A stretch of 55,925 nucleotides of DNA from an uncultured archaeon (lineage in GTDB: Archaea; Asgardarchaeota; Lokiarchaeia; Sigyniarchaeales; SOKP01). The DNA lies in assembly GCA_964388035.1 (NCBI GenBank), contig CAYLZE010000022.1, positions 1-55,925 on the forward strand, read 5' to 3'. This document shows positions 1 through 55,925 of this stretch, one piece after another. Position numbers and translations under genes: made by a program. Within the stretch, counting starts at the first letter, position 1. Each line of letters begins with the position of its first letter. A model generated the notes under the pieces. That model worked only from the letters and a program-made list of their open reading frames with translations. It did not search any database and had not been told where the DNA came from.

Positions 1-282
1 GTAATTCGCGTATGAATCTTTTCCCAACCCGAATTTCAAGTTAACTTCTCCGATTTCATTCAATCCCATCCAAGTTATTTTTGCTAATTTCACCTTATCT
101 GCTTCAGAATAGAGATTTACCCATTTTTTATCTCCTAACGATTTCAATACGGGTTGTATATCTTTCTTTTTTATACCTAATAAGGTTGCCATATCATCTG
201 CTTCCATGTGTAGTGCTTGATTGTATTCAAATTGCCGAGCAAGTAATTTGAGTGCTTTCCTTTCTAACTCTTCAGACAACAT
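1..282 (-). CDS. Hypothetical, probable winged-helix protein (3' end truncated by window edge)
   Basis: Not in ORF track. ATG at 282, open to position 1: MLSEELERKALKLLARQFEYNQALHMEADDMATLLGIKKKDIQPVLKSLGDKKWVNLY...KITWIG, a wHTH-like pattern. Confidence 0.65.
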   Translation of the reverse strand, partial: MLSEELERKALKLLARQFEYNQALHMEADDMATLLGIKKKDIQPVLKSLGDKKWVNLYSEADKVKLAKITWMGLNEIGEVNLKFGLGKDSYANY

Positions 283-551
283 TAATCACTTTAACCTTTT
301 TATCTTTTTTATTAAATAAGTTTTTTAATATTGAATTCTTATTAAAGACAAGAAATGTTTTAACCATTTAAATAAATCCTTAAAAAGTTTGAAACCAATT
401 AAGAGAGAAAATAACTTGTTATAATGAGTTATGTTTTATACAAAAAATTTAAAACAATCCGAACTATTTTGGATAAAGTTAAATAAGCAAATTGTTGTTA
501 TTATTATTATAGCATTTAAATTATATCAATATCCATGACAGATTAGATTGG

Positions 552-1376
552 ATGAAATTGGAAATTCAAATAAACAAAATCTTTTTCGAGTTTTCTAATA
601 AGGGTAGGTATCAAGTATTCAGACTTTTGCATGATAAGAAATTAAGGCATAGTGAAATTGAAACGGAATTGCCATCAATACCGGGATCTGAAATCTCACG
701 CCATTTAAAGCGATTGCTTAAAAATAATTTGATAGTTAAAGATAAAAACAATCAATATAGTATTTCGAATATTGGGCGTATATTCTACAAAATAATGGAT
801 GTTTTTGAAGTTTCTATAAAAAATGAAAGTTTTTTTAATTCTCATGACATATCTTCTATTCCCATTCATCTTTTATTGCAATTAGGAGAGCTAAAGACTT
901 TGGAAATAAGTTATAAGACAATGCTCAATATTGAGCTATGGTCGGATCTAGTTAAAAATTCAAATGAGTTCGTCTGGGCCATTTCAGATCAATTTCAGAA
1001 TTCACTTCTCCCGATTGTGGAGAAGAAACTACAAAGTAAATCCATTGAAATTCGAGCCCTAATTAACAAGGGACTTTTAAAGTCTTATAGAATACCCGGG
1101 GAATGGGCAGACATTTTCGAGGATTCTGAAAAGTTCTATAAAAGCTTGAAAATCTACAAAAATATTCGAATCCTTGATCCCTTTGAATTTTCTTTGATAG
1201 TATCTGAAAAAGGTGCGATCCTTTTCTTAAAAAAAGAAGGAGAAATTGATTACAGTCAATGTCTTATTGATAATCAACAGAGTTTTATTCAATGGACGAA
1301 AAGCTTGTTTGAAAAATATTGGAAAAAAGGAAAAGAATTGGAACCGTTTATAACGCAAGAAATGCGAAATGTATAG
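552..1376 (+). CDS. ArsR-like wHTH transcriptional regulator with DUF1724/TrmB-like C-terminal domain
   Basis: N-terminal HTH (SEISRHLKRLLKNNLI) and C-terminal 'FIQWTKSLFEKYW' typical of archaeal DUF1724 regulators. Confidence 0.75.
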   Translation: MKLEIQINKIFFEFSNKGRYQVFRLLHDKKLRHSEIETELPSIPGSEISRHLKRLLKNNLIVKDKNNQYSISNIGRIFYKIMDVFEVSIKNESFFNSHDISSIPIHLLLQLGELKTLEISYKTMLNIELWSDLVKNSNEFVWAISDQFQNSLLPIVEKKLQSKSIEIRALINKGLLKSYRIPGEWADIFEDSEKFYKSLKIYKNIRILDPFEFSLIVSEKGAILFLKKEGEIDYSQCLIDNQQSFIQWTKSLFEKYWKKGKELEPFITQEMRNV

Positions 1377-1655
1377 GTATTTTAACTTGCTATTAATCTT
1401 ATTTTTTTAGAATAAACAAGGAGAGCTTCTTCGGGATAAAAAGGGCTCATCGAACTTTATTGGAAAAATATTCATTATTCATGTTGGTATAACATTATTT
1501 TTAAAAATCAAGATTGAATGAAACATTCTATTATTTTATATCAACCCGATCAAAATTTATCATGCTAATCCCAGAAACAGAAATTGATTGAGAAAGCATA
1601 TTTTTAATGTTTCTTAAATCTTATTTAAAACTAATTACTTATAATTTTTGAAAAA

Positions 1656-2432
1656 TTGCCTGAACTTCCCGAAGTGGAGACTTTTAAGAGGTATTTAGAT
1701 TCTAATGCATTAAAGCAGGAGATTCGAGCAGTGATAGTACGAGATAATAGAGTTCTTAAAATCCCAGAACAAGTTTTCAAGAAAAAAGTGATAAAAAAAA
1801 GTTTCCTCTCAACTAAACGCCATGGTAAATACTTGTTTGTCAATATTGATTCTTCTTTTTTAATATTCCATTTTGGAATGTCAGGTGATGTGGAATACTT
1901 CGATAATATAAAGAATGAACCAACTCACAGTCGGATATTATTTGAATTTACAAATGGAAAGTTTTTATCGTATATCTCACAAAGAATGTTTGGAAAAGTG
2001 GATATGGCTAATAGCATGGAAGAATTTATTCAAAAAAAAAAATTGGGACCCGATGCTTTCGACATGGATCATGAACAATTTCAAGCCGCCATACAAAGAA
2101 GGACTGCAATCATAAAATCAGCTTTAATGGATCAACAAGTTATTGCGGGTATTGGAAATATTTATTCCGATGAAATTTTATTCCAAGCGAAAATTCACCC
2201 TAGAACTAAAATAAATAAATTAAATCCAAATGAACAAGAACTGCTTTTTAACGTTATCAAAAAAGTGTTAAAAGTGGGCATCGATAAAAAAGGAGAATTA
2301 TCCACGTATCCCGATGACTTTTTAATTCCACACCGTGATATCAAGGATAGATGCCCACGATGTCAAGAACCTATTGAGCGATATTCTTTATCCCAACGTC
2401 ATGGCTTTTTTTGTCCTAAATGTCAAAAGTAA
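1656..2432 (+). CDS. mutM: Fpg/Nei DNA glycosylase (formamidopyrimidine-DNA glycosylase)
   Basis: N-terminal PELPEV, H2TH GIGNIYSDE, C-terminal Zn finger CPRC...FCPKCQ. Confidence 0.93.
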   Translation: MPELPEVETFKRYLDSNALKQEIRAVIVRDNRVLKIPEQVFKKKVIKKSFLSTKRHGKYLFVNIDSSFLIFHFGMSGDVEYFDNIKNEPTHSRILFEFTNGKFLSYISQRMFGKVDMANSMEEFIQKKKLGPDAFDMDHEQFQAAIQRRTAIIKSALMDQQVIAGIGNIYSDEILFQAKIHPRTKINKLNPNEQELLFNVIKKVLKVGIDKKGELSTYPDDFLIPHRDIKDRCPRCQEPIERYSLSQRHGFFCPKCQK

Positions 2433-2463
2433 AAATAAAAAAAAAGAATTACTTATTAAAGGT

Positions 2464-2664
2464 TTAGTCTCTAAAGCCATAATAAAGATTGACTGACAAT
2501 AATAAACCTTCTCTAAGAGATAAGGTAAAAAAAGGTAAAATATAGAGCGCATTATCAAATTTGACCATATATAATGCTAACGCAATGATGCTAGCTGCAA
2601 AAACTAAGATAGATAATAAATTTCTTAACTTTTGTTTAAACCAACTTTTTTTGGTGTACGAGAT
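2464..2664 (-). CDS. Possible small membrane protein (66 aa) or gene remnant
   Basis: Open frame ISYTKKSWFKQKLRNLLSILVFAASIIALALYMVKFDNALYILPFF...: basic N-terminus plus hydrophobic helix. Would need an ATC start; AAGGGGA lies upstream. Confidence 0.3.
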   Translation of the reverse strand: MSYTKKSWFKQKLRNLLSILVFAASIIALALYMVKFDNALYILPFFTLSLREGLLLSVNLYYGFRD

Positions 2665-2901
2665 ATTCTAAGATATCCCCTTGGGAAAGTGAAGTATAAT
2701 CCCCTTTTTCTAAGACAAAATGTAATTAAATTTAATGGTGTGTTTTTTACAAAGAAGAATATACTATTTGTTTGGACTAATGCTTGGATTATTGATAACA
2801 AAAAGGCCAATTAATAGCATAAACAATAAATTTATATATATTAAGATAATAGTTTTAAGATGGTGTTTAAAATAATATTAATTAATTTATAAGTTCAAAT
2901 A

Positions 2902-3747
2902 GTGGTTAGAATGGGCAAAATAACTAGACTTGATACTAAAATATTGTTAGATGGTTTAAAATTTCCTGAAGATCCACGATGGCATGAGGATAAACTATGG
3001 TTTTCCGACATGGAAGCTCATAAAGTGATGACTATTGATATGAATGGAAAGACGGAAACATTATTTGAGAGACCTAATCGGGTATCCGGTTTAGGTTGGC
3101 TTCCTGATGGTTCGCTTATAATTGTCTCCATGGAGGATAGTAGATTGTTAAAATTTCAATCGGGAAAGATAACAGAACATGTTAATTTAAGTAAATTTGC
3201 AACTTTCTTTCTCAATGACATGTTAATTGATAAAAAGGGGCGTATTTATGTGGGAAATTTTGGTTTTGATTATTTTAATCAAGCACCCTTTAAACCTACA
3301 AATTTAATAATGGTATCCCCAGAAGGAGTTCCAAAAATAGTCGCTGAGGACATGGCATTTCCTAATGGCATGGTGATCACTCCTGATGATAAGACATTCA
3401 TTATTGCGGAGACATTTGCGGCTCGTCTTACAGCATTTACTATTAATGAGGATGGAACTTTAAAAGATCGTAGAATATGGGCGAACATGAAATCTTTAGC
3501 TCCAGATGGGATATGCCTTGATGAAGAAGGAGGTATTTGGGTAGCTGCTCCTGGACGGCATAGAGTGGCACGAGTTTTAAAAGGAGGAGACATAACGCAT
3601 GTTGTAAAGGTTGAGAATGATGCGTATGCGTGCATTTTAGGAGGTCCTAAAAGACGCCGACTTTTTATCGCAACCTCAGATCATTCGCGTAGCATTGGTA
3701 AAATTGAATACGTGGATGTGGAGTTTGCTGCAGCAGGTCTTCCTTAA
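2902..3747 (+). CDS. SMP-30/gluconolactonase/LRE family protein
   Basis: FPEDPRW, LNDM, FPNGMVITPD, PDGICLDEEG motifs. Confidence 0.9.
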   Translation: MVRMGKITRLDTKILLDGLKFPEDPRWHEDKLWFSDMEAHKVMTIDMNGKTETLFERPNRVSGLGWLPDGSLIIVSMEDSRLLKFQSGKITEHVNLSKFATFFLNDMLIDKKGRIYVGNFGFDYFNQAPFKPTNLIMVSPEGVPKIVAEDMAFPNGMVITPDDKTFIIAETFAARLTAFTINEDGTLKDRRIWANMKSLAPDGICLDEEGGIWVAAPGRHRVARVLKGGDITHVVKVENDAYACILGGPKRRRLFIATSDHSRSIGKIEYVDVEFAAAGLP

Positions 3748-3857
3748 TCTTCCTTAATTTCTTTTTTTTATAATATCTTATTGTTGTTATAAATGAACTA
3801 TTTTCTTGTTACCTCCCTTGCAAAATCCTTTAATAATCGATATTCTTTATTTGGTAT

Positions 3858-4577
3858 TTATTCTTCAATTTTTGACCGAGTAAAAAGAGTTAAAATAAAA
3901 TCGGGCATCATGTATCCAATGTAAAATTCAATAGCACTTGATACTAGAATTATTCTCGCAAATGGAGTAGATATTATAACATCAATAGCTGTTCCGATAC
4001 AAAAAGATAAAAATGCAATGAGAAGAAATTTTCCTTTTAAACGAATTGTGATGTTCTCTGATTTTAAGGATCGTATCGAAAAGAATAAACCCGTGGAAAA
4101 AACGAGGATTAAATTAAATAAGAGAAAGACTATAATGAATATGTCATAATCAATGTCCACGGGATTCAACATTTCTCCAATTAAAGCTGGAGTTGTAAAT
4201 AATAAATACAAGAAAATAATTTCAAAAATAGTGGATATGCTAATATAAATAGTTAGAGTGACCTTCTTTCGTCTTATCCCTAATAAATCGATCATGGCTA
4301 ATAGCCAACAGAGTACGAAGAATGGGATAAAAAAATTGCCAATGAAAACATAGGACACAAAATCAAGACCAATTCCGTCTATTAAAGTTATTATGAATGA
4401 TATACTTGAAGGCCACCACGGTTCACTGAGTCCAATCCAAGCAAGTCCAACTAAGAGAAGATTATTTTTTTTATGCTCAAAATATCTCATTGCAATCAAT
4501 AATCCTACGATTACGCTAATAACAACGAAGAAAATACTCGAAATTCCGTTGACAATTAAGAGAGGAGCTACTTCTAT
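3858..4577 (-). CDS. Multi-pass membrane protein (about 7 TM), probably starting at ATA 4577
   Basis: ORF track starts mid-helix at 4499. The frame stays open and hydrophobic (IEVAPLLIVNGISSIFFVVISVIVGL) to the stop at 4601-4599; AAGGA lies upstream of ATA 4577. Confidence 0.7.
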   Translation of the reverse strand: MEVAPLLIVNGISSIFFVVISVIVGLLIAMRYFEHKKNNLLLVGLAWIGLSEPWWPSSISFIITLIDGIGLDFVSYVFIGNFFIPFFVLCWLLAMIDLLGIRRKKVTLTIYISISTIFEIIFLYLLFTTPALIGEMLNPVDIDYDIFIIVFLLFNLILVFSTGLFFSIRSLKSENITIRLKGKFLLIAFLSFCIGTAIDVIISTPFARIILVSSAIEFYIGYMMPDFILTLFTRSKIEE

Positions 4578-4700
4578 CTTTCTATATCCTTTTACTTTTT
4601 ACAAATTACATGATAATTCGATTATTTAAGCTTATTTAATAGCGATTCTAATATGGTAATCACATGTAAATCAAAAAACAATCATTATTAGTATTTTTAC

Positions 4701-4718
4701 CATGATGAATACATCATG
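4701..4718. promoter_or_regulatory. Perfect 7-bp inverted repeat CATGATG-aata-CATCATG, possible operator
   Basis: Seen directly in intergenic DNA upstream of the 4577 gene. Confidence 0.3.
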
Positions 4719-4865
4719 CTTTAACTCTCAAATTGGCATGATTCATGGATAACATCATTATTCTGAAATCGGAGAAGGACAACTCCCGAATTGAAAGGGC
4801 TTTTATTTAAAAATTAGGAAGAGACTAATAAAAAAGTGTAAAAAGAGAGAATTCAATATTTAGGT

Positions 4866-5348
4866 TTAATGATGATGATCGCATTCGGCACCGCATTCTT
4901 CACAGGCATCGGGTTCGCAGCCAGTTTCTATTATTTTAATCTTGAAATTTAAAGCTTGACCGGCTAAGGGATGATTTAAATCTAAGGTAACAATATCATC
5001 ATCGATTTGCTTAATGGAAGCAGGAATTGGTTGCCCTTCGTCATTACCTCGTAAAAAAATTGTCATGCCTATCTTAGGTTCATGTTCTGGAGGAAATTGA
5101 TCCTTAGACACGGAATGAATTAAATCTTCTTGATATTCACCATACGCTTCCGAAGGATTTAAATGGATATTATATTCTTCCCCCACAGATTTTCCAATTA
5201 CGGAATCATCAAATCCAGAAATAAGTTGTCCCGAACCAACCTCAAATTTTAACGGTACGCCCCCATTTCTTTCAGTACTGTCAAATTCAGTTCCATTATC
5301 TAATGTGCCGATGTATTCAACTTTTATAATATCTCCTTTTTTTATCAT
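4866..5348 (-). CDS. slyD: FKBP-type peptidyl-prolyl isomerase (SlyD-like) with Cys/His tail
   Basis: FDST, EAYGE, DLNHPLAGQAL motifs; tail CEPDACEECGAECDHHH. Confidence 0.9.
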   Translation of the reverse strand: MIKKGDIIKVEYIGTLDNGTEFDSTERNGGVPLKFEVGSGQLISGFDDSVIGKSVGEEYNIHLNPSEAYGEYQEDLIHSVSKDQFPPEHEPKIGMTIFLRGNDEGQPIPASIKQIDDDIVTLDLNHPLAGQALNFKIKIIETGCEPDACEECGAECDHHH

Positions 5349-5585
5349 GATTAATTTTTTTGTTTAGCTAATTTTAGTAGGAAAAGTGAAGGAAGGCTTA
5401 TTATTTAATTGATTATAAAGAATAAATTAAATTGGAACTTTATTTGCTTTCTCTCTTAATACCGTTTATTATGAAAATATTATGAGAACAAGTTTTTCTG
5501 ATTAACAAATTTCCATGATTATGGCAGTATAAAGAAAGAGGAGCATTTAGATATGTTTTAATTTTTTTATTAATTTCACGAATAA

Positions 5586-6821
5586 ATGGAGGTTATATCT
5601 ACGAATAAGAAAATAAAAACAAAAGCAAATATAATCCTGTTTTCTGTTTTGCTGGCCAATTTTATTAGAAACCTTGGAGCATCAATTGTCGACATCGGTT
5701 TGCCCCAATTTGTGTTAAGTTTGGCGGGTTCTCTAAGCTCCTACGGTTTAATTATTGGGGCTTATTCATTAACACAAGGATTTTGTCAATTCCCAATTGC
5801 ATACTATTCAGACAAATTCGGTAGAAAGAAGATGGTGATGCTTGGCATGCTCATTTACATTACCGGAACATTCTTATGTTTTACGGCGCAATCCATTATT
5901 CAATTAATAATATATAGGGCGATACAGGGTGCAGGAGCATACAGCTCGATAATGCAAGCGATCATTGCCGATTCTTTTAATAAAGATAAGCAAGGAAAGG
6001 CAATGTCTCTATATTCTTTTTCTTTAACACTTGGATATTTTGGAGGTATCGTGATTGGAGGTTATATCACTTACTATCTAAATTTTCGAGCGATTTTTTT
6101 AATTTCGGGATCCTTAGCCGTGATTTCACTCATTCTTATCATTCTACTATTAAAGGACGTGAAGAAAAAAAAAAATGAAGAGATTGTAATGCTTAAACAG
6201 GATCAAGTAACCGAAGTTACTCAAAGAGGGCTTAAATTTAAAAAGATAAGAAAACTATTAGGACAATCCCAATATCGATTTGCCGTTTTATTGAATTTAG
6301 TGAGATGGTTTCTATTCGGTGGCGTTGTTGCTTACTTGATTTGGGTTCTTCAGATTCATTTTGGCTTAACCTCTATAGTAACTAGTTATTTCCTTCTAAT
6401 GATAGTTGCCTTCTATGTTTCTTTTGTATTAATTTCGGGAAAATTAATAGATAAATTTGGAACTAAACAAATGTTGCTAACAGGGCAAATTCTAATAATT
6501 GTGTTTGGCTGCTTTTATATAATTGTAAGTTTTACAAATAATTTATTTATCTTTATTGTCGCATCGATGTTCTCAGGCATAGGATTTGCAATGTTCCAAA
6601 CTTCAGCTAACACTAACCTATTAAAAACAATAGTTCAAATTGATCCTAAATTAAAGGGAACAGGATTTGGCTTTAATAATACTCTTGGATTCTTATTTTC
6701 TTCATTAGGTCCAATCACTCTTAGTTTTATCGGAGAAATATCGATATTTTTGCCGTATTATTACATAACAAGCTTGGTTATAGTTGCATTTATAATCACG
6801 TTAAGATTAATTGAGAAATGA
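5586..6821 (+). CDS. MFS transporter (DHA1-like), paralog 1
   Basis: SDKFGRKK motif A, RAIQGAG motif B, about 12 TM. Confidence 0.9.
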   Translation: MEVISTNKKIKTKANIILFSVLLANFIRNLGASIVDIGLPQFVLSLAGSLSSYGLIIGAYSLTQGFCQFPIAYYSDKFGRKKMVMLGMLIYITGTFLCFTAQSIIQLIIYRAIQGAGAYSSIMQAIIADSFNKDKQGKAMSLYSFSLTLGYFGGIVIGGYITYYLNFRAIFLISGSLAVISLILIILLLKDVKKKKNEEIVMLKQDQVTEVTQRGLKFKKIRKLLGQSQYRFAVLLNLVRWFLFGGVVAYLIWVLQIHFGLTSIVTSYFLLMIVAFYVSFVLISGKLIDKFGTKQMLLTGQILIIVFGCFYIIVSFTNNLFIFIVASMFSGIGFAMFQTSANTNLLKTIVQIDPKLKGTGFGFNNTLGFLFSSLGPITLSFIGEISIFLPYYYITSLVIVAFIITLRLIEK

Positions 6822-6923
6822 AACTAAAGTTTATTATCATTTAGTTAAATCGAAAATTAAGAACATTAAAGAAGAATAAATATCCTTAAAAAGTGCTTAT
6901 TTTTAAATCATTTTTTGAAATAA

Positions 6924-7076
6924 TTTGGGGTACTTCTCTCAGAATGGTTTTTAAAAGAAATTTTTGATATTATTATTTATCCAATTTCATTATTACTGGT
7001 AATCATTGGAATTATCCTGGTCAATAATGAAGGAAATGTTCAAAAAATTGTTATTAAAGAAGAAAATCTAGTCTAA
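6924..7076 (+). pseudogene. 3' remnant of an EamA/DMT transporter gene; inverted copy of 12124-12237
   Basis: Translates FGVLLSEWFLKEIFDIIIYPISLLLVIIGIILVNNEGN...; 7 mismatches in 114 nt versus the EamA gene end; preceded by in-frame TAA and has no start. Confidence 0.88.
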
Positions 7077-7331
7077 ACATTCATAGGCTCTAGTGACTAA
7101 CCTCGCATCTCCAACGTCTCAATGATAACTAGATTTGTAATAAGAACTATTTATTATGAATATTACTTGTTTAAGATCTCATCAAAAATGCGGGAGAACT
7201 CTCTTTCTGTATTTTAATTAAAAATGTAAAAACCGAAAAATACAAAAGTACAAAAACTAATCCAAAATTTAATTGAATTGTTATTTTGTTCTATTTCTTA
7301 TGATAGAATAATAATAGATGAGTTGATTTGA

Positions 7332-7958
7332 ATGGATTTAATACAAGAAATTGTAGAATTAAATGATATTAAAGCGAAAGAAATAATTGAGGAAAAGCTC
7401 TCCAAAAATGAGGATCCCTTATCAATAATGAACGATATTAAGATTGCTATGAAAAAGATAGGGGATAAATTCCAAAATAAAGAATATTTCTTACCCGATT
7501 TAATAATGTCGGGAGAAATTTTAAGTGAGGCTTTTAAAATACTTGCTCCACATTTAAAAAAAGGAACGAATCTGGAGGAAAAGAAAGGAAAAGTCCTTTT
7601 AGGGACTGTTGCAGGCGATATTCATGATATTGGAAAGGACGTTGTGAAATTTATGCTAGACGTGAATGGATTCGAAGTGTTAGACTTAGGAGTAGATGTA
7701 CCAGCAGAAAAATTTATACAAAATATGAAAGAATTTAAGCCTCATATTGTGGCATTAAGTGGATTTTTAACATTAGCTTTTGATTCTATGAAAAATATAA
7801 TTCAAAAAATTAAAGATGAGGGGTTAAGAGATAACGTGAAAATTATGATTGGAGGGGGAACGCTTGATCAAACTATTGTGGAATACGTGGATGCAGATGC
7901 TTATGGGGAAAGTGCAGTTGAAGCCGTGGATTTAGCTTCTAAATGGATGGAGGTGTAA
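7332..7958 (+). CDS. Corrinoid (B12-binding) protein, MtaC/MttC-like
   Basis: Cap domain (YFLPDLIMSG) plus GDIHDIGK B12 motif, SG, IGG. Confidence 0.92.
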   Translation: MDLIQEIVELNDIKAKEIIEEKLSKNEDPLSIMNDIKIAMKKIGDKFQNKEYFLPDLIMSGEILSEAFKILAPHLKKGTNLEEKKGKVLLGTVAGDIHDIGKDVVKFMLDVNGFEVLDLGVDVPAEKFIQNMKEFKPHIVALSGFLTLAFDSMKNIIQKIKDEGLRDNVKIMIGGGTLDQTIVEYVDADAYGESAVEAVDLASKWMEV

Positions 7959-7965
7959 CTTAATT

Positions 7966-9285
7966 TTGAAGAAATCTAAAGCAGAACAACTTATTAAAGA
8001 GAAACTTCAAAGAGTTAATGATGCAATTAACCTAAAAGAACCAGATCGCGTACCAATTACGCCATCAATAAATGCCTTTTTTCCTGCTGAACAAGAAGGA
8101 TTTTCATATAAAGATGCAATGTATAAAGGGGGTAAGTTTTATAAAGCTGCTCGCAAAATTTGCATGCGTTATGAATGGGATCTTTATCCTGATGCCCAGA
8201 TCGCCCCAATAGGGAGATTCTTAGATGCTTTTGGTGCAAAGACCTTTAAATGGCCCGGTGCACATAATCCAGAGGATTGTTTAGGAGATAATCAACCTTT
8301 TCAAGCTACTGAAATAGAATATATGAAGGCTGAGGATTATGATAAATTTCTTAAAGATCCCACAGGATACATGCTTCGTAATGTCATACCCGCTCAGAAT
8401 ACAAATCTAAAAGCTTTTAAGGATTTTCCTGATCTTGATTGGTTATGTGGCATGTTTTCAGGAATCGGAGTTGCATTGTGGTTGATGAATAAAGACTTAA
8501 AAAAATTTAGGAACTCTATGAGAAAAGCATATATGGGTATGATAGGTCAATTAATTGGACTGAAAGCTTATAAAAAAAAGCTTGAAAGAGCGGGAAAACC
8601 ATTAGGTGGGATGACTTCTGGTATGGTACAAGCGCCTTTTGATATGATCTCAGATATGATTAGAGGCATGCGCGGAGCTATGTTAGATATGTATAAGCAT
8701 CCAGAAGAATTAAAAAAAGCTTGTGATTTACTTATCGAACCTCAACTTAATACCTTGAGAATGGGAGGTGGGTTGACTGCTTCGATAGGATGTATGACCG
8801 ATGGCGCACCTCCTTTAGTTTTTATACCTCTTCACAGAGGAGCAGATGGTTTTATGTCTAATAAACAATTTGAACAATTTTATTGGCCCGGTTTAAAAAA
8901 AGTTATGGAAGGTTTAATTGAAATAGGTTTAATTCCAGAGCCTTTCTTTGAAGGAGGATATAATGAAAGATTAGTTTATCTGACAGAATTTGCAAAAGAG
9001 CATAAAGGTCAAGTAGTATATTGGTTTGATAGAACAGATATTAGGAAAGCCAAAGAGATGATGGGAGATTATGTGTGTATAAGAGGAAATATTCCCGCAT
9101 CGTTATTTGTAACAGGTACTCCTAAACAAATGGATGAATATGTGAAGAAATGCATAGAAGATTGTGCCGAAGGTGGAGGATATTTAGTTGATGGTGGTGT
9201 TGTTGGAATCCCAAATGAGGCAAGACATGAAAATGTTGCTGCAATGACTGAAGCTGTATACAAATATGGAGTATATAGAAAATAA
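7966..9285 (+). CDS. Uroporphyrinogen decarboxylase-family (MtaA/CmuA-like) methyltransferase
   Basis: EPDRVP start, PLHRGADGFMS, FYWP, RGNIP, GGGY motifs; 7 nt downstream of the corrinoid gene. Confidence 0.85.
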   Translation: MKKSKAEQLIKEKLQRVNDAINLKEPDRVPITPSINAFFPAEQEGFSYKDAMYKGGKFYKAARKICMRYEWDLYPDAQIAPIGRFLDAFGAKTFKWPGAHNPEDCLGDNQPFQATEIEYMKAEDYDKFLKDPTGYMLRNVIPAQNTNLKAFKDFPDLDWLCGMFSGIGVALWLMNKDLKKFRNSMRKAYMGMIGQLIGLKAYKKKLERAGKPLGGMTSGMVQAPFDMISDMIRGMRGAMLDMYKHPEELKKACDLLIEPQLNTLRMGGGLTASIGCMTDGAPPLVFIPLHRGADGFMSNKQFEQFYWPGLKKVMEGLIEIGLIPEPFFEGGYNERLVYLTEFAKEHKGQVVYWFDRTDIRKAKEMMGDYVCIRGNIPASLFVTGTPKQMDEYVKKCIEDCAEGGGYLVDGGVVGIPNEARHENVAAMTEAVYKYGVYRK

Positions 9286-9658
9286 TTTCTTAATCTCTCA
9301 GTAATTTTTTTAATCTATTATTTTTTTATGAAACCTACATGTGATTGAATCCCAAAGGAATATTAACTTATGATTTACGTTAAATAATACTTTTTTAAGC
9401 TTTTTATTATCTTATTTTTTAATAGTAGTAAAAATGTTAAACTTATTTTTGATTTGAATGAACTGTGTATTTGAAAATGGTTATATATCTTTTTATTCCT
9501 TGGAAGAAGAATTCTACAAAATTAAAGCTTTGGAAGTAATTTAAAGGTTTTTTACCTACGTAACAAAGTAATTTAAATAATTTAAAACCATACAACGTTT
9601 TGAAAAAAAATAATTTAAAGATAACAAATTTTTATTTTTTAGTTAATTTCTAAAATAA

Positions 9659-10879
9659 ATGCAAAATGAATCAGAGCCTATTAAAAGAAGGATTAATATT
9701 GAAATTTTTTTATTTATAATTCTTATTTCCAACTTTTTTAGAAATTTAGGTACAAGTATAGTAGATATTGGGCTGCCTCATTTTATTCTAAGCTTATCGG
9801 GAACCTTAATTTCCTATGGGATAGTAGTTGGTATTTTTTCTGTCACTCAGTCCATATTTCAATTTCCAATCGCATCCGCGTCAGATAAATATGGAAGGAA
9901 GTTAATGATAGGAATTGGAATGAGTGTTTACATTGCTGGGACATTATTATGCTACTTCGCAGAAACAATTGCCGAGTTAGTATTGTTTAGAGCTGTACAA
10001 GGAGCGGGAGCATATAGCTCCATTCTTCAAGCGATGACAGGTGAACATTTTGAAAAGGAAAAACAAGGAAGAGCCATGTCTCTTTATTCGTTTAGCCTTA
10101 GCTTAGGATATTTTGGCGGAATTGTAATTGGAGGATATCTTGCTTACTATTTTAATTTTCGGTTTGTTTTTCTCATCTCAGGAACATTAGCTTTTATTTC
10201 ATTGATTTTAATTTTTACTTTTTTTAAAAATTCCGGAAAAAGTAATATTTCTAACCATGATGATTCTTCTGAGAAACGTAAAAAAAGCGATTTCTTAAAT
10301 AATATTAAAATTTTAATGACGGATCGACAGTTTTTTTTAACAGTAATTTTAAATAGCATTAGATGGATGTTCATGAATGGGAGCATGGTATTCATGATTT
10401 GGGTTTTGGAGATTCATTGGGGTTTTAATGAAATTGAAACAAGTTATCTCATGATTTTTATTGTTCTAGCCTATGTTTCCACCATTCTCTTTGGTGGTCA
10501 ATTAGTGGATAGATTTGGTTCTAAAAGAATATTGATGTTGGGACAAATATTTGTTATTCTATCGGGATTTTTATTTTTTTCTTTGATGATTTCAATGATT
10601 TTTGTTGTTTTTTTTATTGGTGCCGTTATTTCGGGAATCGGTTTTGCATTATGTCTAACCTCAGGAAATGCAAATATTTCTAATGTAATCGAGAAAAACG
10701 ATCCAAGCCTGAAAGGATCGGGATTTGGGTTGAATAATACAGTAGGATTTATCTGTGGTGCCTTAGGGCCGATAATAATCAGTTATTTAGGAATATTTTC
10801 AATATATTTTCCCTTTTATTTCATTACGATAATAATATTTATTGCCCTTCTGGTTACTTTAAAATTTATCGAGGCTTAA
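9659..10879 (+). CDS. MFS transporter, paralog 2
   Basis: SDKYGRK, RAVQGAGAYSSI; clearly paralogous to 5586. Confidence 0.9.
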   Translation: MQNESEPIKRRINIEIFLFIILISNFFRNLGTSIVDIGLPHFILSLSGTLISYGIVVGIFSVTQSIFQFPIASASDKYGRKLMIGIGMSVYIAGTLLCYFAETIAELVLFRAVQGAGAYSSILQAMTGEHFEKEKQGRAMSLYSFSLSLGYFGGIVIGGYLAYYFNFRFVFLISGTLAFISLILIFTFFKNSGKSNISNHDDSSEKRKKSDFLNNIKILMTDRQFFLTVILNSIRWMFMNGSMVFMIWVLEIHWGFNEIETSYLMIFIVLAYVSTILFGGQLVDRFGSKRILMLGQIFVILSGFLFFSLMISMIFVVFFIGAVISGIGFALCLTSGNANISNVIEKNDPSLKGSGFGLNNTVGFICGALGPIIISYLGIFSIYFPFYFITIIIFIALLVTLKFIEA

Positions 10880-10988
10880 GAGAATTATTATATTCCCTTA
10901 AGAGTGAAATTATAGAAGGAATTAAAAAAACTATTTATATACCTATAACCTTAAAGAATTATTGGTATTGGGATGATTATTAGCCGTT

Positions 10989-11813
10989 CTAAATATATTT
11001 ATCTTTCACTTTTGACATTAAGATTGGTGTGCTAATATCTATATCATGTTTAATACATGTATCTAACACTGCCTTATGTAATTCAGAGTCAATATATGGG
11101 ATATTTTTATAATCATTTACATAAACATAAACATGATATTCCACAGCATAATTTTGAAAATTAGTGATCCAAACATATGGTTTGGGCTCTTTTAAAACAG
11201 CGGGGACAAGTGCAACGGCTTCTAATAATGCTTCCTCCACCTTTTCTCGTCTTTCGCTGAATCCTGGTGTTATCGATACATTTCTTCTAATATGCTCAGA
11301 TTTATGGAAATTCTGTATATCTTCTTGAAGTAAGGTTTGATTAGGGACATAGATCCGAATGTTATCAAGTGTTTTTAATACAGTATATATTAACTTTATA
11401 TCATCAACATCAGCGATATTGTCTTTAAATACTATACGATCTCCGATAATAAATGGTCTACTGGTCATGATGATAACACCTGCAATGACGTTTCCGAGTG
11501 TATTTATTGCTGCAAATCCGATAATTGTTCCTCCCATTAATGTTATAAGACCACTTATAAGCCCAATTGTTTGGATGAATGCAAGCATTATTGCGCTGAA
11601 AATTATTAACACCATCACTATTTTAATAATTTTCAATATATTAATGCCGATTTTTTGGTCCAACTTCCCGTGTTTAGTCAAACGTTTAATTTGTTTTTTA
11701 ATTAATATATAGATAAAATATCCCACAATAACCGTTAAGACAACAATTACAATCTGTATTAAGTTTGCGGTGATCCATTGAAAGATCACATCAACCATCG
11801 ATTGAATTAACAA
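10989..11813 (-). CDS. mscS: Small-conductance mechanosensitive channel (MscS family)
   Basis: 3 TM, IGFA, RPFIIGDRI, VPN motifs. Confidence 0.88.
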   Translation of the reverse strand: MLIQSMVDVIFQWITANLIQIVIVVLTVIVGYFIYILIKKQIKRLTKHGKLDQKIGINILKIIKIVMVLIIFSAIMLAFIQTIGLISGLITLMGGTIIGFAAINTLGNVIAGVIIMTSRPFIIGDRIVFKDNIADVDDIKLIYTVLKTLDNIRIYVPNQTLLQEDIQNFHKSEHIRRNVSITPGFSERREKVEEALLEAVALVPAVLKEPKPYVWITNFQNYAVEYHVYVYVNDYKNIPYIDSELHKAVLDTCIKHDIDISTPILMSKVKDKYI

Positions 11814-12078
11814 ATTTCTTTTACCTCTATTATAATTAAATAAAAAATTGATATGAAAAATTCATTCTCTTATACTACAATGACTTTTTTAAAATTATGG
11901 ATTATATTTAATAAATATATTAAATTTAAAAAAAAAATAAAGAACTCAAATTCGTTTTATTATGTAATCAAGAAAATATATTTTCCAATATCATTAAGAA
12001 ATTAAATCATAGAGAGTTTTTTGCAAAAATTTAGATTCTATTAAATAACCAATTAGATAGGAAAATTAAACTAACAAA

Positions 12079-13077
12079 TCATCCTATAACTATTTTTTCT
12101 TCTTTAAGTTTGTTTTTAAGAGTATTTCCTTCATAATTGACCAGGATAATTCCAATGATTACCAGTAATAATGAAATTGGATAGATAATAATATCAAAGA
12201 TTTCTTTTAAGAACCATGCTGAGAGAAGCACTCCAAACAAAGGCACTAATGTTTGAAAGATCGCTGCTTTACTCGCATCTAATCGCTTGATCCCTTCCAA
12301 ATAAAATGTATAAGCCCCAACAGTTGATATAAAAGCTAAGTAGGCTACACCTAACCAGATACGCGATGGTATCGTAGCATAAGAGAGGGGATTAATATAT
12401 TCTGGACTTAGAATTAACGCAATTGGAGTGGTAATGAGAAATCCAAGGAAGGAAACCCAAGTTATTATCCAAAGAGAACTTGGTTGATAAGAGTCTACGC
12501 TGTTTTTGGTGCTTAGCATAAAAAATCTTGAAGCAACACTGTAGGAACCATATGCGAAAGCTCCTATCAATACTAAAATATCTCCAAGAATTCTATTTGG
12601 AACATTTAAATTTGGAGAAAATCCAACCACTAAAATTACAGCAAAAAAAGCTAAAATCGCTCCAAGCACTTTCTGTTTCGCAATCTTTTTATCTAAAAAT
12701 ATGCTGGAGAGGATAATAACCCAAATTGCATTAGTTGCTACCAAAATGCTGGCATCGCTTGCTGCAGTGTAAAACTCTCCAAAAAGATACCCTATTTGGT
12801 ATATGGTCACCGATGTTACCGCCATGAATGTTAAAATTTTCCAATGGCGTTTAGCCAAATTAAAATTAAGTGTCTTTTCTCGATATTTTAGAATTATAAA
12901 AAAACATGTTATGGCAAAAAAATAACGCAGTACTGCAATCATCATTGGGGGAATTGTTTCTCCTCCAACTTCCTCTGATACCAACCACCTTCCGAGAGGC
13001 CATGTCCCACCCCAAATGAGAGCAGTAAGAAGCAGTAAACTATAAGCGATTATTTTATTCCTTTTTTCTATTTCCAT
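12079..13077 (-). CDS. EamA/DMT family transporter
   Basis: IWGGTWP, two 5-TM repeats, LVPLFGVLLS. Confidence 0.9.
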   Translation of the reverse strand: MEIEKRNKIIAYSLLLLTALIWGGTWPLGRWLVSEEVGGETIPPMMIAVLRYFFAITCFFIILKYREKTLNFNLAKRHWKILTFMAVTSVTIYQIGYLFGEFYTAASDASILVATNAIWVIILSSIFLDKKIAKQKVLGAILAFFAVILVVGFSPNLNVPNRILGDILVLIGAFAYGSYSVASRFFMLSTKNSVDSYQPSSLWIITWVSFLGFLITTPIALILSPEYINPLSYATIPSRIWLGVAYLAFISTVGAYTFYLEGIKRLDASKAAIFQTLVPLFGVLLSAWFLKEIFDIIIYPISLLLVIIGIILVNYEGNTLKNKLKEEKIVIG

Positions 13078-13200
13078 GGATAATTAAAAATAATATTATA
13101 TTTGTTATAATGTATTTCATAAAAATAATACATTAATAGGAATAAAAAAAGAGGTTCATACTCTCTTAAAAAAAGAATCCAAAATTATAGTTGAAAATTC

Positions 13201-13246
13201 GAGCCCTCTTGGAGTTTTTACTTTAAGTTATTCTTTTGGAGGGCTC
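13201..13246. other. GC-rich inverted repeat GAGCCCTC...GAGGGCTC between the GH15 3' end and the EamA start
   Basis: 8-bp perfect arms at 13201-13208 and 13239-13246. Confidence 0.4.
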
Positions 13247-13383
13247 TAACTAAAGTGCTGTCAGGTAAATGGGATAAGCAAGGGAATAATAGAATTCTTT
13301 CAATCAGGATAAGACTTTTAACTCTATTCTTTTAATTGAATAAATGAGCATAAAATTGGATTTAACTCATTCCTTTTACAATG

Positions 13384-15816
13384 TCATGTTAATATGCCAA
13401 GTTCTTTTTTCTGGGGTTCTTTAATTTCGATTTCAAAATTTCTATTTTCCCATTTCTTTGAATTAATCCAGTAAAATGTGAATCCAACTTTGGTTCCTTC
13501 CTCTAAATCATCTATAGGCAAATCCGCATAATAAATCCCCAATTTTGAATCAATAGTCTCAATTTCTTGAGTAGCGTCCCAATTATCTTTCGTCCAACGG
13601 ATCGAAGCTGGAGATAATAATTCAATTCGCAATTGATTTCCAGTCAAAATTTGCTTGCTCTTATGGTTATAACTCCATTTTGAAAGATTCGATGACATTT
13701 TTTTCTCTAAATAACGTCGTCTTGTTTGATTTGGCATATCAAATATACTATGTTCATTGAGAGAATGCAATAATTTAATATATTCCGCATGAGCCCATAC
13801 CAAGGGCATTGCCGAGCCAGTTGGATGGCCATTTATGAGATTTTTTTCAGGAATATCTTTTGAATCCCAGATTTGCTCTGAAATTAGTCCTCCTGGACCA
13901 GACTGCTTTTCCATTACCCGACATAACCTTCTTGCTTCATTCATATTACCTTTAGCAATCTCATAATGAGCGCGTTCCCCCACTAAAAGAGGCCATCCAC
14001 GACCAATTCCAGTGCCATCAAATGGATCTCCATTTTCATGTTCGCCGTACCCATCTTCGTTATAACGATACCAAACTGGACCATTATTTGTTTCTGTTTT
14101 TAGCATGGAATCAATTAATTTTACGGTATTAACAATCCTTGGATCATTTGCACTTCGTAATCCGAATCTCACTAATGCTAAAGCATCGGGACTAACAATA
14201 TTTTCAAATAAAAATTTACTTTGACTGGGAGGACGATTTTTAATCGGAACATAACCATTTAATGGAGAAGCAGCATCTGAAATATTTTTTGGACCAATTC
14301 TTACATAATATCCTTCGATGTTTAATTTTTTCGAGATTTCCGTATCGGTAATATAGGTCCATTGCTCTATTTTTGAATTCCACATATCAGCAGTCTCCGT
14401 TAAAAACTGGGCAATCTCAGATTCTCCAGCTTCTTGAGCGAAATCTGCAGCAGCTAAAAGGGCAGCAATTTCAACTGCAAGTGTGAAGGGAGAATATCCC
14501 CCATCCTCTTCCCAACGGTCTTCTTGGGACACGGGACCATTCCTTACTAAAAAGCTTGCTGCTTTCTTTACCATGGGCCATACATGGGGATTATCTAATT
14601 CATTTGCTTGTATTAAAGCGTTAGCAAGTAGTATGGGAAAGGCTGTTTCATCCATTTGTATACCTTGCCAATAAATTGTACCATCCAACCACATGTTTTG
14701 TGGCCAGTGTCCATCTTCTTCTTGGGTACTCATTAAATAATCGAGGATTTGTTTAGCTGAAGTGAAATCTCCCGCTGCCAGAAGGCCGCCTGCGGCCTCA
14801 ACCAAGTCACGAGGCCAAATCAAATGATATCCCCCTAAATCGTTATCACTTTTTGAAAAGCCCCATGGTATCGATAAACTTGCGATTATACCATCACTAA
14901 AGCGTTTATCCATATGAGTCTTTAACACTGCAGTGCTAATTCTATAGTAATCAATACCATTGCCACTTAAACTGTTTAAATCTAAACACTCGTTTTGGAA
15001 TTCTTCCCAGGACTTTTTATATTGAGATAACATGTGGTCAAAATTTTTATTTAAAGTATTTCGTGCCAATTGACCTGCTTCGGCAGCATTGTTTCCAAAA
15101 GCCAAAGCCAAAGTAAATTCTCCGTTTGAAGTTGAGAGGTCTATTTCACCAGTTAATTCGATATTTCCATTTGAAATCTTTGAATAAAAATTAGTTAACT
15201 TTTTATTTTGCTTGATATCTTGCCATCCATCACTGGTGCCAACGTAACCACAACTCATGTTTATGAAAGGATTTGAACACGCAAGAGCTAGGGAAATATC
15301 ATCGCGTTGAGCAAACATCATGGGTACTCCTTTATAATCCCCTATCCATCCATTATTCCCATAGCCACAGTTTTTTATATGTGGGGTTAATATAACATGT
15401 AAATGATACTTTTTCCGCTCTTCTTTTAGAGATTTAAATTTAACTCTTTGAATCAACACGTCTCTTCTAGGATCTGTCAATATAGTTTTTTCTATTTCAA
15501 AGGAGCTACTTTTTGAAGTGTTAATAACATGAAATGCAGGAACACCTTGTTCTACTTGAGAGATTTCATGATTACAATCTCCTTTTTCTTCCTCAAAAAA
15601 ATCATCTTCTCTCGAAATCACCAGTTGGATATCCTTTATATTAGCTTGATCGATCCTAGGGTAATAAATTTCAGTAACAATTCCATTCGAAATCGTAAAC
15701 CATAGTCGACTACCCATGGAAATAGAAGTACCCACTCCATCTTTAGCACTTGAAGTCCAATTAGGCTTTGCACCCGGGTTTCCCGGGGGATTTATATTAT
15801 TTGTCATTTTATTCAT
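13384..15816 (-). CDS. GH15 glucoamylase/glucodextranase
   Basis: Glucodextranase N-domain (TEIYYPRID), GGYHLIWPRD, DRWEE, SEQIW, SAMPLVWAHAEY. Confidence 0.93.
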   Translation of the reverse strand: MNKMTNNINPPGNPGAKPNWTSSAKDGVGTSISMGSRLWFTISNGIVTEIYYPRIDQANIKDIQLVISREDDFFEEEKGDCNHEISQVEQGVPAFHVINTSKSSSFEIEKTILTDPRRDVLIQRVKFKSLKEERKKYHLHVILTPHIKNCGYGNNGWIGDYKGVPMMFAQRDDISLALACSNPFINMSCGYVGTSDGWQDIKQNKKLTNFYSKISNGNIELTGEIDLSTSNGEFTLALAFGNNAAEAGQLARNTLNKNFDHMLSQYKKSWEEFQNECLDLNSLSGNGIDYYRISTAVLKTHMDKRFSDGIIASLSIPWGFSKSDNDLGGYHLIWPRDLVEAAGGLLAAGDFTSAKQILDYLMSTQEEDGHWPQNMWLDGTIYWQGIQMDETAFPILLANALIQANELDNPHVWPMVKKAASFLVRNGPVSQEDRWEEDGGYSPFTLAVEIAALLAAADFAQEAGESEIAQFLTETADMWNSKIEQWTYITDTEISKKLNIEGYYVRIGPKNISDAASPLNGYVPIKNRPPSQSKFLFENIVSPDALALVRFGLRSANDPRIVNTVKLIDSMLKTETNNGPVWYRYNEDGYGEHENGDPFDGTGIGRGWPLLVGERAHYEIAKGNMNEARRLCRVMEKQSGPGGLISEQIWDSKDIPEKNLINGHPTGSAMPLVWAHAEYIKLLHSLNEHSIFDMPNQTRRRYLEKKMSSNLSKWSYNHKSKQILTGNQLRIELLSPASIRWTKDNWDATQEIETIDSKLGIYYADLPIDDLEEGTKVGFTFYWINSKKWENRNFEIEIKEPQKKELGILT

Positions 15817-15825
15817 CTTTTTTTT

Positions 15826-17211
15826 TTATTTTCCTAATTCAAGAGGATGTTTTCTTTTACGCCAATGTTCTTCTATTTCTTCTAAAGTTCGGTTTTTTGT
15901 TTCAGGAACATAATAAAAGGTAAAAAGGAATCCTAATAATCCTATTCCAGCAAAAAGCCAAAAAGTACCGGATTTCCCTATTGATCCAATCAATAAGAGA
16001 AAGGTTAAAGAAATGATCAGATTTGAGCCCCAATTTGCTTCCGTTACTATGCTCATCGCCGTTCCTCGAATCTTTAAAGGATAAATTTCTGATATTAGTA
16101 GCCAAAATACGGGACCTAATCCAATAGCAAAGAAAGCGATATATAGCATGAGAAAAGTTGCAGCTAAAGGACCGATTACAGATATTAGACTTGGTAAGAA
16201 GAAAGCAATTCCTAGTAATATTAATGTTGCAGACATTCCTGCCAAACCGAGTAAAAGCAAGGGACGTCGTCCTACTTTATCCAGCAGTTTTAGAGCTACG
16301 GCCGTCATCCCAACATTTACAAGACCAACTCCAACAGTAGCAAATATGGCTGCTGAGGATGATTCGAAACCTGCATATTGGAAAATAGTGGGTGCATAAT
16401 ATATTACAGTATTTATGCCTGTTACTTGTTGAAATATTGCTAATGCTACTCCAATTATTAACGCAGGTTTATTCTTAGAATTTAATAACTCGGATATACC
16501 CCCTTTTTCTTTTTCCAAACTCGTTTGAATTCCATTTACTTCATCTTCCACATTAGTCTTATTCCTGACTCTTTGCAACACCTTTCGCCCATCTTCAATA
16601 TCTCCATGATCAATTAACCATCGTGGACTTTCGGGAAGAAATAGCATGCCAATAAGCAACGCTATGCCAGGAATCGCAGCTAACCCAAACATGTATCGCC
16701 ACCCTTGTATTGGTGAAAAAGCATAATCAACCAGGTAAGAAATGACAATACCGATGGTGATGGCCAATTGATTAAAGGAGACTAATGCTCCTCGAATTTT
16801 AGGAGGAGCATCTTCTGATATAAATAAAGGAGCCGTGAAGGATGCTATGCCAATAGCTATCCCTACTATTATCCTGCCAATGCTTAAGACAATTATAGTT
16901 GGTGCAACTGCTGTAAAGATAGCCCCGAAAATGAAAATTATTGAAGCGAAAATGATTACTTTTTTTCTCCCAAAGCGATCTGCCAAATACCCTCCTATTA
17001 ATGCTCCAATTACTGCTCCTATTAAAACAGCACTCACAATAAATCCTGTTAAAAAAGAGGATAGATTATATTGCGTTTTAATGAAAAGAATTGCTCCGGA
17101 TATGACTCCCGTATCAAAGCCAAAGAGCATCCCGCTTATGCCCGAAATAATAGCAATAAAATAAACAAATGTATTATTTCCCTCTTGATTAGAAGAAGTA
17201 TTATTTTGCAT
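15826..17211 (-). CDS. Sugar porter MFS (GalP/AraE-like)
   Basis: FGFDTGVISGA, DRFGRK, PESPRWL, QQVTGIN, PETK. Confidence 0.95.
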   Translation of the reverse strand: MQNNTSSNQEGNNTFVYFIAIISGISGMLFGFDTGVISGAILFIKTQYNLSSFLTGFIVSAVLIGAVIGALIGGYLADRFGRKKVIIFASIIFIFGAIFTAVAPTIIVLSIGRIIVGIAIGIASFTAPLFISEDAPPKIRGALVSFNQLAITIGIVISYLVDYAFSPIQGWRYMFGLAAIPGIALLIGMLFLPESPRWLIDHGDIEDGRKVLQRVRNKTNVEDEVNGIQTSLEKEKGGISELLNSKNKPALIIGVALAIFQQVTGINTVIYYAPTIFQYAGFESSSAAIFATVGVGLVNVGMTAVALKLLDKVGRRPLLLLGLAGMSATLILLGIAFFLPSLISVIGPLAATFLMLYIAFFAIGLGPVFWLLISEIYPLKIRGTAMSIVTEANWGSNLIISLTFLLLIGSIGKSGTFWLFAGIGLLGFLFTFYYVPETKNRTLEEIEEHWRKRKHPLELGK

Positions 17212-17584
17212 TGAATACCATCTTTATTTTAGTAATGATTTCTAAAAGGTAGTATTCCAAATTTGATTATATTTCAAGTGCTTATAAATTATTTAATTTA
17301 AATAATGAAAAATAGTTAAGAATAAAAGAAAATTTTCGATTTTTAATTCAACTTTTAAAGTTATAATTGCTTTTTAGACGCCTTTTATATCTTGAAGGAT
17401 TTACTCAGAGATCATGTTTTTAAGTAATCTCCACTACTTAGACTCTATTGGATCTTTATAAAGGTAATATATTATTCGGGTATTAATTACTCATCATGGT
17501 AATACTTTCCAAGACTTGAATCCAATTAATCTTTTATCCTAAAGAATAGCTCGAACGAAAAGATCGTAGAAATTTTCTCGTGTT

Positions 17585-18322
17585 CTATAGGTTTGATGCT
17601 ACTTGAGATGTTTCTCCATAATAAGCAGGAGGCTTATTTTTGTAATTAAAGTATAAATATAAGACTAAAACTAGTGTAAACACGGCTAATACAATTTCTC
17701 CTAAAATCACATTCACATAGTAGAATACCATTATACCAAAAAAATCGAAACTGAAATGAAGCAAAATTGCTCCCAGCAACCAAACATTATTATCTTCTTT
17801 AATGCATTTATACACAAAAAAAGCCATCGCGGTGTGAAAAGGAATGACAATTAATCTTTCAATAGCTCCTAATATTGCAATAGGATTAGAAAAATCCGTG
17901 AATAAATAAGGAATAAGGTTTAAAGTATGTATAACGAATGCTTCTCCAATACCCCATCCTAAGCCCAAGGACATCAGTTGGATATTATTTTTAGAAGTAA
18001 GTTTAATTTTCTTTATCGCAAGGAAGCGAAAAGACTCTTCAAATAATCCGGCCATCGATGAGCTGAAAGCAATGTACCATGGGGAATATGCAACTAGTAA
18101 AAGTTCTTGAGTTTGGATAGTTTCAATGGGTTCGGGATAAAATGGCAGGTATAATACAATTTGCAAGAGTGGTGAACGGAGCAGGTATGCTATGAACCAA
18201 AAAACACCACCGATTAAAAATGCAAGCCAAGCTTTTGCTCGCGATCTCGTATAAATAATGAAGAAAATTAAATAGGGTAAAATTGCGAGTAAAATAACAA
18301 ATAATATAAAATAATTTATCAC
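17585..18322 (-). CDS. YhfC/PrsW-type intramembrane glutamic protease, copy A
   Basis: AGLFEESFR, GWGIGEA, AIER, FH..., LLH motifs. Confidence 0.82.
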   Translation of the reverse strand: MINYFILFVILLAILPYLIFFIIYTRSRAKAWLAFLIGGVFWFIAYLLRSPLLQIVLYLPFYPEPIETIQTQELLLVAYSPWYIAFSSSMAGLFEESFRFLAIKKIKLTSKNNIQLMSLGLGWGIGEAFVIHTLNLIPYLFTDFSNPIAILGAIERLIVIPFHTAMAFFVYKCIKEDNNVWLLGAILLHFSFDFFGIMVFYYVNVILGEIVLAVFTLVLVLYLYFNYKNKPPAYYGETSQVASNL

Positions 18323-18593
18323 GATATCACTTGGTTAAAAAATGTCAATAATATTTAATTAAAAACAAAATAATCGAGCATATAAAGTTACTCATCTTAA
18401 ATGCTTCAAACAGATCTGATTTTCATTTATAAAAATAACAATTTATTAAAAACAAGTAAACCTTCAGAAGAATTGGTTGACTTTGATGTCAATAAACCAT
18501 ATTAAAAAGAAAAATTCTTCATAAATTATAAAATTCTATTATTATAAGGGAAAAAAGTGAGAAAAAAAATGGATTCATAAAATTCTTTAAAAT

Positions 18594-19325
18594 TTATTCT
18601 TTCGCAGATTCCTTAGGTTCTTCTTGATAAGTTGGAGGATTCTTTTTATAATCTCTTGATAAGTAATAGACAAGGATAATAGTCATTATCGCAACAACAA
18701 TTTCTCCCAGTATTAGACTAACATAATATATAATCAAGACACTAATATAATCATATGCAAAATGAATTAAAATAGCCCCAATTAGGTAAAGATCATTTTT
18801 GTCCTTTACGCACTTATAAATGAAGAACGCCATTGATGTATGAAAAGTTATTGCGATCAATCGTTCAATTGCTCCAATTAAAATGATAGGATCTGAAATA
18901 TTAGCAGATAAATAAGGAATCATTGCTATAACGTATACTTCAATTGCCTCTCCTATGCCCCATCCAATCCCAAAACTCATAATCTGCTTACTATTCCTCG
19001 AATTAAATTTTATTTTCGTAACACCCAGGAAGCGAAACGATTCTTCAAAAATACCTGCCATTGCTGAACTTATGGCAAGATACCACGGAGAATAGATTAA
19101 ACTGTTAAGGGCTGCAGGTGGGATATTTTGTGGAGGTTGAGGATAAAATGGGAGATACAATATGGCTTGCAATATTGGAGTCCTGAGTAATGCGGCGACG
19201 AACCATAATAAACCTCCGATTATAAATGCCAGCCAAGCTCTTAAACTCGATCTCGTATAAATTATGAAGAAAATAAGATAGGGTAAAATAGCTAACAATA
19301 TAGCGAATAATACCAAATAATTCAT
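18594..19325 (-). CDS. YhfC/PrsW-type intramembrane glutamic protease, copy B (tandem paralog)
   Basis: Same motifs; shares ILLAILPYLIFFIIYTRS with copy A. Confidence 0.82.
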   Translation of the reverse strand: MNYLVLFAILLAILPYLIFFIIYTRSSLRAWLAFIIGGLLWFVAALLRTPILQAILYLPFYPQPPQNIPPAALNSLIYSPWYLAISSAMAGIFEESFRFLGVTKIKFNSRNSKQIMSFGIGWGIGEAIEVYVIAMIPYLSANISDPIILIGAIERLIAITFHTSMAFFIYKCVKDKNDLYLIGAILIHFAYDYISVLIIYYVSLILGEIVVAIMTIILVYYLSRDYKKNPPTYQEEPKESAKE

Positions 19326-19664
19326 TGTAATTTCACGTTTTATATGTATAAGGTAATCTTATTTTAATTTTAAAATAAAGCCCTATTTAAACTTGCATAT
19401 AAAAAAAAATAATTTATATAAGTATATAGCTGCTTATTGAATTAGAAGGCATATAATTAAGATTTTTGATGTTAAGGAAATTTAGGCCATAATTAGTATA
19501 AGTCTTTTAGATCATTGTTTAAAAAGCTAAGGAAAAGTATTTGATCGCAATTCTAATTATCCCTCTTTTTTTGATATTTAGTCGTACCTAAAACTTAAAT
19601 ATTACCATTTCTTGTTATATATTATTAAATCATAACCCATAAATAAGCAAGTGCGCGTTGAAAG

Positions 19665-20177
19665 ATGGATTTTATTATTTACCTTATATTTCATGGATTT
19701 ATTTTTGCTGGTATTTTAACAAGTTATCTCCTTGCCACAATGATCTTATTTTCACCCAGAATTTGGGGGATGAGTGATTATCCAAAATCTATAACGGAAA
19801 AAGTTCCACCTCAGACAAGGCATGAAAAAAGAAGGGCGGCAATATTATTCATTCCTTTTTTAATTATAGGACTTGGATACCCGATTTTTTCTACATTATT
19901 ACTGGAAATCAAAATGGGGGGAAATTTTACTATTTTTATTGCTTTTATAAACATTTTTGGGATCTTGATGTTTGGTAACATAGCAGATTTTCTTATTTTA
20001 GACCTTTTAATTGTAGGAACTATTACACCTAGATTCGTTATTCTCCCCGGCACTGAAGATCTAAAAGAGACGGAATATAAAGAATTTAGAAAGTATCATG
20101 CGAAAGGGCATGTAAAGGGTACGTTATTCATGGCAGGAGCAAGTTTCCTAATAGCACTATTAATTGTAGTTCTTTAG
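19665..20177 (+). CDS. Conserved 4-TM membrane protein
   Basis: Hydrophobic helices; DYP and PxFVILPGTE..Y motifs. Confidence 0.7.
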   Translation: MDFIIYLIFHGFIFAGILTSYLLATMILFSPRIWGMSDYPKSITEKVPPQTRHEKRRAAILFIPFLIIGLGYPIFSTLLLEIKMGGNFTIFIAFINIFGILMFGNIADFLILDLLIVGTITPRFVILPGTEDLKETEYKEFRKYHAKGHVKGTLFMAGASFLIALLIVVL

Positions 20178-20412
20178 TTTTCAAAACAGTTCTTAAATAA
20201 ATTATAGTATATCTCTGCATTATCAGAAATAATTGATTTTATACAAAATTCCCTATAGTTGTTCTAATTTAATTTAGAGTTCGATAATTAATTGAATATA
20301 AGAAAAGAGTTAATAACACGGATAATCAGTTTTTTGACCGCAATACATTTAATAAATCTTAATAATAAATATATGAGAAAAGTATTTTTAAATCCAATTT
20401 GCGGGAAGAATA

Positions 20413-21264
20413 GTGAGAGAATTTAAGAATAAAGTCGCAGTTATTACAGGAGCAGCTAGTGGAATAGGAAAAGCTTTAGCTCTGCGATCTTTTAAAGAAG
20501 GAATGAAAGTTGTTATCGCCGATATTGAATCAGAATGTTTAAATCAAGTAAAGGATGAAATGGAAAGAGAAGGAGCTTCCGTATTATCAGTTGTAACAGA
20601 TGTTTCGAAATACAAAGATGTACAGTTTCTGGCAAACAAAACCGTGAAAGAATTTGGTGCAGTCCATCTTCTATTTAATAATGCAGGCGTAGCTTCTGGG
20701 GTTCCTATCCTATACTTAACTTTAAAGGATTGGGAATGGATTCTTCGGGTAAATCTATTCGGAGTCATACACGGAATTCATGCCTTTTTGCCTATCATGC
20801 AAGCACAAGATGTAGAATGTCATATTGTCAATACCTCGTCAGTTTTTGGGATTATTCCAGGAGGTGGCGCATATGGGGTAAGTAAATATGGTATAACCGC
20901 ACTTACTGAAAATTTATATGAAGAACTAAAAGTTACGAAATCTAAAATAAGAATTTCAGTTCTCTTACCTAGCGCAGTTAATACTAATATCCTACATAGT
21001 GAAAGAAATAGATGTGAAGAATTTAAAAACGATCCGAGCGAAGAGCTCATGGATCCAGAGGTAAAGGCCTGGTTGGAAGAAAATCAAGCAAATTATGAAC
21101 TTATTTTTAAAAAGGGGATGAATCCAGATATAGTAGTAGATATTGTCTTTCAAGGTATAAAAGAACAGAGATTTTATATTTTTACTGATAAATTAATAAA
21201 AATGGTAATTAAAAAACGAGATAGGCAAATTTTAAAGGATTTAGATGAGACTCCTTCTCAATAA
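20413..21264 (+). CDS. Short-chain dehydrogenase/reductase
   Basis: TGAASGIG, NNAG, YGVSK. Confidence 0.93.
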   Translation: MREFKNKVAVITGAASGIGKALALRSFKEGMKVVIADIESECLNQVKDEMEREGASVLSVVTDVSKYKDVQFLANKTVKEFGAVHLLFNNAGVASGVPILYLTLKDWEWILRVNLFGVIHGIHAFLPIMQAQDVECHIVNTSSVFGIIPGGGAYGVSKYGITALTENLYEELKVTKSKIRISVLLPSAVNTNILHSERNRCEEFKNDPSEELMDPEVKAWLEENQANYELIFKKGMNPDIVVDIVFQGIKEQRFYIFTDKLIKMVIKKRDRQILKDLDETPSQ

Positions 21265-21469
21265 TATTTCATGTTAAAAAATTTCTCATCTTAAGGATTT
21301 TATTTCGATTCATTTCAATTAATCCCGGTTTTACAAAATTATCTATATTTTTCTTAAAATTCAGATAGAATCACCTTTTTTCTTTATAAATACCTATTGT
21401 TAAAATTTTATAATTTAGAAAATTGGAACAGACAAGTATTTTAAAATCTATCTCAAATTAAAGTAAAGT

Positions 21470-21766
21470 ATGATCACACTGGAAAAAATGAGTATTTATC
21501 CAACTAATAATAGTAATATCTTATTTCAAGAATATCCCAACGGTCAGAATGCAATATACATTCAAAATGGCAGGGGAGAGCCACTTACAGAGCTTAGTTT
21601 TCAACACAATGCCATTGAACTTAGTCCCGATGAGGTAATTATTAGGAATACTACTGAAAATGTTCACATTATTAGATATTTGTTGAATTTAGGGTTAATA
21701 GAATTTACTAATCGATATGTAATGATTGGTCCCTACTTATGCCCCATTTGCCACATTTCCCCCTGA
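21470..21766 (+). CDS. Small hypothetical protein, DUF4313-like
   Basis: YPNG..AI....GEP..LS, DEVII, LGLIEFT.R....G...CP pattern. Confidence 0.55.
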   Translation: MITLEKMSIYPTNNSNILFQEYPNGQNAIYIQNGRGEPLTELSFQHNAIELSPDEVIIRNTTENVHIIRYLLNLGLIEFTNRYVMIGPYLCPICHISP

Positions 21767-23536
21767 ACCTTTCGCGGCTCTTAAATCTTGTACTAAAGTG
21801 GTGGATTCGTGAGCACTTAGGATGAGTCTTTTTTTTGAGCGGGTCATGGCCACATATAATAATTGCCGAGATTCATCTGATGTGTAGGTATTTACTTCGG
21901 GTATGATGATTGTTTCGAATTCTAATCCCTTCGTCCCATGAATCGTTCCTAAAACCACGCCTGACAATCCTCCGTTTATATCGCGCATGAAATTCCAGTC
22001 TATTTTATTTTCTTTTAGATATTTCAAAAATACATGCTCATATTCAATCTTTGCTAAGTTATATTTGAATAGAACTAAGATATCTTGAGGCTCTTTTATC
22101 ATTCGAGAAATTTTACCAACAAGAGTCTTGTATTCTTCCTTTCTATTCTTTGAAATCATGATTTCAACTAACCCTTTTTTTCCCATGTAATTTTTTGTAG
22201 AAATAAATTCATCAAATTTATCGAGGAGATCGCGCAGAGTATTAGGGAGTGCTTTTTGAGCTAAAACGCCAATTTGAATGGGTGTACGATAGGAATTCTC
22301 AAACTTCAAAACCCTTCCTCTTGCTTGTATCCCCACGCTTGACCACGTAAACTGTTTTCGAGCATAAATACCTTGAAGCCCATCACAAGTAATTAGCAAG
22401 GAATTTGTTACTGGATTAAGTATTTCAATTACAATCTTAAACCAGTCGGGCTCAAAGTCCTGAGCTTCATCAATCAATATAGCATCATATTGAACTTTCT
22501 GTTCACCTTCACTTTTTAGCAGTTCTAAAAAAAAGGTAGGAACGAATTCATGAAAAAACTCCGACATTCTTTTTTCTTTTTCCGCTTTTTGTTCAGCTTG
22601 TGAATAGATCTGGGAAAAAGAGTTATTTGTACTTAAGATATAATGTCTTGCAAATCCATGAAACGTGTTAATGGTAATATCTGCTTCAAAATCTTGGGGA
22701 TTGATGAGATTAAAGAGCATTTTCATTAACAACCGATTATAACATAAAACTAGGATTCTCCATTTAGGATTTCGTAGAGCCAAATATCTCGCACGAGCAA
22801 TTAGCACTACGGTTTTTCCACTACCCGCCACCCCAAAGATTAAGCGATGCCCTTCTCCTAATCGGTGAGCCATTCTCTCTTGTTCAATATCTAAGAGCGT
22901 GACTTTATCTTCTATCGTATAAAATTCTAATAAATCTTTTTGGTCACGTGAAGGTAATCTACAAGTAGGAATGAGATTAGCTCTTAATATTTGAAAATAC
23001 TTATTTTCGAGTGTAAAATCTACAGGAAGTATTTCATTTAAAAATTCTTGAAAATAATTAATTGAGGAAGCACTTTCAGAAAAACAACAATGAATTTTTT
23101 TAGGGGTAATCTCACAAATTTTTTCATGTAAATAGCTTTCCTTGGATATCTTAGAAAATACCACAACTCGAATTATAGGGATATCTATACCGAACGGAAA
23201 ATGACCATGATTGATACGATCTTTTGCCACCCTCCAATATTGGTACAATTGATCAAATGGATTTGATAATTGAATTGTTTGATTTTCTTTTACTTGGGTC
23301 CAAAAACCAGATTGGGTTATAGTGCTTAAAAATATAGAATCGTAATCCTTTACTTCTACTATTAGGATACCTACCTCAGGAGAAAGGACTAGAAAATCCG
23401 GTCTCAAGCCACCTAATTCTGGTTCAAAATAGATGAAGGCATTACTATTCTCGGAAAAAACGTCTTTAAGTCGATTAAAAACAACTTTCTCCCCAGAAGT
23501 TGCAGTTGATGGAGGTTCACTTAAGATAGTGGCCAT
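21737..23536 (-). CDS. NERD nuclease fused to a UvrD-like superfamily 1 helicase
   Basis: RPDF...IVEVKD and NPFDQ (NERD); GVAGSGKT, DEAQD, KGLEF, LLYVAMTRSK. Confidence 0.9.
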   Translation of the reverse strand: MATILSEPPSTATSGEKVVFNRLKDVFSENSNAFIYFEPELGGLRPDFLVLSPEVGILIVEVKDYDSIFLSTITQSGFWTQVKENQTIQLSNPFDQLYQYWRVAKDRINHGHFPFGIDIPIIRVVVFSKISKESYLHEKICEITPKKIHCCFSESASSINYFQEFLNEILPVDFTLENKYFQILRANLIPTCRLPSRDQKDLLEFYTIEDKVTLLDIEQERMAHRLGEGHRLIFGVAGSGKTVVLIARARYLALRNPKWRILVLCYNRLLMKMLFNLINPQDFEADITINTFHGFARHYILSTNNSFSQIYSQAEQKAEKEKRMSEFFHEFVPTFFLELLKSEGEQKVQYDAILIDEAQDFEPDWFKIVIEILNPVTNSLLITCDGLQGIYARKQFTWSSVGIQARGRVLKFENSYRTPIQIGVLAQKALPNTLRDLLDKFDEFISTKNYMGKKGLVEIMISKNRKEEYKTLVGKISRMIKEPQDILVLFKYNLAKIEYEHVFLKYLKENKIDWNFMRDINGGLSGVVLGTIHGTKGLEFETIIIPEVNTYTSDESRQLLYVAMTRSKKRLILSAHESTTLVQDLRAAKGSGGNVANGA

Positions 23537-23862
23537 TTTTTAGTTAGATGAACTTTTTTCAAAAATCCTCTTACTTATATATAAAATTATCAAGCTTATA
23601 AATAAACATTATCACAATATCACGCAGAAGATACTTCCAATGGGAAGAATCTATTAAGAATCACGAAAATTTCTGGTCAATGTTAATTGTATGAAAGTTC
23701 AATCGTGATTATTTAAAATTAGATTATTTTTCAAATAGTAATTTCTTGAAAGAATTTTAAGTTTCCCTCTCCTAATGAATATAATGCTTGTCAAAGAATT
23801 TTTTAATAACTTGAAAAATATATTCATGCCTTACAAAATTTAGATTCAGGAAAGGTGATTTT

Positions 23863-24849
23863 ATTCAGATACCGGGATGGATTGATCTCCAAGTAAATGG
23901 ATATAATGGGGTAGATTTTTCAGATATTAAGTTATCTAAAGAAGGGGTTAAATTTGTGAGTAATATTTTATTAAAGCAAGGAACGATTGCATATTGCCCA
24001 ACCATTACCGCCTCACCAATGGAAATTTATCAACACAATTTACCTATCATTGCTGATGCGGCAAATTGCAAGGAAGGGGCTCAAATTTTAGGTATTCATT
24101 TAGAAGGTCCATTTATTAGCCCTGAGGATGGATTTAGGGGTATACATCCCAAAAATTACATAATTCCTCCTTCAATTGATGTATTTAAAAAGTTCCAAGA
24201 ATTCTCTAAAGATAAAATAGCAATTATAACTCTTGACCCCAGTAGAGATTCAAGCTCTGATCTTATCAAATATATAGTAAAAAATACCAAGATATTAGTA
24301 TCGATGGGACATCATAATTCGAGCACCGAAACCATCAAAAAGTCGATTCAATTAGGGGTTCGTGCTGCAACACACGTGGGCAATGGAATGGCAGAGTACA
24401 TTCATCGATTTAATAACCCAATTTGGTCAATATTGGCAGAGGATCGTCTCACGGGATTTTTTATTACTGATGGTAAGCATTTACCTGCTGATATGATAAA
24501 AACTTGCCTTCGGGCTAAAAAAGCAGAAAAGTTCATTGTGACAAGTGATTTAGTTCATTATGCGGGAATGACTCCGGGGGAATACCAATTTCATGATGGT
24601 CCTATAGTATTGGAACCTAGTGGCTATTTGCACCGCAAGAATGAAACTCAACTTGCTGGTTCAACCTCCAGCATGTTAGAATGCATGAATTATTTAGCAT
24701 CTTTAAATGAACTGGGAGAAAATGAATTATATAAAGTAGGCTATCATAATGCTCTCGCTCTTTTAGAGGTTAAATTGGATCAAGAGAGATTAGCCATGAG
24801 AAATAAAATTAAATTCACGGAAAAAAAATTCTACACGGTTAAAGAATAA
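23863..24849 (+). CDS. nagA: N-acetylglucosamine-6-phosphate deacetylase (probable ATT start at 23863)
   Basis: PGWIDLQVNG lies upstream of the ORF-track start; PT, HLEGPF, GHH, THVGN, DGKH, LAGS motifs. Confidence 0.88.
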   Translation: MQIPGWIDLQVNGYNGVDFSDIKLSKEGVKFVSNILLKQGTIAYCPTITASPMEIYQHNLPIIADAANCKEGAQILGIHLEGPFISPEDGFRGIHPKNYIIPPSIDVFKKFQEFSKDKIAIITLDPSRDSSSDLIKYIVKNTKILVSMGHHNSSTETIKKSIQLGVRAATHVGNGMAEYIHRFNNPIWSILAEDRLTGFFITDGKHLPADMIKTCLRAKKAEKFIVTSDLVHYAGMTPGEYQFHDGPIVLEPSGYLHRKNETQLAGSTSSMLECMNYLASLNELGENELYKVGYHNALALLEVKLDQERLAMRNKIKFTEKKFYTVKE

Positions 24850-24896
24850 GGTATTTTAAAAAACATCAAGTTTTCAATAATGAAAATGTAACTTCC

Positions 24897-25005
24897 TTCA
24901 AGACTTCGGAGTGCGCAAGTCGTGCGATGAGGCATGTCTTGAACCCTGTGACGGACGAACCACCTGATAACCTTAGGGCGGGTCTCATCTCTCCCGATGA
25001 GATGG
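24897..25005. ncRNA. Candidate structured ncRNA/element of unknown family
   Basis: 56 of 100 nt G+C over 24901-25000 in AT-rich flanks; stems 24897-24904/24936-24943 and 24983-24989/24996-25002. Confidence 0.5.
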
Positions 25006-25135
25006 ATAATTAGAATAAAAAGTTGTGAATTTGATACAAATTTATAAGTATTTATAAATAGTTATAAGGTTATAAAATGAATAGTCATTAAGTATCTAAT
25101 TTTAAAGAAATAAGAAAAAAAGGTAGGATAAGAAA

Positions 25136-26344
25136 ATGAAATTTAATGAATCTATGATTCATGGTTCAGTTGAACCTGGTTTTGAAAAGGTAAAGGAAAA
25201 ATTTATTGATAATTTTATGGATGGAAAGGAAGTAGGAGCAGCATGTGCTGTATATCATCAAGGGAAAAAAGTTGTGGATCTTTGGGGAGGGTACCGAGAT
25301 AAAAAATCAAAAGATCCTTGGAAGGAAGATACATTAGTACTAGTCTATTCTACTACCAAGGGGATTTCTGGAATGGCAACTGCCTTAGCGCATTCTAGAG
25401 GGTATTTTGATCATGATGAAAAAGTAGCAAGATATTGGCCAGAATTTGCTCAAAACGGTAAAGAAAATATCACTATAAGGCAATTATTATCTCATCAGGC
25501 AGGATTATGTGCTATCGATGAGCCGATGGATTTGAATATTCTTGCAGATCCAGATAAAGTTTCCGAGGCAATTAGTAAACAAAAACCCTCATGGGAGCCC
25601 GGAAAGAGGCATGGATATCACGCGATTTCATTGGGATGGTATGAAAGTGAATTAATAAGGAAAACTGATCCTCGCCATCGCACTATTGGACAATTTTTCG
25701 CAGATGAAATTGCAAAGCCTTTAGGAATAGAATTTTATATTGGATTGCCGGATAAAATTCCAGATTCGAGAATTGCAAATACGTATGCTCCTTTATATAA
25801 ATTCAGAATGTTGTTTAATATGGATAAATTGCCTAAGCAATTTGTTAAAGCATTTCTAAAGAAAGGGACTATTACAAATCGGACGTTTGCAAATCCTAAG
25901 ATTTTAGGAGACATTACGGGGTATAACAGGCGTGAAATGCGGAAAATTGAATTACCCGCATCAAATGGAATCGGCTTGGTAAGAGATATTGCAAAATTAT
26001 ATGGAATTTTCGCCATGGGAGGAAAAGAATTGGGAATAAAACAAGAAACATTGGAAGCGATCATGAAACCAGCAACAGATCCCGAACAAGGAAGATTTGA
26101 TGAGGTTTTGCAATTAGAATCACGATTTTCCCTCGGATATCTTAAGCCTTCTCCAGAATATCGTTTCGGAACCAGTGAGAAAGCTTTTGGTACACCTGGA
26201 GCAGGAGGATCCTTTGGTTGTGCAGATCCTGATACTGGTACGGGGTTTGCATATGCCATGAATAAAGCCGGTTATTATGTATTTAATGATGCTCGTGAGA
26301 AAGTTTTATCGGATGCTACGTTTGAATGCATTAAAAATCTATAA
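25136..26344 (+). CDS. Beta-lactamase-family serine hydrolase (EstA-like)
   Basis: STTK (SxxK), LLSHQAGL, HGYHA, AFGTPGAGGS. Confidence 0.92.
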   Translation: MKFNESMIHGSVEPGFEKVKEKFIDNFMDGKEVGAACAVYHQGKKVVDLWGGYRDKKSKDPWKEDTLVLVYSTTKGISGMATALAHSRGYFDHDEKVARYWPEFAQNGKENITIRQLLSHQAGLCAIDEPMDLNILADPDKVSEAISKQKPSWEPGKRHGYHAISLGWYESELIRKTDPRHRTIGQFFADEIAKPLGIEFYIGLPDKIPDSRIANTYAPLYKFRMLFNMDKLPKQFVKAFLKKGTITNRTFANPKILGDITGYNRREMRKIELPASNGIGLVRDIAKLYGIFAMGGKELGIKQETLEAIMKPATDPEQGRFDEVLQLESRFSLGYLKPSPEYRFGTSEKAFGTPGAGGSFGCADPDTGTGFAYAMNKAGYYVFNDAREKVLSDATFECIKNL

Positions 26345-26544
26345 TTTTTATTTTTATTTATTAATTTAAAACTCAGTCTTTTCTCAAATTAATTTCTTTT
26401 AATTTCCACGGGTTTGATTTAATATAGAACATATTTTTCATTGAGAAAATTTAAATTAAAACTTGAATTTTAATGAAAAAATTATAAAGTCATCATTTTC
26501 TCTGAAGATTATAGCTTTAGGTAAATAAAAATTGTGTTGATACC

Positions 26545-27471
26545 ATGAAAGAAAAAAAAATTTGGATTTGCGGAGTAGGAGGTGTAGGAGGATATTTCGG
26601 AGGGCTAATCGCTCATTCTATTTCCCTCATGAAGGAAAAAACTCATGAAGTCTTCTTCCTAGCTCGAGGAGAACATTTAAAAGTTATTCAAGAAAAAGGG
26701 CTTGAATTGCACACTTCAGATGGAAAAGTGTTAATTTGTAAACCGAGCATGGCTTCGGATGATATTAATAATTTTCCTACTCCCGATCTTTGTATAGTTT
26801 GCGTAAAGAGTTATGATTTGGATGCTTTAATTAAAAAAATTAAGGATAGATTACGGGATGACACGATTATAATTCCTTTAATGAATGGGATAGATATTTA
26901 TGAAAGAATAAGAGCTAATTTAGAAAGAGCTATCGTACTTCCAACTTGTGTGTATGTGGGAACGTATAGAAAAAAACCAGGAGTGGTTATCCAATCGGGA
27001 AATCCGGGTTTTTTTGAATGCGGTCCAGATCCTCTCTATCCAAACTTTAAACCTACAGATTTTCTCACTTTTTTTAATCAAATCGAAATTGGAGCTCATT
27101 GGACTCAAAATCCTGAACCGGCAATTTGGAAAAAATATCTTTTAGTAGCATCTTTTGCGTTGGTCACTGCTCACACGGGTCAAACTTTAGGAAGTGTTAT
27201 TAATTCCAACTCAATTAAGATTTTAAGAGAAATTATGAGTGAAATTGTTTCAATTGCCAAAAAAAAAGGCATAGATTTACCAGATAAAATTATTGATGAA
27301 ACTATTGAGTTTTGTAAGGATTACTCCGATGTAAAAACGTCTTACCAAAGAGATGTAGAAAATGGTAAAAAAAATGAGGGTGAATTATTTGGTGGTACAA
27401 TTATCAAATTGGGAAAAAAATTCGGTATCCCCACACCTATGACAGAGAAGATCTATAAAGTCAGCGATTAA
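26545..27471 (+). CDS. panE: Ketopantoate reductase family protein
   Basis: GVGGVGGYFG, ARG, VKSY, NG, W.K, TSYQRD, E, PTP. Confidence 0.85.
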   Translation: MKEKKIWICGVGGVGGYFGGLIAHSISLMKEKTHEVFFLARGEHLKVIQEKGLELHTSDGKVLICKPSMASDDINNFPTPDLCIVCVKSYDLDALIKKIKDRLRDDTIIIPLMNGIDIYERIRANLERAIVLPTCVYVGTYRKKPGVVIQSGNPGFFECGPDPLYPNFKPTDFLTFFNQIEIGAHWTQNPEPAIWKKYLLVASFALVTAHTGQTLGSVINSNSIKILREIMSEIVSIAKKKGIDLPDKIIDETIEFCKDYSDVKTSYQRDVENGKKNEGELFGGTIIKLGKKFGIPTPMTEKIYKVSD

Positions 27472-27559
27472 ACATTTCTAATTAAATTATTTACTCTTTC
27501 GATTATTTATTTTAAAGCATGATGCAATTTTAATATAAGATTAGGTTATTTTATTATTA

Positions 27560-28114
27560 ATGAATGATGATGAATTTGTAATTTTAGAAGAGGAAATAGT
27601 AAAAAGGGTAAAGGAACTAGCTCAAGAAATTAATACCTATTACATTAGGAAGAAAATAAATTTCATTAATGTACTTTTTATCTCAACGGGAGCTTTTATC
27701 TTTACTTCAGATTTAATCCGAGAATTAAATGTATTAGGACTCAAAATGAAAACAAGTGAAATTATGGTTCATTCTTATTATGGAACAGATTCGGGTACCT
27801 TAGAATTAAAAGAAGATGATTTTTGTGATCTTGATTTAAAAAATTCACACTTATTAATGATTGATGATATTTTAGACACAGGAAGGACATTAGCGACCAT
27901 TAAGAAAAAAATTTTAGAGATTTACGAACCCAGCTCTATAGAGATATGTGTATTTTTAAAAAAACAAATAGAAGAAAAAAAATTAGGGTTAGATATTAAA
28001 TTTGTAGGATTTACCATTCCAAACATATTTGTTGTGGGCTATGGCTTGGATTATAACGGCGAATATCGAGAATTACCTTATATTATTGATTTCAACCAAT
28101 TAAACAGAGATTGA
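27560..28114 (+). CDS. hpt: Hypoxanthine/guanine phosphoribosyltransferase
   Basis: IDDILDTGRT PRPP loop, SYY, FVVGYGLDY, YRELP. Confidence 0.9.
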   Translation: MNDDEFVILEEEIVKRVKELAQEINTYYIRKKINFINVLFISTGAFIFTSDLIRELNVLGLKMKTSEIMVHSYYGTDSGTLELKEDDFCDLDLKNSHLLMIDDILDTGRTLATIKKKILEIYEPSSIEICVFLKKQIEEKKLGLDIKFVGFTIPNIFVVGYGLDYNGEYRELPYIIDFNQLNRD

Positions 28115-28252
28115 GAGTGTAGAATAAAAATCAGCTTTTTTCAAAACCAGCAACCATAAAATTCTATCTAAATAATTCTTTTTTAAAACGGATTGTTAAT
28201 ACAGTTTTAAAATTTGGAATTTAATGTTATTGATTAAAATGGTAGCTTTTTC

Positions 28253-29800
28253 CTATTTTAATTCTTTTAATGCCTTTATTCTCTCAATACATGAACTACA
28301 TTTTCCACACGGGATATCGCCCTCGTGATAACAACTCCAGGTATCTTCAATGCGTATACCTAAATCGAGTGCTAATTTTATCACTTCTTTTTTGCTTAAA
28401 TTTTTAAACGGGACTAAAAAATTTATAGGAGTTTTTGATTCTTGAACAATTGATAAGTTAATGATTTGAGTTAAATTCTTAAAGAAACTTTCTGAGGTAT
28501 CGGAAAATTTATTTAAATCCTGTTTGATATGTCCTCCAATGATGGTTTGGATTCCAAGTGCTTCAGCATAATAAGCGGCTATGGAATAAAAGAGTAAATT
28601 GCGATATGGTATAAAACCTTGGGGTGCATTTATGACGCTAGGAACAAGAAAACCATTATATCTGAATTCAATTGCTTCTTGAATAAAGGGAACGGGAACT
28701 TCTATTAATTCAATTCCCAAATCTTTTGTAATTTTCTTGGTGTATTCAATTTCCATTTTAGGGCGATAGAGATAATTAAAGGTTAGCGCTATGGGTGAAT
28801 AACCTTGATTTATCGCCCAATAGAGTGCTGTTGTAGAATCAATTCCTCCCGAAAATAAAACTAATACGGAATTATCGGGATAAATCTTTTTCGGTTTCAA
28901 CTTTTCGGTAATAGCTTCATCAATAGCTCTCTCGATTGGTATTGAGGTAAGATTCAGCTTCGTGATAAGATTTTCATGATTACCAATTACATCACTTTGC
29001 ATCACATCTATCATTTCTTTACACAACTGCATCTTTTCAATGGCTTGTTCAGGTGTTATATTATTTAATATGGGAAAAGGAAGATTATAGCCCAAATGTT
29101 TCATCCTTTCATGAATTATCTTTATAAGATCGGGCATTGTTAGAGTCTTTTCACCTACTAAATCAAAAATTACTTTATCTCCTCCTCTCCCTTTAGCCGC
29201 CGCAAGAAAAGCATCAGTTGCGCTTTCCACGGGAATAGGTTGTATTGGTTTATCTCCTTTTCCAACAATGGGAATCTCTCCTTCATATATTTGCTCAAGT
29301 GTATCCGGAATTAATTCATCGTTTGGACCTAAGATGTAGGAAGGACGAAAAATAGTATAATTTAACCCACTGTCTTGAATTAATTCTTCAGCTTTCTTTT
29401 TGGACCAAAAATAATTATTGGTGGCCCAGCTTTCCTTCTCGTATCTATCTAATCCTAACCCCGAAGGATATATTATTCTACTTACTCCCGCTTGTAAAGC
29501 GGCAGATATGATATTTTTCAATCCTTCAACATTCACTCGTTCAAATGTCTCTTTAGTTCCACAAACTATATTAGCAAGGTGAAGAATCACATTACAATCT
29601 TGAAATGCAATTTTGAAGTCATTTATATCAAAATTTTTAACTAGAAAGGGTATGGCTCCAACTTTTCTAATATCCTCAGCAACTTCTTCTCTCCTTATGA
29701 TACCATGAACAATCCACCCCGATGATACAAACTTTTTGATTGAGTGTTGCCCTAAAAATCCATTAGCTCCAGTTATTGCTATTCTATTCTGTGAATGCAT
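28253..29800 (-). CDS. queC: Fusion of an NAD(P)-binding atypical SDR/epimerase domain with QueC 7-cyano-7-deazaguanine synthase
   Basis: N-terminal TGANGFLG, YFWSK, FRPS; C-terminal SGGIDS, IPYRN, TWSCY..CGKCSSC; likely ATG at 29800. Confidence 0.85.
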   Translation of the reverse strand: MHSQNRIAITGANGFLGQHSIKKFVSSGWIVHGIIRREEVAEDIRKVGAIPFLVKNFDINDFKIAFQDCNVILHLANIVCGTKETFERVNVEGLKNIISAALQAGVSRIIYPSGLGLDRYEKESWATNNYFWSKKKAEELIQDSGLNYTIFRPSYILGPNDELIPDTLEQIYEGEIPIVGKGDKPIQPIPVESATDAFLAAAKGRGGDKVIFDLVGEKTLTMPDLIKIIHERMKHLGYNLPFPILNNITPEQAIEKMQLCKEMIDVMQSDVIGNHENLITKLNLTSIPIERAIDEAITEKLKPKKIYPDNSVLVLFSGGIDSTTALYWAINQGYSPIALTFNYLYRPKMEIEYTKKITKDLGIELIEVPVPFIQEAIEFRYNGFLVPSVINAPQGFIPYRNLLFYSIAAYYAEALGIQTIIGGHIKQDLNKFSDTSESFFKNLTQIINLSIVQESKTPINFLVPFKNLSKKEVIKLALDLGIRIEDTWSCYHEGDIPCGKCSSCIERIKALKELK

Positions 29801-30077
29801 TTTTTTTTTACCATTAGTTAATCTAAATAAATTCAAGTCATCTAAGTTTTTTTAAATTGCTTTTATAAAATATTTGGTCCTATTGATTACTTTTTTCACC
29901 TTAAAAAAGGGGATTATTGATGAAAGCACTAAAATTAATAGCATCGATCATTGAGGTAAATTTCAAGAAATCGTTCAATTTCTCATTTTTGGTAAGTTCT
30001 TTCAAGTTTTTTAATTTGACATCATATGATTTCAATTTCTCGAAGTTTTAATAGGCGATTTAGTAATCACTTTCGAA

Positions 30078-30698
30078 ATGGCAAATTTAAATTCGGCTGA
30101 TTCCAATTCTTTTTCTTTTAATTTCATTGGTGGTTTAGAAAATCTATGTTCAGAATTTAATAATTATTTCATAGTAATGTTTACATATTTAAAATATGGT
30201 TTTGTCATCTTTTTATTTCTACTGGGAATTTTAACTTTACTGAAATTAAGAGGGGTTTATTTTGATAAAGAAAGACCCATTAATAAGGGAGAAAATGACA
30301 TGTATAAGAATATACGGCTTATTGTGGGTTTTTCATACATTTTTCTCGGGTTTGGAATTTGTTTCAATTTTTTAACTTACATGCTGATTTATTTGTTCGA
30401 TCCTTTACCCGATAGATTAGTTTTTAATTTCATTAATTTTTCAAGAGGGATTGATCCTAAATATATGAACAGAATTGAGGATATAGATGCGGCATTATAC
30501 CCTCATGAATTAACGATTATTTATGGGTTCGCAATGCTTTCCTTTACGGGTTTTTTGCATTTAATGATTAGCATCGCGCTCTTACTCCATGACAGATTAA
30601 ATAAAAAACCAAGATTAGTAATAATGAATTTCATCTCTTCTTTAACAGAATGCGTTTTATTTGGTTTTTCAACTTTTATGCCTTTTTTTCTGATGTAG
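30078..30698 (+). CDS. Hypothetical membrane protein
   Basis: About 4 hydrophobic segments. Confidence 0.65.
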   Translation: MANLNSADSNSFSFNFIGGLENLCSEFNNYFIVMFTYLKYGFVIFLFLLGILTLLKLRGVYFDKERPINKGENDMYKNIRLIVGFSYIFLGFGICFNFLTYMLIYLFDPLPDRLVFNFINFSRGIDPKYMNRIEDIDAALYPHELTIIYGFAMLSFTGFLHLMISIALLLHDRLNKKPRLVIMNFISSLTECVLFGFSTFMPFFLM

Positions 30699-30744
30699 AT
30701 TCCTAAATAATAAAGATCCGAATCTTCATTTAAAGTAATCATTT

Positions 30745-31851
30745 TTAATCATTTTTAATCATTGGGGGTGGAAGATAAATTTCTCTCAATTCTGTCCTAT
30801 GTAAAGACCTTGCCCCTTCAGGGCATTGATGAACACAAACTCCGCAGCCAATACATCTACTCAAATCTATAAATGATTTTCCATTCTTTAAACTATTGGC
30901 CTCAATAGGACACTTTTCCACGCACGTTCCGCAACCTTTGCATTTAGCTTCATCCACGGCTGCTATATAAGAAGTTAAGGTATGAAAAGGAAAGGTTCCT
31001 CTATAATAGCTTTGAAATAAAATGCAACAATCCTTACAACAATTACAAATTGCATTTTCTTTCTGATCGAGGCTAAAATCGTCATGGAATGTTTTATGTA
31101 CAAGTCCCTCCGCCTCCGCTTCTTTTAAAACTTGTTTAGCTTCTTCCCGTGTAATATGCTTTCCCAGATTATGTTCAATGAAATATCTGCCAACATTTCC
31201 GAAATGAATGCATCTATTAATATCACTGGCAATGTGGCATGGATCTCCTATAAGACTTTTTTGAAGCTTACATGGACATTCCGAAAGTGAAATATTCTCT
31301 TGTTTATCAATAATTTTGGAAGCTTCATGAAGTGGTAATACTTTTTCTTGAGGAACAGGTATATCTTTTTCAATTGGAATAATTCGAGCAAAAATTGGCA
31401 TTTTATCTTTAAAAATAGGCATCAATCCTTCATAATTCGATTGAGTTACCTCATTTGCCTCCTTAAACATTTTTTCATAAATCCATGCCAATTTTTTTTT
31501 CTGTTCTAAAGGACGATTGAGTCTAACAAGAGAATATTCAAAAGTATCTGCCACGGGTGGCAAAAGGCGATACTCCATCATTTCTGTATCTTTAATTGGC
31601 CAATCCATGATAAAACCGTTATCCATTAAAGAATTTAGCATTTTTATTAATTGGGAATTATCCATACCTGTTTTTTCTTTTAATTCTAAAAAAGTTAGAC
31701 GCGGTTTCCTAAAATTTAATAAAAAATTTGCTTGCTCTTCATTTAAGAGTGTTTTTAGAAGCTCTACCAAGGTATCATTAGCTTGAAAAAGGGGATTGCC
31801 GCTTGCTCTTACAATCAATTTGGCTACTTTATACCAATCTTTTTCCAACAT
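30745..31851 (-). CDS. 4Fe-4S dicluster protein with N-terminal wHTH-like domain
   Basis: CPC, AICNCCKDCC, CKGCGTCVEKCP, CIGCGVCVHQCP. Confidence 0.88.
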   Translation of the reverse strand: MLEKDWYKVAKLIVRASGNPLFQANDTLVELLKTLLNEEQANFLLNFRKPRLTFLELKEKTGMDNSQLIKMLNSLMDNGFIMDWPIKDTEMMEYRLLPPVADTFEYSLVRLNRPLEQKKKLAWIYEKMFKEANEVTQSNYEGLMPIFKDKMPIFARIIPIEKDIPVPQEKVLPLHEASKIIDKQENISLSECPCKLQKSLIGDPCHIASDINRCIHFGNVGRYFIEHNLGKHITREEAKQVLKEAEAEGLVHKTFHDDFSLDQKENAICNCCKDCCILFQSYYRGTFPFHTLTSYIAAVDEAKCKGCGTCVEKCPIEANSLKNGKSFIDLSRCIGCGVCVHQCPEGARSLHRTELREIYLPPPMIKND

Positions 31852-32126
31852 CTTTTGTATTTCAAATTAATTCAGGTATTAATTATTATTTTGTTCTCAT
31901 TAAAAATATAGATTTTGTTCATTAAATGATATTTAAATATTAGCCATGGATATGAATTAATTTCATAAATTTTCATAAAAAAATTCTTGAAATGAACTCC
32001 CATCTTTTAGATAAATTAAAAAAAACTTGAACTAATTAATAATTTTTAAAAATAAAGAATATAAAGAATATCAAGTGAAATAATATAAAGCATAATAAAT
32101 TTCCAACTAAAATTTGGTCCTAATAA

Positions 32127-32582
32127 ATGGGATTTAAAGTAGTAGTTAACGGTTCAAAATTAAAATTTAGTGCGTGTCATTTTTTAAAGGAACCGATGAA
32201 GTGTTCTCGGCTTCACGGGCATAATTATTATGTATCGGTTCAAGTAAGTGATGATTTAAATGAAAATAAATTTGTAATGGATTTTCTCGAGTTAAGAGAA
32301 TTAGTAGATTCGATCATAGAGCCTTTAGATCATTTTGTATTAATCCCCGAGAAGTCGAAAGAAATCTCAATTAAAAAGGATAATGAATCTGTTGAAGTGA
32401 ACTTTAACGGGAAAAAATATCAATTTCCTTTATCCGATGTTAAATTTTTGCCTATTGAGGCGACATCCAGCGAGTTATTAGCAAAATATATTCACTCTAA
32501 ATTAAAAGAGAGTCTGCAAGATAAGAAAATTACGGTAAAAGTAAAAGAAAGTAATGCAACCACTGCGATATACTCTGACTGA
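32127..32582 (+). CDS. queD: 6-carboxytetrahydropterin synthase / PTPS family
   Basis: FSACH, CSRLHGHNY, DF, LDH, SSELLA, terminal ES. Confidence 0.88.
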   Translation: MGFKVVVNGSKLKFSACHFLKEPMKCSRLHGHNYYVSVQVSDDLNENKFVMDFLELRELVDSIIEPLDHFVLIPEKSKEISIKKDNESVEVNFNGKKYQFPLSDVKFLPIEATSSELLAKYIHSKLKESLQDKKITVKVKESNATTAIYSD

Positions 32583-32584
32583 TT

Positions 32585-33826
32585 CTATTTTTTAACGAAT
32601 TTTAAAGTTATCAAAAACGAGATTAATATTAGGAAGAGCATGAAGTAATAAGGTAAAAAAAGGAAAATAGATCCCAATAAAGTAATAATTATAGGTCCAA
32701 TAGCCGAACAGAGAAAACCTATGGTATTGGAGATTCCAAATCCCGTGCTTTTTAGATTAATATCAATTAATCCAACTTTATCTATGGTTGCTGTTGCTAC
32801 AGCCGTTTCAAATATCCCTAATCCAATGCCGGAAATAACACTAGCAAATATATATAATGGTAGGTTACCTGTTAAATCAACTAGGATATATAGGAGACCA
32901 AACATGACGATTATAGCTTGACCTAACAACATCAAGAGTTTAGATCCCCACTTTTTAATAAATTTTCCAGTAATTCCTACAAAAACTATATACATCACAA
33001 CAGTGAGTATCAGAATAAAACTAGTTTGTATGGAGTTTAAATGAAATTGTACTTCCAAAATCCATATGATATAAGATACAATTCCTCCAAAAATTAGCCA
33101 TCTGATACTACTAATAATTACAATCATGCTGAACTGACGATCTTTCAATAAAAGTTTGATTACGGCTAAATTAAAATTAGTCTTAACAGAATTATCTTGT
33201 AAATCTAAAGAAGACTGCTGAATAGCATGTTCTTCATGGTAAAAGAATAAAATTAGCACTCCAGATAAGGCTATCAAAATACCGGATATGAAAAATCCAC
33301 TCCGAATTCCAAGAAAAAAAGTTACATATCCTCCTAAAGAAATTCCTCCAAAATACCCTAGTGTATAACTAATAATATAATAACTCATCCCCTTTCCTTG
33401 TTCCTCTTCCTTGTATATATCACTCGTAATAGCTTGAAGTATGGCACTATATGCTCCAACACCTTGGAGGGCTCTAAAGAAAATCAATTCAATGATATTT
33501 TGGGCTATAAAACATAGAAAGGTGCCTATTGTAAAAATGATAATCCCAATCAGCATGATTTTTTTTCTTCCATATTTGTCAGAGATTAAAGAAAAGGGAA
33601 CTTGAAAGATACTTTGAGTAAGATAGAACACCCCAATGACTAATCCAAATGAAAATAACGTCCCAGATAAACCTAATATTATATATGGAAGACTGATTTC
33701 CGCAACGGAAATCCCAACTAATCTGAAGAAATTTGTTAATAAAATTACAAGAAACGAAAGCTGCAAAGCACGCTTCTGTTTTGATGTAGTTTCTACTTCA
33801 TTCATTGAAGATAAAAATGAGGACAA
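32585..33826 (-). CDS. MFS transporter, paralog 3 (ATG alternative at 33805)
   Basis: SDKYGRKK, RALQGVGAYSAI; same subfamily as 5586 and 9659. Confidence 0.9.
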   Translation of the reverse strand: MSSFLSSMNEVETTSKQKRALQLSFLVILLTNFFRLVGISVAEISLPYIILGLSGTLFSFGLVIGVFYLTQSIFQVPFSLISDKYGRKKIMLIGIIIFTIGTFLCFIAQNIIELIFFRALQGVGAYSAILQAITSDIYKEEEQGKGMSYYIISYTLGYFGGISLGGYVTFFLGIRSGFFISGILIALSGVLILFFYHEEHAIQQSSLDLQDNSVKTNFNLAVIKLLLKDRQFSMIVIISSIRWLIFGGIVSYIIWILEVQFHLNSIQTSFILILTVVMYIVFVGITGKFIKKWGSKLLMLLGQAIIVMFGLLYILVDLTGNLPLYIFASVISGIGLGIFETAVATATIDKVGLIDINLKSTGFGISNTIGFLCSAIGPIIITLLGSIFLFLPYYFMLFLILISFLITLKFVKK

Positions 33827-33858
33827 TTATAAATAGTTAGTATAAAAAGCAAAATGGT

Positions 33859-34053
33859 TTGGAATTAGAAGTTGTTAATCTATTCGGGCATACTTATGAT
33901 TCAATAGGGATTATAGATCGAATGAATAAAAATTTTTTCACGGGATATGCTATTATTGAATGGCATGGAGAAAATTCTTCAGCAAAATACTTCGCTGAGA
34001 AATATCACGAGACACTTATCCCAGATTCGACTATCCATATTTATATAATTTAA
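33859..34053 (+). pseudogene. Fragment of an MBL-fold hydrolase
   Basis: LEVVNLFGHTYDSIGIID.....FFTGYA matches the GHT..S...D....F.GD motif with D>Y; HxHxDH region missing. Confidence 0.55.
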
Positions 34054-34082
34054 TGGGCTTCGATCTAGTAATGGAATGGGTG

Positions 34083-34946
34083 TCAATCTTGATTTCTAAT
34101 CATGCTTTCAATTAGTTTTAAATACTCAATGCATTCTTTTGTATAGAAATCAGCTTCCAGAAGATTTGTCCCGTTATTTATGAAGAAATTTTCAGTGTTT
34201 GATGCTAGAAATTCTCCAATTATTGCACCTTCATAATTAATATATTTTAATGCTCGATAAATTTCAAACCAATTTGTTTGTCCTCGACCAGGTGATTTTC
34301 GATTAGAATCCGCTACATGACAATGTATTAGGTCATTATCAGCCAATAAAATTGGTTCTGCATTATTATCTTCCTCGATATTACAGTGAAAAAAGTCAAG
34401 CATCATTTTAACTCGAGGATGATTGACCTTCTTAACAAGAGATTTTGCTCGGCTACAGGTACGTAAAAACATGTTTTCATAGCGATTTAATGGTTCAAGG
34501 GCAATTAAAATGGATCCTATTGATTGGGCATAATCACCTAACTCTCGTATCGCAGCGCTACAAGATTCTTGGTTTTGCAACGTCCATTTATCATTTAAAT
34601 TAAAAACACCCGTTGGTACTATAAGGACGAGTTTTGCCCCCAACTCTTCTCCAACTCTAAGAGATTCTTTAAGATACTCGATAGATCTTTCACGTACTTC
34701 ACTATTTTTATCTATAATGTTCCTTCTTATCTTGATATTTTTTGAAAACGTCATATTTGGACAAATACTACTACAGGAAATTGAATATTTTTCCATGTAT
34801 TTTTTTGTTGAAAGCAAATCAAAATCATTAAGATCATTTATCCTGATTTCAATCGCATCATAGCCAAATTTTTTAAGTCGTTGAAATTGATTTTCCAAGG
34901 GCTCTTCTCCATAAATCCAATTTGAGATACCATACGTTAAATTCAT
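34083..34946 (-). CDS. Sugar phosphate isomerase/epimerase (xylose-isomerase-like TIM barrel; ketose 3-epimerase-like)
   Basis: LEPLNRYE, DFFH, HVADSNR..PG.G, terminal E. Confidence 0.88.
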   Translation of the reverse strand: MNLTYGISNWIYGEEPLENQFQRLKKFGYDAIEIRINDLNDFDLLSTKKYMEKYSISCSSICPNMTFSKNIKIRRNIIDKNSEVRERSIEYLKESLRVGEELGAKLVLIVPTGVFNLNDKWTLQNQESCSAAIRELGDYAQSIGSILIALEPLNRYENMFLRTCSRAKSLVKKVNHPRVKMMLDFFHCNIEEDNNAEPILLADNDLIHCHVADSNRKSPGRGQTNWFEIYRALKYINYEGAIIGEFLASNTENFFINNGTNLLEADFYTKECIEYLKLIESMIRNQD

Positions 34947-35506
34947 TTAACTTCTCGCCATAAATTCTATATTAATTTTCTTATAATTAAATTAATAAAT
35001 CTTAATTTAATTCTATTATGATTTTAGAAACATTTTGAGTTTCTTTTCGATTTCCAATTGTGAAATGGAAAACAAGAAAAAGTAAAAATAAAGTAAAAAT
35101 TGCTTGGCATGTAACATCTGCTTCTTATTATCTTTCATTATTAATTTAATGCTTAAAATCTCTAAGTAGGAATAGATTTATAAATTCGCATTGAATAATA
35201 GTAATTAAGTCAAATTTTTGACGGAATATCTGAAAACGAAATATATTTGTGTAAAATTCGCAATTTTCTTAAATTGATTCGAAAATTACTTGAAATAATC
35301 TTCTAAAAGATTTTAGTAAGAAAACTTAAAAAAAATAACTAATAAAACCTCCTTTTTTTTCTATAATTAACTAATCTTTACTTGATTTCTTTTTTAATAG
35401 TCGTAAACTCAACTATTCTATTCCGACTTATTCTCAAATGATTTCTTCCATTTTTGCTGAAAAGAAATGCAAAAAGTAATAAGTAAAAACTATCTCTATT
35501 TATTCA

Positions 35507-35956
35507 ATGGTAGAAATAGAAAGTTATGTTGAACTTAAGCATTTCCTTTTAAATTTGAATTCCTCTTTATTTCCTGAGCAGTTTGAATTTCTTTCGAGGG
35601 ATTTATTATTTGAATCCACGATGGAATTAACACATCGCATAAATAAGGTTTTAAAAGACTATCATGAATTGACAGAGCTAGCAAAAAAGTTTCACCTTAA
35701 GCCCGTTTTGATTTTCTCCCAAGACTTATTGGCGCAAATGTCACGACTTTTGAAATTTGAGACAAAACACTTGACAAGTTTTAACCAAATTTTAATGGAT
35801 TTAAAAGAAATGTTACTCAACCAAGAACAGCTTTTACAAAATAAATATTTAGCGATAGCAGAACGGGAAATGAAGCTGATGCAGGATGATAAATTCAGAA
35901 AAACCTTGGAAGCTACTTTTCAAAGTTTTCTGGTTGATTTGGATAAAAAATCTTAG
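35507..35956 (+). CDS. Hypothetical helical protein
   Basis: 149-aa ORF with ATG; no recognisable motif. Confidence 0.6.
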   Translation: MVEIESYVELKHFLLNLNSSLFPEQFEFLSRDLLFESTMELTHRINKVLKDYHELTELAKKFHLKPVLIFSQDLLAQMSRLLKFETKHLTSFNQILMDLKEMLLNQEQLLQNKYLAIAEREMKLMQDDKFRKTLEATFQSFLVDLDKKS

Positions 35957-36308
35957 GGGAACACTGTAGCATTTGTTTAAAGTTTAGATCCAAATCATCT
36001 CTAAAAAATATTTATAATAGGTTTTAAATCAAAGCTCTCTTAAAAAGAAGATTATAGCATTAAACCTTCTTCAATAATTTCTTTCTAAAAGAATAGATGA
36101 TTTTTGGAGAATCTTTTTAACTATTTAGGATGAAGTTATAAAATCACATGTTATATTCCTTATTTGAGAAATAGATAAAAAAAGAATAAAGTCTTCATCG
36201 TTAGATTTTCCCATAAAAATTGGACCATTATAATTTCATATACCATGCATATCATAGTATTATTAAGATAGTATAAAAAAAATTAAAAGAAAGAGGTAAT
36301 GAAAAAGT

Positions 36309-36812
36309 ATGCTAACAGAAGAAATAAGTAAAGTTGAGACGATTAGACTCCAAAAGCGTTTTATTAATCCTTTATGGACGATTATAGGGGGTAGCTTCGT
36401 ACTGGTTTTTGGATTAATTTTAATGTACTCCGATTTGACCCCTTATATTTTGACGCAAGATCAATTATTTTTGATGATCTTGAAATATTTCGGATTTATT
36501 ACGGCCTTACAAGGAGGGATTATCATTATTCGGGGCATTATTGGTAACAATTTGGTTAGTCTCCATCAATTTTTGAGGGTGCTTCAAGTATTGGTATCCC
36601 TGGCTTCCATAGGATTATTAGTTGTTCTCTATAACAATCCCAGTTCGATTCCCATTTATAATTACGATGAGCTTTCCAATACATTAATTCTCATTCAATC
36701 TCCCTTTGAAATAAAATGGATACAATTAGCAATCGTCATTATTATTGCTTTAGTAATTATTGGCGCACTTTCGGATATATATGAAGCGGGAAAGTTAGAA
36801 AAATACAAATAG
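36309..36812 (+). CDS. Hypothetical 4-TM membrane protein
   Basis: Hydrophobic helices; GAGGT SD upstream. Confidence 0.7.
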   Translation: MLTEEISKVETIRLQKRFINPLWTIIGGSFVLVFGLILMYSDLTPYILTQDQLFLMILKYFGFITALQGGIIIIRGIIGNNLVSLHQFLRVLQVLVSLASIGLLVVLYNNPSSIPIYNYDELSNTLILIQSPFEIKWIQLAIVIIIALVIIGALSDIYEAGKLEKYK

Positions 36813-37035
36813 ATTTTTTCTTCTTCTTTTTTAAATTAAATTTAACTTTCAATTCCTTTTTTTGAATTAAGAAATTAATTCTAAAAATTATCTGGGATTT
36901 AAATTTTAAGTTTGAAATTGGTTTTACTTTTATAATCTAAAAAGTAAAAAGGTTTATATATATTCTTCATTTATAATATTATTAATAAAATATATTCTTT
37001 AAAGAGAATATATAAAAATAAAAACTTAGAAATGA

Positions 37036-37620
37036 ATGACGTTAAAGCAATCATATCCACTAAATCATAGAGAATTTGTTGTATTGGGGCTCGTTGGGGA
37101 AGAACCAAGTCATGCGTATAAAATTGACAAAAAAATTGATGATAGGGGCATGAGAGAGTGGACAAGCATAGGTACCTCTTCAATCTATAGTGACTTAAAT
37201 ACTTTAGAAATAAATGGATTAGTTGAATCTTATACCGAAGAACATGATAACCGTATTCGCCGAGTTTATAAAATAACGGATTTTGGTTGGAAGATTTTAG
37301 AGGTTAAAATATTTACAGTTCTTAAAGAATTCCAAGGGAAGAACGATGAGGATTTTTATGTTGCTTTTTCAATGTTGCCCGTTTTGAGTAAAGAAAAGCA
37401 AATGGAAGCAATATCGCATTCAATAAACATAATGAAATCACATGTTAAAGAATTAGAAGAAATGCTTGAACAAAATTCGAGCATGCCGCTAAATGTGACA
37501 GGATTATTCATTCATCCCATAAAAATACTTGAAACAGATATAAATTTTTTGGAATGGTTAATGAACCAGATTGAAAACGGAAGAGGGACAGTCTCCCCTA
37601 ATGATCATGTTAAAGAGTAA
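37036..37620 (+). CDS. PadR-family transcriptional regulator
   Basis: VLGL...PSHAY, SSIYSDL..LE..GLV, RRVYKITDFG. Confidence 0.9.
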   Translation: MTLKQSYPLNHREFVVLGLVGEEPSHAYKIDKKIDDRGMREWTSIGTSSIYSDLNTLEINGLVESYTEEHDNRIRRVYKITDFGWKILEVKIFTVLKEFQGKNDEDFYVAFSMLPVLSKEKQMEAISHSINIMKSHVKELEEMLEQNSSMPLNVTGLFIHPIKILETDINFLEWLMNQIENGRGTVSPNDHVKE

Positions 37621-37638
37621 AGGAAGGGTGACAAAATA

Positions 37639-38769
37639 TTGAAGTATATGGTTAAGAATTTCAATCATCGTGTAGGATTTCATTGTGAATCGTCTGCGAT
37701 GAGAGATTTATTCGAATTTCACGGGTTTCCAATGTCAGAAGCAATGGCATTTGGTCTGGATGGCACGCTAGGCTTCATATTTTATGATTCTTCCACACGA
37801 ATGGCAGATGGGGAAAAATTAGATACACCCTATTTCGTTGGAGGAAAAGGGGGAACGCTTGATCCTAATTCACTCGCATGTCGTCTTTTAGGTATAACCT
37901 TACGCAAGCAATCATTTACCAGTGCGGATAAGGGGTGGAATGAAGCAAAGACGTTAACTGAAAAAGAAATTCCACTCATTCTACAGGTTGATTTGGGATT
38001 CTTACCCTACATACAGGAGCAAGAAGAGATACATTTTGGTGGCCATACCATTACTCTCGCTGGATTTGATGAAGAAAAAAATCTGGCTTATGTGGGCGAT
38101 ACTACCTATGAAAATTTCCAAGAATTAAGCATTGAAGATTTAAAAAAAGCAAGGAGTTCCATTCATGGTCCTTCATTTTTGCGTCCGAATAACGTGCAAT
38201 ATTCAATGAGTCGCCGCCCCGATGGAAAACATCCGCCTTTAGGGGCAGGGCTGAAATTAGCGATTCAAGAAGCCGTGAATCACATGCTAAGACCTTCCGT
38301 GAACTATATCGGAATCCAAGGATTAAAAAAGTTTACCGAATCGATACTTAATTGGAAAAATGAGTTAAAAGGGATAGTTAAGGATCCTTATAGCGATAAA
38401 CAACTTCCCTTAGCTCCCTTAACTTTTGAGTTGCTTCATGGATTCATTGAAACATGGGGAACGGGTGGGGGCTTGTTTAGGAAGCTATTTGCAAACTTTC
38501 TTGAGGAAGTAAAAATCCATCCTGAGGTTAGAAGTGGGATTCGAGCATGGAACGCCATGGAGATAGAACACTTGGAAGAAGTTGTTCCAATGATAAAGGA
38601 ATCCGCTCAAAATTGGACGCAGATTGCCACTTCCTTAAAACGTGCAGTGAATGATTATGGTGAGAATTGTGTCCAGGATATAGATTTAAATGAGATATCA
38701 AATATTGCTTACCAAATACTTCAGATTGAAGAAATTGCCTTTAAGAAATTAGCGGAAATTAAATTATGA
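37639..38769 (+). CDS. BtrH-N/DUF4872 (papain/C39-like Cys-His) family protein
   Basis: HCESSA, SEAMAFGL, HFGGH...LAGFD, GTGGGLFRKLF. Confidence 0.8.
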   Translation: MKYMVKNFNHRVGFHCESSAMRDLFEFHGFPMSEAMAFGLDGTLGFIFYDSSTRMADGEKLDTPYFVGGKGGTLDPNSLACRLLGITLRKQSFTSADKGWNEAKTLTEKEIPLILQVDLGFLPYIQEQEEIHFGGHTITLAGFDEEKNLAYVGDTTYENFQELSIEDLKKARSSIHGPSFLRPNNVQYSMSRRPDGKHPPLGAGLKLAIQEAVNHMLRPSVNYIGIQGLKKFTESILNWKNELKGIVKDPYSDKQLPLAPLTFELLHGFIETWGTGGGLFRKLFANFLEEVKIHPEVRSGIRAWNAMEIEHLEEVVPMIKESAQNWTQIATSLKRAVNDYGENCVQDIDLNEISNIAYQILQIEEIAFKKLAEIKL

Positions 38770-38779
38770 GGTATAAATA

Positions 38780-39124
38780 TTGAAATCCAGGGAAAATCGA
38801 GATTTGGACAAAGATAAATTAGAAATGACCGTAATGCCATGTGGGATTTATTGTCCGGGCTGTCTGGTCTATATGAAAGGAAAATGCCCCGGTGGTTCTA
38901 AAGGTTGTAAAAAATGCAAGACGATATATGAATGTGCGAAAAAAAAGAATATTAAATATTGTTTTGAATGTAATGCTAATACAGTTTCTTTTCCATGCGA
39001 GCGGTTCAAGCAATTCAATGAGACTTGGAAAATGTATGGTCAAAATTTAATTGAGAATCAATTATTTATCAAAGAGCATGGAATAGAAGCCTTTTTAAGT
39101 AAGTTTAGGAGACAAAAGTTATGA
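38780..39124 (+). CDS. DUF3795 Cys-rich Zn-binding protein
   Basis: PCGIYCPGC, C.G, C....C, CFEC, FPC, NLIEN. Confidence 0.8.
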   Translation: MKSRENRDLDKDKLEMTVMPCGIYCPGCLVYMKGKCPGGSKGCKKCKTIYECAKKKNIKYCFECNANTVSFPCERFKQFNETWKMYGQNLIENQLFIKEHGIEAFLSKFRRQKL

Positions 39125-39555
39125 AAGAGATTAAAGATGTAAGCGAAAAAGATTTAATATCTCACTGTGGTTTGTATTGCGGGGCTTGTCGAGCGTATTT
39201 GTTAGAAAAGAAGAATTTATTTGCACAAAAAGGATATAAGAGAGGATGTAAGGGTTGTATTACTCAGAATAAAAACTGCGTACACATAAAAAAGGGTTGT
39301 AAATATTTAAAAAATGGAGAGGTTCATTTCTGCTTCGAATGTGAAGAATTTCCATGTCAAAAAATTGAAAGATTAGATCATCGCTATAAAAAAAAATATG
39401 ATGTTAGTCTAATAGATAATCTTAAGAGAATCAAAGAGATTGGCATAAGAGAATGGTTGAGGGAACAAAAAAACCTCTACACTTGTCCAAAATGTTCGGG
39501 AGAGATTTGCGTACATGATGCGGAGTGCTTCGATTGTGGATATCAAATACTATAA
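39121..39555 (+). CDS. DUF3795 Cys-rich Zn-binding protein with C-terminal Zn ribbon
   Basis: CGLYCGAC, CKGC, CFECEEFPC, CPKC..ICVH...CFDC; ATGA overlap with the previous gene. Confidence 0.82.
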   Translation: MKEIKDVSEKDLISHCGLYCGACRAYLLEKKNLFAQKGYKRGCKGCITQNKNCVHIKKGCKYLKNGEVHFCFECEEFPCQKIERLDHRYKKKYDVSLIDNLKRIKEIGIREWLREQKNLYTCPKCSGEICVHDAECFDCGYQIL

Positions 39556-39704
39556 TTTAAAAAAATGAATATCAAAAATATGGTTGTAGAAAATGACGAG
39601 ATTAATTAATGATGATTTCTAGCACATCTACAATCTTAGGATTATGCTCGGGATTAGACTTGGAAAATTATATAAAAATCTATATTATGATGAGGTATTA
39701 ATTC

Positions 39705-42209
39705 TTGAATTTTATAAAGGTTAGAGGAGCAAGAATACATAATCTTAAAAATATTGATGTAGACATCCAAAAGGGAAAATTAGTCCTAATAACGGGAGTT
39801 TCGGGAAGCGGGAAAAGTTCATTAGCTTTTGATATTATCTTTGATGAGGGGATGAATCGATACTTACAATCCATTGGATTTCCTCCGAAATTTGAGGACG
39901 AGAAACCTTTTGATTTAATCGAGGGGTTGAGCCCGACGGTTGCGGTAGAGCAACGGACTACACGGGTTTTTAATCCTCGCTCGACCGTAGGAACCAAAAC
40001 CAAATTATATGATCTTCTTAGGATGCTATACGCTACTGAAGGCGTCATACCTTGCCCCATTTGTAAGATCCCCGTTAATGAAAATCTCGAATGCGATATG
40101 TGTGGAATGAAGGTAGATAAATTGCAGATCAAGCATTTTTCTTTTAATGAACCTTCAGGAATGTGCTTGAATTGTAAAGGGCGAGGATATACCATGCAAT
40201 TCACGGAAGAGATGATTGTTCAAGATTATGATCGCAACTTGTTAGAAATTACGAAAGCAGGTTCAGGGTGCTTTGCGGATCAACTAAGATTCGTGGAGCA
40301 ATTACCTCGGTTCTATGATTTTGACATCAATACACCTTATAAAGATTTACATGATTCTGTTAAAAAAGTATATCTCTATGGGAGTGGAAAAAAACTGCAA
40401 TTTAATTGGGAATCCAAACGGTTCAGCGGAGAATTAGAACGAGAATTTGAAGGGATCATTCCTCATCTGGAGAGAGCAGTGTCAGATAGTAAGAGTGCTT
40501 ACAGAAGGACTAAGATAATGAAGGACTACATGATTCAGAGAAAATGCGAAGAATGCCAGGATTTTAAAATCAATGATCGCGCGAGAGAAGTGAAAATTGC
40601 AGAAAAACATATCGGGGAACTGGCAATGATGACAATGGATGAATTAATCATATTCCTGCAAGGCTTAAATGAACAACACGTGAAAACCCCCCAAGGGAGA
40701 GCGATGCGAGATGAGATTCTACTAAGATTGAATAACATGGTAAAAGTAGGCTTGGCTTACTTGCATTTGAATCGATCTCTACCAACCTTGAGCGGGGGAG
40801 AATTACAAAGATTATCATTAATGACCCACCTGGAAGGAGGATTAGACTCCCTTATTTATGTTTTAGACGAACCTAGTATGAGCTTGCATGAACGAGAAAA
40901 GGATTCCTTAATTGAAATATTAAAAAGGCTCAAGAATTTGGGTAATACCATTATTATTGTGGAACATGATAAACGCTTCATTGAGATTGCAGATGAGATA
41001 ATAGATATTGGACCAGGTGCGGGAGTTCACGGGGGAGCAATCGTATATCAAGGTGATTTGAAAGGGATTTCTCAAATTACTCAATCCCATACGGGACACT
41101 TTCTCGTTGGGAATTTAAAACTTCCAAAAACCCATGAAAGGAATGAGAAGAATATGGATAAACCAACAAGCTACATAACAATTAAAGACGCTCGAACAAA
41201 TAATCTTAAAATTGATGAAATTAAGATTCCCCTCGGGATGATGGTGGGCATTGCGGGAGTTTCGGGAAGCGGGAAGAGTTCCTTAATCCTAGATACCCTC
41301 ATACCGTTAATAAAGCCTCATTTTAAAAGAGGGGCAAATAAGGATAAAAAAAGTGCAGACCCTGATGAGGAAGAGGAGGAGGAAGAAAATGAGAAAGAAT
41401 TACAAGATTATTCCGGAGCAATAAAAGGATGGGAAAATATTGATGGTGTCGTGGTAGTAAATCAAAGTCCAATCTCTCGGGTGAGAACTTCCACTCCTTG
41501 CTCATATATTAGGATTTGGGATAAAATTAGGGAACTTTTTGCCAAGACATCGGATGCTAAACAGCAAAAGTTATCGGCGGGCCATTTTTCCTATAATTCT
41601 GAAAAGGGGCGTTGTCCCGCATGTAAGGGCCAAGGAGAGCAAGATCTTCAAATCTCTTTTCTTAATAGTTTTACAATTCCTTGTAAAGAATGTAAGGGTT
41701 CGAGATATAAACCAGAGATTTTAGAGATTAAATATAAAGGCAAATCCATAGCTGATGTATTAAATATGACTGTCTCCGAAGCTCTAAAGCTATTCAGTTC
41801 TCAGAATAGCATTGCGAACGTGCTTAAAATTTTAGAAGAGATTGGAATGGGATATATTACACTGGGACAACCTTCTCCAACCTTGAGTGGGGGGGAAGCT
41901 CAGAGAGTCAAGTTAGCAAAGGAATTAGGGAAGACTAGAAGGGGTAATTCTCTTTATATTTTAGATGAGCCCACTGTGGGTTTAAGTTTTTATGATACGG
42001 TCAAATTAATGGAATTGCTGGATAAACTCGTTCAAGACGGAAATAGCGTGGTAATAATTGAACACGATCCAGAAGTATTATCATTTACAGACTATATTAT
42101 TGAGTTAGGGCCAGAAGGAGGACCAAAAGGAGGCGAGATCATTGCAACGGGAACGCCAGAGGAAATTAAAAAGAATAAAAATTCCAAAACGGGACCATAC
42201 TTAAACTAA
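39705..42209 (+). CDS. uvrA: UvrA-family ABC ATPase lacking the UvrB-binding domain (class II/DrrC-like)
   Basis: GARIHNLKN, two GVSGSGKS, LSGGE x2; CPIC and CDMC only 9 aa apart. Confidence 0.9.
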   Translation: MNFIKVRGARIHNLKNIDVDIQKGKLVLITGVSGSGKSSLAFDIIFDEGMNRYLQSIGFPPKFEDEKPFDLIEGLSPTVAVEQRTTRVFNPRSTVGTKTKLYDLLRMLYATEGVIPCPICKIPVNENLECDMCGMKVDKLQIKHFSFNEPSGMCLNCKGRGYTMQFTEEMIVQDYDRNLLEITKAGSGCFADQLRFVEQLPRFYDFDINTPYKDLHDSVKKVYLYGSGKKLQFNWESKRFSGELEREFEGIIPHLERAVSDSKSAYRRTKIMKDYMIQRKCEECQDFKINDRAREVKIAEKHIGELAMMTMDELIIFLQGLNEQHVKTPQGRAMRDEILLRLNNMVKVGLAYLHLNRSLPTLSGGELQRLSLMTHLEGGLDSLIYVLDEPSMSLHEREKDSLIEILKRLKNLGNTIIIVEHDKRFIEIADEIIDIGPGAGVHGGAIVYQGDLKGISQITQSHTGHFLVGNLKLPKTHERNEKNMDKPTSYITIKDARTNNLKIDEIKIPLGMMVGIAGVSGSGKSSLILDTLIPLIKPHFKRGANKDKKSADPDEEEEEEENEKELQDYSGAIKGWENIDGVVVVNQSPISRVRTSTPCSYIRIWDKIRELFAKTSDAKQQKLSAGHFSYNSEKGRCPACKGQGEQDLQISFLNSFTIPCKECKGSRYKPEILEIKYKGKSIADVLNMTVSEALKLFSSQNSIANVLKILEEIGMGYITLGQPSPTLSGGEAQRVKLAKELGKTRRGNSLYILDEPTVGLSFYDTVKLMELLDKLVQDGNSVVIIEHDPEVLSFTDYIIELGPEGGPKGGEIIATGTPEEIKKNKNSKTGPYLN

Positions 42210-42258
42210 ATTGATATAGAATAAATTAGATATTGAGTGTTAACTAAAAGAATTATTC

Positions 42259-45200
42259 ATGAAAATCAAAATAAGAGGGGCTCGGGAACATAATTTAAAA
42301 AGTGTGGATGTTGATATATCCCCGGGGCTCACGGTGGTGACTGGTGTCTCAGGCTCAGGTAAAACATCTCTCATCTTTGATACGCTATATAATGAAGCAA
42401 GAAGGCGCTTCATGGAAGCTTTTATGGTAAGCAAAGAGCAACTTAAATTGAATCCCGCAAAAGTAGATTCCATTTCGGGACTAGGTCCTGTTATTGCCTT
42501 GGAACAAAATTTGCTAAATAGAAATCCTAATTCCACTATAGCTTCTGCTTCTGGTCTTCTCCCTTTTTTGAGACTTTTGTATGCTCGATTCGGAGAGCGC
42601 AAGTGTCATGCATGTGGAGAATCCTTATCTATCCTCGATGAAGATAATATTATTTCGATGATGGAAGAATTAGCTTGCACAGAGAAAGTTGAAATTCTCG
42701 CTGTATTAATTAAACAAGTAATAGGATCTCACCGCACATTAATTAATTTCCTCGAAAACCAATTTGATAGACAAAAAATACTGATTGATGGGAAACCTTT
42801 AAAATCAAGTTCCTTGAATCCATTTGAAGCCCACGATATCATGATTCATGTAGGGGATATTGATAAAGATTTTAGTGCCATTGAAATCAGAAATTTAATT
42901 GATGGTATTTCGGCATTAGGGGCAAGTTCCATTAACCTAAAGGGAAAATCAATAGAGAAAGCAGTTGCATTTCAACCATACTGTGTGAATTGTGGAACAT
43001 GGCTAGAGAAAGTGGAACCCACGCATTTTAACCGTAATTGTCCCTATTGCAAGGGAAGTGGTTGCAAAAAATGTAATCAGACAGGCTTGCATCCTTTAGC
43101 ATCTAGCATCTCTTGGTTAGGTTTATCATTTCCTAATTTTTTAAGTAAGTCCATTAAAGACTTATTTGATCAATTTTCTAAAAATTCATTACCGGCTTCT
43201 AAGAGGTTAATTGAAGAAATAAGAAGAAGATTGAAAGTATTAAATGAGGTGGGGTTAAGCTATTTATCCTTAGATCGTATCTCACCATCTTTATCTCGGG
43301 GCGAATCTCAGAGAGTTCGTTTAGCTATCGTATTAACAAGCAAGCTTGAAGACATTATTCACGTACTAGATGAACCCACGATTGGTCAGCATCCTTACGA
43401 TGTGCAGCGCTTATTACCGATTTTTACTAATCTTGAAGGACCGGTGATTTATATTGAGCATGATAGACAAGCAGCTGCGTTCGCAGATCAAGCTATTGAT
43501 ATAGGTCCAGGTGCCGGTGTTATGGGGGGAAGTATCATATTTTCCGGAACTCCAGAAGAACTATGGAGAGCTAATACTCCGACGGGGAGATACTTTAGTT
43601 TAAGAAAAAAAATAGCACTTCCTAAAAGTCACTGCGCTCCACAATTATACATAAACATAAAAGGAGCGCATAAAAATAATTTAAAAAATATTGATGTTAA
43701 TTTCGCGTTAAATAGAATAAATGTAATAACTGGACCTTCCGGTTCAGGCAAGAGCACCTTAATCGAGGAGGTGTTATATCCCTCCTTAAAAGAAGGGAAT
43801 CCGGTGGGATGCAATTCGATAGAAGGTCCAAAGATACAACCAATATTAGTGAACCAAGAACCCATAGGAAAGAATCCTCGTTCAAATCCTGCTACTTACA
43901 CTAATATTGCTGATATAATTCGAACTTTATATGCGAAAGTCACGGGATATCAAGCCACGTATTTTTCTTTCAACACAAAAAGAGGGGCTTGCCCTACATG
44001 TAATGGGATGGGAGCCATTGAAATAAAAATGCGTTATTTACCTTCTACTTGGTTAACATGTTCAGATTGTCGGGGTAAAAGGTTCATGGATGAGATCCTT
44101 GATGCCAAGGTTCAATTTGGTGATAAATATTATTCTATTGCGGATTTCTATGACTTATCCATTTCTCACCTCAAAGAATTGTTCAAGAATGAAACGAGAC
44201 TTCCGGCAAAGGATCTGAAGAGCATTAAAAAAATGTTAAGTGCCTTGGACGATATCGGGTTAGGTTATCTATCCTTGGGACAGCCATCCCCTACTCTCTC
44301 AGGGGGAGAAGCTCAAAGAGTAAAATTATCTAAATTTTTAGGGAAAAAATCCCTTCAGAATCAATTAATAATATTAGATGAACCTTCCACGGGGCTACAT
44401 CCCAAGGATTTGGCGGGACTTTTAATAATTTTAGACCGTTTGATAAAATCGGGAGCCACTATAGTCATAGTAGAACATAACCTAGATATCATCCGTTTTG
44501 CGGATTGGATCATAGATCTTGGGCCAAATTCAGGACCAGATGGAGGGAATTTAGTATTTCAAGGTCCTCTACAAGGTTTGGTTGATAATGAAAAATCCTT
44601 GACTTCCATTGCTTTAAAAAACGAAGATTTAATTACTCCTCTCCCAAATAAGGATAGAAAAAAGCGAGAACCCTCGACCCATATAACCATTGAGAACGCT
44701 TCCATCCACAATTTAAAATCTCTAGATGTCAAGATTCCGAAAAATAAAATGACTGTTGTCACGGGAGTTTCGGGGAGTGGAAAATCAAGCTTAATTATCG
44801 ATACCTTAGAAAAAGAAGCTAGAAAGAGATATTTGGAATCCTTATCGATGTATGAGAGACAAGGAATAAAGGAAAGCTCCGAGGCTCAAGTAGGAAAAAT
44901 ATCCGGATTAGGGATTACTGCATTGATAAATTCCGAAAAAATTTCAAGCAAATGGTTTCTAAACGTCCGACACACGATTGGAATAGCTACGGAAATCTCT
45001 CTTCATCTGGCAAATATTTTTTCTTTTTTAGGGGAATTAAAATGTTCTAATTGTGGCACAAAAATGATTCGAAAAGAGAAATGGATATGTCCTAAGTGTG
45101 AATATTCTAGGCCTATTGCACAATCAAAACATTTTTTATCATTTAATTATTCTGCAGCGTGCTTGAAATGCCATGGAGTGGGTTTTTTGCAAGTACCTAA

Positions 45201-47115
45201 TCCCAATAAACTTATCATAGAACCAAACAAGCCATTATGTGGAGGTGCCATGTACTCTCCGGGCTTTTTTCCTAAAGGATACTTATGTAAGCCCTATAAT
45301 GGAGGATATTATATCGTACAAGCTTTAGCAGCTCGATATGGATTTGATCCCTTTAAGACTCCTTGGAAGGACATGTCAGAAGAAGTCAAGAACGCTTTTC
45401 TATTTGGGGATTGCAAACCATTACAAGTTACCTATGAAAATCGAAAGGGTCAAGTAACAGAAAAAGAATTAACTTATCTTGGATTTTATGGACAGTGGTT
45501 GAGAGATTGGGACACAGGAGGTACTTATACGGATACGAAACCTTGTGAAACTTGTAGAGGTTCTAAATTACGTTCAAAATATCTGGAAATAAAGGTGGAA
45601 GGATATAACATTCATGAATTAAGTGAATTATCCATTAAAGGACTCCATGAATTATTAAAAAATATCCCTAATTTGGAATCTGTACCCCTTTTTGTGAAGA
45701 ATAGTCTTGAAATTGTTAAAAGGCGTTTAGATTTTTTAATCAGAATAGGATTACACTACCTTAATCTAAATAGGGTGGTAGAAACTCTCTCGGCAGGAGA
45801 AGCACAGCGCATCCGCCTTGCAGGATTACTTGGAGGAAACCTCACATCTCTCACCGTGATATTAGATGAACCCACCCGAGGTATGCATCCGTCAGAAGTC
45901 AATTCTCTCATTGACGTTTTATTAGAACTGAGAGACAACGGAAACACGGTAATTGTAATTGAGCATGATCCTCTTTTCATGCGCAATGCAGATTACATTA
46001 TTGATCTTGGACCCGAAGCAGGTAAATTAGGGGGACAAATTGTTGCTGAAGGAATAATAAAAGAAATTATAGATGGAAAAACTTTAACTGGCATGTGGTT
46101 AAGTGGTAAAAAGAAATTTGACAAACCAGAAAAAAGAAGGATCCCAAAAACCTGGTTAACTATTCATGGCGCTAGAGAGAATAATTTAAAAGAGAGTACT
46201 GTAAAAATTCCCCACGGTGTCTTAGTTGGAATATGTGGTATCTCAGGAAGCGGTAAAAGTACTTTATTAATTGATACATTAGGTAGAGCATTAGCCCCTA
46301 TAAAACATACCACTTCAGTGGCTCGGGAAATATTAGAACCAGGGAAATATGATAACATCAAAGGAGAGCTGTCTCAGACGATAATTATTGACCAAGTTAA
46401 AGCAAAAATGGGTTCACCCTTAAAGTTTCTTGGTATAAAGAAAGAAATTTTAAAATTATATAGCGAAACCGAAGATGCAAAATTATTGGGAATTGATGAC
46501 AAGACCCTCTCCAAAGACTGCTCTACCTGTAAGGGAAAAGGATATATTAAAGTCGACATGCAATTTCTGCCAGATGTTATGGAGGAATGTAGTACTTGCA
46601 AGGGCTCTGGTTTTCTTCCCGAAGCATGGCAAGTGCATTATAAGGATGTGCCTTTACCTAAAGTAAATGAATTAACTATCGATGAAGCAGTTCTTCTCTT
46701 TAAAGAGAATGATTCAATTAAAAAAAAATTAGAAAATGCACAAAAAGTTGGGTTAGGTTATTTAACTTTAAATCAACCAGCAAGAGAACTATCTGGTGGT
46801 GAAGCTCAGAGATTAAAAATAGTCAATGAATTAAGTAAAGCAACGAAGAAAAAGACTTTATACATTCTCGATGAGCCTTCTATTGGTCAGCATTTAGAGG
46901 ATCTTTCAAAATTGATAACAACCCTTCAATTATTAGTTGATAAAGGGAATTCTGTCGTGTTGATTGAACATCATCCACACTTACTTTTTTCTTGTGATTG
47001 GTTGATAGAATTAGACGACGGCAAAGTGGTTGCTTCAGGACCTCCAGAGGTCATAGCAAATTCAGAAACGCCCACGGCTCCATTTCTAAAAGAAATCATG
47101 GAGGGTAAAGCTTGA
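42259..47115 (+). CDS. uvrA: Double-length (tandem-fused) UvrA-family ATPase, 4 NBDs
   Basis: Four Walker A (GVSGSGKT, GPSGSGKS, GVSGSGKS, GISGSGKS) and four signatures (LSRGE, LSGGE, LSAGE, LSGGE). Confidence 0.9.
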   Translation: MKIKIRGAREHNLKSVDVDISPGLTVVTGVSGSGKTSLIFDTLYNEARRRFMEAFMVSKEQLKLNPAKVDSISGLGPVIALEQNLLNRNPNSTIASASGLLPFLRLLYARFGERKCHACGESLSILDEDNIISMMEELACTEKVEILAVLIKQVIGSHRTLINFLENQFDRQKILIDGKPLKSSSLNPFEAHDIMIHVGDIDKDFSAIEIRNLIDGISALGASSINLKGKSIEKAVAFQPYCVNCGTWLEKVEPTHFNRNCPYCKGSGCKKCNQTGLHPLASSISWLGLSFPNFLSKSIKDLFDQFSKNSLPASKRLIEEIRRRLKVLNEVGLSYLSLDRISPSLSRGESQRVRLAIVLTSKLEDIIHVLDEPTIGQHPYDVQRLLPIFTNLEGPVIYIEHDRQAAAFADQAIDIGPGAGVMGGSIIFSGTPEELWRANTPTGRYFSLRKKIALPKSHCAPQLYINIKGAHKNNLKNIDVNFALNRINVITGPSGSGKSTLIEEVLYPSLKEGNPVGCNSIEGPKIQPILVNQEPIGKNPRSNPATYTNIADIIRTLYAKVTGYQATYFSFNTKRGACPTCNGMGAIEIKMRYLPSTWLTCSDCRGKRFMDEILDAKVQFGDKYYSIADFYDLSISHLKELFKNETRLPAKDLKSIKKMLSALDDIGLGYLSLGQPSPTLSGGEAQRVKLSKFLGKKSLQNQLIILDEPSTGLHPKDLAGLLIILDRLIKSGATIVIVEHNLDIIRFADWIIDLGPNSGPDGGNLVFQGPLQGLVDNEKSLTSIALKNEDLITPLPNKDRKKREPSTHITIENASIHNLKSLDVKIPKNKMTVVTGVSGSGKSSLIIDTLEKEARKRYLESLSMYERQGIKESSEAQVGKISGLGITALINSEKISSKWFLNVRHTIGIATEISLHLANIFSFLGELKCSNCGTKMIRKEKWICPKCEYSRPIAQSKHFLSFNYSAACLKCHGVGFLQVPNPNKLIIEPNKPLCGGAMYSPGFFPKGYLCKPYNGGYYIVQALAARYGFDPFKTPWKDMSEEVKNAFLFGDCKPLQVTYENRKGQVTEKELTYLGFYGQWLRDWDTGGTYTDTKPCETCRGSKLRSKYLEIKVEGYNIHELSELSIKGLHELLKNIPNLESVPLFVKNSLEIVKRRLDFLIRIGLHYLNLNRVVETLSAGEAQRIRLAGLLGGNLTSLTVILDEPTRGMHPSEVNSLIDVLLELRDNGNTVIVIEHDPLFMRNADYIIDLGPEAGKLGGQIVAEGIIKEIIDGKTLTGMWLSGKKKFDKPEKRRIPKTWLTIHGARENNLKESTVKIPHGVLVGICGISGSGKSTLLIDTLGRALAPIKHTTSVAREILEPGKYDNIKGELSQTIIIDQVKAKMGSPLKFLGIKKEILKLYSETEDAKLLGIDDKTLSKDCSTCKGKGYIKVDMQFLPDVMEECSTCKGSGFLPEAWQVHYKDVPLPKVNELTIDEAVLLFKENDSIKKKLENAQKVGLGYLTLNQPARELSGGEAQRLKIVNELSKATKKKTLYILDEPSIGQHLEDLSKLITTLQLLVDKGNSVVLIEHHPHLLFSCDWLIELDDGKVVASGPPEVIANSETPTAPFLKEIMEGKA

Positions 47116-48146
47116 CCTGGATACCATTATTACTCACCGATCCTTCTGCTTGTCTAAGATACTTAGTATTAAAGGATTTGCTTGGAAGATCAGAAAATGA
47201 TTCAGAACTCCAAGAATTTTGTGAATTAAGGCCCGAAGATCCTCTTATCAAAAATCTTGAAGAACTTCAGCAAAACAATGGCGCTTGGGAGTCCGACGGT
47301 GTTTCAATAGTTGGGAGTGGAAATATCCTATATTCGACTTCGATGGCATTACAAAGATTGGGATATCTACAAATCGAGAAAGATCATCCCATGATACAAA
47401 AAGCAGCGGAATATATTTTTTCTAAACAACGGGATGATGGTTCTTGGCCAATGCCTGGGAAAAAAGAATTGGATGAGGAAGAAGTAGGATATCAAATGAT
47501 GCCCATCCAAACTGCCATCCCACTATTGGGGTTGGCAATGTGCGGGTATTACTCAGATAAGAGGGCGGAAAAAGCATACGAGTGGTTACTTAAGCAACGA
47601 TTAGAGGATGGAGCATGGCCAGTGGGTATTGCTTCAGGAAATTATGGAGGAATTGCAGGTTATAGGCGAATTGCTCATTCACGGTGGGGGTGCAGATCCA
47701 ATACTTTAGCGGTTCTATCTTGTCTTGCATACCATCCTAAGAGAAAGGCAAGCAATGAAGCGCAAAAAGCACTTGACTTGATTTTAGGAACCAAGATCTT
47801 TTTAAGGAATACAATTGGCTTTAATATCGCGAGATTGATCGGATTGGAGAAATCTATTGGAAGAATAACCTTCATGGCTAGATTTGACATGGCTCAAATT
47901 CTCGATCTATGTTGGAGAGTTGAAGCAAGTAAGAATGATGTTCGAATCGAAGAATTCATCAACTTTGTTAAAGAGAAGCAAGGAAAAAATGGAATTTGGG
48001 AATACTTGCCTTATCCAAGAGCCTCGCGCTGGATTACATTCGATTTATTGCGTACTTTTTCCAATTTGGACGATAAAGAAGATTGGATATCTTTTGAGCC
48101 CTCTACTCCGTTTAGTTCTTATTTAAAGAAAAAATTACGATTTTAA
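47112..48146 (+). CDS. Prenyltransferase/squalene-oxidase (QW) repeat protein
   Basis: QQNNGAW, QRDDGSW, QRLEDGAW, QGKNGIW; 4-nt overlap with the uvrA stop. Confidence 0.8.
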   Translation: MTWIPLLLTDPSACLRYLVLKDLLGRSENDSELQEFCELRPEDPLIKNLEELQQNNGAWESDGVSIVGSGNILYSTSMALQRLGYLQIEKDHPMIQKAAEYIFSKQRDDGSWPMPGKKELDEEEVGYQMMPIQTAIPLLGLAMCGYYSDKRAEKAYEWLLKQRLEDGAWPVGIASGNYGGIAGYRRIAHSRWGCRSNTLAVLSCLAYHPKRKASNEAQKALDLILGTKIFLRNTIGFNIARLIGLEKSIGRITFMARFDMAQILDLCWRVEASKNDVRIEEFINFVKEKQGKNGIWEYLPYPRASRWITFDLLRTFSNLDDKEDWISFEPSTPFSSYLKKKLRF

Positions 48147-48743
48147 ATATTAGAATAAGAAATTTTAATTACAAGCTCCAATAAAAGTGGTTTAAATTAC
48201 GAAAATTATTGTTTATACTAATGATATTTGATGTATCAATATTTATTTCGCCGGAATAATGTCGAGCATGATCATTTATCATTTCTGATTGATTTCAGAT
48301 TAGTAGGACTGTATAATTATTATAAAAGATATTATTTATAGATCAGATAAGCCGGGATACTCGACATTAAATCTAATGAAGAATATCTTTTATATTGTTA
48401 TTGGGTATTTTAATTCACATAATTCTAATGCGCCACGTGAGAAATGCTCATTTCAAGATTAATTGTATAATAATAGAAATGTATATATTCAAAATCATTC
48501 CAATAGCTCTTCTAATAGTAATCATATTAGAGTTATTTTTGATTAATTAAAGAGAGTGTTTCTTTAGAATTAATTACGAGAGATTTTAGGAAATTTTCAT
48601 TATCTTTTACTTGGGTTATCTCCATTGCCTAATGATTTTCAAAGGGTTTATCTCTCTAATAAATTTAGGTGAGATTATGGAAATTACCTTAAATACGGTT
48701 AGAGCTTATCTAATAACTTGAATATTGGATTTAGGCAATTAAC

Positions 48744-48800
48744 TTTAAATAATCCTTAATATTCTTATATTCACCATATGAGATAAAATCATATGGAGGA
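48744..48800 (+). promoter_or_regulatory. TATA-like box, 8-bp hairpin and SD for the small peptide gene
   Basis: TTTAAATA 48744-48751; CCATATGA 48774-48781 / TCATATGG 48789-48796; GGAGGA 48795-48800. Confidence 0.55.
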
Positions 48801-48805
48801 ATCCT

Positions 48806-48955
48806 ATGTCAAAAAAAGTAGTTGTGAAGAAAGAAGAGGTTAAAAAACCTGATGTAAAATCAGCAGCTAAACCAGCTGGGCAACCCGCTCCAAAACCGGT
48901 TGCAAAACCAACTCCAAAAAAGAAGTATGAAGACGAAGACGATGATGATTATTAA
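48806..48955 (+). CDS. 49-aa Lys/Pro-rich peptide with acidic C-tail; candidate substrate/precursor for the SET and ATP-grasp enzymes
   Basis: MSKKVVVKKEEVKKPDVKSAAKPAGQPAPKPVAKPTPKKKYEDEDDDDY*; GGAGGA 5 nt before ATG; T8 tract downstream; below the ORF-track cutoff. Confidence 0.8.
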   Translation: MSKKVVVKKEEVKKPDVKSAAKPAGQPAPKPVAKPTPKKKYEDEDDDDY

Positions 48956-48996
48956 ATACTTTAGATCATTTAAATTAATGAAGTCTTCATGAAAGG

Positions 48997-49004
48997 TTTT
49001 TTTT
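48997..49004 (+). terminator. T8 tract, possible archaeal-type terminator/attenuator after the peptide gene
   Basis: TTTTTTTT 41 nt after the peptide stop, preceded by the palindrome ATGAAGtCTTCAT. Confidence 0.35.
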
Positions 49005-49065
49005 GAATTCTAATCGCTTTATAAAGGTTATTATTATTAATCTTGTAGCTTTAATAAAAGAAATT

Positions 49066-49539
49066 ATGTTTTATAAAAGGAGAGCTAACGAAAATTATCC
49101 TTCGAAAGTAAGTAATTGTTCCTATGGAAAATGTTTAAAGGCAACGAAGAATATTCCATCCAAAACACTTGTTCAGATATTTAAAGGACCTATTACTTCT
49201 TGGAGAGACATTACTGAAGAACATATAAATTACGTATTATGGGTGGATGATGCGAAATGGATTATCCCATTAACGAGTGCACGATATATTAATCATTCCT
49301 GTGATCCAAATTGTATAGTAGATGAACGACTAAATGTAATAACAACACGCCCCGTACAAAAAGGAGAAGAATTAACAATTACTTATAACGTGATAGATGG
49401 AGCAGATCCGGGTCTTTGGGATAGCCGTTGGAGTTTTCAATGTAAATGCGGCGCTCAAAATTGTCAAGGATATATCAATAAATACATAACCGGAGATGGA
49501 AAACCATTAATTACTAAATTAAAAACGAATGACTTTTAA
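49066..49539 (+). CDS. SET-domain protein-lysine methyltransferase with post-SET Zn motif
   Basis: YGKCLKA, ARYINHSCDPN, GEELTITY, CKCGAQNCQGYI; ATG 49066 preferred over TTG 49003. Confidence 0.93.
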   Translation: MFYKRRANENYPSKVSNCSYGKCLKATKNIPSKTLVQIFKGPITSWRDITEEHINYVLWVDDAKWIIPLTSARYINHSCDPNCIVDERLNVITTRPVQKGEELTITYNVIDGADPGLWDSRWSFQCKCGAQNCQGYINKYITGDGKPLITKLKTNDF

Positions 49540-49608
49540 AATATATTAATTATGTAAATCTTAATTATCAAATTTACATTAAGAGTATATTTTAAGAGAT
49601 TCGTTTTC

Positions 49609-50601
49609 ATGAAAAAGATAGTAATTTTATATTATGATAAAAATTATCCTTTAAAGATAGACAATTTCAAAATTCCAATCGATGAAGAAACCGATTTTGA
49701 GGATTTTATTATCGAAATTAATCAGTTAAGAAAAAACTATGATATTACTTATCTTAACAATCATGAAGAAAGTCTACATTATTTCTGTAAGAATAAAAAT
49801 AATATTGATCTCGTTGTGAATCTAGCCGATAATGGTTTTAATAATGATTTGGATAAGAATGGCTTTTTTATTGAACTATTTAATTATCTTGACATTAAGT
49901 TTACGGGAAGACAAGCTAATAACGTGGAATTCTTTGAAAAAAAAGATTTAATGCATTATTTTTTAGAATACATGGGTATTGAAGTACCTAAGACCATTTT
50001 TTATTATCCTGGAATGGATTTAACATTTTTAAAAAAAAAACTTTCTTTTTTAAATTACCCTATCATAATAAAGGTAGGAAAATCAGGAGGATCCTTAACC
50101 TTAGACGTTAACAGTATTTGTTCTTCCTATCGCTCAATTATTAATAAGATAAATGAAATAGAGAAATCTCTAGGAAAAAAAAACGTGTTGCTTCTACAAG
50201 AATTTATAGAAAATGCAAGAGAATATTCTTCGTTCCTAATTGGAAATCAAGAATGTAAGGATATTCAAGCGTTTACCATTAAAGTCACACCAAATAAGTT
50301 TTATGATTATGAACAAAAGATGTCAAATATTCTTCCCGCTGGAGATTTCTATAAAGAATGCGATTTAACCGCAACGTTTCTAAAAGAAGTTGAAAAAAAA
50401 TTGATTTTTATTAAAAATGTGACCGATTGTAAAGATTATGTTCGATTTGATTGGTTGATTGATGAAAAAAATCGTTTTTTTTTAATAGACTTTAATGCTA
50501 ATCCTGCTTTTGATTCGGAATTAGTAAAAATGATTAATAGATCATTTGATAATGATAATATTTTACTTGGGTATGTGATTGAATCTGCTTTAAACAGATA
50601 A
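49609..50601 (+). CDS. ATP-grasp ligase (Ddl-like fold, not canonical Ddl)
   Basis: LDIKFTG, YPIIIK..KSGGS, LQEFIE..REY, YDYEQK, DYVRFD, IDFNANP. Confidence 0.88.
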   Translation: MKKIVILYYDKNYPLKIDNFKIPIDEETDFEDFIIEINQLRKNYDITYLNNHEESLHYFCKNKNNIDLVVNLADNGFNNDLDKNGFFIELFNYLDIKFTGRQANNVEFFEKKDLMHYFLEYMGIEVPKTIFYYPGMDLTFLKKKLSFLNYPIIIKVGKSGGSLTLDVNSICSSYRSIINKINEIEKSLGKKNVLLLQEFIENAREYSSFLIGNQECKDIQAFTIKVTPNKFYDYEQKMSNILPAGDFYKECDLTATFLKEVEKKLIFIKNVTDCKDYVRFDWLIDEKNRFFLIDFNANPAFDSELVKMINRSFDNDNILLGYVIESALNR

Positions 50602-50668
50602 AATTTTATATCTGATAGGAAAGAAATTGTTCCTTTAAATTTTAAAGAGCAATTAATACATTTTATGA

Positions 50669-51244
50669 TTATTCCAATTTCTTGCACTCTTCATACCTGA
50701 AACAGGAAATAACATGATCATTTATCATCCCCGTAGCCTGCATGAATGCGTACATTATTGTGGGTCCAACGAATTTAAATCCCCTTCTTTTCAAATCCTT
50801 GCTAATTTTTGATGATAATTCTGTTTTGCCAGGGATTTGCTCTAATGAGTTCCAAGTATTTTGGATGGGATGGAAATTAACAAACTCCCAAATATAGTTA
50901 TTAAAAGAGCCAAATTCTTGTTTTATTTCTAAATATTTCTTAGCATTATTGATTACAGATTCAATTTTTAACTTATTTCTAATAATCCTTTCATTTTGAA
51001 GCAATTTTTCTATTTTCTTGCTATCATGATTGACAATTTTTGTATAATCAAAATAATCAAAAGCTTCTCGATAATTATCTCTTTTTTCTAATATGGTGTG
51101 CCAACTCAAACCTGCTTGAGCTCCTTGAAGGCTTAATACTTCAAAAAGTAATTGATCATCATGCAAAGGCACACCCCATTCATTATCATGATAATTTTGC
51201 ATAAGGTTGCTGTATAAACTCCATTTACACCTGCTTTGCATCAT
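50669..51244 (-). CDS. tag: DNA-3-methyladenine glycosylase I
   Basis: RC.W, YHDNEWG, QAGLSW, GFKFVGPT, NDH...C. Confidence 0.93.
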   Translation of the reverse strand: MMQSRCKWSLYSNLMQNYHDNEWGVPLHDDQLLFEVLSLQGAQAGLSWHTILEKRDNYREAFDYFDYTKIVNHDSKKIEKLLQNERIIRNKLKIESVINNAKKYLEIKQEFGSFNNYIWEFVNFHPIQNTWNSLEQIPGKTELSSKISKDLKRRGFKFVGPTIMYAFMQATGMINDHVISCFRYEECKKLE

Positions 51245-51350
51245 TATTGAAAGATCTTAGTAATTTTCCCTTAAAAATGATATTTTCGATTATATATAAA
51301 AAAACAGGTTTACTAGGTATAAAAATTAATTATCAATTTAAAGTTCAGTT

Positions 51351-52226
51351 TTAACATTCAAAATTAAGAACTTCTCCGACGAGGAAATCGTGAAAAATAT
51401 CATTGCTGAAATATTCCTTTAAATATGATAGTGCCTTTTTACCAGTGCAGTGATTAAGGTAAAGGTGAGGGGAATCATATTGCTTTTCTAAAGCCTCAGC
51501 TACGTGTTTTATTTTTTTCTTTGAAAAGGTAAGCATGTGAGTTCCTCCAATAATCGCGTGAATTTTTTCTTTGGGATAATCCTGTTTTAATTTAGAGCAT
51601 GTATTTAAGATCCCGGAATGGCAGCACCCGCATAATAAAACTAATCCTTTTTTTGTTTTAAGTACAAGTGATAAGTCATCATATATTAAATCTTTCTTCC
51701 ATCCACCATTCTCTTGATGCACCATCAAGATACTAGAGCCATCTGGTTCTTCTCTTTTTGTAATTTCTCCAACGGTGGAAAGATATGATGTGATTTGGTA
51801 GGGATTCGTATGAAAGTCGAATTTAACTTTTTTTTCTAATTCATTAGAAAGCTCGGGAAATCCTATATCAATTTCTCTATATAATAAGTAAAAAAGTAAA
51901 TAAGCAAATAATGAGGCTTTTTTCTTTTCTTTGACTAATGGATGAGCAATAACCGGAAGGACTTCTTTTGTGGTTCTTAATTCAAGGAGCTTAGCTAATC
52001 CTCTTGAATGATCATTATGTCCATGGGATAGAATTAACGTTCTTATAGAATTTAAGTCAATATTTGCGGTTTTCAGATTATGCACTAAAATATCTCCATT
52101 ATTTCCCGTATCATACAATATTATTTGATTATCTGCTTCAATAGCCGTTGCATTTCCATAATCTCCTTTAAAACCCGTGTTGGGAGTGGCAATATTGTTA
52201 TACACGCAAGTTAATTTTACGTTCAC
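51351..52226 (-). CDS. MBL-fold metallo-hydrolase (COG1237-like)
   Basis: DTG, SHGHNDH, GCCHSG, GGTH, HCTG. Confidence 0.88.
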   Translation of the reverse strand: MNVKLTCVYNNIATPNTGFKGDYGNATAIEADNQIILYDTGNNGDILVHNLKTANIDLNSIRTLILSHGHNDHSRGLAKLLELRTTKEVLPVIAHPLVKEKKKASLFAYLLFYLLYREIDIGFPELSNELEKKVKFDFHTNPYQITSYLSTVGEITKREEPDGSSILMVHQENGGWKKDLIYDDLSLVLKTKKGLVLLCGCCHSGILNTCSKLKQDYPKEKIHAIIGGTHMLTFSKKKIKHVAEALEKQYDSPHLYLNHCTGKKALSYLKEYFSNDIFHDFLVGEVLNFEC

Positions 52227-52320
52227 TTCAATAGCTCGATTGGAAATTATTCTAAAAAAAATGTTTAATTTAATATTATTATTGAAATGAATAATATTAA
52301 GTTATAGATAAACAGTGGTT

Positions 52321-52788
52321 TTAGATAAATATCTCTAATTCAAGATGTTGTTGAGCTTCTTGAAATATTGGGCCCTTTGCTATGAATCCCATGGCTAATC
52401 CACTTCCCCTTCCTACTAGCAATTTTTCATTTTTCTCAAGGTTATATTCCTTTAAGAATTCTTGATTGACACTTACGTATCCCTCTTCATCGATATAAGA
52501 ACTAGTACTTATCTTAATTCTGTTAGATTTAGACTTGTTTTCGATATGTTGTGAACTTGAACCCTTTATATTTTGAAGTAAATTTTTTCCAATTGGAGTC
52601 CCTTCTAATAGTGAAGGAGTTGTTATTCCAAACCCCCCGGACTTTTTACTGCCTGAGATTATTAATACCTCTTCTCCTTTTAATATTCCATATTCATTCA
52701 GCGCTTCTGGGGGAACTTTTATTTTATAATTCTCTCCGAGTTTTGCCCAACCATAAATATATTTTCCACCCTTAACAAGTCTAGGCAT
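52321..52788 (-). CDS. AbrB/MazE/SpoVT-type DNA-binding protein (duplicated domain)
   Basis: KIKVPPEALNEYGILKGEEV and a second repeat VNQEFLKEYNLEKNEKL. Confidence 0.7.
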   Translation of the reverse strand: MPRLVKGGKYIYGWAKLGENYKIKVPPEALNEYGILKGEEVLIISGSKKSGGFGITTPSLLEGTPIGKNLLQNIKGSSSQHIENKSKSNRIKISTSSYIDEEGYVSVNQEFLKEYNLEKNEKLLVGRGSGLAMGFIAKGPIFQEAQQHLELEIFI

Positions 52789-52801
52789 GTTCTTTCACCA
52801 A

Positions 52802-53500
52802 TTATTCGTTAACTTTATTGTATATGATTAAATCAAATAGACCCGCTTTAACGACATATTTTCCTTGAAATGGTGTGTGCTCAATAATGTCTGCAACCTC
52901 TTGAGGAGTATACCCTGCTTTTATGGAAGTATTCCAATAATAAGCCATGACTTTGGGAATAAAATGTTTTATAATATTAAATATCACTTTAGCTCCGAAA
53001 CCTAAATCTCGCCTTCCATCACTTATGCAAAACCTCCCGTCTTTCTTTAAAACTCGGTGTATTTCATTTAATACCTTGATGGGATCTTCCCAATGGTGTA
53101 GACTATCATGAGTAAGTACTGCATCAAAACTATCATCTTCTAATCCAATCATATTGTTTGCATCGCCATGAATATAAGAGATTTTTTCATCGAATCCTTG
53201 ATTTTTTTTGTTTTCATTAGCCACGCGTATCATGTCTTCAGAAATTTCTAATCCTATTATGTGAAAAGTAGGATTTTTTTTAGCTAATAATATGGTAATC
53301 CAACCAGGTCCAGGTCCTATTTCCAAAATCTTTGAATTGTTTTTAATCTGTAATTCTTCCGTAAAAAAATCTACAAAGTTTTGATATTCTTTCATGCGTT
53401 TCTTAAAAAAATCACTTAATTCTTCCATGCTCAAATCTTTCTGATCTGTTATTTCTTCACCCTCTGGAATTCTAGGGGATACTTTTTTGGTTATTGCCAT
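52802..53500 (-). CDS. Class I SAM-dependent methyltransferase
   Basis: LEIGPGPG, GDA, SFDAV, LHHW, RVLK.DG. Confidence 0.9.
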   Translation of the reverse strand: MAITKKVSPRIPEGEEITDQKDLSMEELSDFFKKRMKEYQNFVDFFTEELQIKNNSKILEIGPGPGWITILLAKKNPTFHIIGLEISEDMIRVANENKKNQGFDEKISYIHGDANNMIGLEDDSFDAVLTHDSLHHWEDPIKVLNEIHRVLKKDGRFCISDGRRDLGFGAKVIFNIIKHFIPKVMAYYWNTSIKAGYTPQEVADIIEHTPFQGKYVVKAGLFDLIIYNKVNE

Positions 53501-53630
53501 TGTTTTTACCTATAATTTGATTATTATTTTTATATCTAATAAAGAGAAAAACAATTTCATATTTAAAGGAAAAAGTTATTGTCATGAAGAGTTGACATTA
53601 CTTTTATAATTATTAAGTTTATTATTATAA

Positions 53631-54521
53631 TTGGGAATGAATGAACTGGAACCGAGTTCTCAAGTAAATGAGGAACATTTGAAAAGTTTAGTTTATTTTG
53701 GATTAAAAAGTGAAGAAGCGTCTGTATATCTTTCTCTTTTAAAAAGAGGAGATAGAGGAGAAGTCGTGGGTCGCCTTAAAGAAGAGGTGGATATAGGACG
53801 AACGACCATCTATGCCATCATGGAACGATTAACGGAAAAAAATTGGGTATTATCCGAACAAATTTCAACATCTCCGAATCGAAAAAAATATATCGCCAAA
53901 CCGCCCTATAAGGTAATGAATGATATTATCCAAAAAAAAGAGGAGGAATTAAAAAGATTAAAGCAAGAGTCATTATTCATCGGTGATTTCTTGGAAAAGA
54001 TGTATCAAGGTGCAAAGAAATTAACTTTGGAGACAATCCATCCCGGCGCTTATAAATATTTAAATCCATTAGTAAAGAAACAGTTTAAAATTAAATCGGA
54101 AGTTATAGAACATGTAGAATCCTTAGAACGATTATCTTATGACTATGAACTGAAAGGACCGAAAGGCTTTCCTAAAGATTGTGGTCTCATCATTTTTGAA
54201 TATCATAATAAAATGGTAGAAAATGACCAACAACTCATTGAAGAGGCAATAAAAATGTTTCAAAGTAAGACAGAATATGAAATTCGAAAAGATAAGATTC
54301 CTGGTTTTCAAGACGTTATTCTTGAGCCGACTACAATTAAAAATTTTTATGGATTCGATGTTTTTATTAAATTAAAATGGAAAAAAAGGCCATGGCTAGC
54401 CGGAAGGGAAGCAATCATTCCAATTCAAAATAAAATTTTCTTAATCCACGGGGGAAGAGAAAATTTCAAAATACTGATGGAAACAATATTAGATGCTGAA
54501 AAATTTCATCATTTAGTATAA
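53631..54521 (+). CDS. TrmB-family HTH transcriptional regulator
   Basis: FGLKSEEASVYLSLL, RTTIYAIMERL, YIAKPP. Confidence 0.8.
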   Translation: MGMNELEPSSQVNEEHLKSLVYFGLKSEEASVYLSLLKRGDRGEVVGRLKEEVDIGRTTIYAIMERLTEKNWVLSEQISTSPNRKKYIAKPPYKVMNDIIQKKEEELKRLKQESLFIGDFLEKMYQGAKKLTLETIHPGAYKYLNPLVKKQFKIKSEVIEHVESLERLSYDYELKGPKGFPKDCGLIIFEYHNKMVENDQQLIEEAIKMFQSKTEYEIRKDKIPGFQDVILEPTTIKNFYGFDVFIKLKWKKRPWLAGREAIIPIQNKIFLIHGGRENFKILMETILDAEKFHHLV

Positions 54522-54550
54522 ATTGGTTAAAAGAAATAATAATATTTTTA

Positions 54551-55925
54551 TTACTTTTTAGAAAGGTTTTTTTTAAAGGACTCTAACCTAAAATTACCTT
54601 CTCTCTCTGATTTCCATATTTCTTCTAACCACCATTTCAATTCTTGTTGATTTTTAGTTTCAAAAATATCCATTAATATCCTTAAAATCATTTCTGAAGG
54701 TATTTTAGTATCCGCAGATAGTAAATGCAATATTTCTACGTTCTCATTAACTCGCATTTGATTCCAGGCATTATATTCTTTCAAATTATTGTTAATTTCA
54801 TCCCAATATACGGTATTTTTCATTCCATTTATTTCATAATAGTCCGTATTCAATTCATTCTTCCCAACAAGATAAGCACTTAAAAGAATTTTTTTCCAAT
54901 CATCATGAAGCATTATGCCATATTCACTCGGATTCGCTGCGATATAAGATCCCGGTGTTAATCTAAAAGCTGAAATACTATAATTTGATAATTCCAATTC
55001 ATCTATAAGATCTAATGTATTTTTAATTGATTTCTTATCCGCACCGGGATGACCAACTATAAAGGATCCCGAAGCATTAATGTTAAGATCTTTCACGATA
55101 GAATAAGTTTGTTTCATTTTTCCTACGGTAATTCCCTTATGCATGAGTTTTAAAATCTCGTCATCCCCTGATTCCCACCCAAAATACAAGGTGACCAATC
55201 CCGATTTTTTATATATATCTAATAATTTCGCGTTGAATGAATCAAATCGTCCAAAAGCGAACCAGTTCATAGTTAAATTATTTTTTATTAAATAATTAGC
55301 CATTGTTGTTAATAAGTTTACATTGGGAGTAGAATCAACTATGTAAAGATTTTTGATACCGTGATAATAATAATTATTTTCTATTTCTTGAACGACACTC
55401 TCCCAAATTCTCACTCGCACGCTATTTAATTTCTTAAATTCCCTATGAGTGCAAATGGATGAATCACGCATTTCCCTTTTTTTGCCCCAAAGATAAGAAT
55501 GAGAACAAAAACTACAAGCATTCTGACAACCCCTTTTCATATTAATGGGTAAAATAGGAAAATAATCCTTTAAATTAATTCCATTCCAAGTAACAACAAG
55601 AGTATTAAAATCGAATAACTGCCATTGTGATTTTATAATTTCTCCATTAGCTCGATAAATCAGATTAGGAATTTTTTCTAAGGGCTGATGGTGTTTAAAC
55701 GCCTCATACAATCCTATAACGGAGCTTTCTCCCTCTCCATAGACAATTACATCAAACACATCGAATTCTTTCAATTCATAACAAGTTTCTTCAAATAGCT
55801 GAATAGTTGGACCTCCTGCCACCAACTTACAATCTGAGATTTTCTTTATTTCATTTGCTAATTTAATTATTTCAAGAATACCGTTTCCAATATTTTCAAT
55901 TTTAAATCCGACCATTATTGGTCGA
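54551..55925 (-). CDS. B12-binding radical SAM enzyme (5' end beyond the window)
   Basis: GGP..., GEGE, RGCQNACSFC, GWESG, IVGHPG; frame open to the window edge. Confidence 0.9.
   Translation of the reverse strand, partial: RPIMVGFKIENIGNGILEIIKLANEIKKISDCKLVAGGPTIQLFEETCYELKEFDVFDVIVYGEGESSVIGLYEAFKHHQPLEKIPNLIYRANGEIIKSQWQLFDFNTLVVTWNGINLKDYFPILPINMKRGCQNACSFCSHSYLWGKKREMRDSSICTHREFKKLNSVRVRIWESVVQEIENNYYYHGIKNLYIVDSTPNVNLLTTMANYLIKNNLTMNWFAFGRFDSFNAKLLDIYKKSGLVTLYFGWESGDDEILKLMHKGITVGKMKQTYSIVKDLNINASGSFIVGHPGADKKSIKNTLDLIDELELSNYSISAFRLTPGSYIAANPSEYGIMLHDDWKKILLSAYLVGKNELNTDYYEINGMKNTVYWDEINNNLKEYNAWNQMRVNENVEILHLLSADTKIPSEMILRILMDIFETKNQQELKWWLEEIWKSEREGNFRLESFKKNLSKK

Follow-up and report, generated by a model that had tools for sequence, protein, structure and literature searches.

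A Lys-rich, acidic-tailed peptide gene and its SET and ATP-grasp neighbours in a Lokiarchaeia gene neighbourhood tied to polyamine genes

The stretch of DNA considered here (the window, 55,925 nucleotides of contig CAYLZE010000022.1 from an uncultured archaeon of the Lokiarchaeia) carries, between positions 48,744 and 50,601, a short peptide gene followed by genes for a SET methyltransferase and an ATP-grasp ligase. The names of close homologs (Promethearchaeota) likewise mark the genome as that of a Lokiarchaeon. The question raised by this locus is whether the three form a candidate new peptide-modification system, i.e., a precursor with two tailoring enzymes, as the original prediction had it, or have come together for another reason. 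We found that the peptide, the SET enzyme and the ligase are members of a previously undescribed neighbourhood of Lokiarchaeia genes with ties to polyamine genes, and that a classic antibiotic-type peptide pathway is unlikely. Neither the peptide family nor the combination of peptide, SET enzyme and ligase was found described in the literature, of which a 2009 amidoligase survey (Iyer et al.) may yet contain it.

The peptide ORF (48806..48955, + strand) encodes 49 residues and had been missed in the list of open reading frames; the signals noted for it are present. A Shine-Dalgarno sequence, GGAGGA (48795..48800, +), is separated from the ATG by 5 nt, and a candidate TATA-like box, TTTAAATA (48744..48751, +), lies 62 nt 5' of the same ATG. 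The peptide, which is probably disordered, indeed contains the 13 Lys residues ascribed to it, together with 7 Pro; its head (residues 1-40) is rich in K, P, A and V with a net charge of +10, and is followed by the 9-residue acidic tail YEDEDDDDY. By hexamer coding score it ranks tenth among the 1508 small intergenic ORFs of the genome, alongside LysW and rubredoxins, and first among the 49 that have a strong Shine-Dalgarno sequence. Direct sequence searches with the peptide gave no match, but for a low-complexity query such blanks are uninformative, and the true homolog surfaced only via the neighbours of the SET gene. This homolog, of 44 residues, lies directly 5' of the orthologous SET gene in a second lineage (L433/L434; L433:163-711), in which the best-matching neighbouring genes show 55-73% identity to those of the window's genome. 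The two peptides share 35 of 44 residues (80%), with pN (0.12) below pS (0.34), and their tails differ by an indel; the upstream region, including the TATA-like box, aligns and is kept. A contig in run X10 is of the same lineage as L433, with an identical SET break, so it adds no independent support. The 49-residue peptide is a genuine gene. Elsewhere in this genome, another K/E/D-rich small ORF of 56 residues with a Shine-Dalgarno sequence (G000:C119:7512-7682) has neither a ligase nor a SET gene nearby.

A run of eight T (48997..49004, +), a candidate archaeal terminator with a counterpart of seven T at the equivalent place in L433, follows the peptide gene, and the SET gene has a TATA box of its own, TTTATAAA (49018..49025, +; 48 nt 5' of its ATG). 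Because the T-run is kept and the SET gene has its own TATA box, the genes need not share one transcript. A weak TATA-like box 75 nt 5' of the ligase ATG (49534..49540, +) may be due to chance in AT-rich DNA. This arrangement agrees with a reading in which the genes are loose neighbours: the peptide would be an independent small basic/acidic protein that binds nucleic acid, chromatin or cations, with a charge pattern like that of HMGN or prothymosin and a promoter and terminator of its own, and the SET and ligase genes would be mobile accessory genes in the same insertion. The HMGN/HMG14-17 Pfam profile gave no hit on the peptide at E <= 0.1, and the resemblance is one of composition only. The peptide is also more conserved (80%) than the SET protein (66%) and most neighbours, and it outlasts the SET gene in L433. 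We nevertheless consider such loose association rather doubtful, for reasons of gene clustering given below.

The SET/post-SET methyltransferase gene (49066..49539, +; 157 aa) is complete and on the same strand, as had been stated. It scores 55.6 bits against PF00856 (cut-off 22.4 bits), and its best PDB matches are KMT2, SETD2 and NSD. Like the SET/post-SET lysine methyltransferases it has the RYINHSC motif, an E-L-T-x-x-Y segment (E102, with the catalytic Tyr at Y107) and the Zn-binding post-SET cysteines (C126, C128 and C133), all of which vary little or not at all among 18 relatives; unlike them it consists of one small domain. Phe39 occupies a position at which the YxG motif usually has Tyr. 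The subfamily occurs in 12 of 400 Asgard genomes, every one from Lokiarchaeia, and none was found in the 239 Asgard genomes beyond the 161 Lokiarchaeia. In L433/L434 the SET ortholog is broken (no in-frame ATG near the start, and a stop at residue 93), the peptide is intact, and in L433 no ligase lies downstream. In a contig of the window's own species (L181:286-729) a 31-codon deletion, either a real variant or an assembly error, removes the post-SET cysteines; L181/L216 belongs to the window's species (99.7%) and shows no selection signal.

The ATP-grasp gene (49609..50601, +; 330 aa) is also complete, but the comparison drawn for it with graspetide synthetases, RimK, LysX and TTL/TTLL did not hold. 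On the evidence of Pfam, NCBIfam, PDB profiles, ESM features and a confident structure model, the protein is classified as a stand-alone Ddl-type ligase. PF07478 is its only Pfam hit, the first 37 of 40 PDB profile matches are Ddl/Van ligases, and so are all of the top 50 Foldseek matches of the model (pLDDT 88.5). The RimK profile TIGR00768 scored 15.5 bits (cut-off 143.4), graspetide synthetases were absent from the PDB and top Foldseek matches, and TTL was found neither by profile at E <= 0.1 nor in the top 50 structural matches. The ligase shares with the D-Ala-D-Ala/Van ligases (PF07478; PDB 7u9k, 1ehi, 3r23) the fold (TM 0.66-0.77) and the ATP/Mg-site residues (K112, K155, S162, K237, R279, D281, N296). 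It differs from them in its low identity (11-21%), in the D-Ala motif LHG, which aligns to LAD, in Asp294, which replaces the usual metal-binding Glu in all stand-alone ligases, and in being without peptidoglycan context. A true D-Ala-D-Ala ligase (EC 6.3.2.4) was considered and rejected: the fold and ATP/Mg site agree, but the D-Ala motif is not kept and the score lies below every NCBIfam Ddl cut-off (TIGR01205, 57.8 bits versus 245.65). Ddl/Van ligases join small molecules.

The nearest family is a fusion of a class I methyltransferase with a Ddl-like ligase, about 645 aa long, whose ligase domain is 25-29% identical to the window ligase. The two have in common the motifs N-L-x-D-x-G-x-x-N-D and D-Y-x-R-F-D-W, and their genes share the same peptide family and the same SET subfamily as neighbours; in the window the adjacent methylase is a SET enzyme instead of a class I methyltransferase. 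The fusion is found in bacteria, methanogens and Lokiarchaeia, at no fewer than 582 loci, with 60-70% identity across bacteria and archaea. In the tree, its Lokiarchaeia copies show no long branch, whereas the stand-alone ligases form a clade restricted to Lokiarchaeia on a very long stem. Since this was a quick tree in which long branches meet, the stand-alone ligase may be derived from the fusion or be its sister. Given the long branch and Asp294, the window ligase may have a function different from that of the fusion. The fusion of this genome (L031:5079-7034 on G000:C16; 651 aa) has no peptide in its 730-nt upstream gap.

A conserved three-gene cassette would be expected to travel together, and this is not what we observed. 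Among 160 other Lokiarchaeia genomes, 11 contain the SET ortholog and 10 the stand-alone ligase, with no overlap, and the peptide is mostly absent: within 1.6 kb it was found at 2 of the 13 loci of the stand-alone ligase and at 1 of the 16 of the SET gene (L433, found later, adds one). G001, a genome of the same genus, has no such cassette beside tag (L412). The trio is not conserved as a fixed unit, and of the proposed new system what stands is the peptide as a genuine gene, its link to the SET gene in a second lineage and, as described below, the recurrence of such peptides beside homologous ligases. The gathering of the three genes is nonetheless probably not due to chance, and the loose-neighbour reading, to which the absences just listed would be natural, is set against the fact that homologs of all three genes independently cluster around the same fusion gene. 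The SET gene is directly 3' of the fusion in L045 (in the order peptide, fusion, SET) and in L182/L183, and a stand-alone ligase is directly 5' of it in L032. The fusion is present in 10 of the 11 SET genomes and 8 of the 10 ligase genomes, versus 83 of 160 overall, and in family f2 a fusion or SET gene occurs in G053 alone, which has both. Within genus g9, G009 carries the peptide, a stand-alone ligase, the fusion and one large gene as a block that is missing from the syntenic site in G026 and G033, the peptide being gained or lost together with the ligase genes (L032 vs L409, L410). In addition, from the genome-wide count of small ORFs with a comparable acidic tract (only 8 in 5.47 Mb), a strict acidic small ORF would be expected within 1.6 kb on either side of a given gene in about 0.5% of cases only. 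SET genes of different subfamilies also join the neighbourhood (L045, L182, L198, L351, L414, L416).

The same data bear on the proposal of a new RiPP class with a graspetide-like product, cross-linked from Lys/Ser/Thr to Asp/Glu and methylated on Lys, which we regard as very improbable. Donor residues do precede acceptor residues in the peptide, and the small ORF is two genes away from an ATP-grasp gene; as in graspetide clusters (MdnB/C, MvdC/D), a small acidic, Lys-bearing peptide thus stands beside an ATP-grasp enzyme, by analogy only. The ligase, however, is of Ddl type and falls outside the graspetide/RimK clade, and the precursor is missing at most ligase loci (present at the 2 of 13). 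Nor is there a conserved protease or exporter nearby. The window peptide has no leader, with neither the Phhx(1,2)h motif nor a GG site; the absent motif is weak evidence alone, because only roughly half of the known precursors carry it (PMC8939145). Moreover, no conserved spacing from Ser/Thr/Lys to Asp/Glu was found across the 45 peptides of the family described below, the peptide survives the breakage of SET in L433, and the family exists in genomes that have no member of the ligase family.

About 45 distinct short peptides, mostly unannotated, were collected from Lokiarchaeia. They consist of a Lys-containing basic head and a D/E tract interspersed with W, Y or F, and they adjoin either the fusion or a pyruvoyl arginine decarboxylase with a SpeY-like paralog of deoxyhypusine synthase (DHS). 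At 11 of 20 and 8 of 13 Lokiarchaeia fusion loci (two partly overlapping sets) a small ORF of the strict acidic type is present within 1.6 kb on either strand, compared with none of 14 control SET loci. As the Lokiarchaeia genomes are kin, these counts of peptides, fusions and SET genes are descriptive and carry no statistical test, and presence or absence was taken from individual loci, profile searches of the genomes with peptides being insensitive. Since Lys-head, acidic-tail peptides recur beside homologous ligases, sometimes with the window's SET subfamily (L045, L182), the expectation that K-rich, acidic-tailed ORFs would be found near homologs of the two enzymes is borne out at the level of the family. 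A Lys occurs no more than 10 residues before the acidic tract in 43 of the 45 peptides, and 6 of 7 pairs have a pN lower than pS. Tract length and register vary freely, as does the C-terminal residue (Y in 15, D in 11, F in 10, E in 4). The last 13 residues of the window peptide resemble the family core (compare L424). Its homology to the family, as an atypical member, is likely rather than proven, because it has a longer head and a shorter tail. Several related small genes were noted: a 13-aa K/E peptide with a strong Shine-Dalgarno sequence, flanked by a frameshifted stand-alone ligase and a SET gene of another subfamily (L038:3643-3684); in genus g11, a protein of 110-148 aa that begins with a long stretch of KD/KE repeats and whose gene is divergent from the stand-alone ligase (L305:5213-5659, L306, L310, L219); and, in the one-contig 6.0-Mb genome G055, which belongs to another family, a basic-head, acidic-tail small ORF that overlaps the end of the DHS paralog (L356:6777-6911).

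The home neighbourhood of the peptide family is formed by the pyruvoyl arginine decarboxylase (PF01862) and the adjoining second DHS homolog, and it contains family peptides at 12 of 47 loci. Such peptides occur there in G001, G024 and G055 and also in the present genome: on C174 (L197:1278-3841 of G000) a 73-aa peptide with GPRKK and poly-D/E follows the two genes. The paralog is distinct from the DHS on C18 and, as a second DHS homolog beside an arginine decarboxylase, may correspond to SpeY. Several genera have the fusion, decarboxylase and DHS paralog inside a stretch of about 5 kb (L040, L052, L093, L115, L413-L419), and in L052, L093 and L413-L419 these genes are accompanied by a PAN-like ATPase, a MobA-like protein and, in some cases, a further SET gene. 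The wider gene context points to polyamine chemistry. Bacterial SpeY together with arginine decarboxylase converts agmatine to bis(guanidino)homospermidine (G44G), a homospermidine precursor (PMC13625781). The Lokiarchaeia neighbourhood is alike in its pyruvoyl arginine decarboxylase and second DHS homolog, but these genes are outside the window, and the known route (PMC13625781) includes no ligase, methylase or peptide. No conserved agmatinase was found in the neighbourhood. Tandem pairs of DHS-like genes stand beside the decarboxylase in many Lokiarchaeia (L318-L344), giving up to three DHS homologs per genome, and in several genera a PAN-like proteasomal ATPase is directly 3' of the fusion (L040, L052, L093, L413-L419).

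Outside Lokiarchaeia, 108 of 109 fusion loci are without such a peptide, the single small acidic gene being LysW-like, so the core chemistry of the fusion is independent of the peptide. The polyamine link is thin there (spermidine synthase near 6 of 139 loci, in related genomes), and SET genes occur near 8 of 139 loci, probably in one lineage. That the fusion mostly lacks the peptide, and has not changed in Lokiarchaeia, makes small substrates most likely, and the nearby polyamine genes suggest an N-methylated polyamine amide as the product. The reading that we favour, if tentatively, is therefore that the window genes are an accessory copy of a module whose product is a small N-methylated amide, probably one that contains a polyamine, and that the peptide is a disordered charged partner and possible SET substrate. 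The core of the module would be the fusion (on C16 here), with the window genes as accessory parts, and it would be tied to agmatine/homospermidine-type polyamine genes, namely the decarboxylase and SpeY-like paralog that on C174 accompany a second acidic peptide. With ATP, the ligase would activate a small acid (an amino acid) at its carboxylate and join it to an amine, most likely a di- or polyamine, which the fused methyltransferase and/or the SET enzyme would N-methylate. The peptide, transcribed separately, would not be a leader-core precursor; its acidic tract may bind or store the polycationic substrate or product, or scaffold the enzymes. The long K/P/A head and the conserved place before the SET gene make this extended Lys-rich head a plausible SET substrate. 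The linkage of the genes, their folds and the intact ATP/Mg- and SAM-site motifs are direct findings, from which we infer the mechanism; gene order among kindred genomes provides non-independent evidence for the module. As a whole, the system is most akin to orphan Ddl-type amide-ligase modules with a methylase.

The tight adjacency of the peptide suits a covalent substrate equally well. In such a scheme the ligase would amidate Asp/Glu of the tail with a polyamine or an amino acid, SET would methylate Lys, and the DHS paralog may aminobutylate a head Lys, giving a charge-tuned disordered polypeptide with a logic like that of tubulin tails or diatom silaffins. It deserves mention because no other reading accounts so simply for the peptides staying by these genes: the frequency of acidic ORFs near the fusion, the Lys just before the tract, the peptide-SET order kept in L433 and the K/D/E-rich ORFs flanking the stand-alone ligase (L038; L219, L305, L306, L310) would all fit. 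We judge it unlikely, since the fold of the ligase is that of Ddl and not of RimK/TTL, the fusion is no different in lineages that lack peptides, and the tracts and C-terminal residues vary freely. Furthermore, peptides are found in genomes without any member of the ligase family (G001, G024, G055), and in both other peptide-SET copies (the L433 truncation and the L181 post-SET deletion) SET is broken and the peptide intact. TTL/TTLL, and TTLL12, which unites a SET-like with a TTL-like part (PMC3520985), are analogies only, the window ligase giving no TTL profile match.

A carrier function like that of LysW/LysX, in which the ligase would load a small amine on the C-terminal carboxylate of the peptide, the amine would be methylated and a peptidase would free the product, appears improbable. 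Here too a small acidic peptide stands by an ATP-grasp gene, the C-termini of the peptides are acidic, and LysW-like proteins occur next to the fusion at two loci, L131 (PF21344) and L231, and in L362 close to the DHS paralog. The window peptide, however, has no Cys, LysW fold, zinc ribbon or conserved C-terminal Glu motif (it ends in DDDDY rather than EDWGE), no peptidase is conserved nearby, and the genome encodes its true LysW elsewhere (C75), as it does its RimK-family ligases (C14 and C39). The LysW-like proteins mentioned are Zn-ribbon proteins with acidic tails, and those near the fusion (L131:5570-5776 and L231) come from Chloroflexia and a metagenome contig.

The analysis uncovers about 45 mostly unannotated small genes of Lokiarchaeia and provides the widespread methyltransferase-ligase fusion with its first concrete partners, i.e., polyamine genes, SET enzymes and acidic peptides. 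The peptide is a candidate substrate for an Asgard SET domain and in this respect bears on the origin of eukaryotic lysine methylation; according to a 2026 preprint, Asgard histone tails are methylated, and orthologs of eukaryotic SET histone methylases were not found in its representative genomes (10.64898/2026.07.02.735847). A Lokiarchaeia system in which tiny disordered proteins are polyaminated or amino-acylated by Ddl-type ligases, methylated by SET or class I methylases and fed by the agmatine pathway is doubtful; if true, it would represent a prokaryotic counterpart of tubulin-tail and silaffin chemistry, via enzymes not known to modify proteins.

Two observations concern other genes. 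The assignment of a 369-aa neighbour to DUF155 was rejected, being without Pfam support. Just upstream of the peptide, SET and ligase genes, the window contains a co-oriented run (37036-48146) of genes for PadR, a BtrH-like protein, DUF3795, a UvrA-like protein (834 aa), a double UvrA-like protein (1618 aa) and a QW/prenyltransferase-fold protein.
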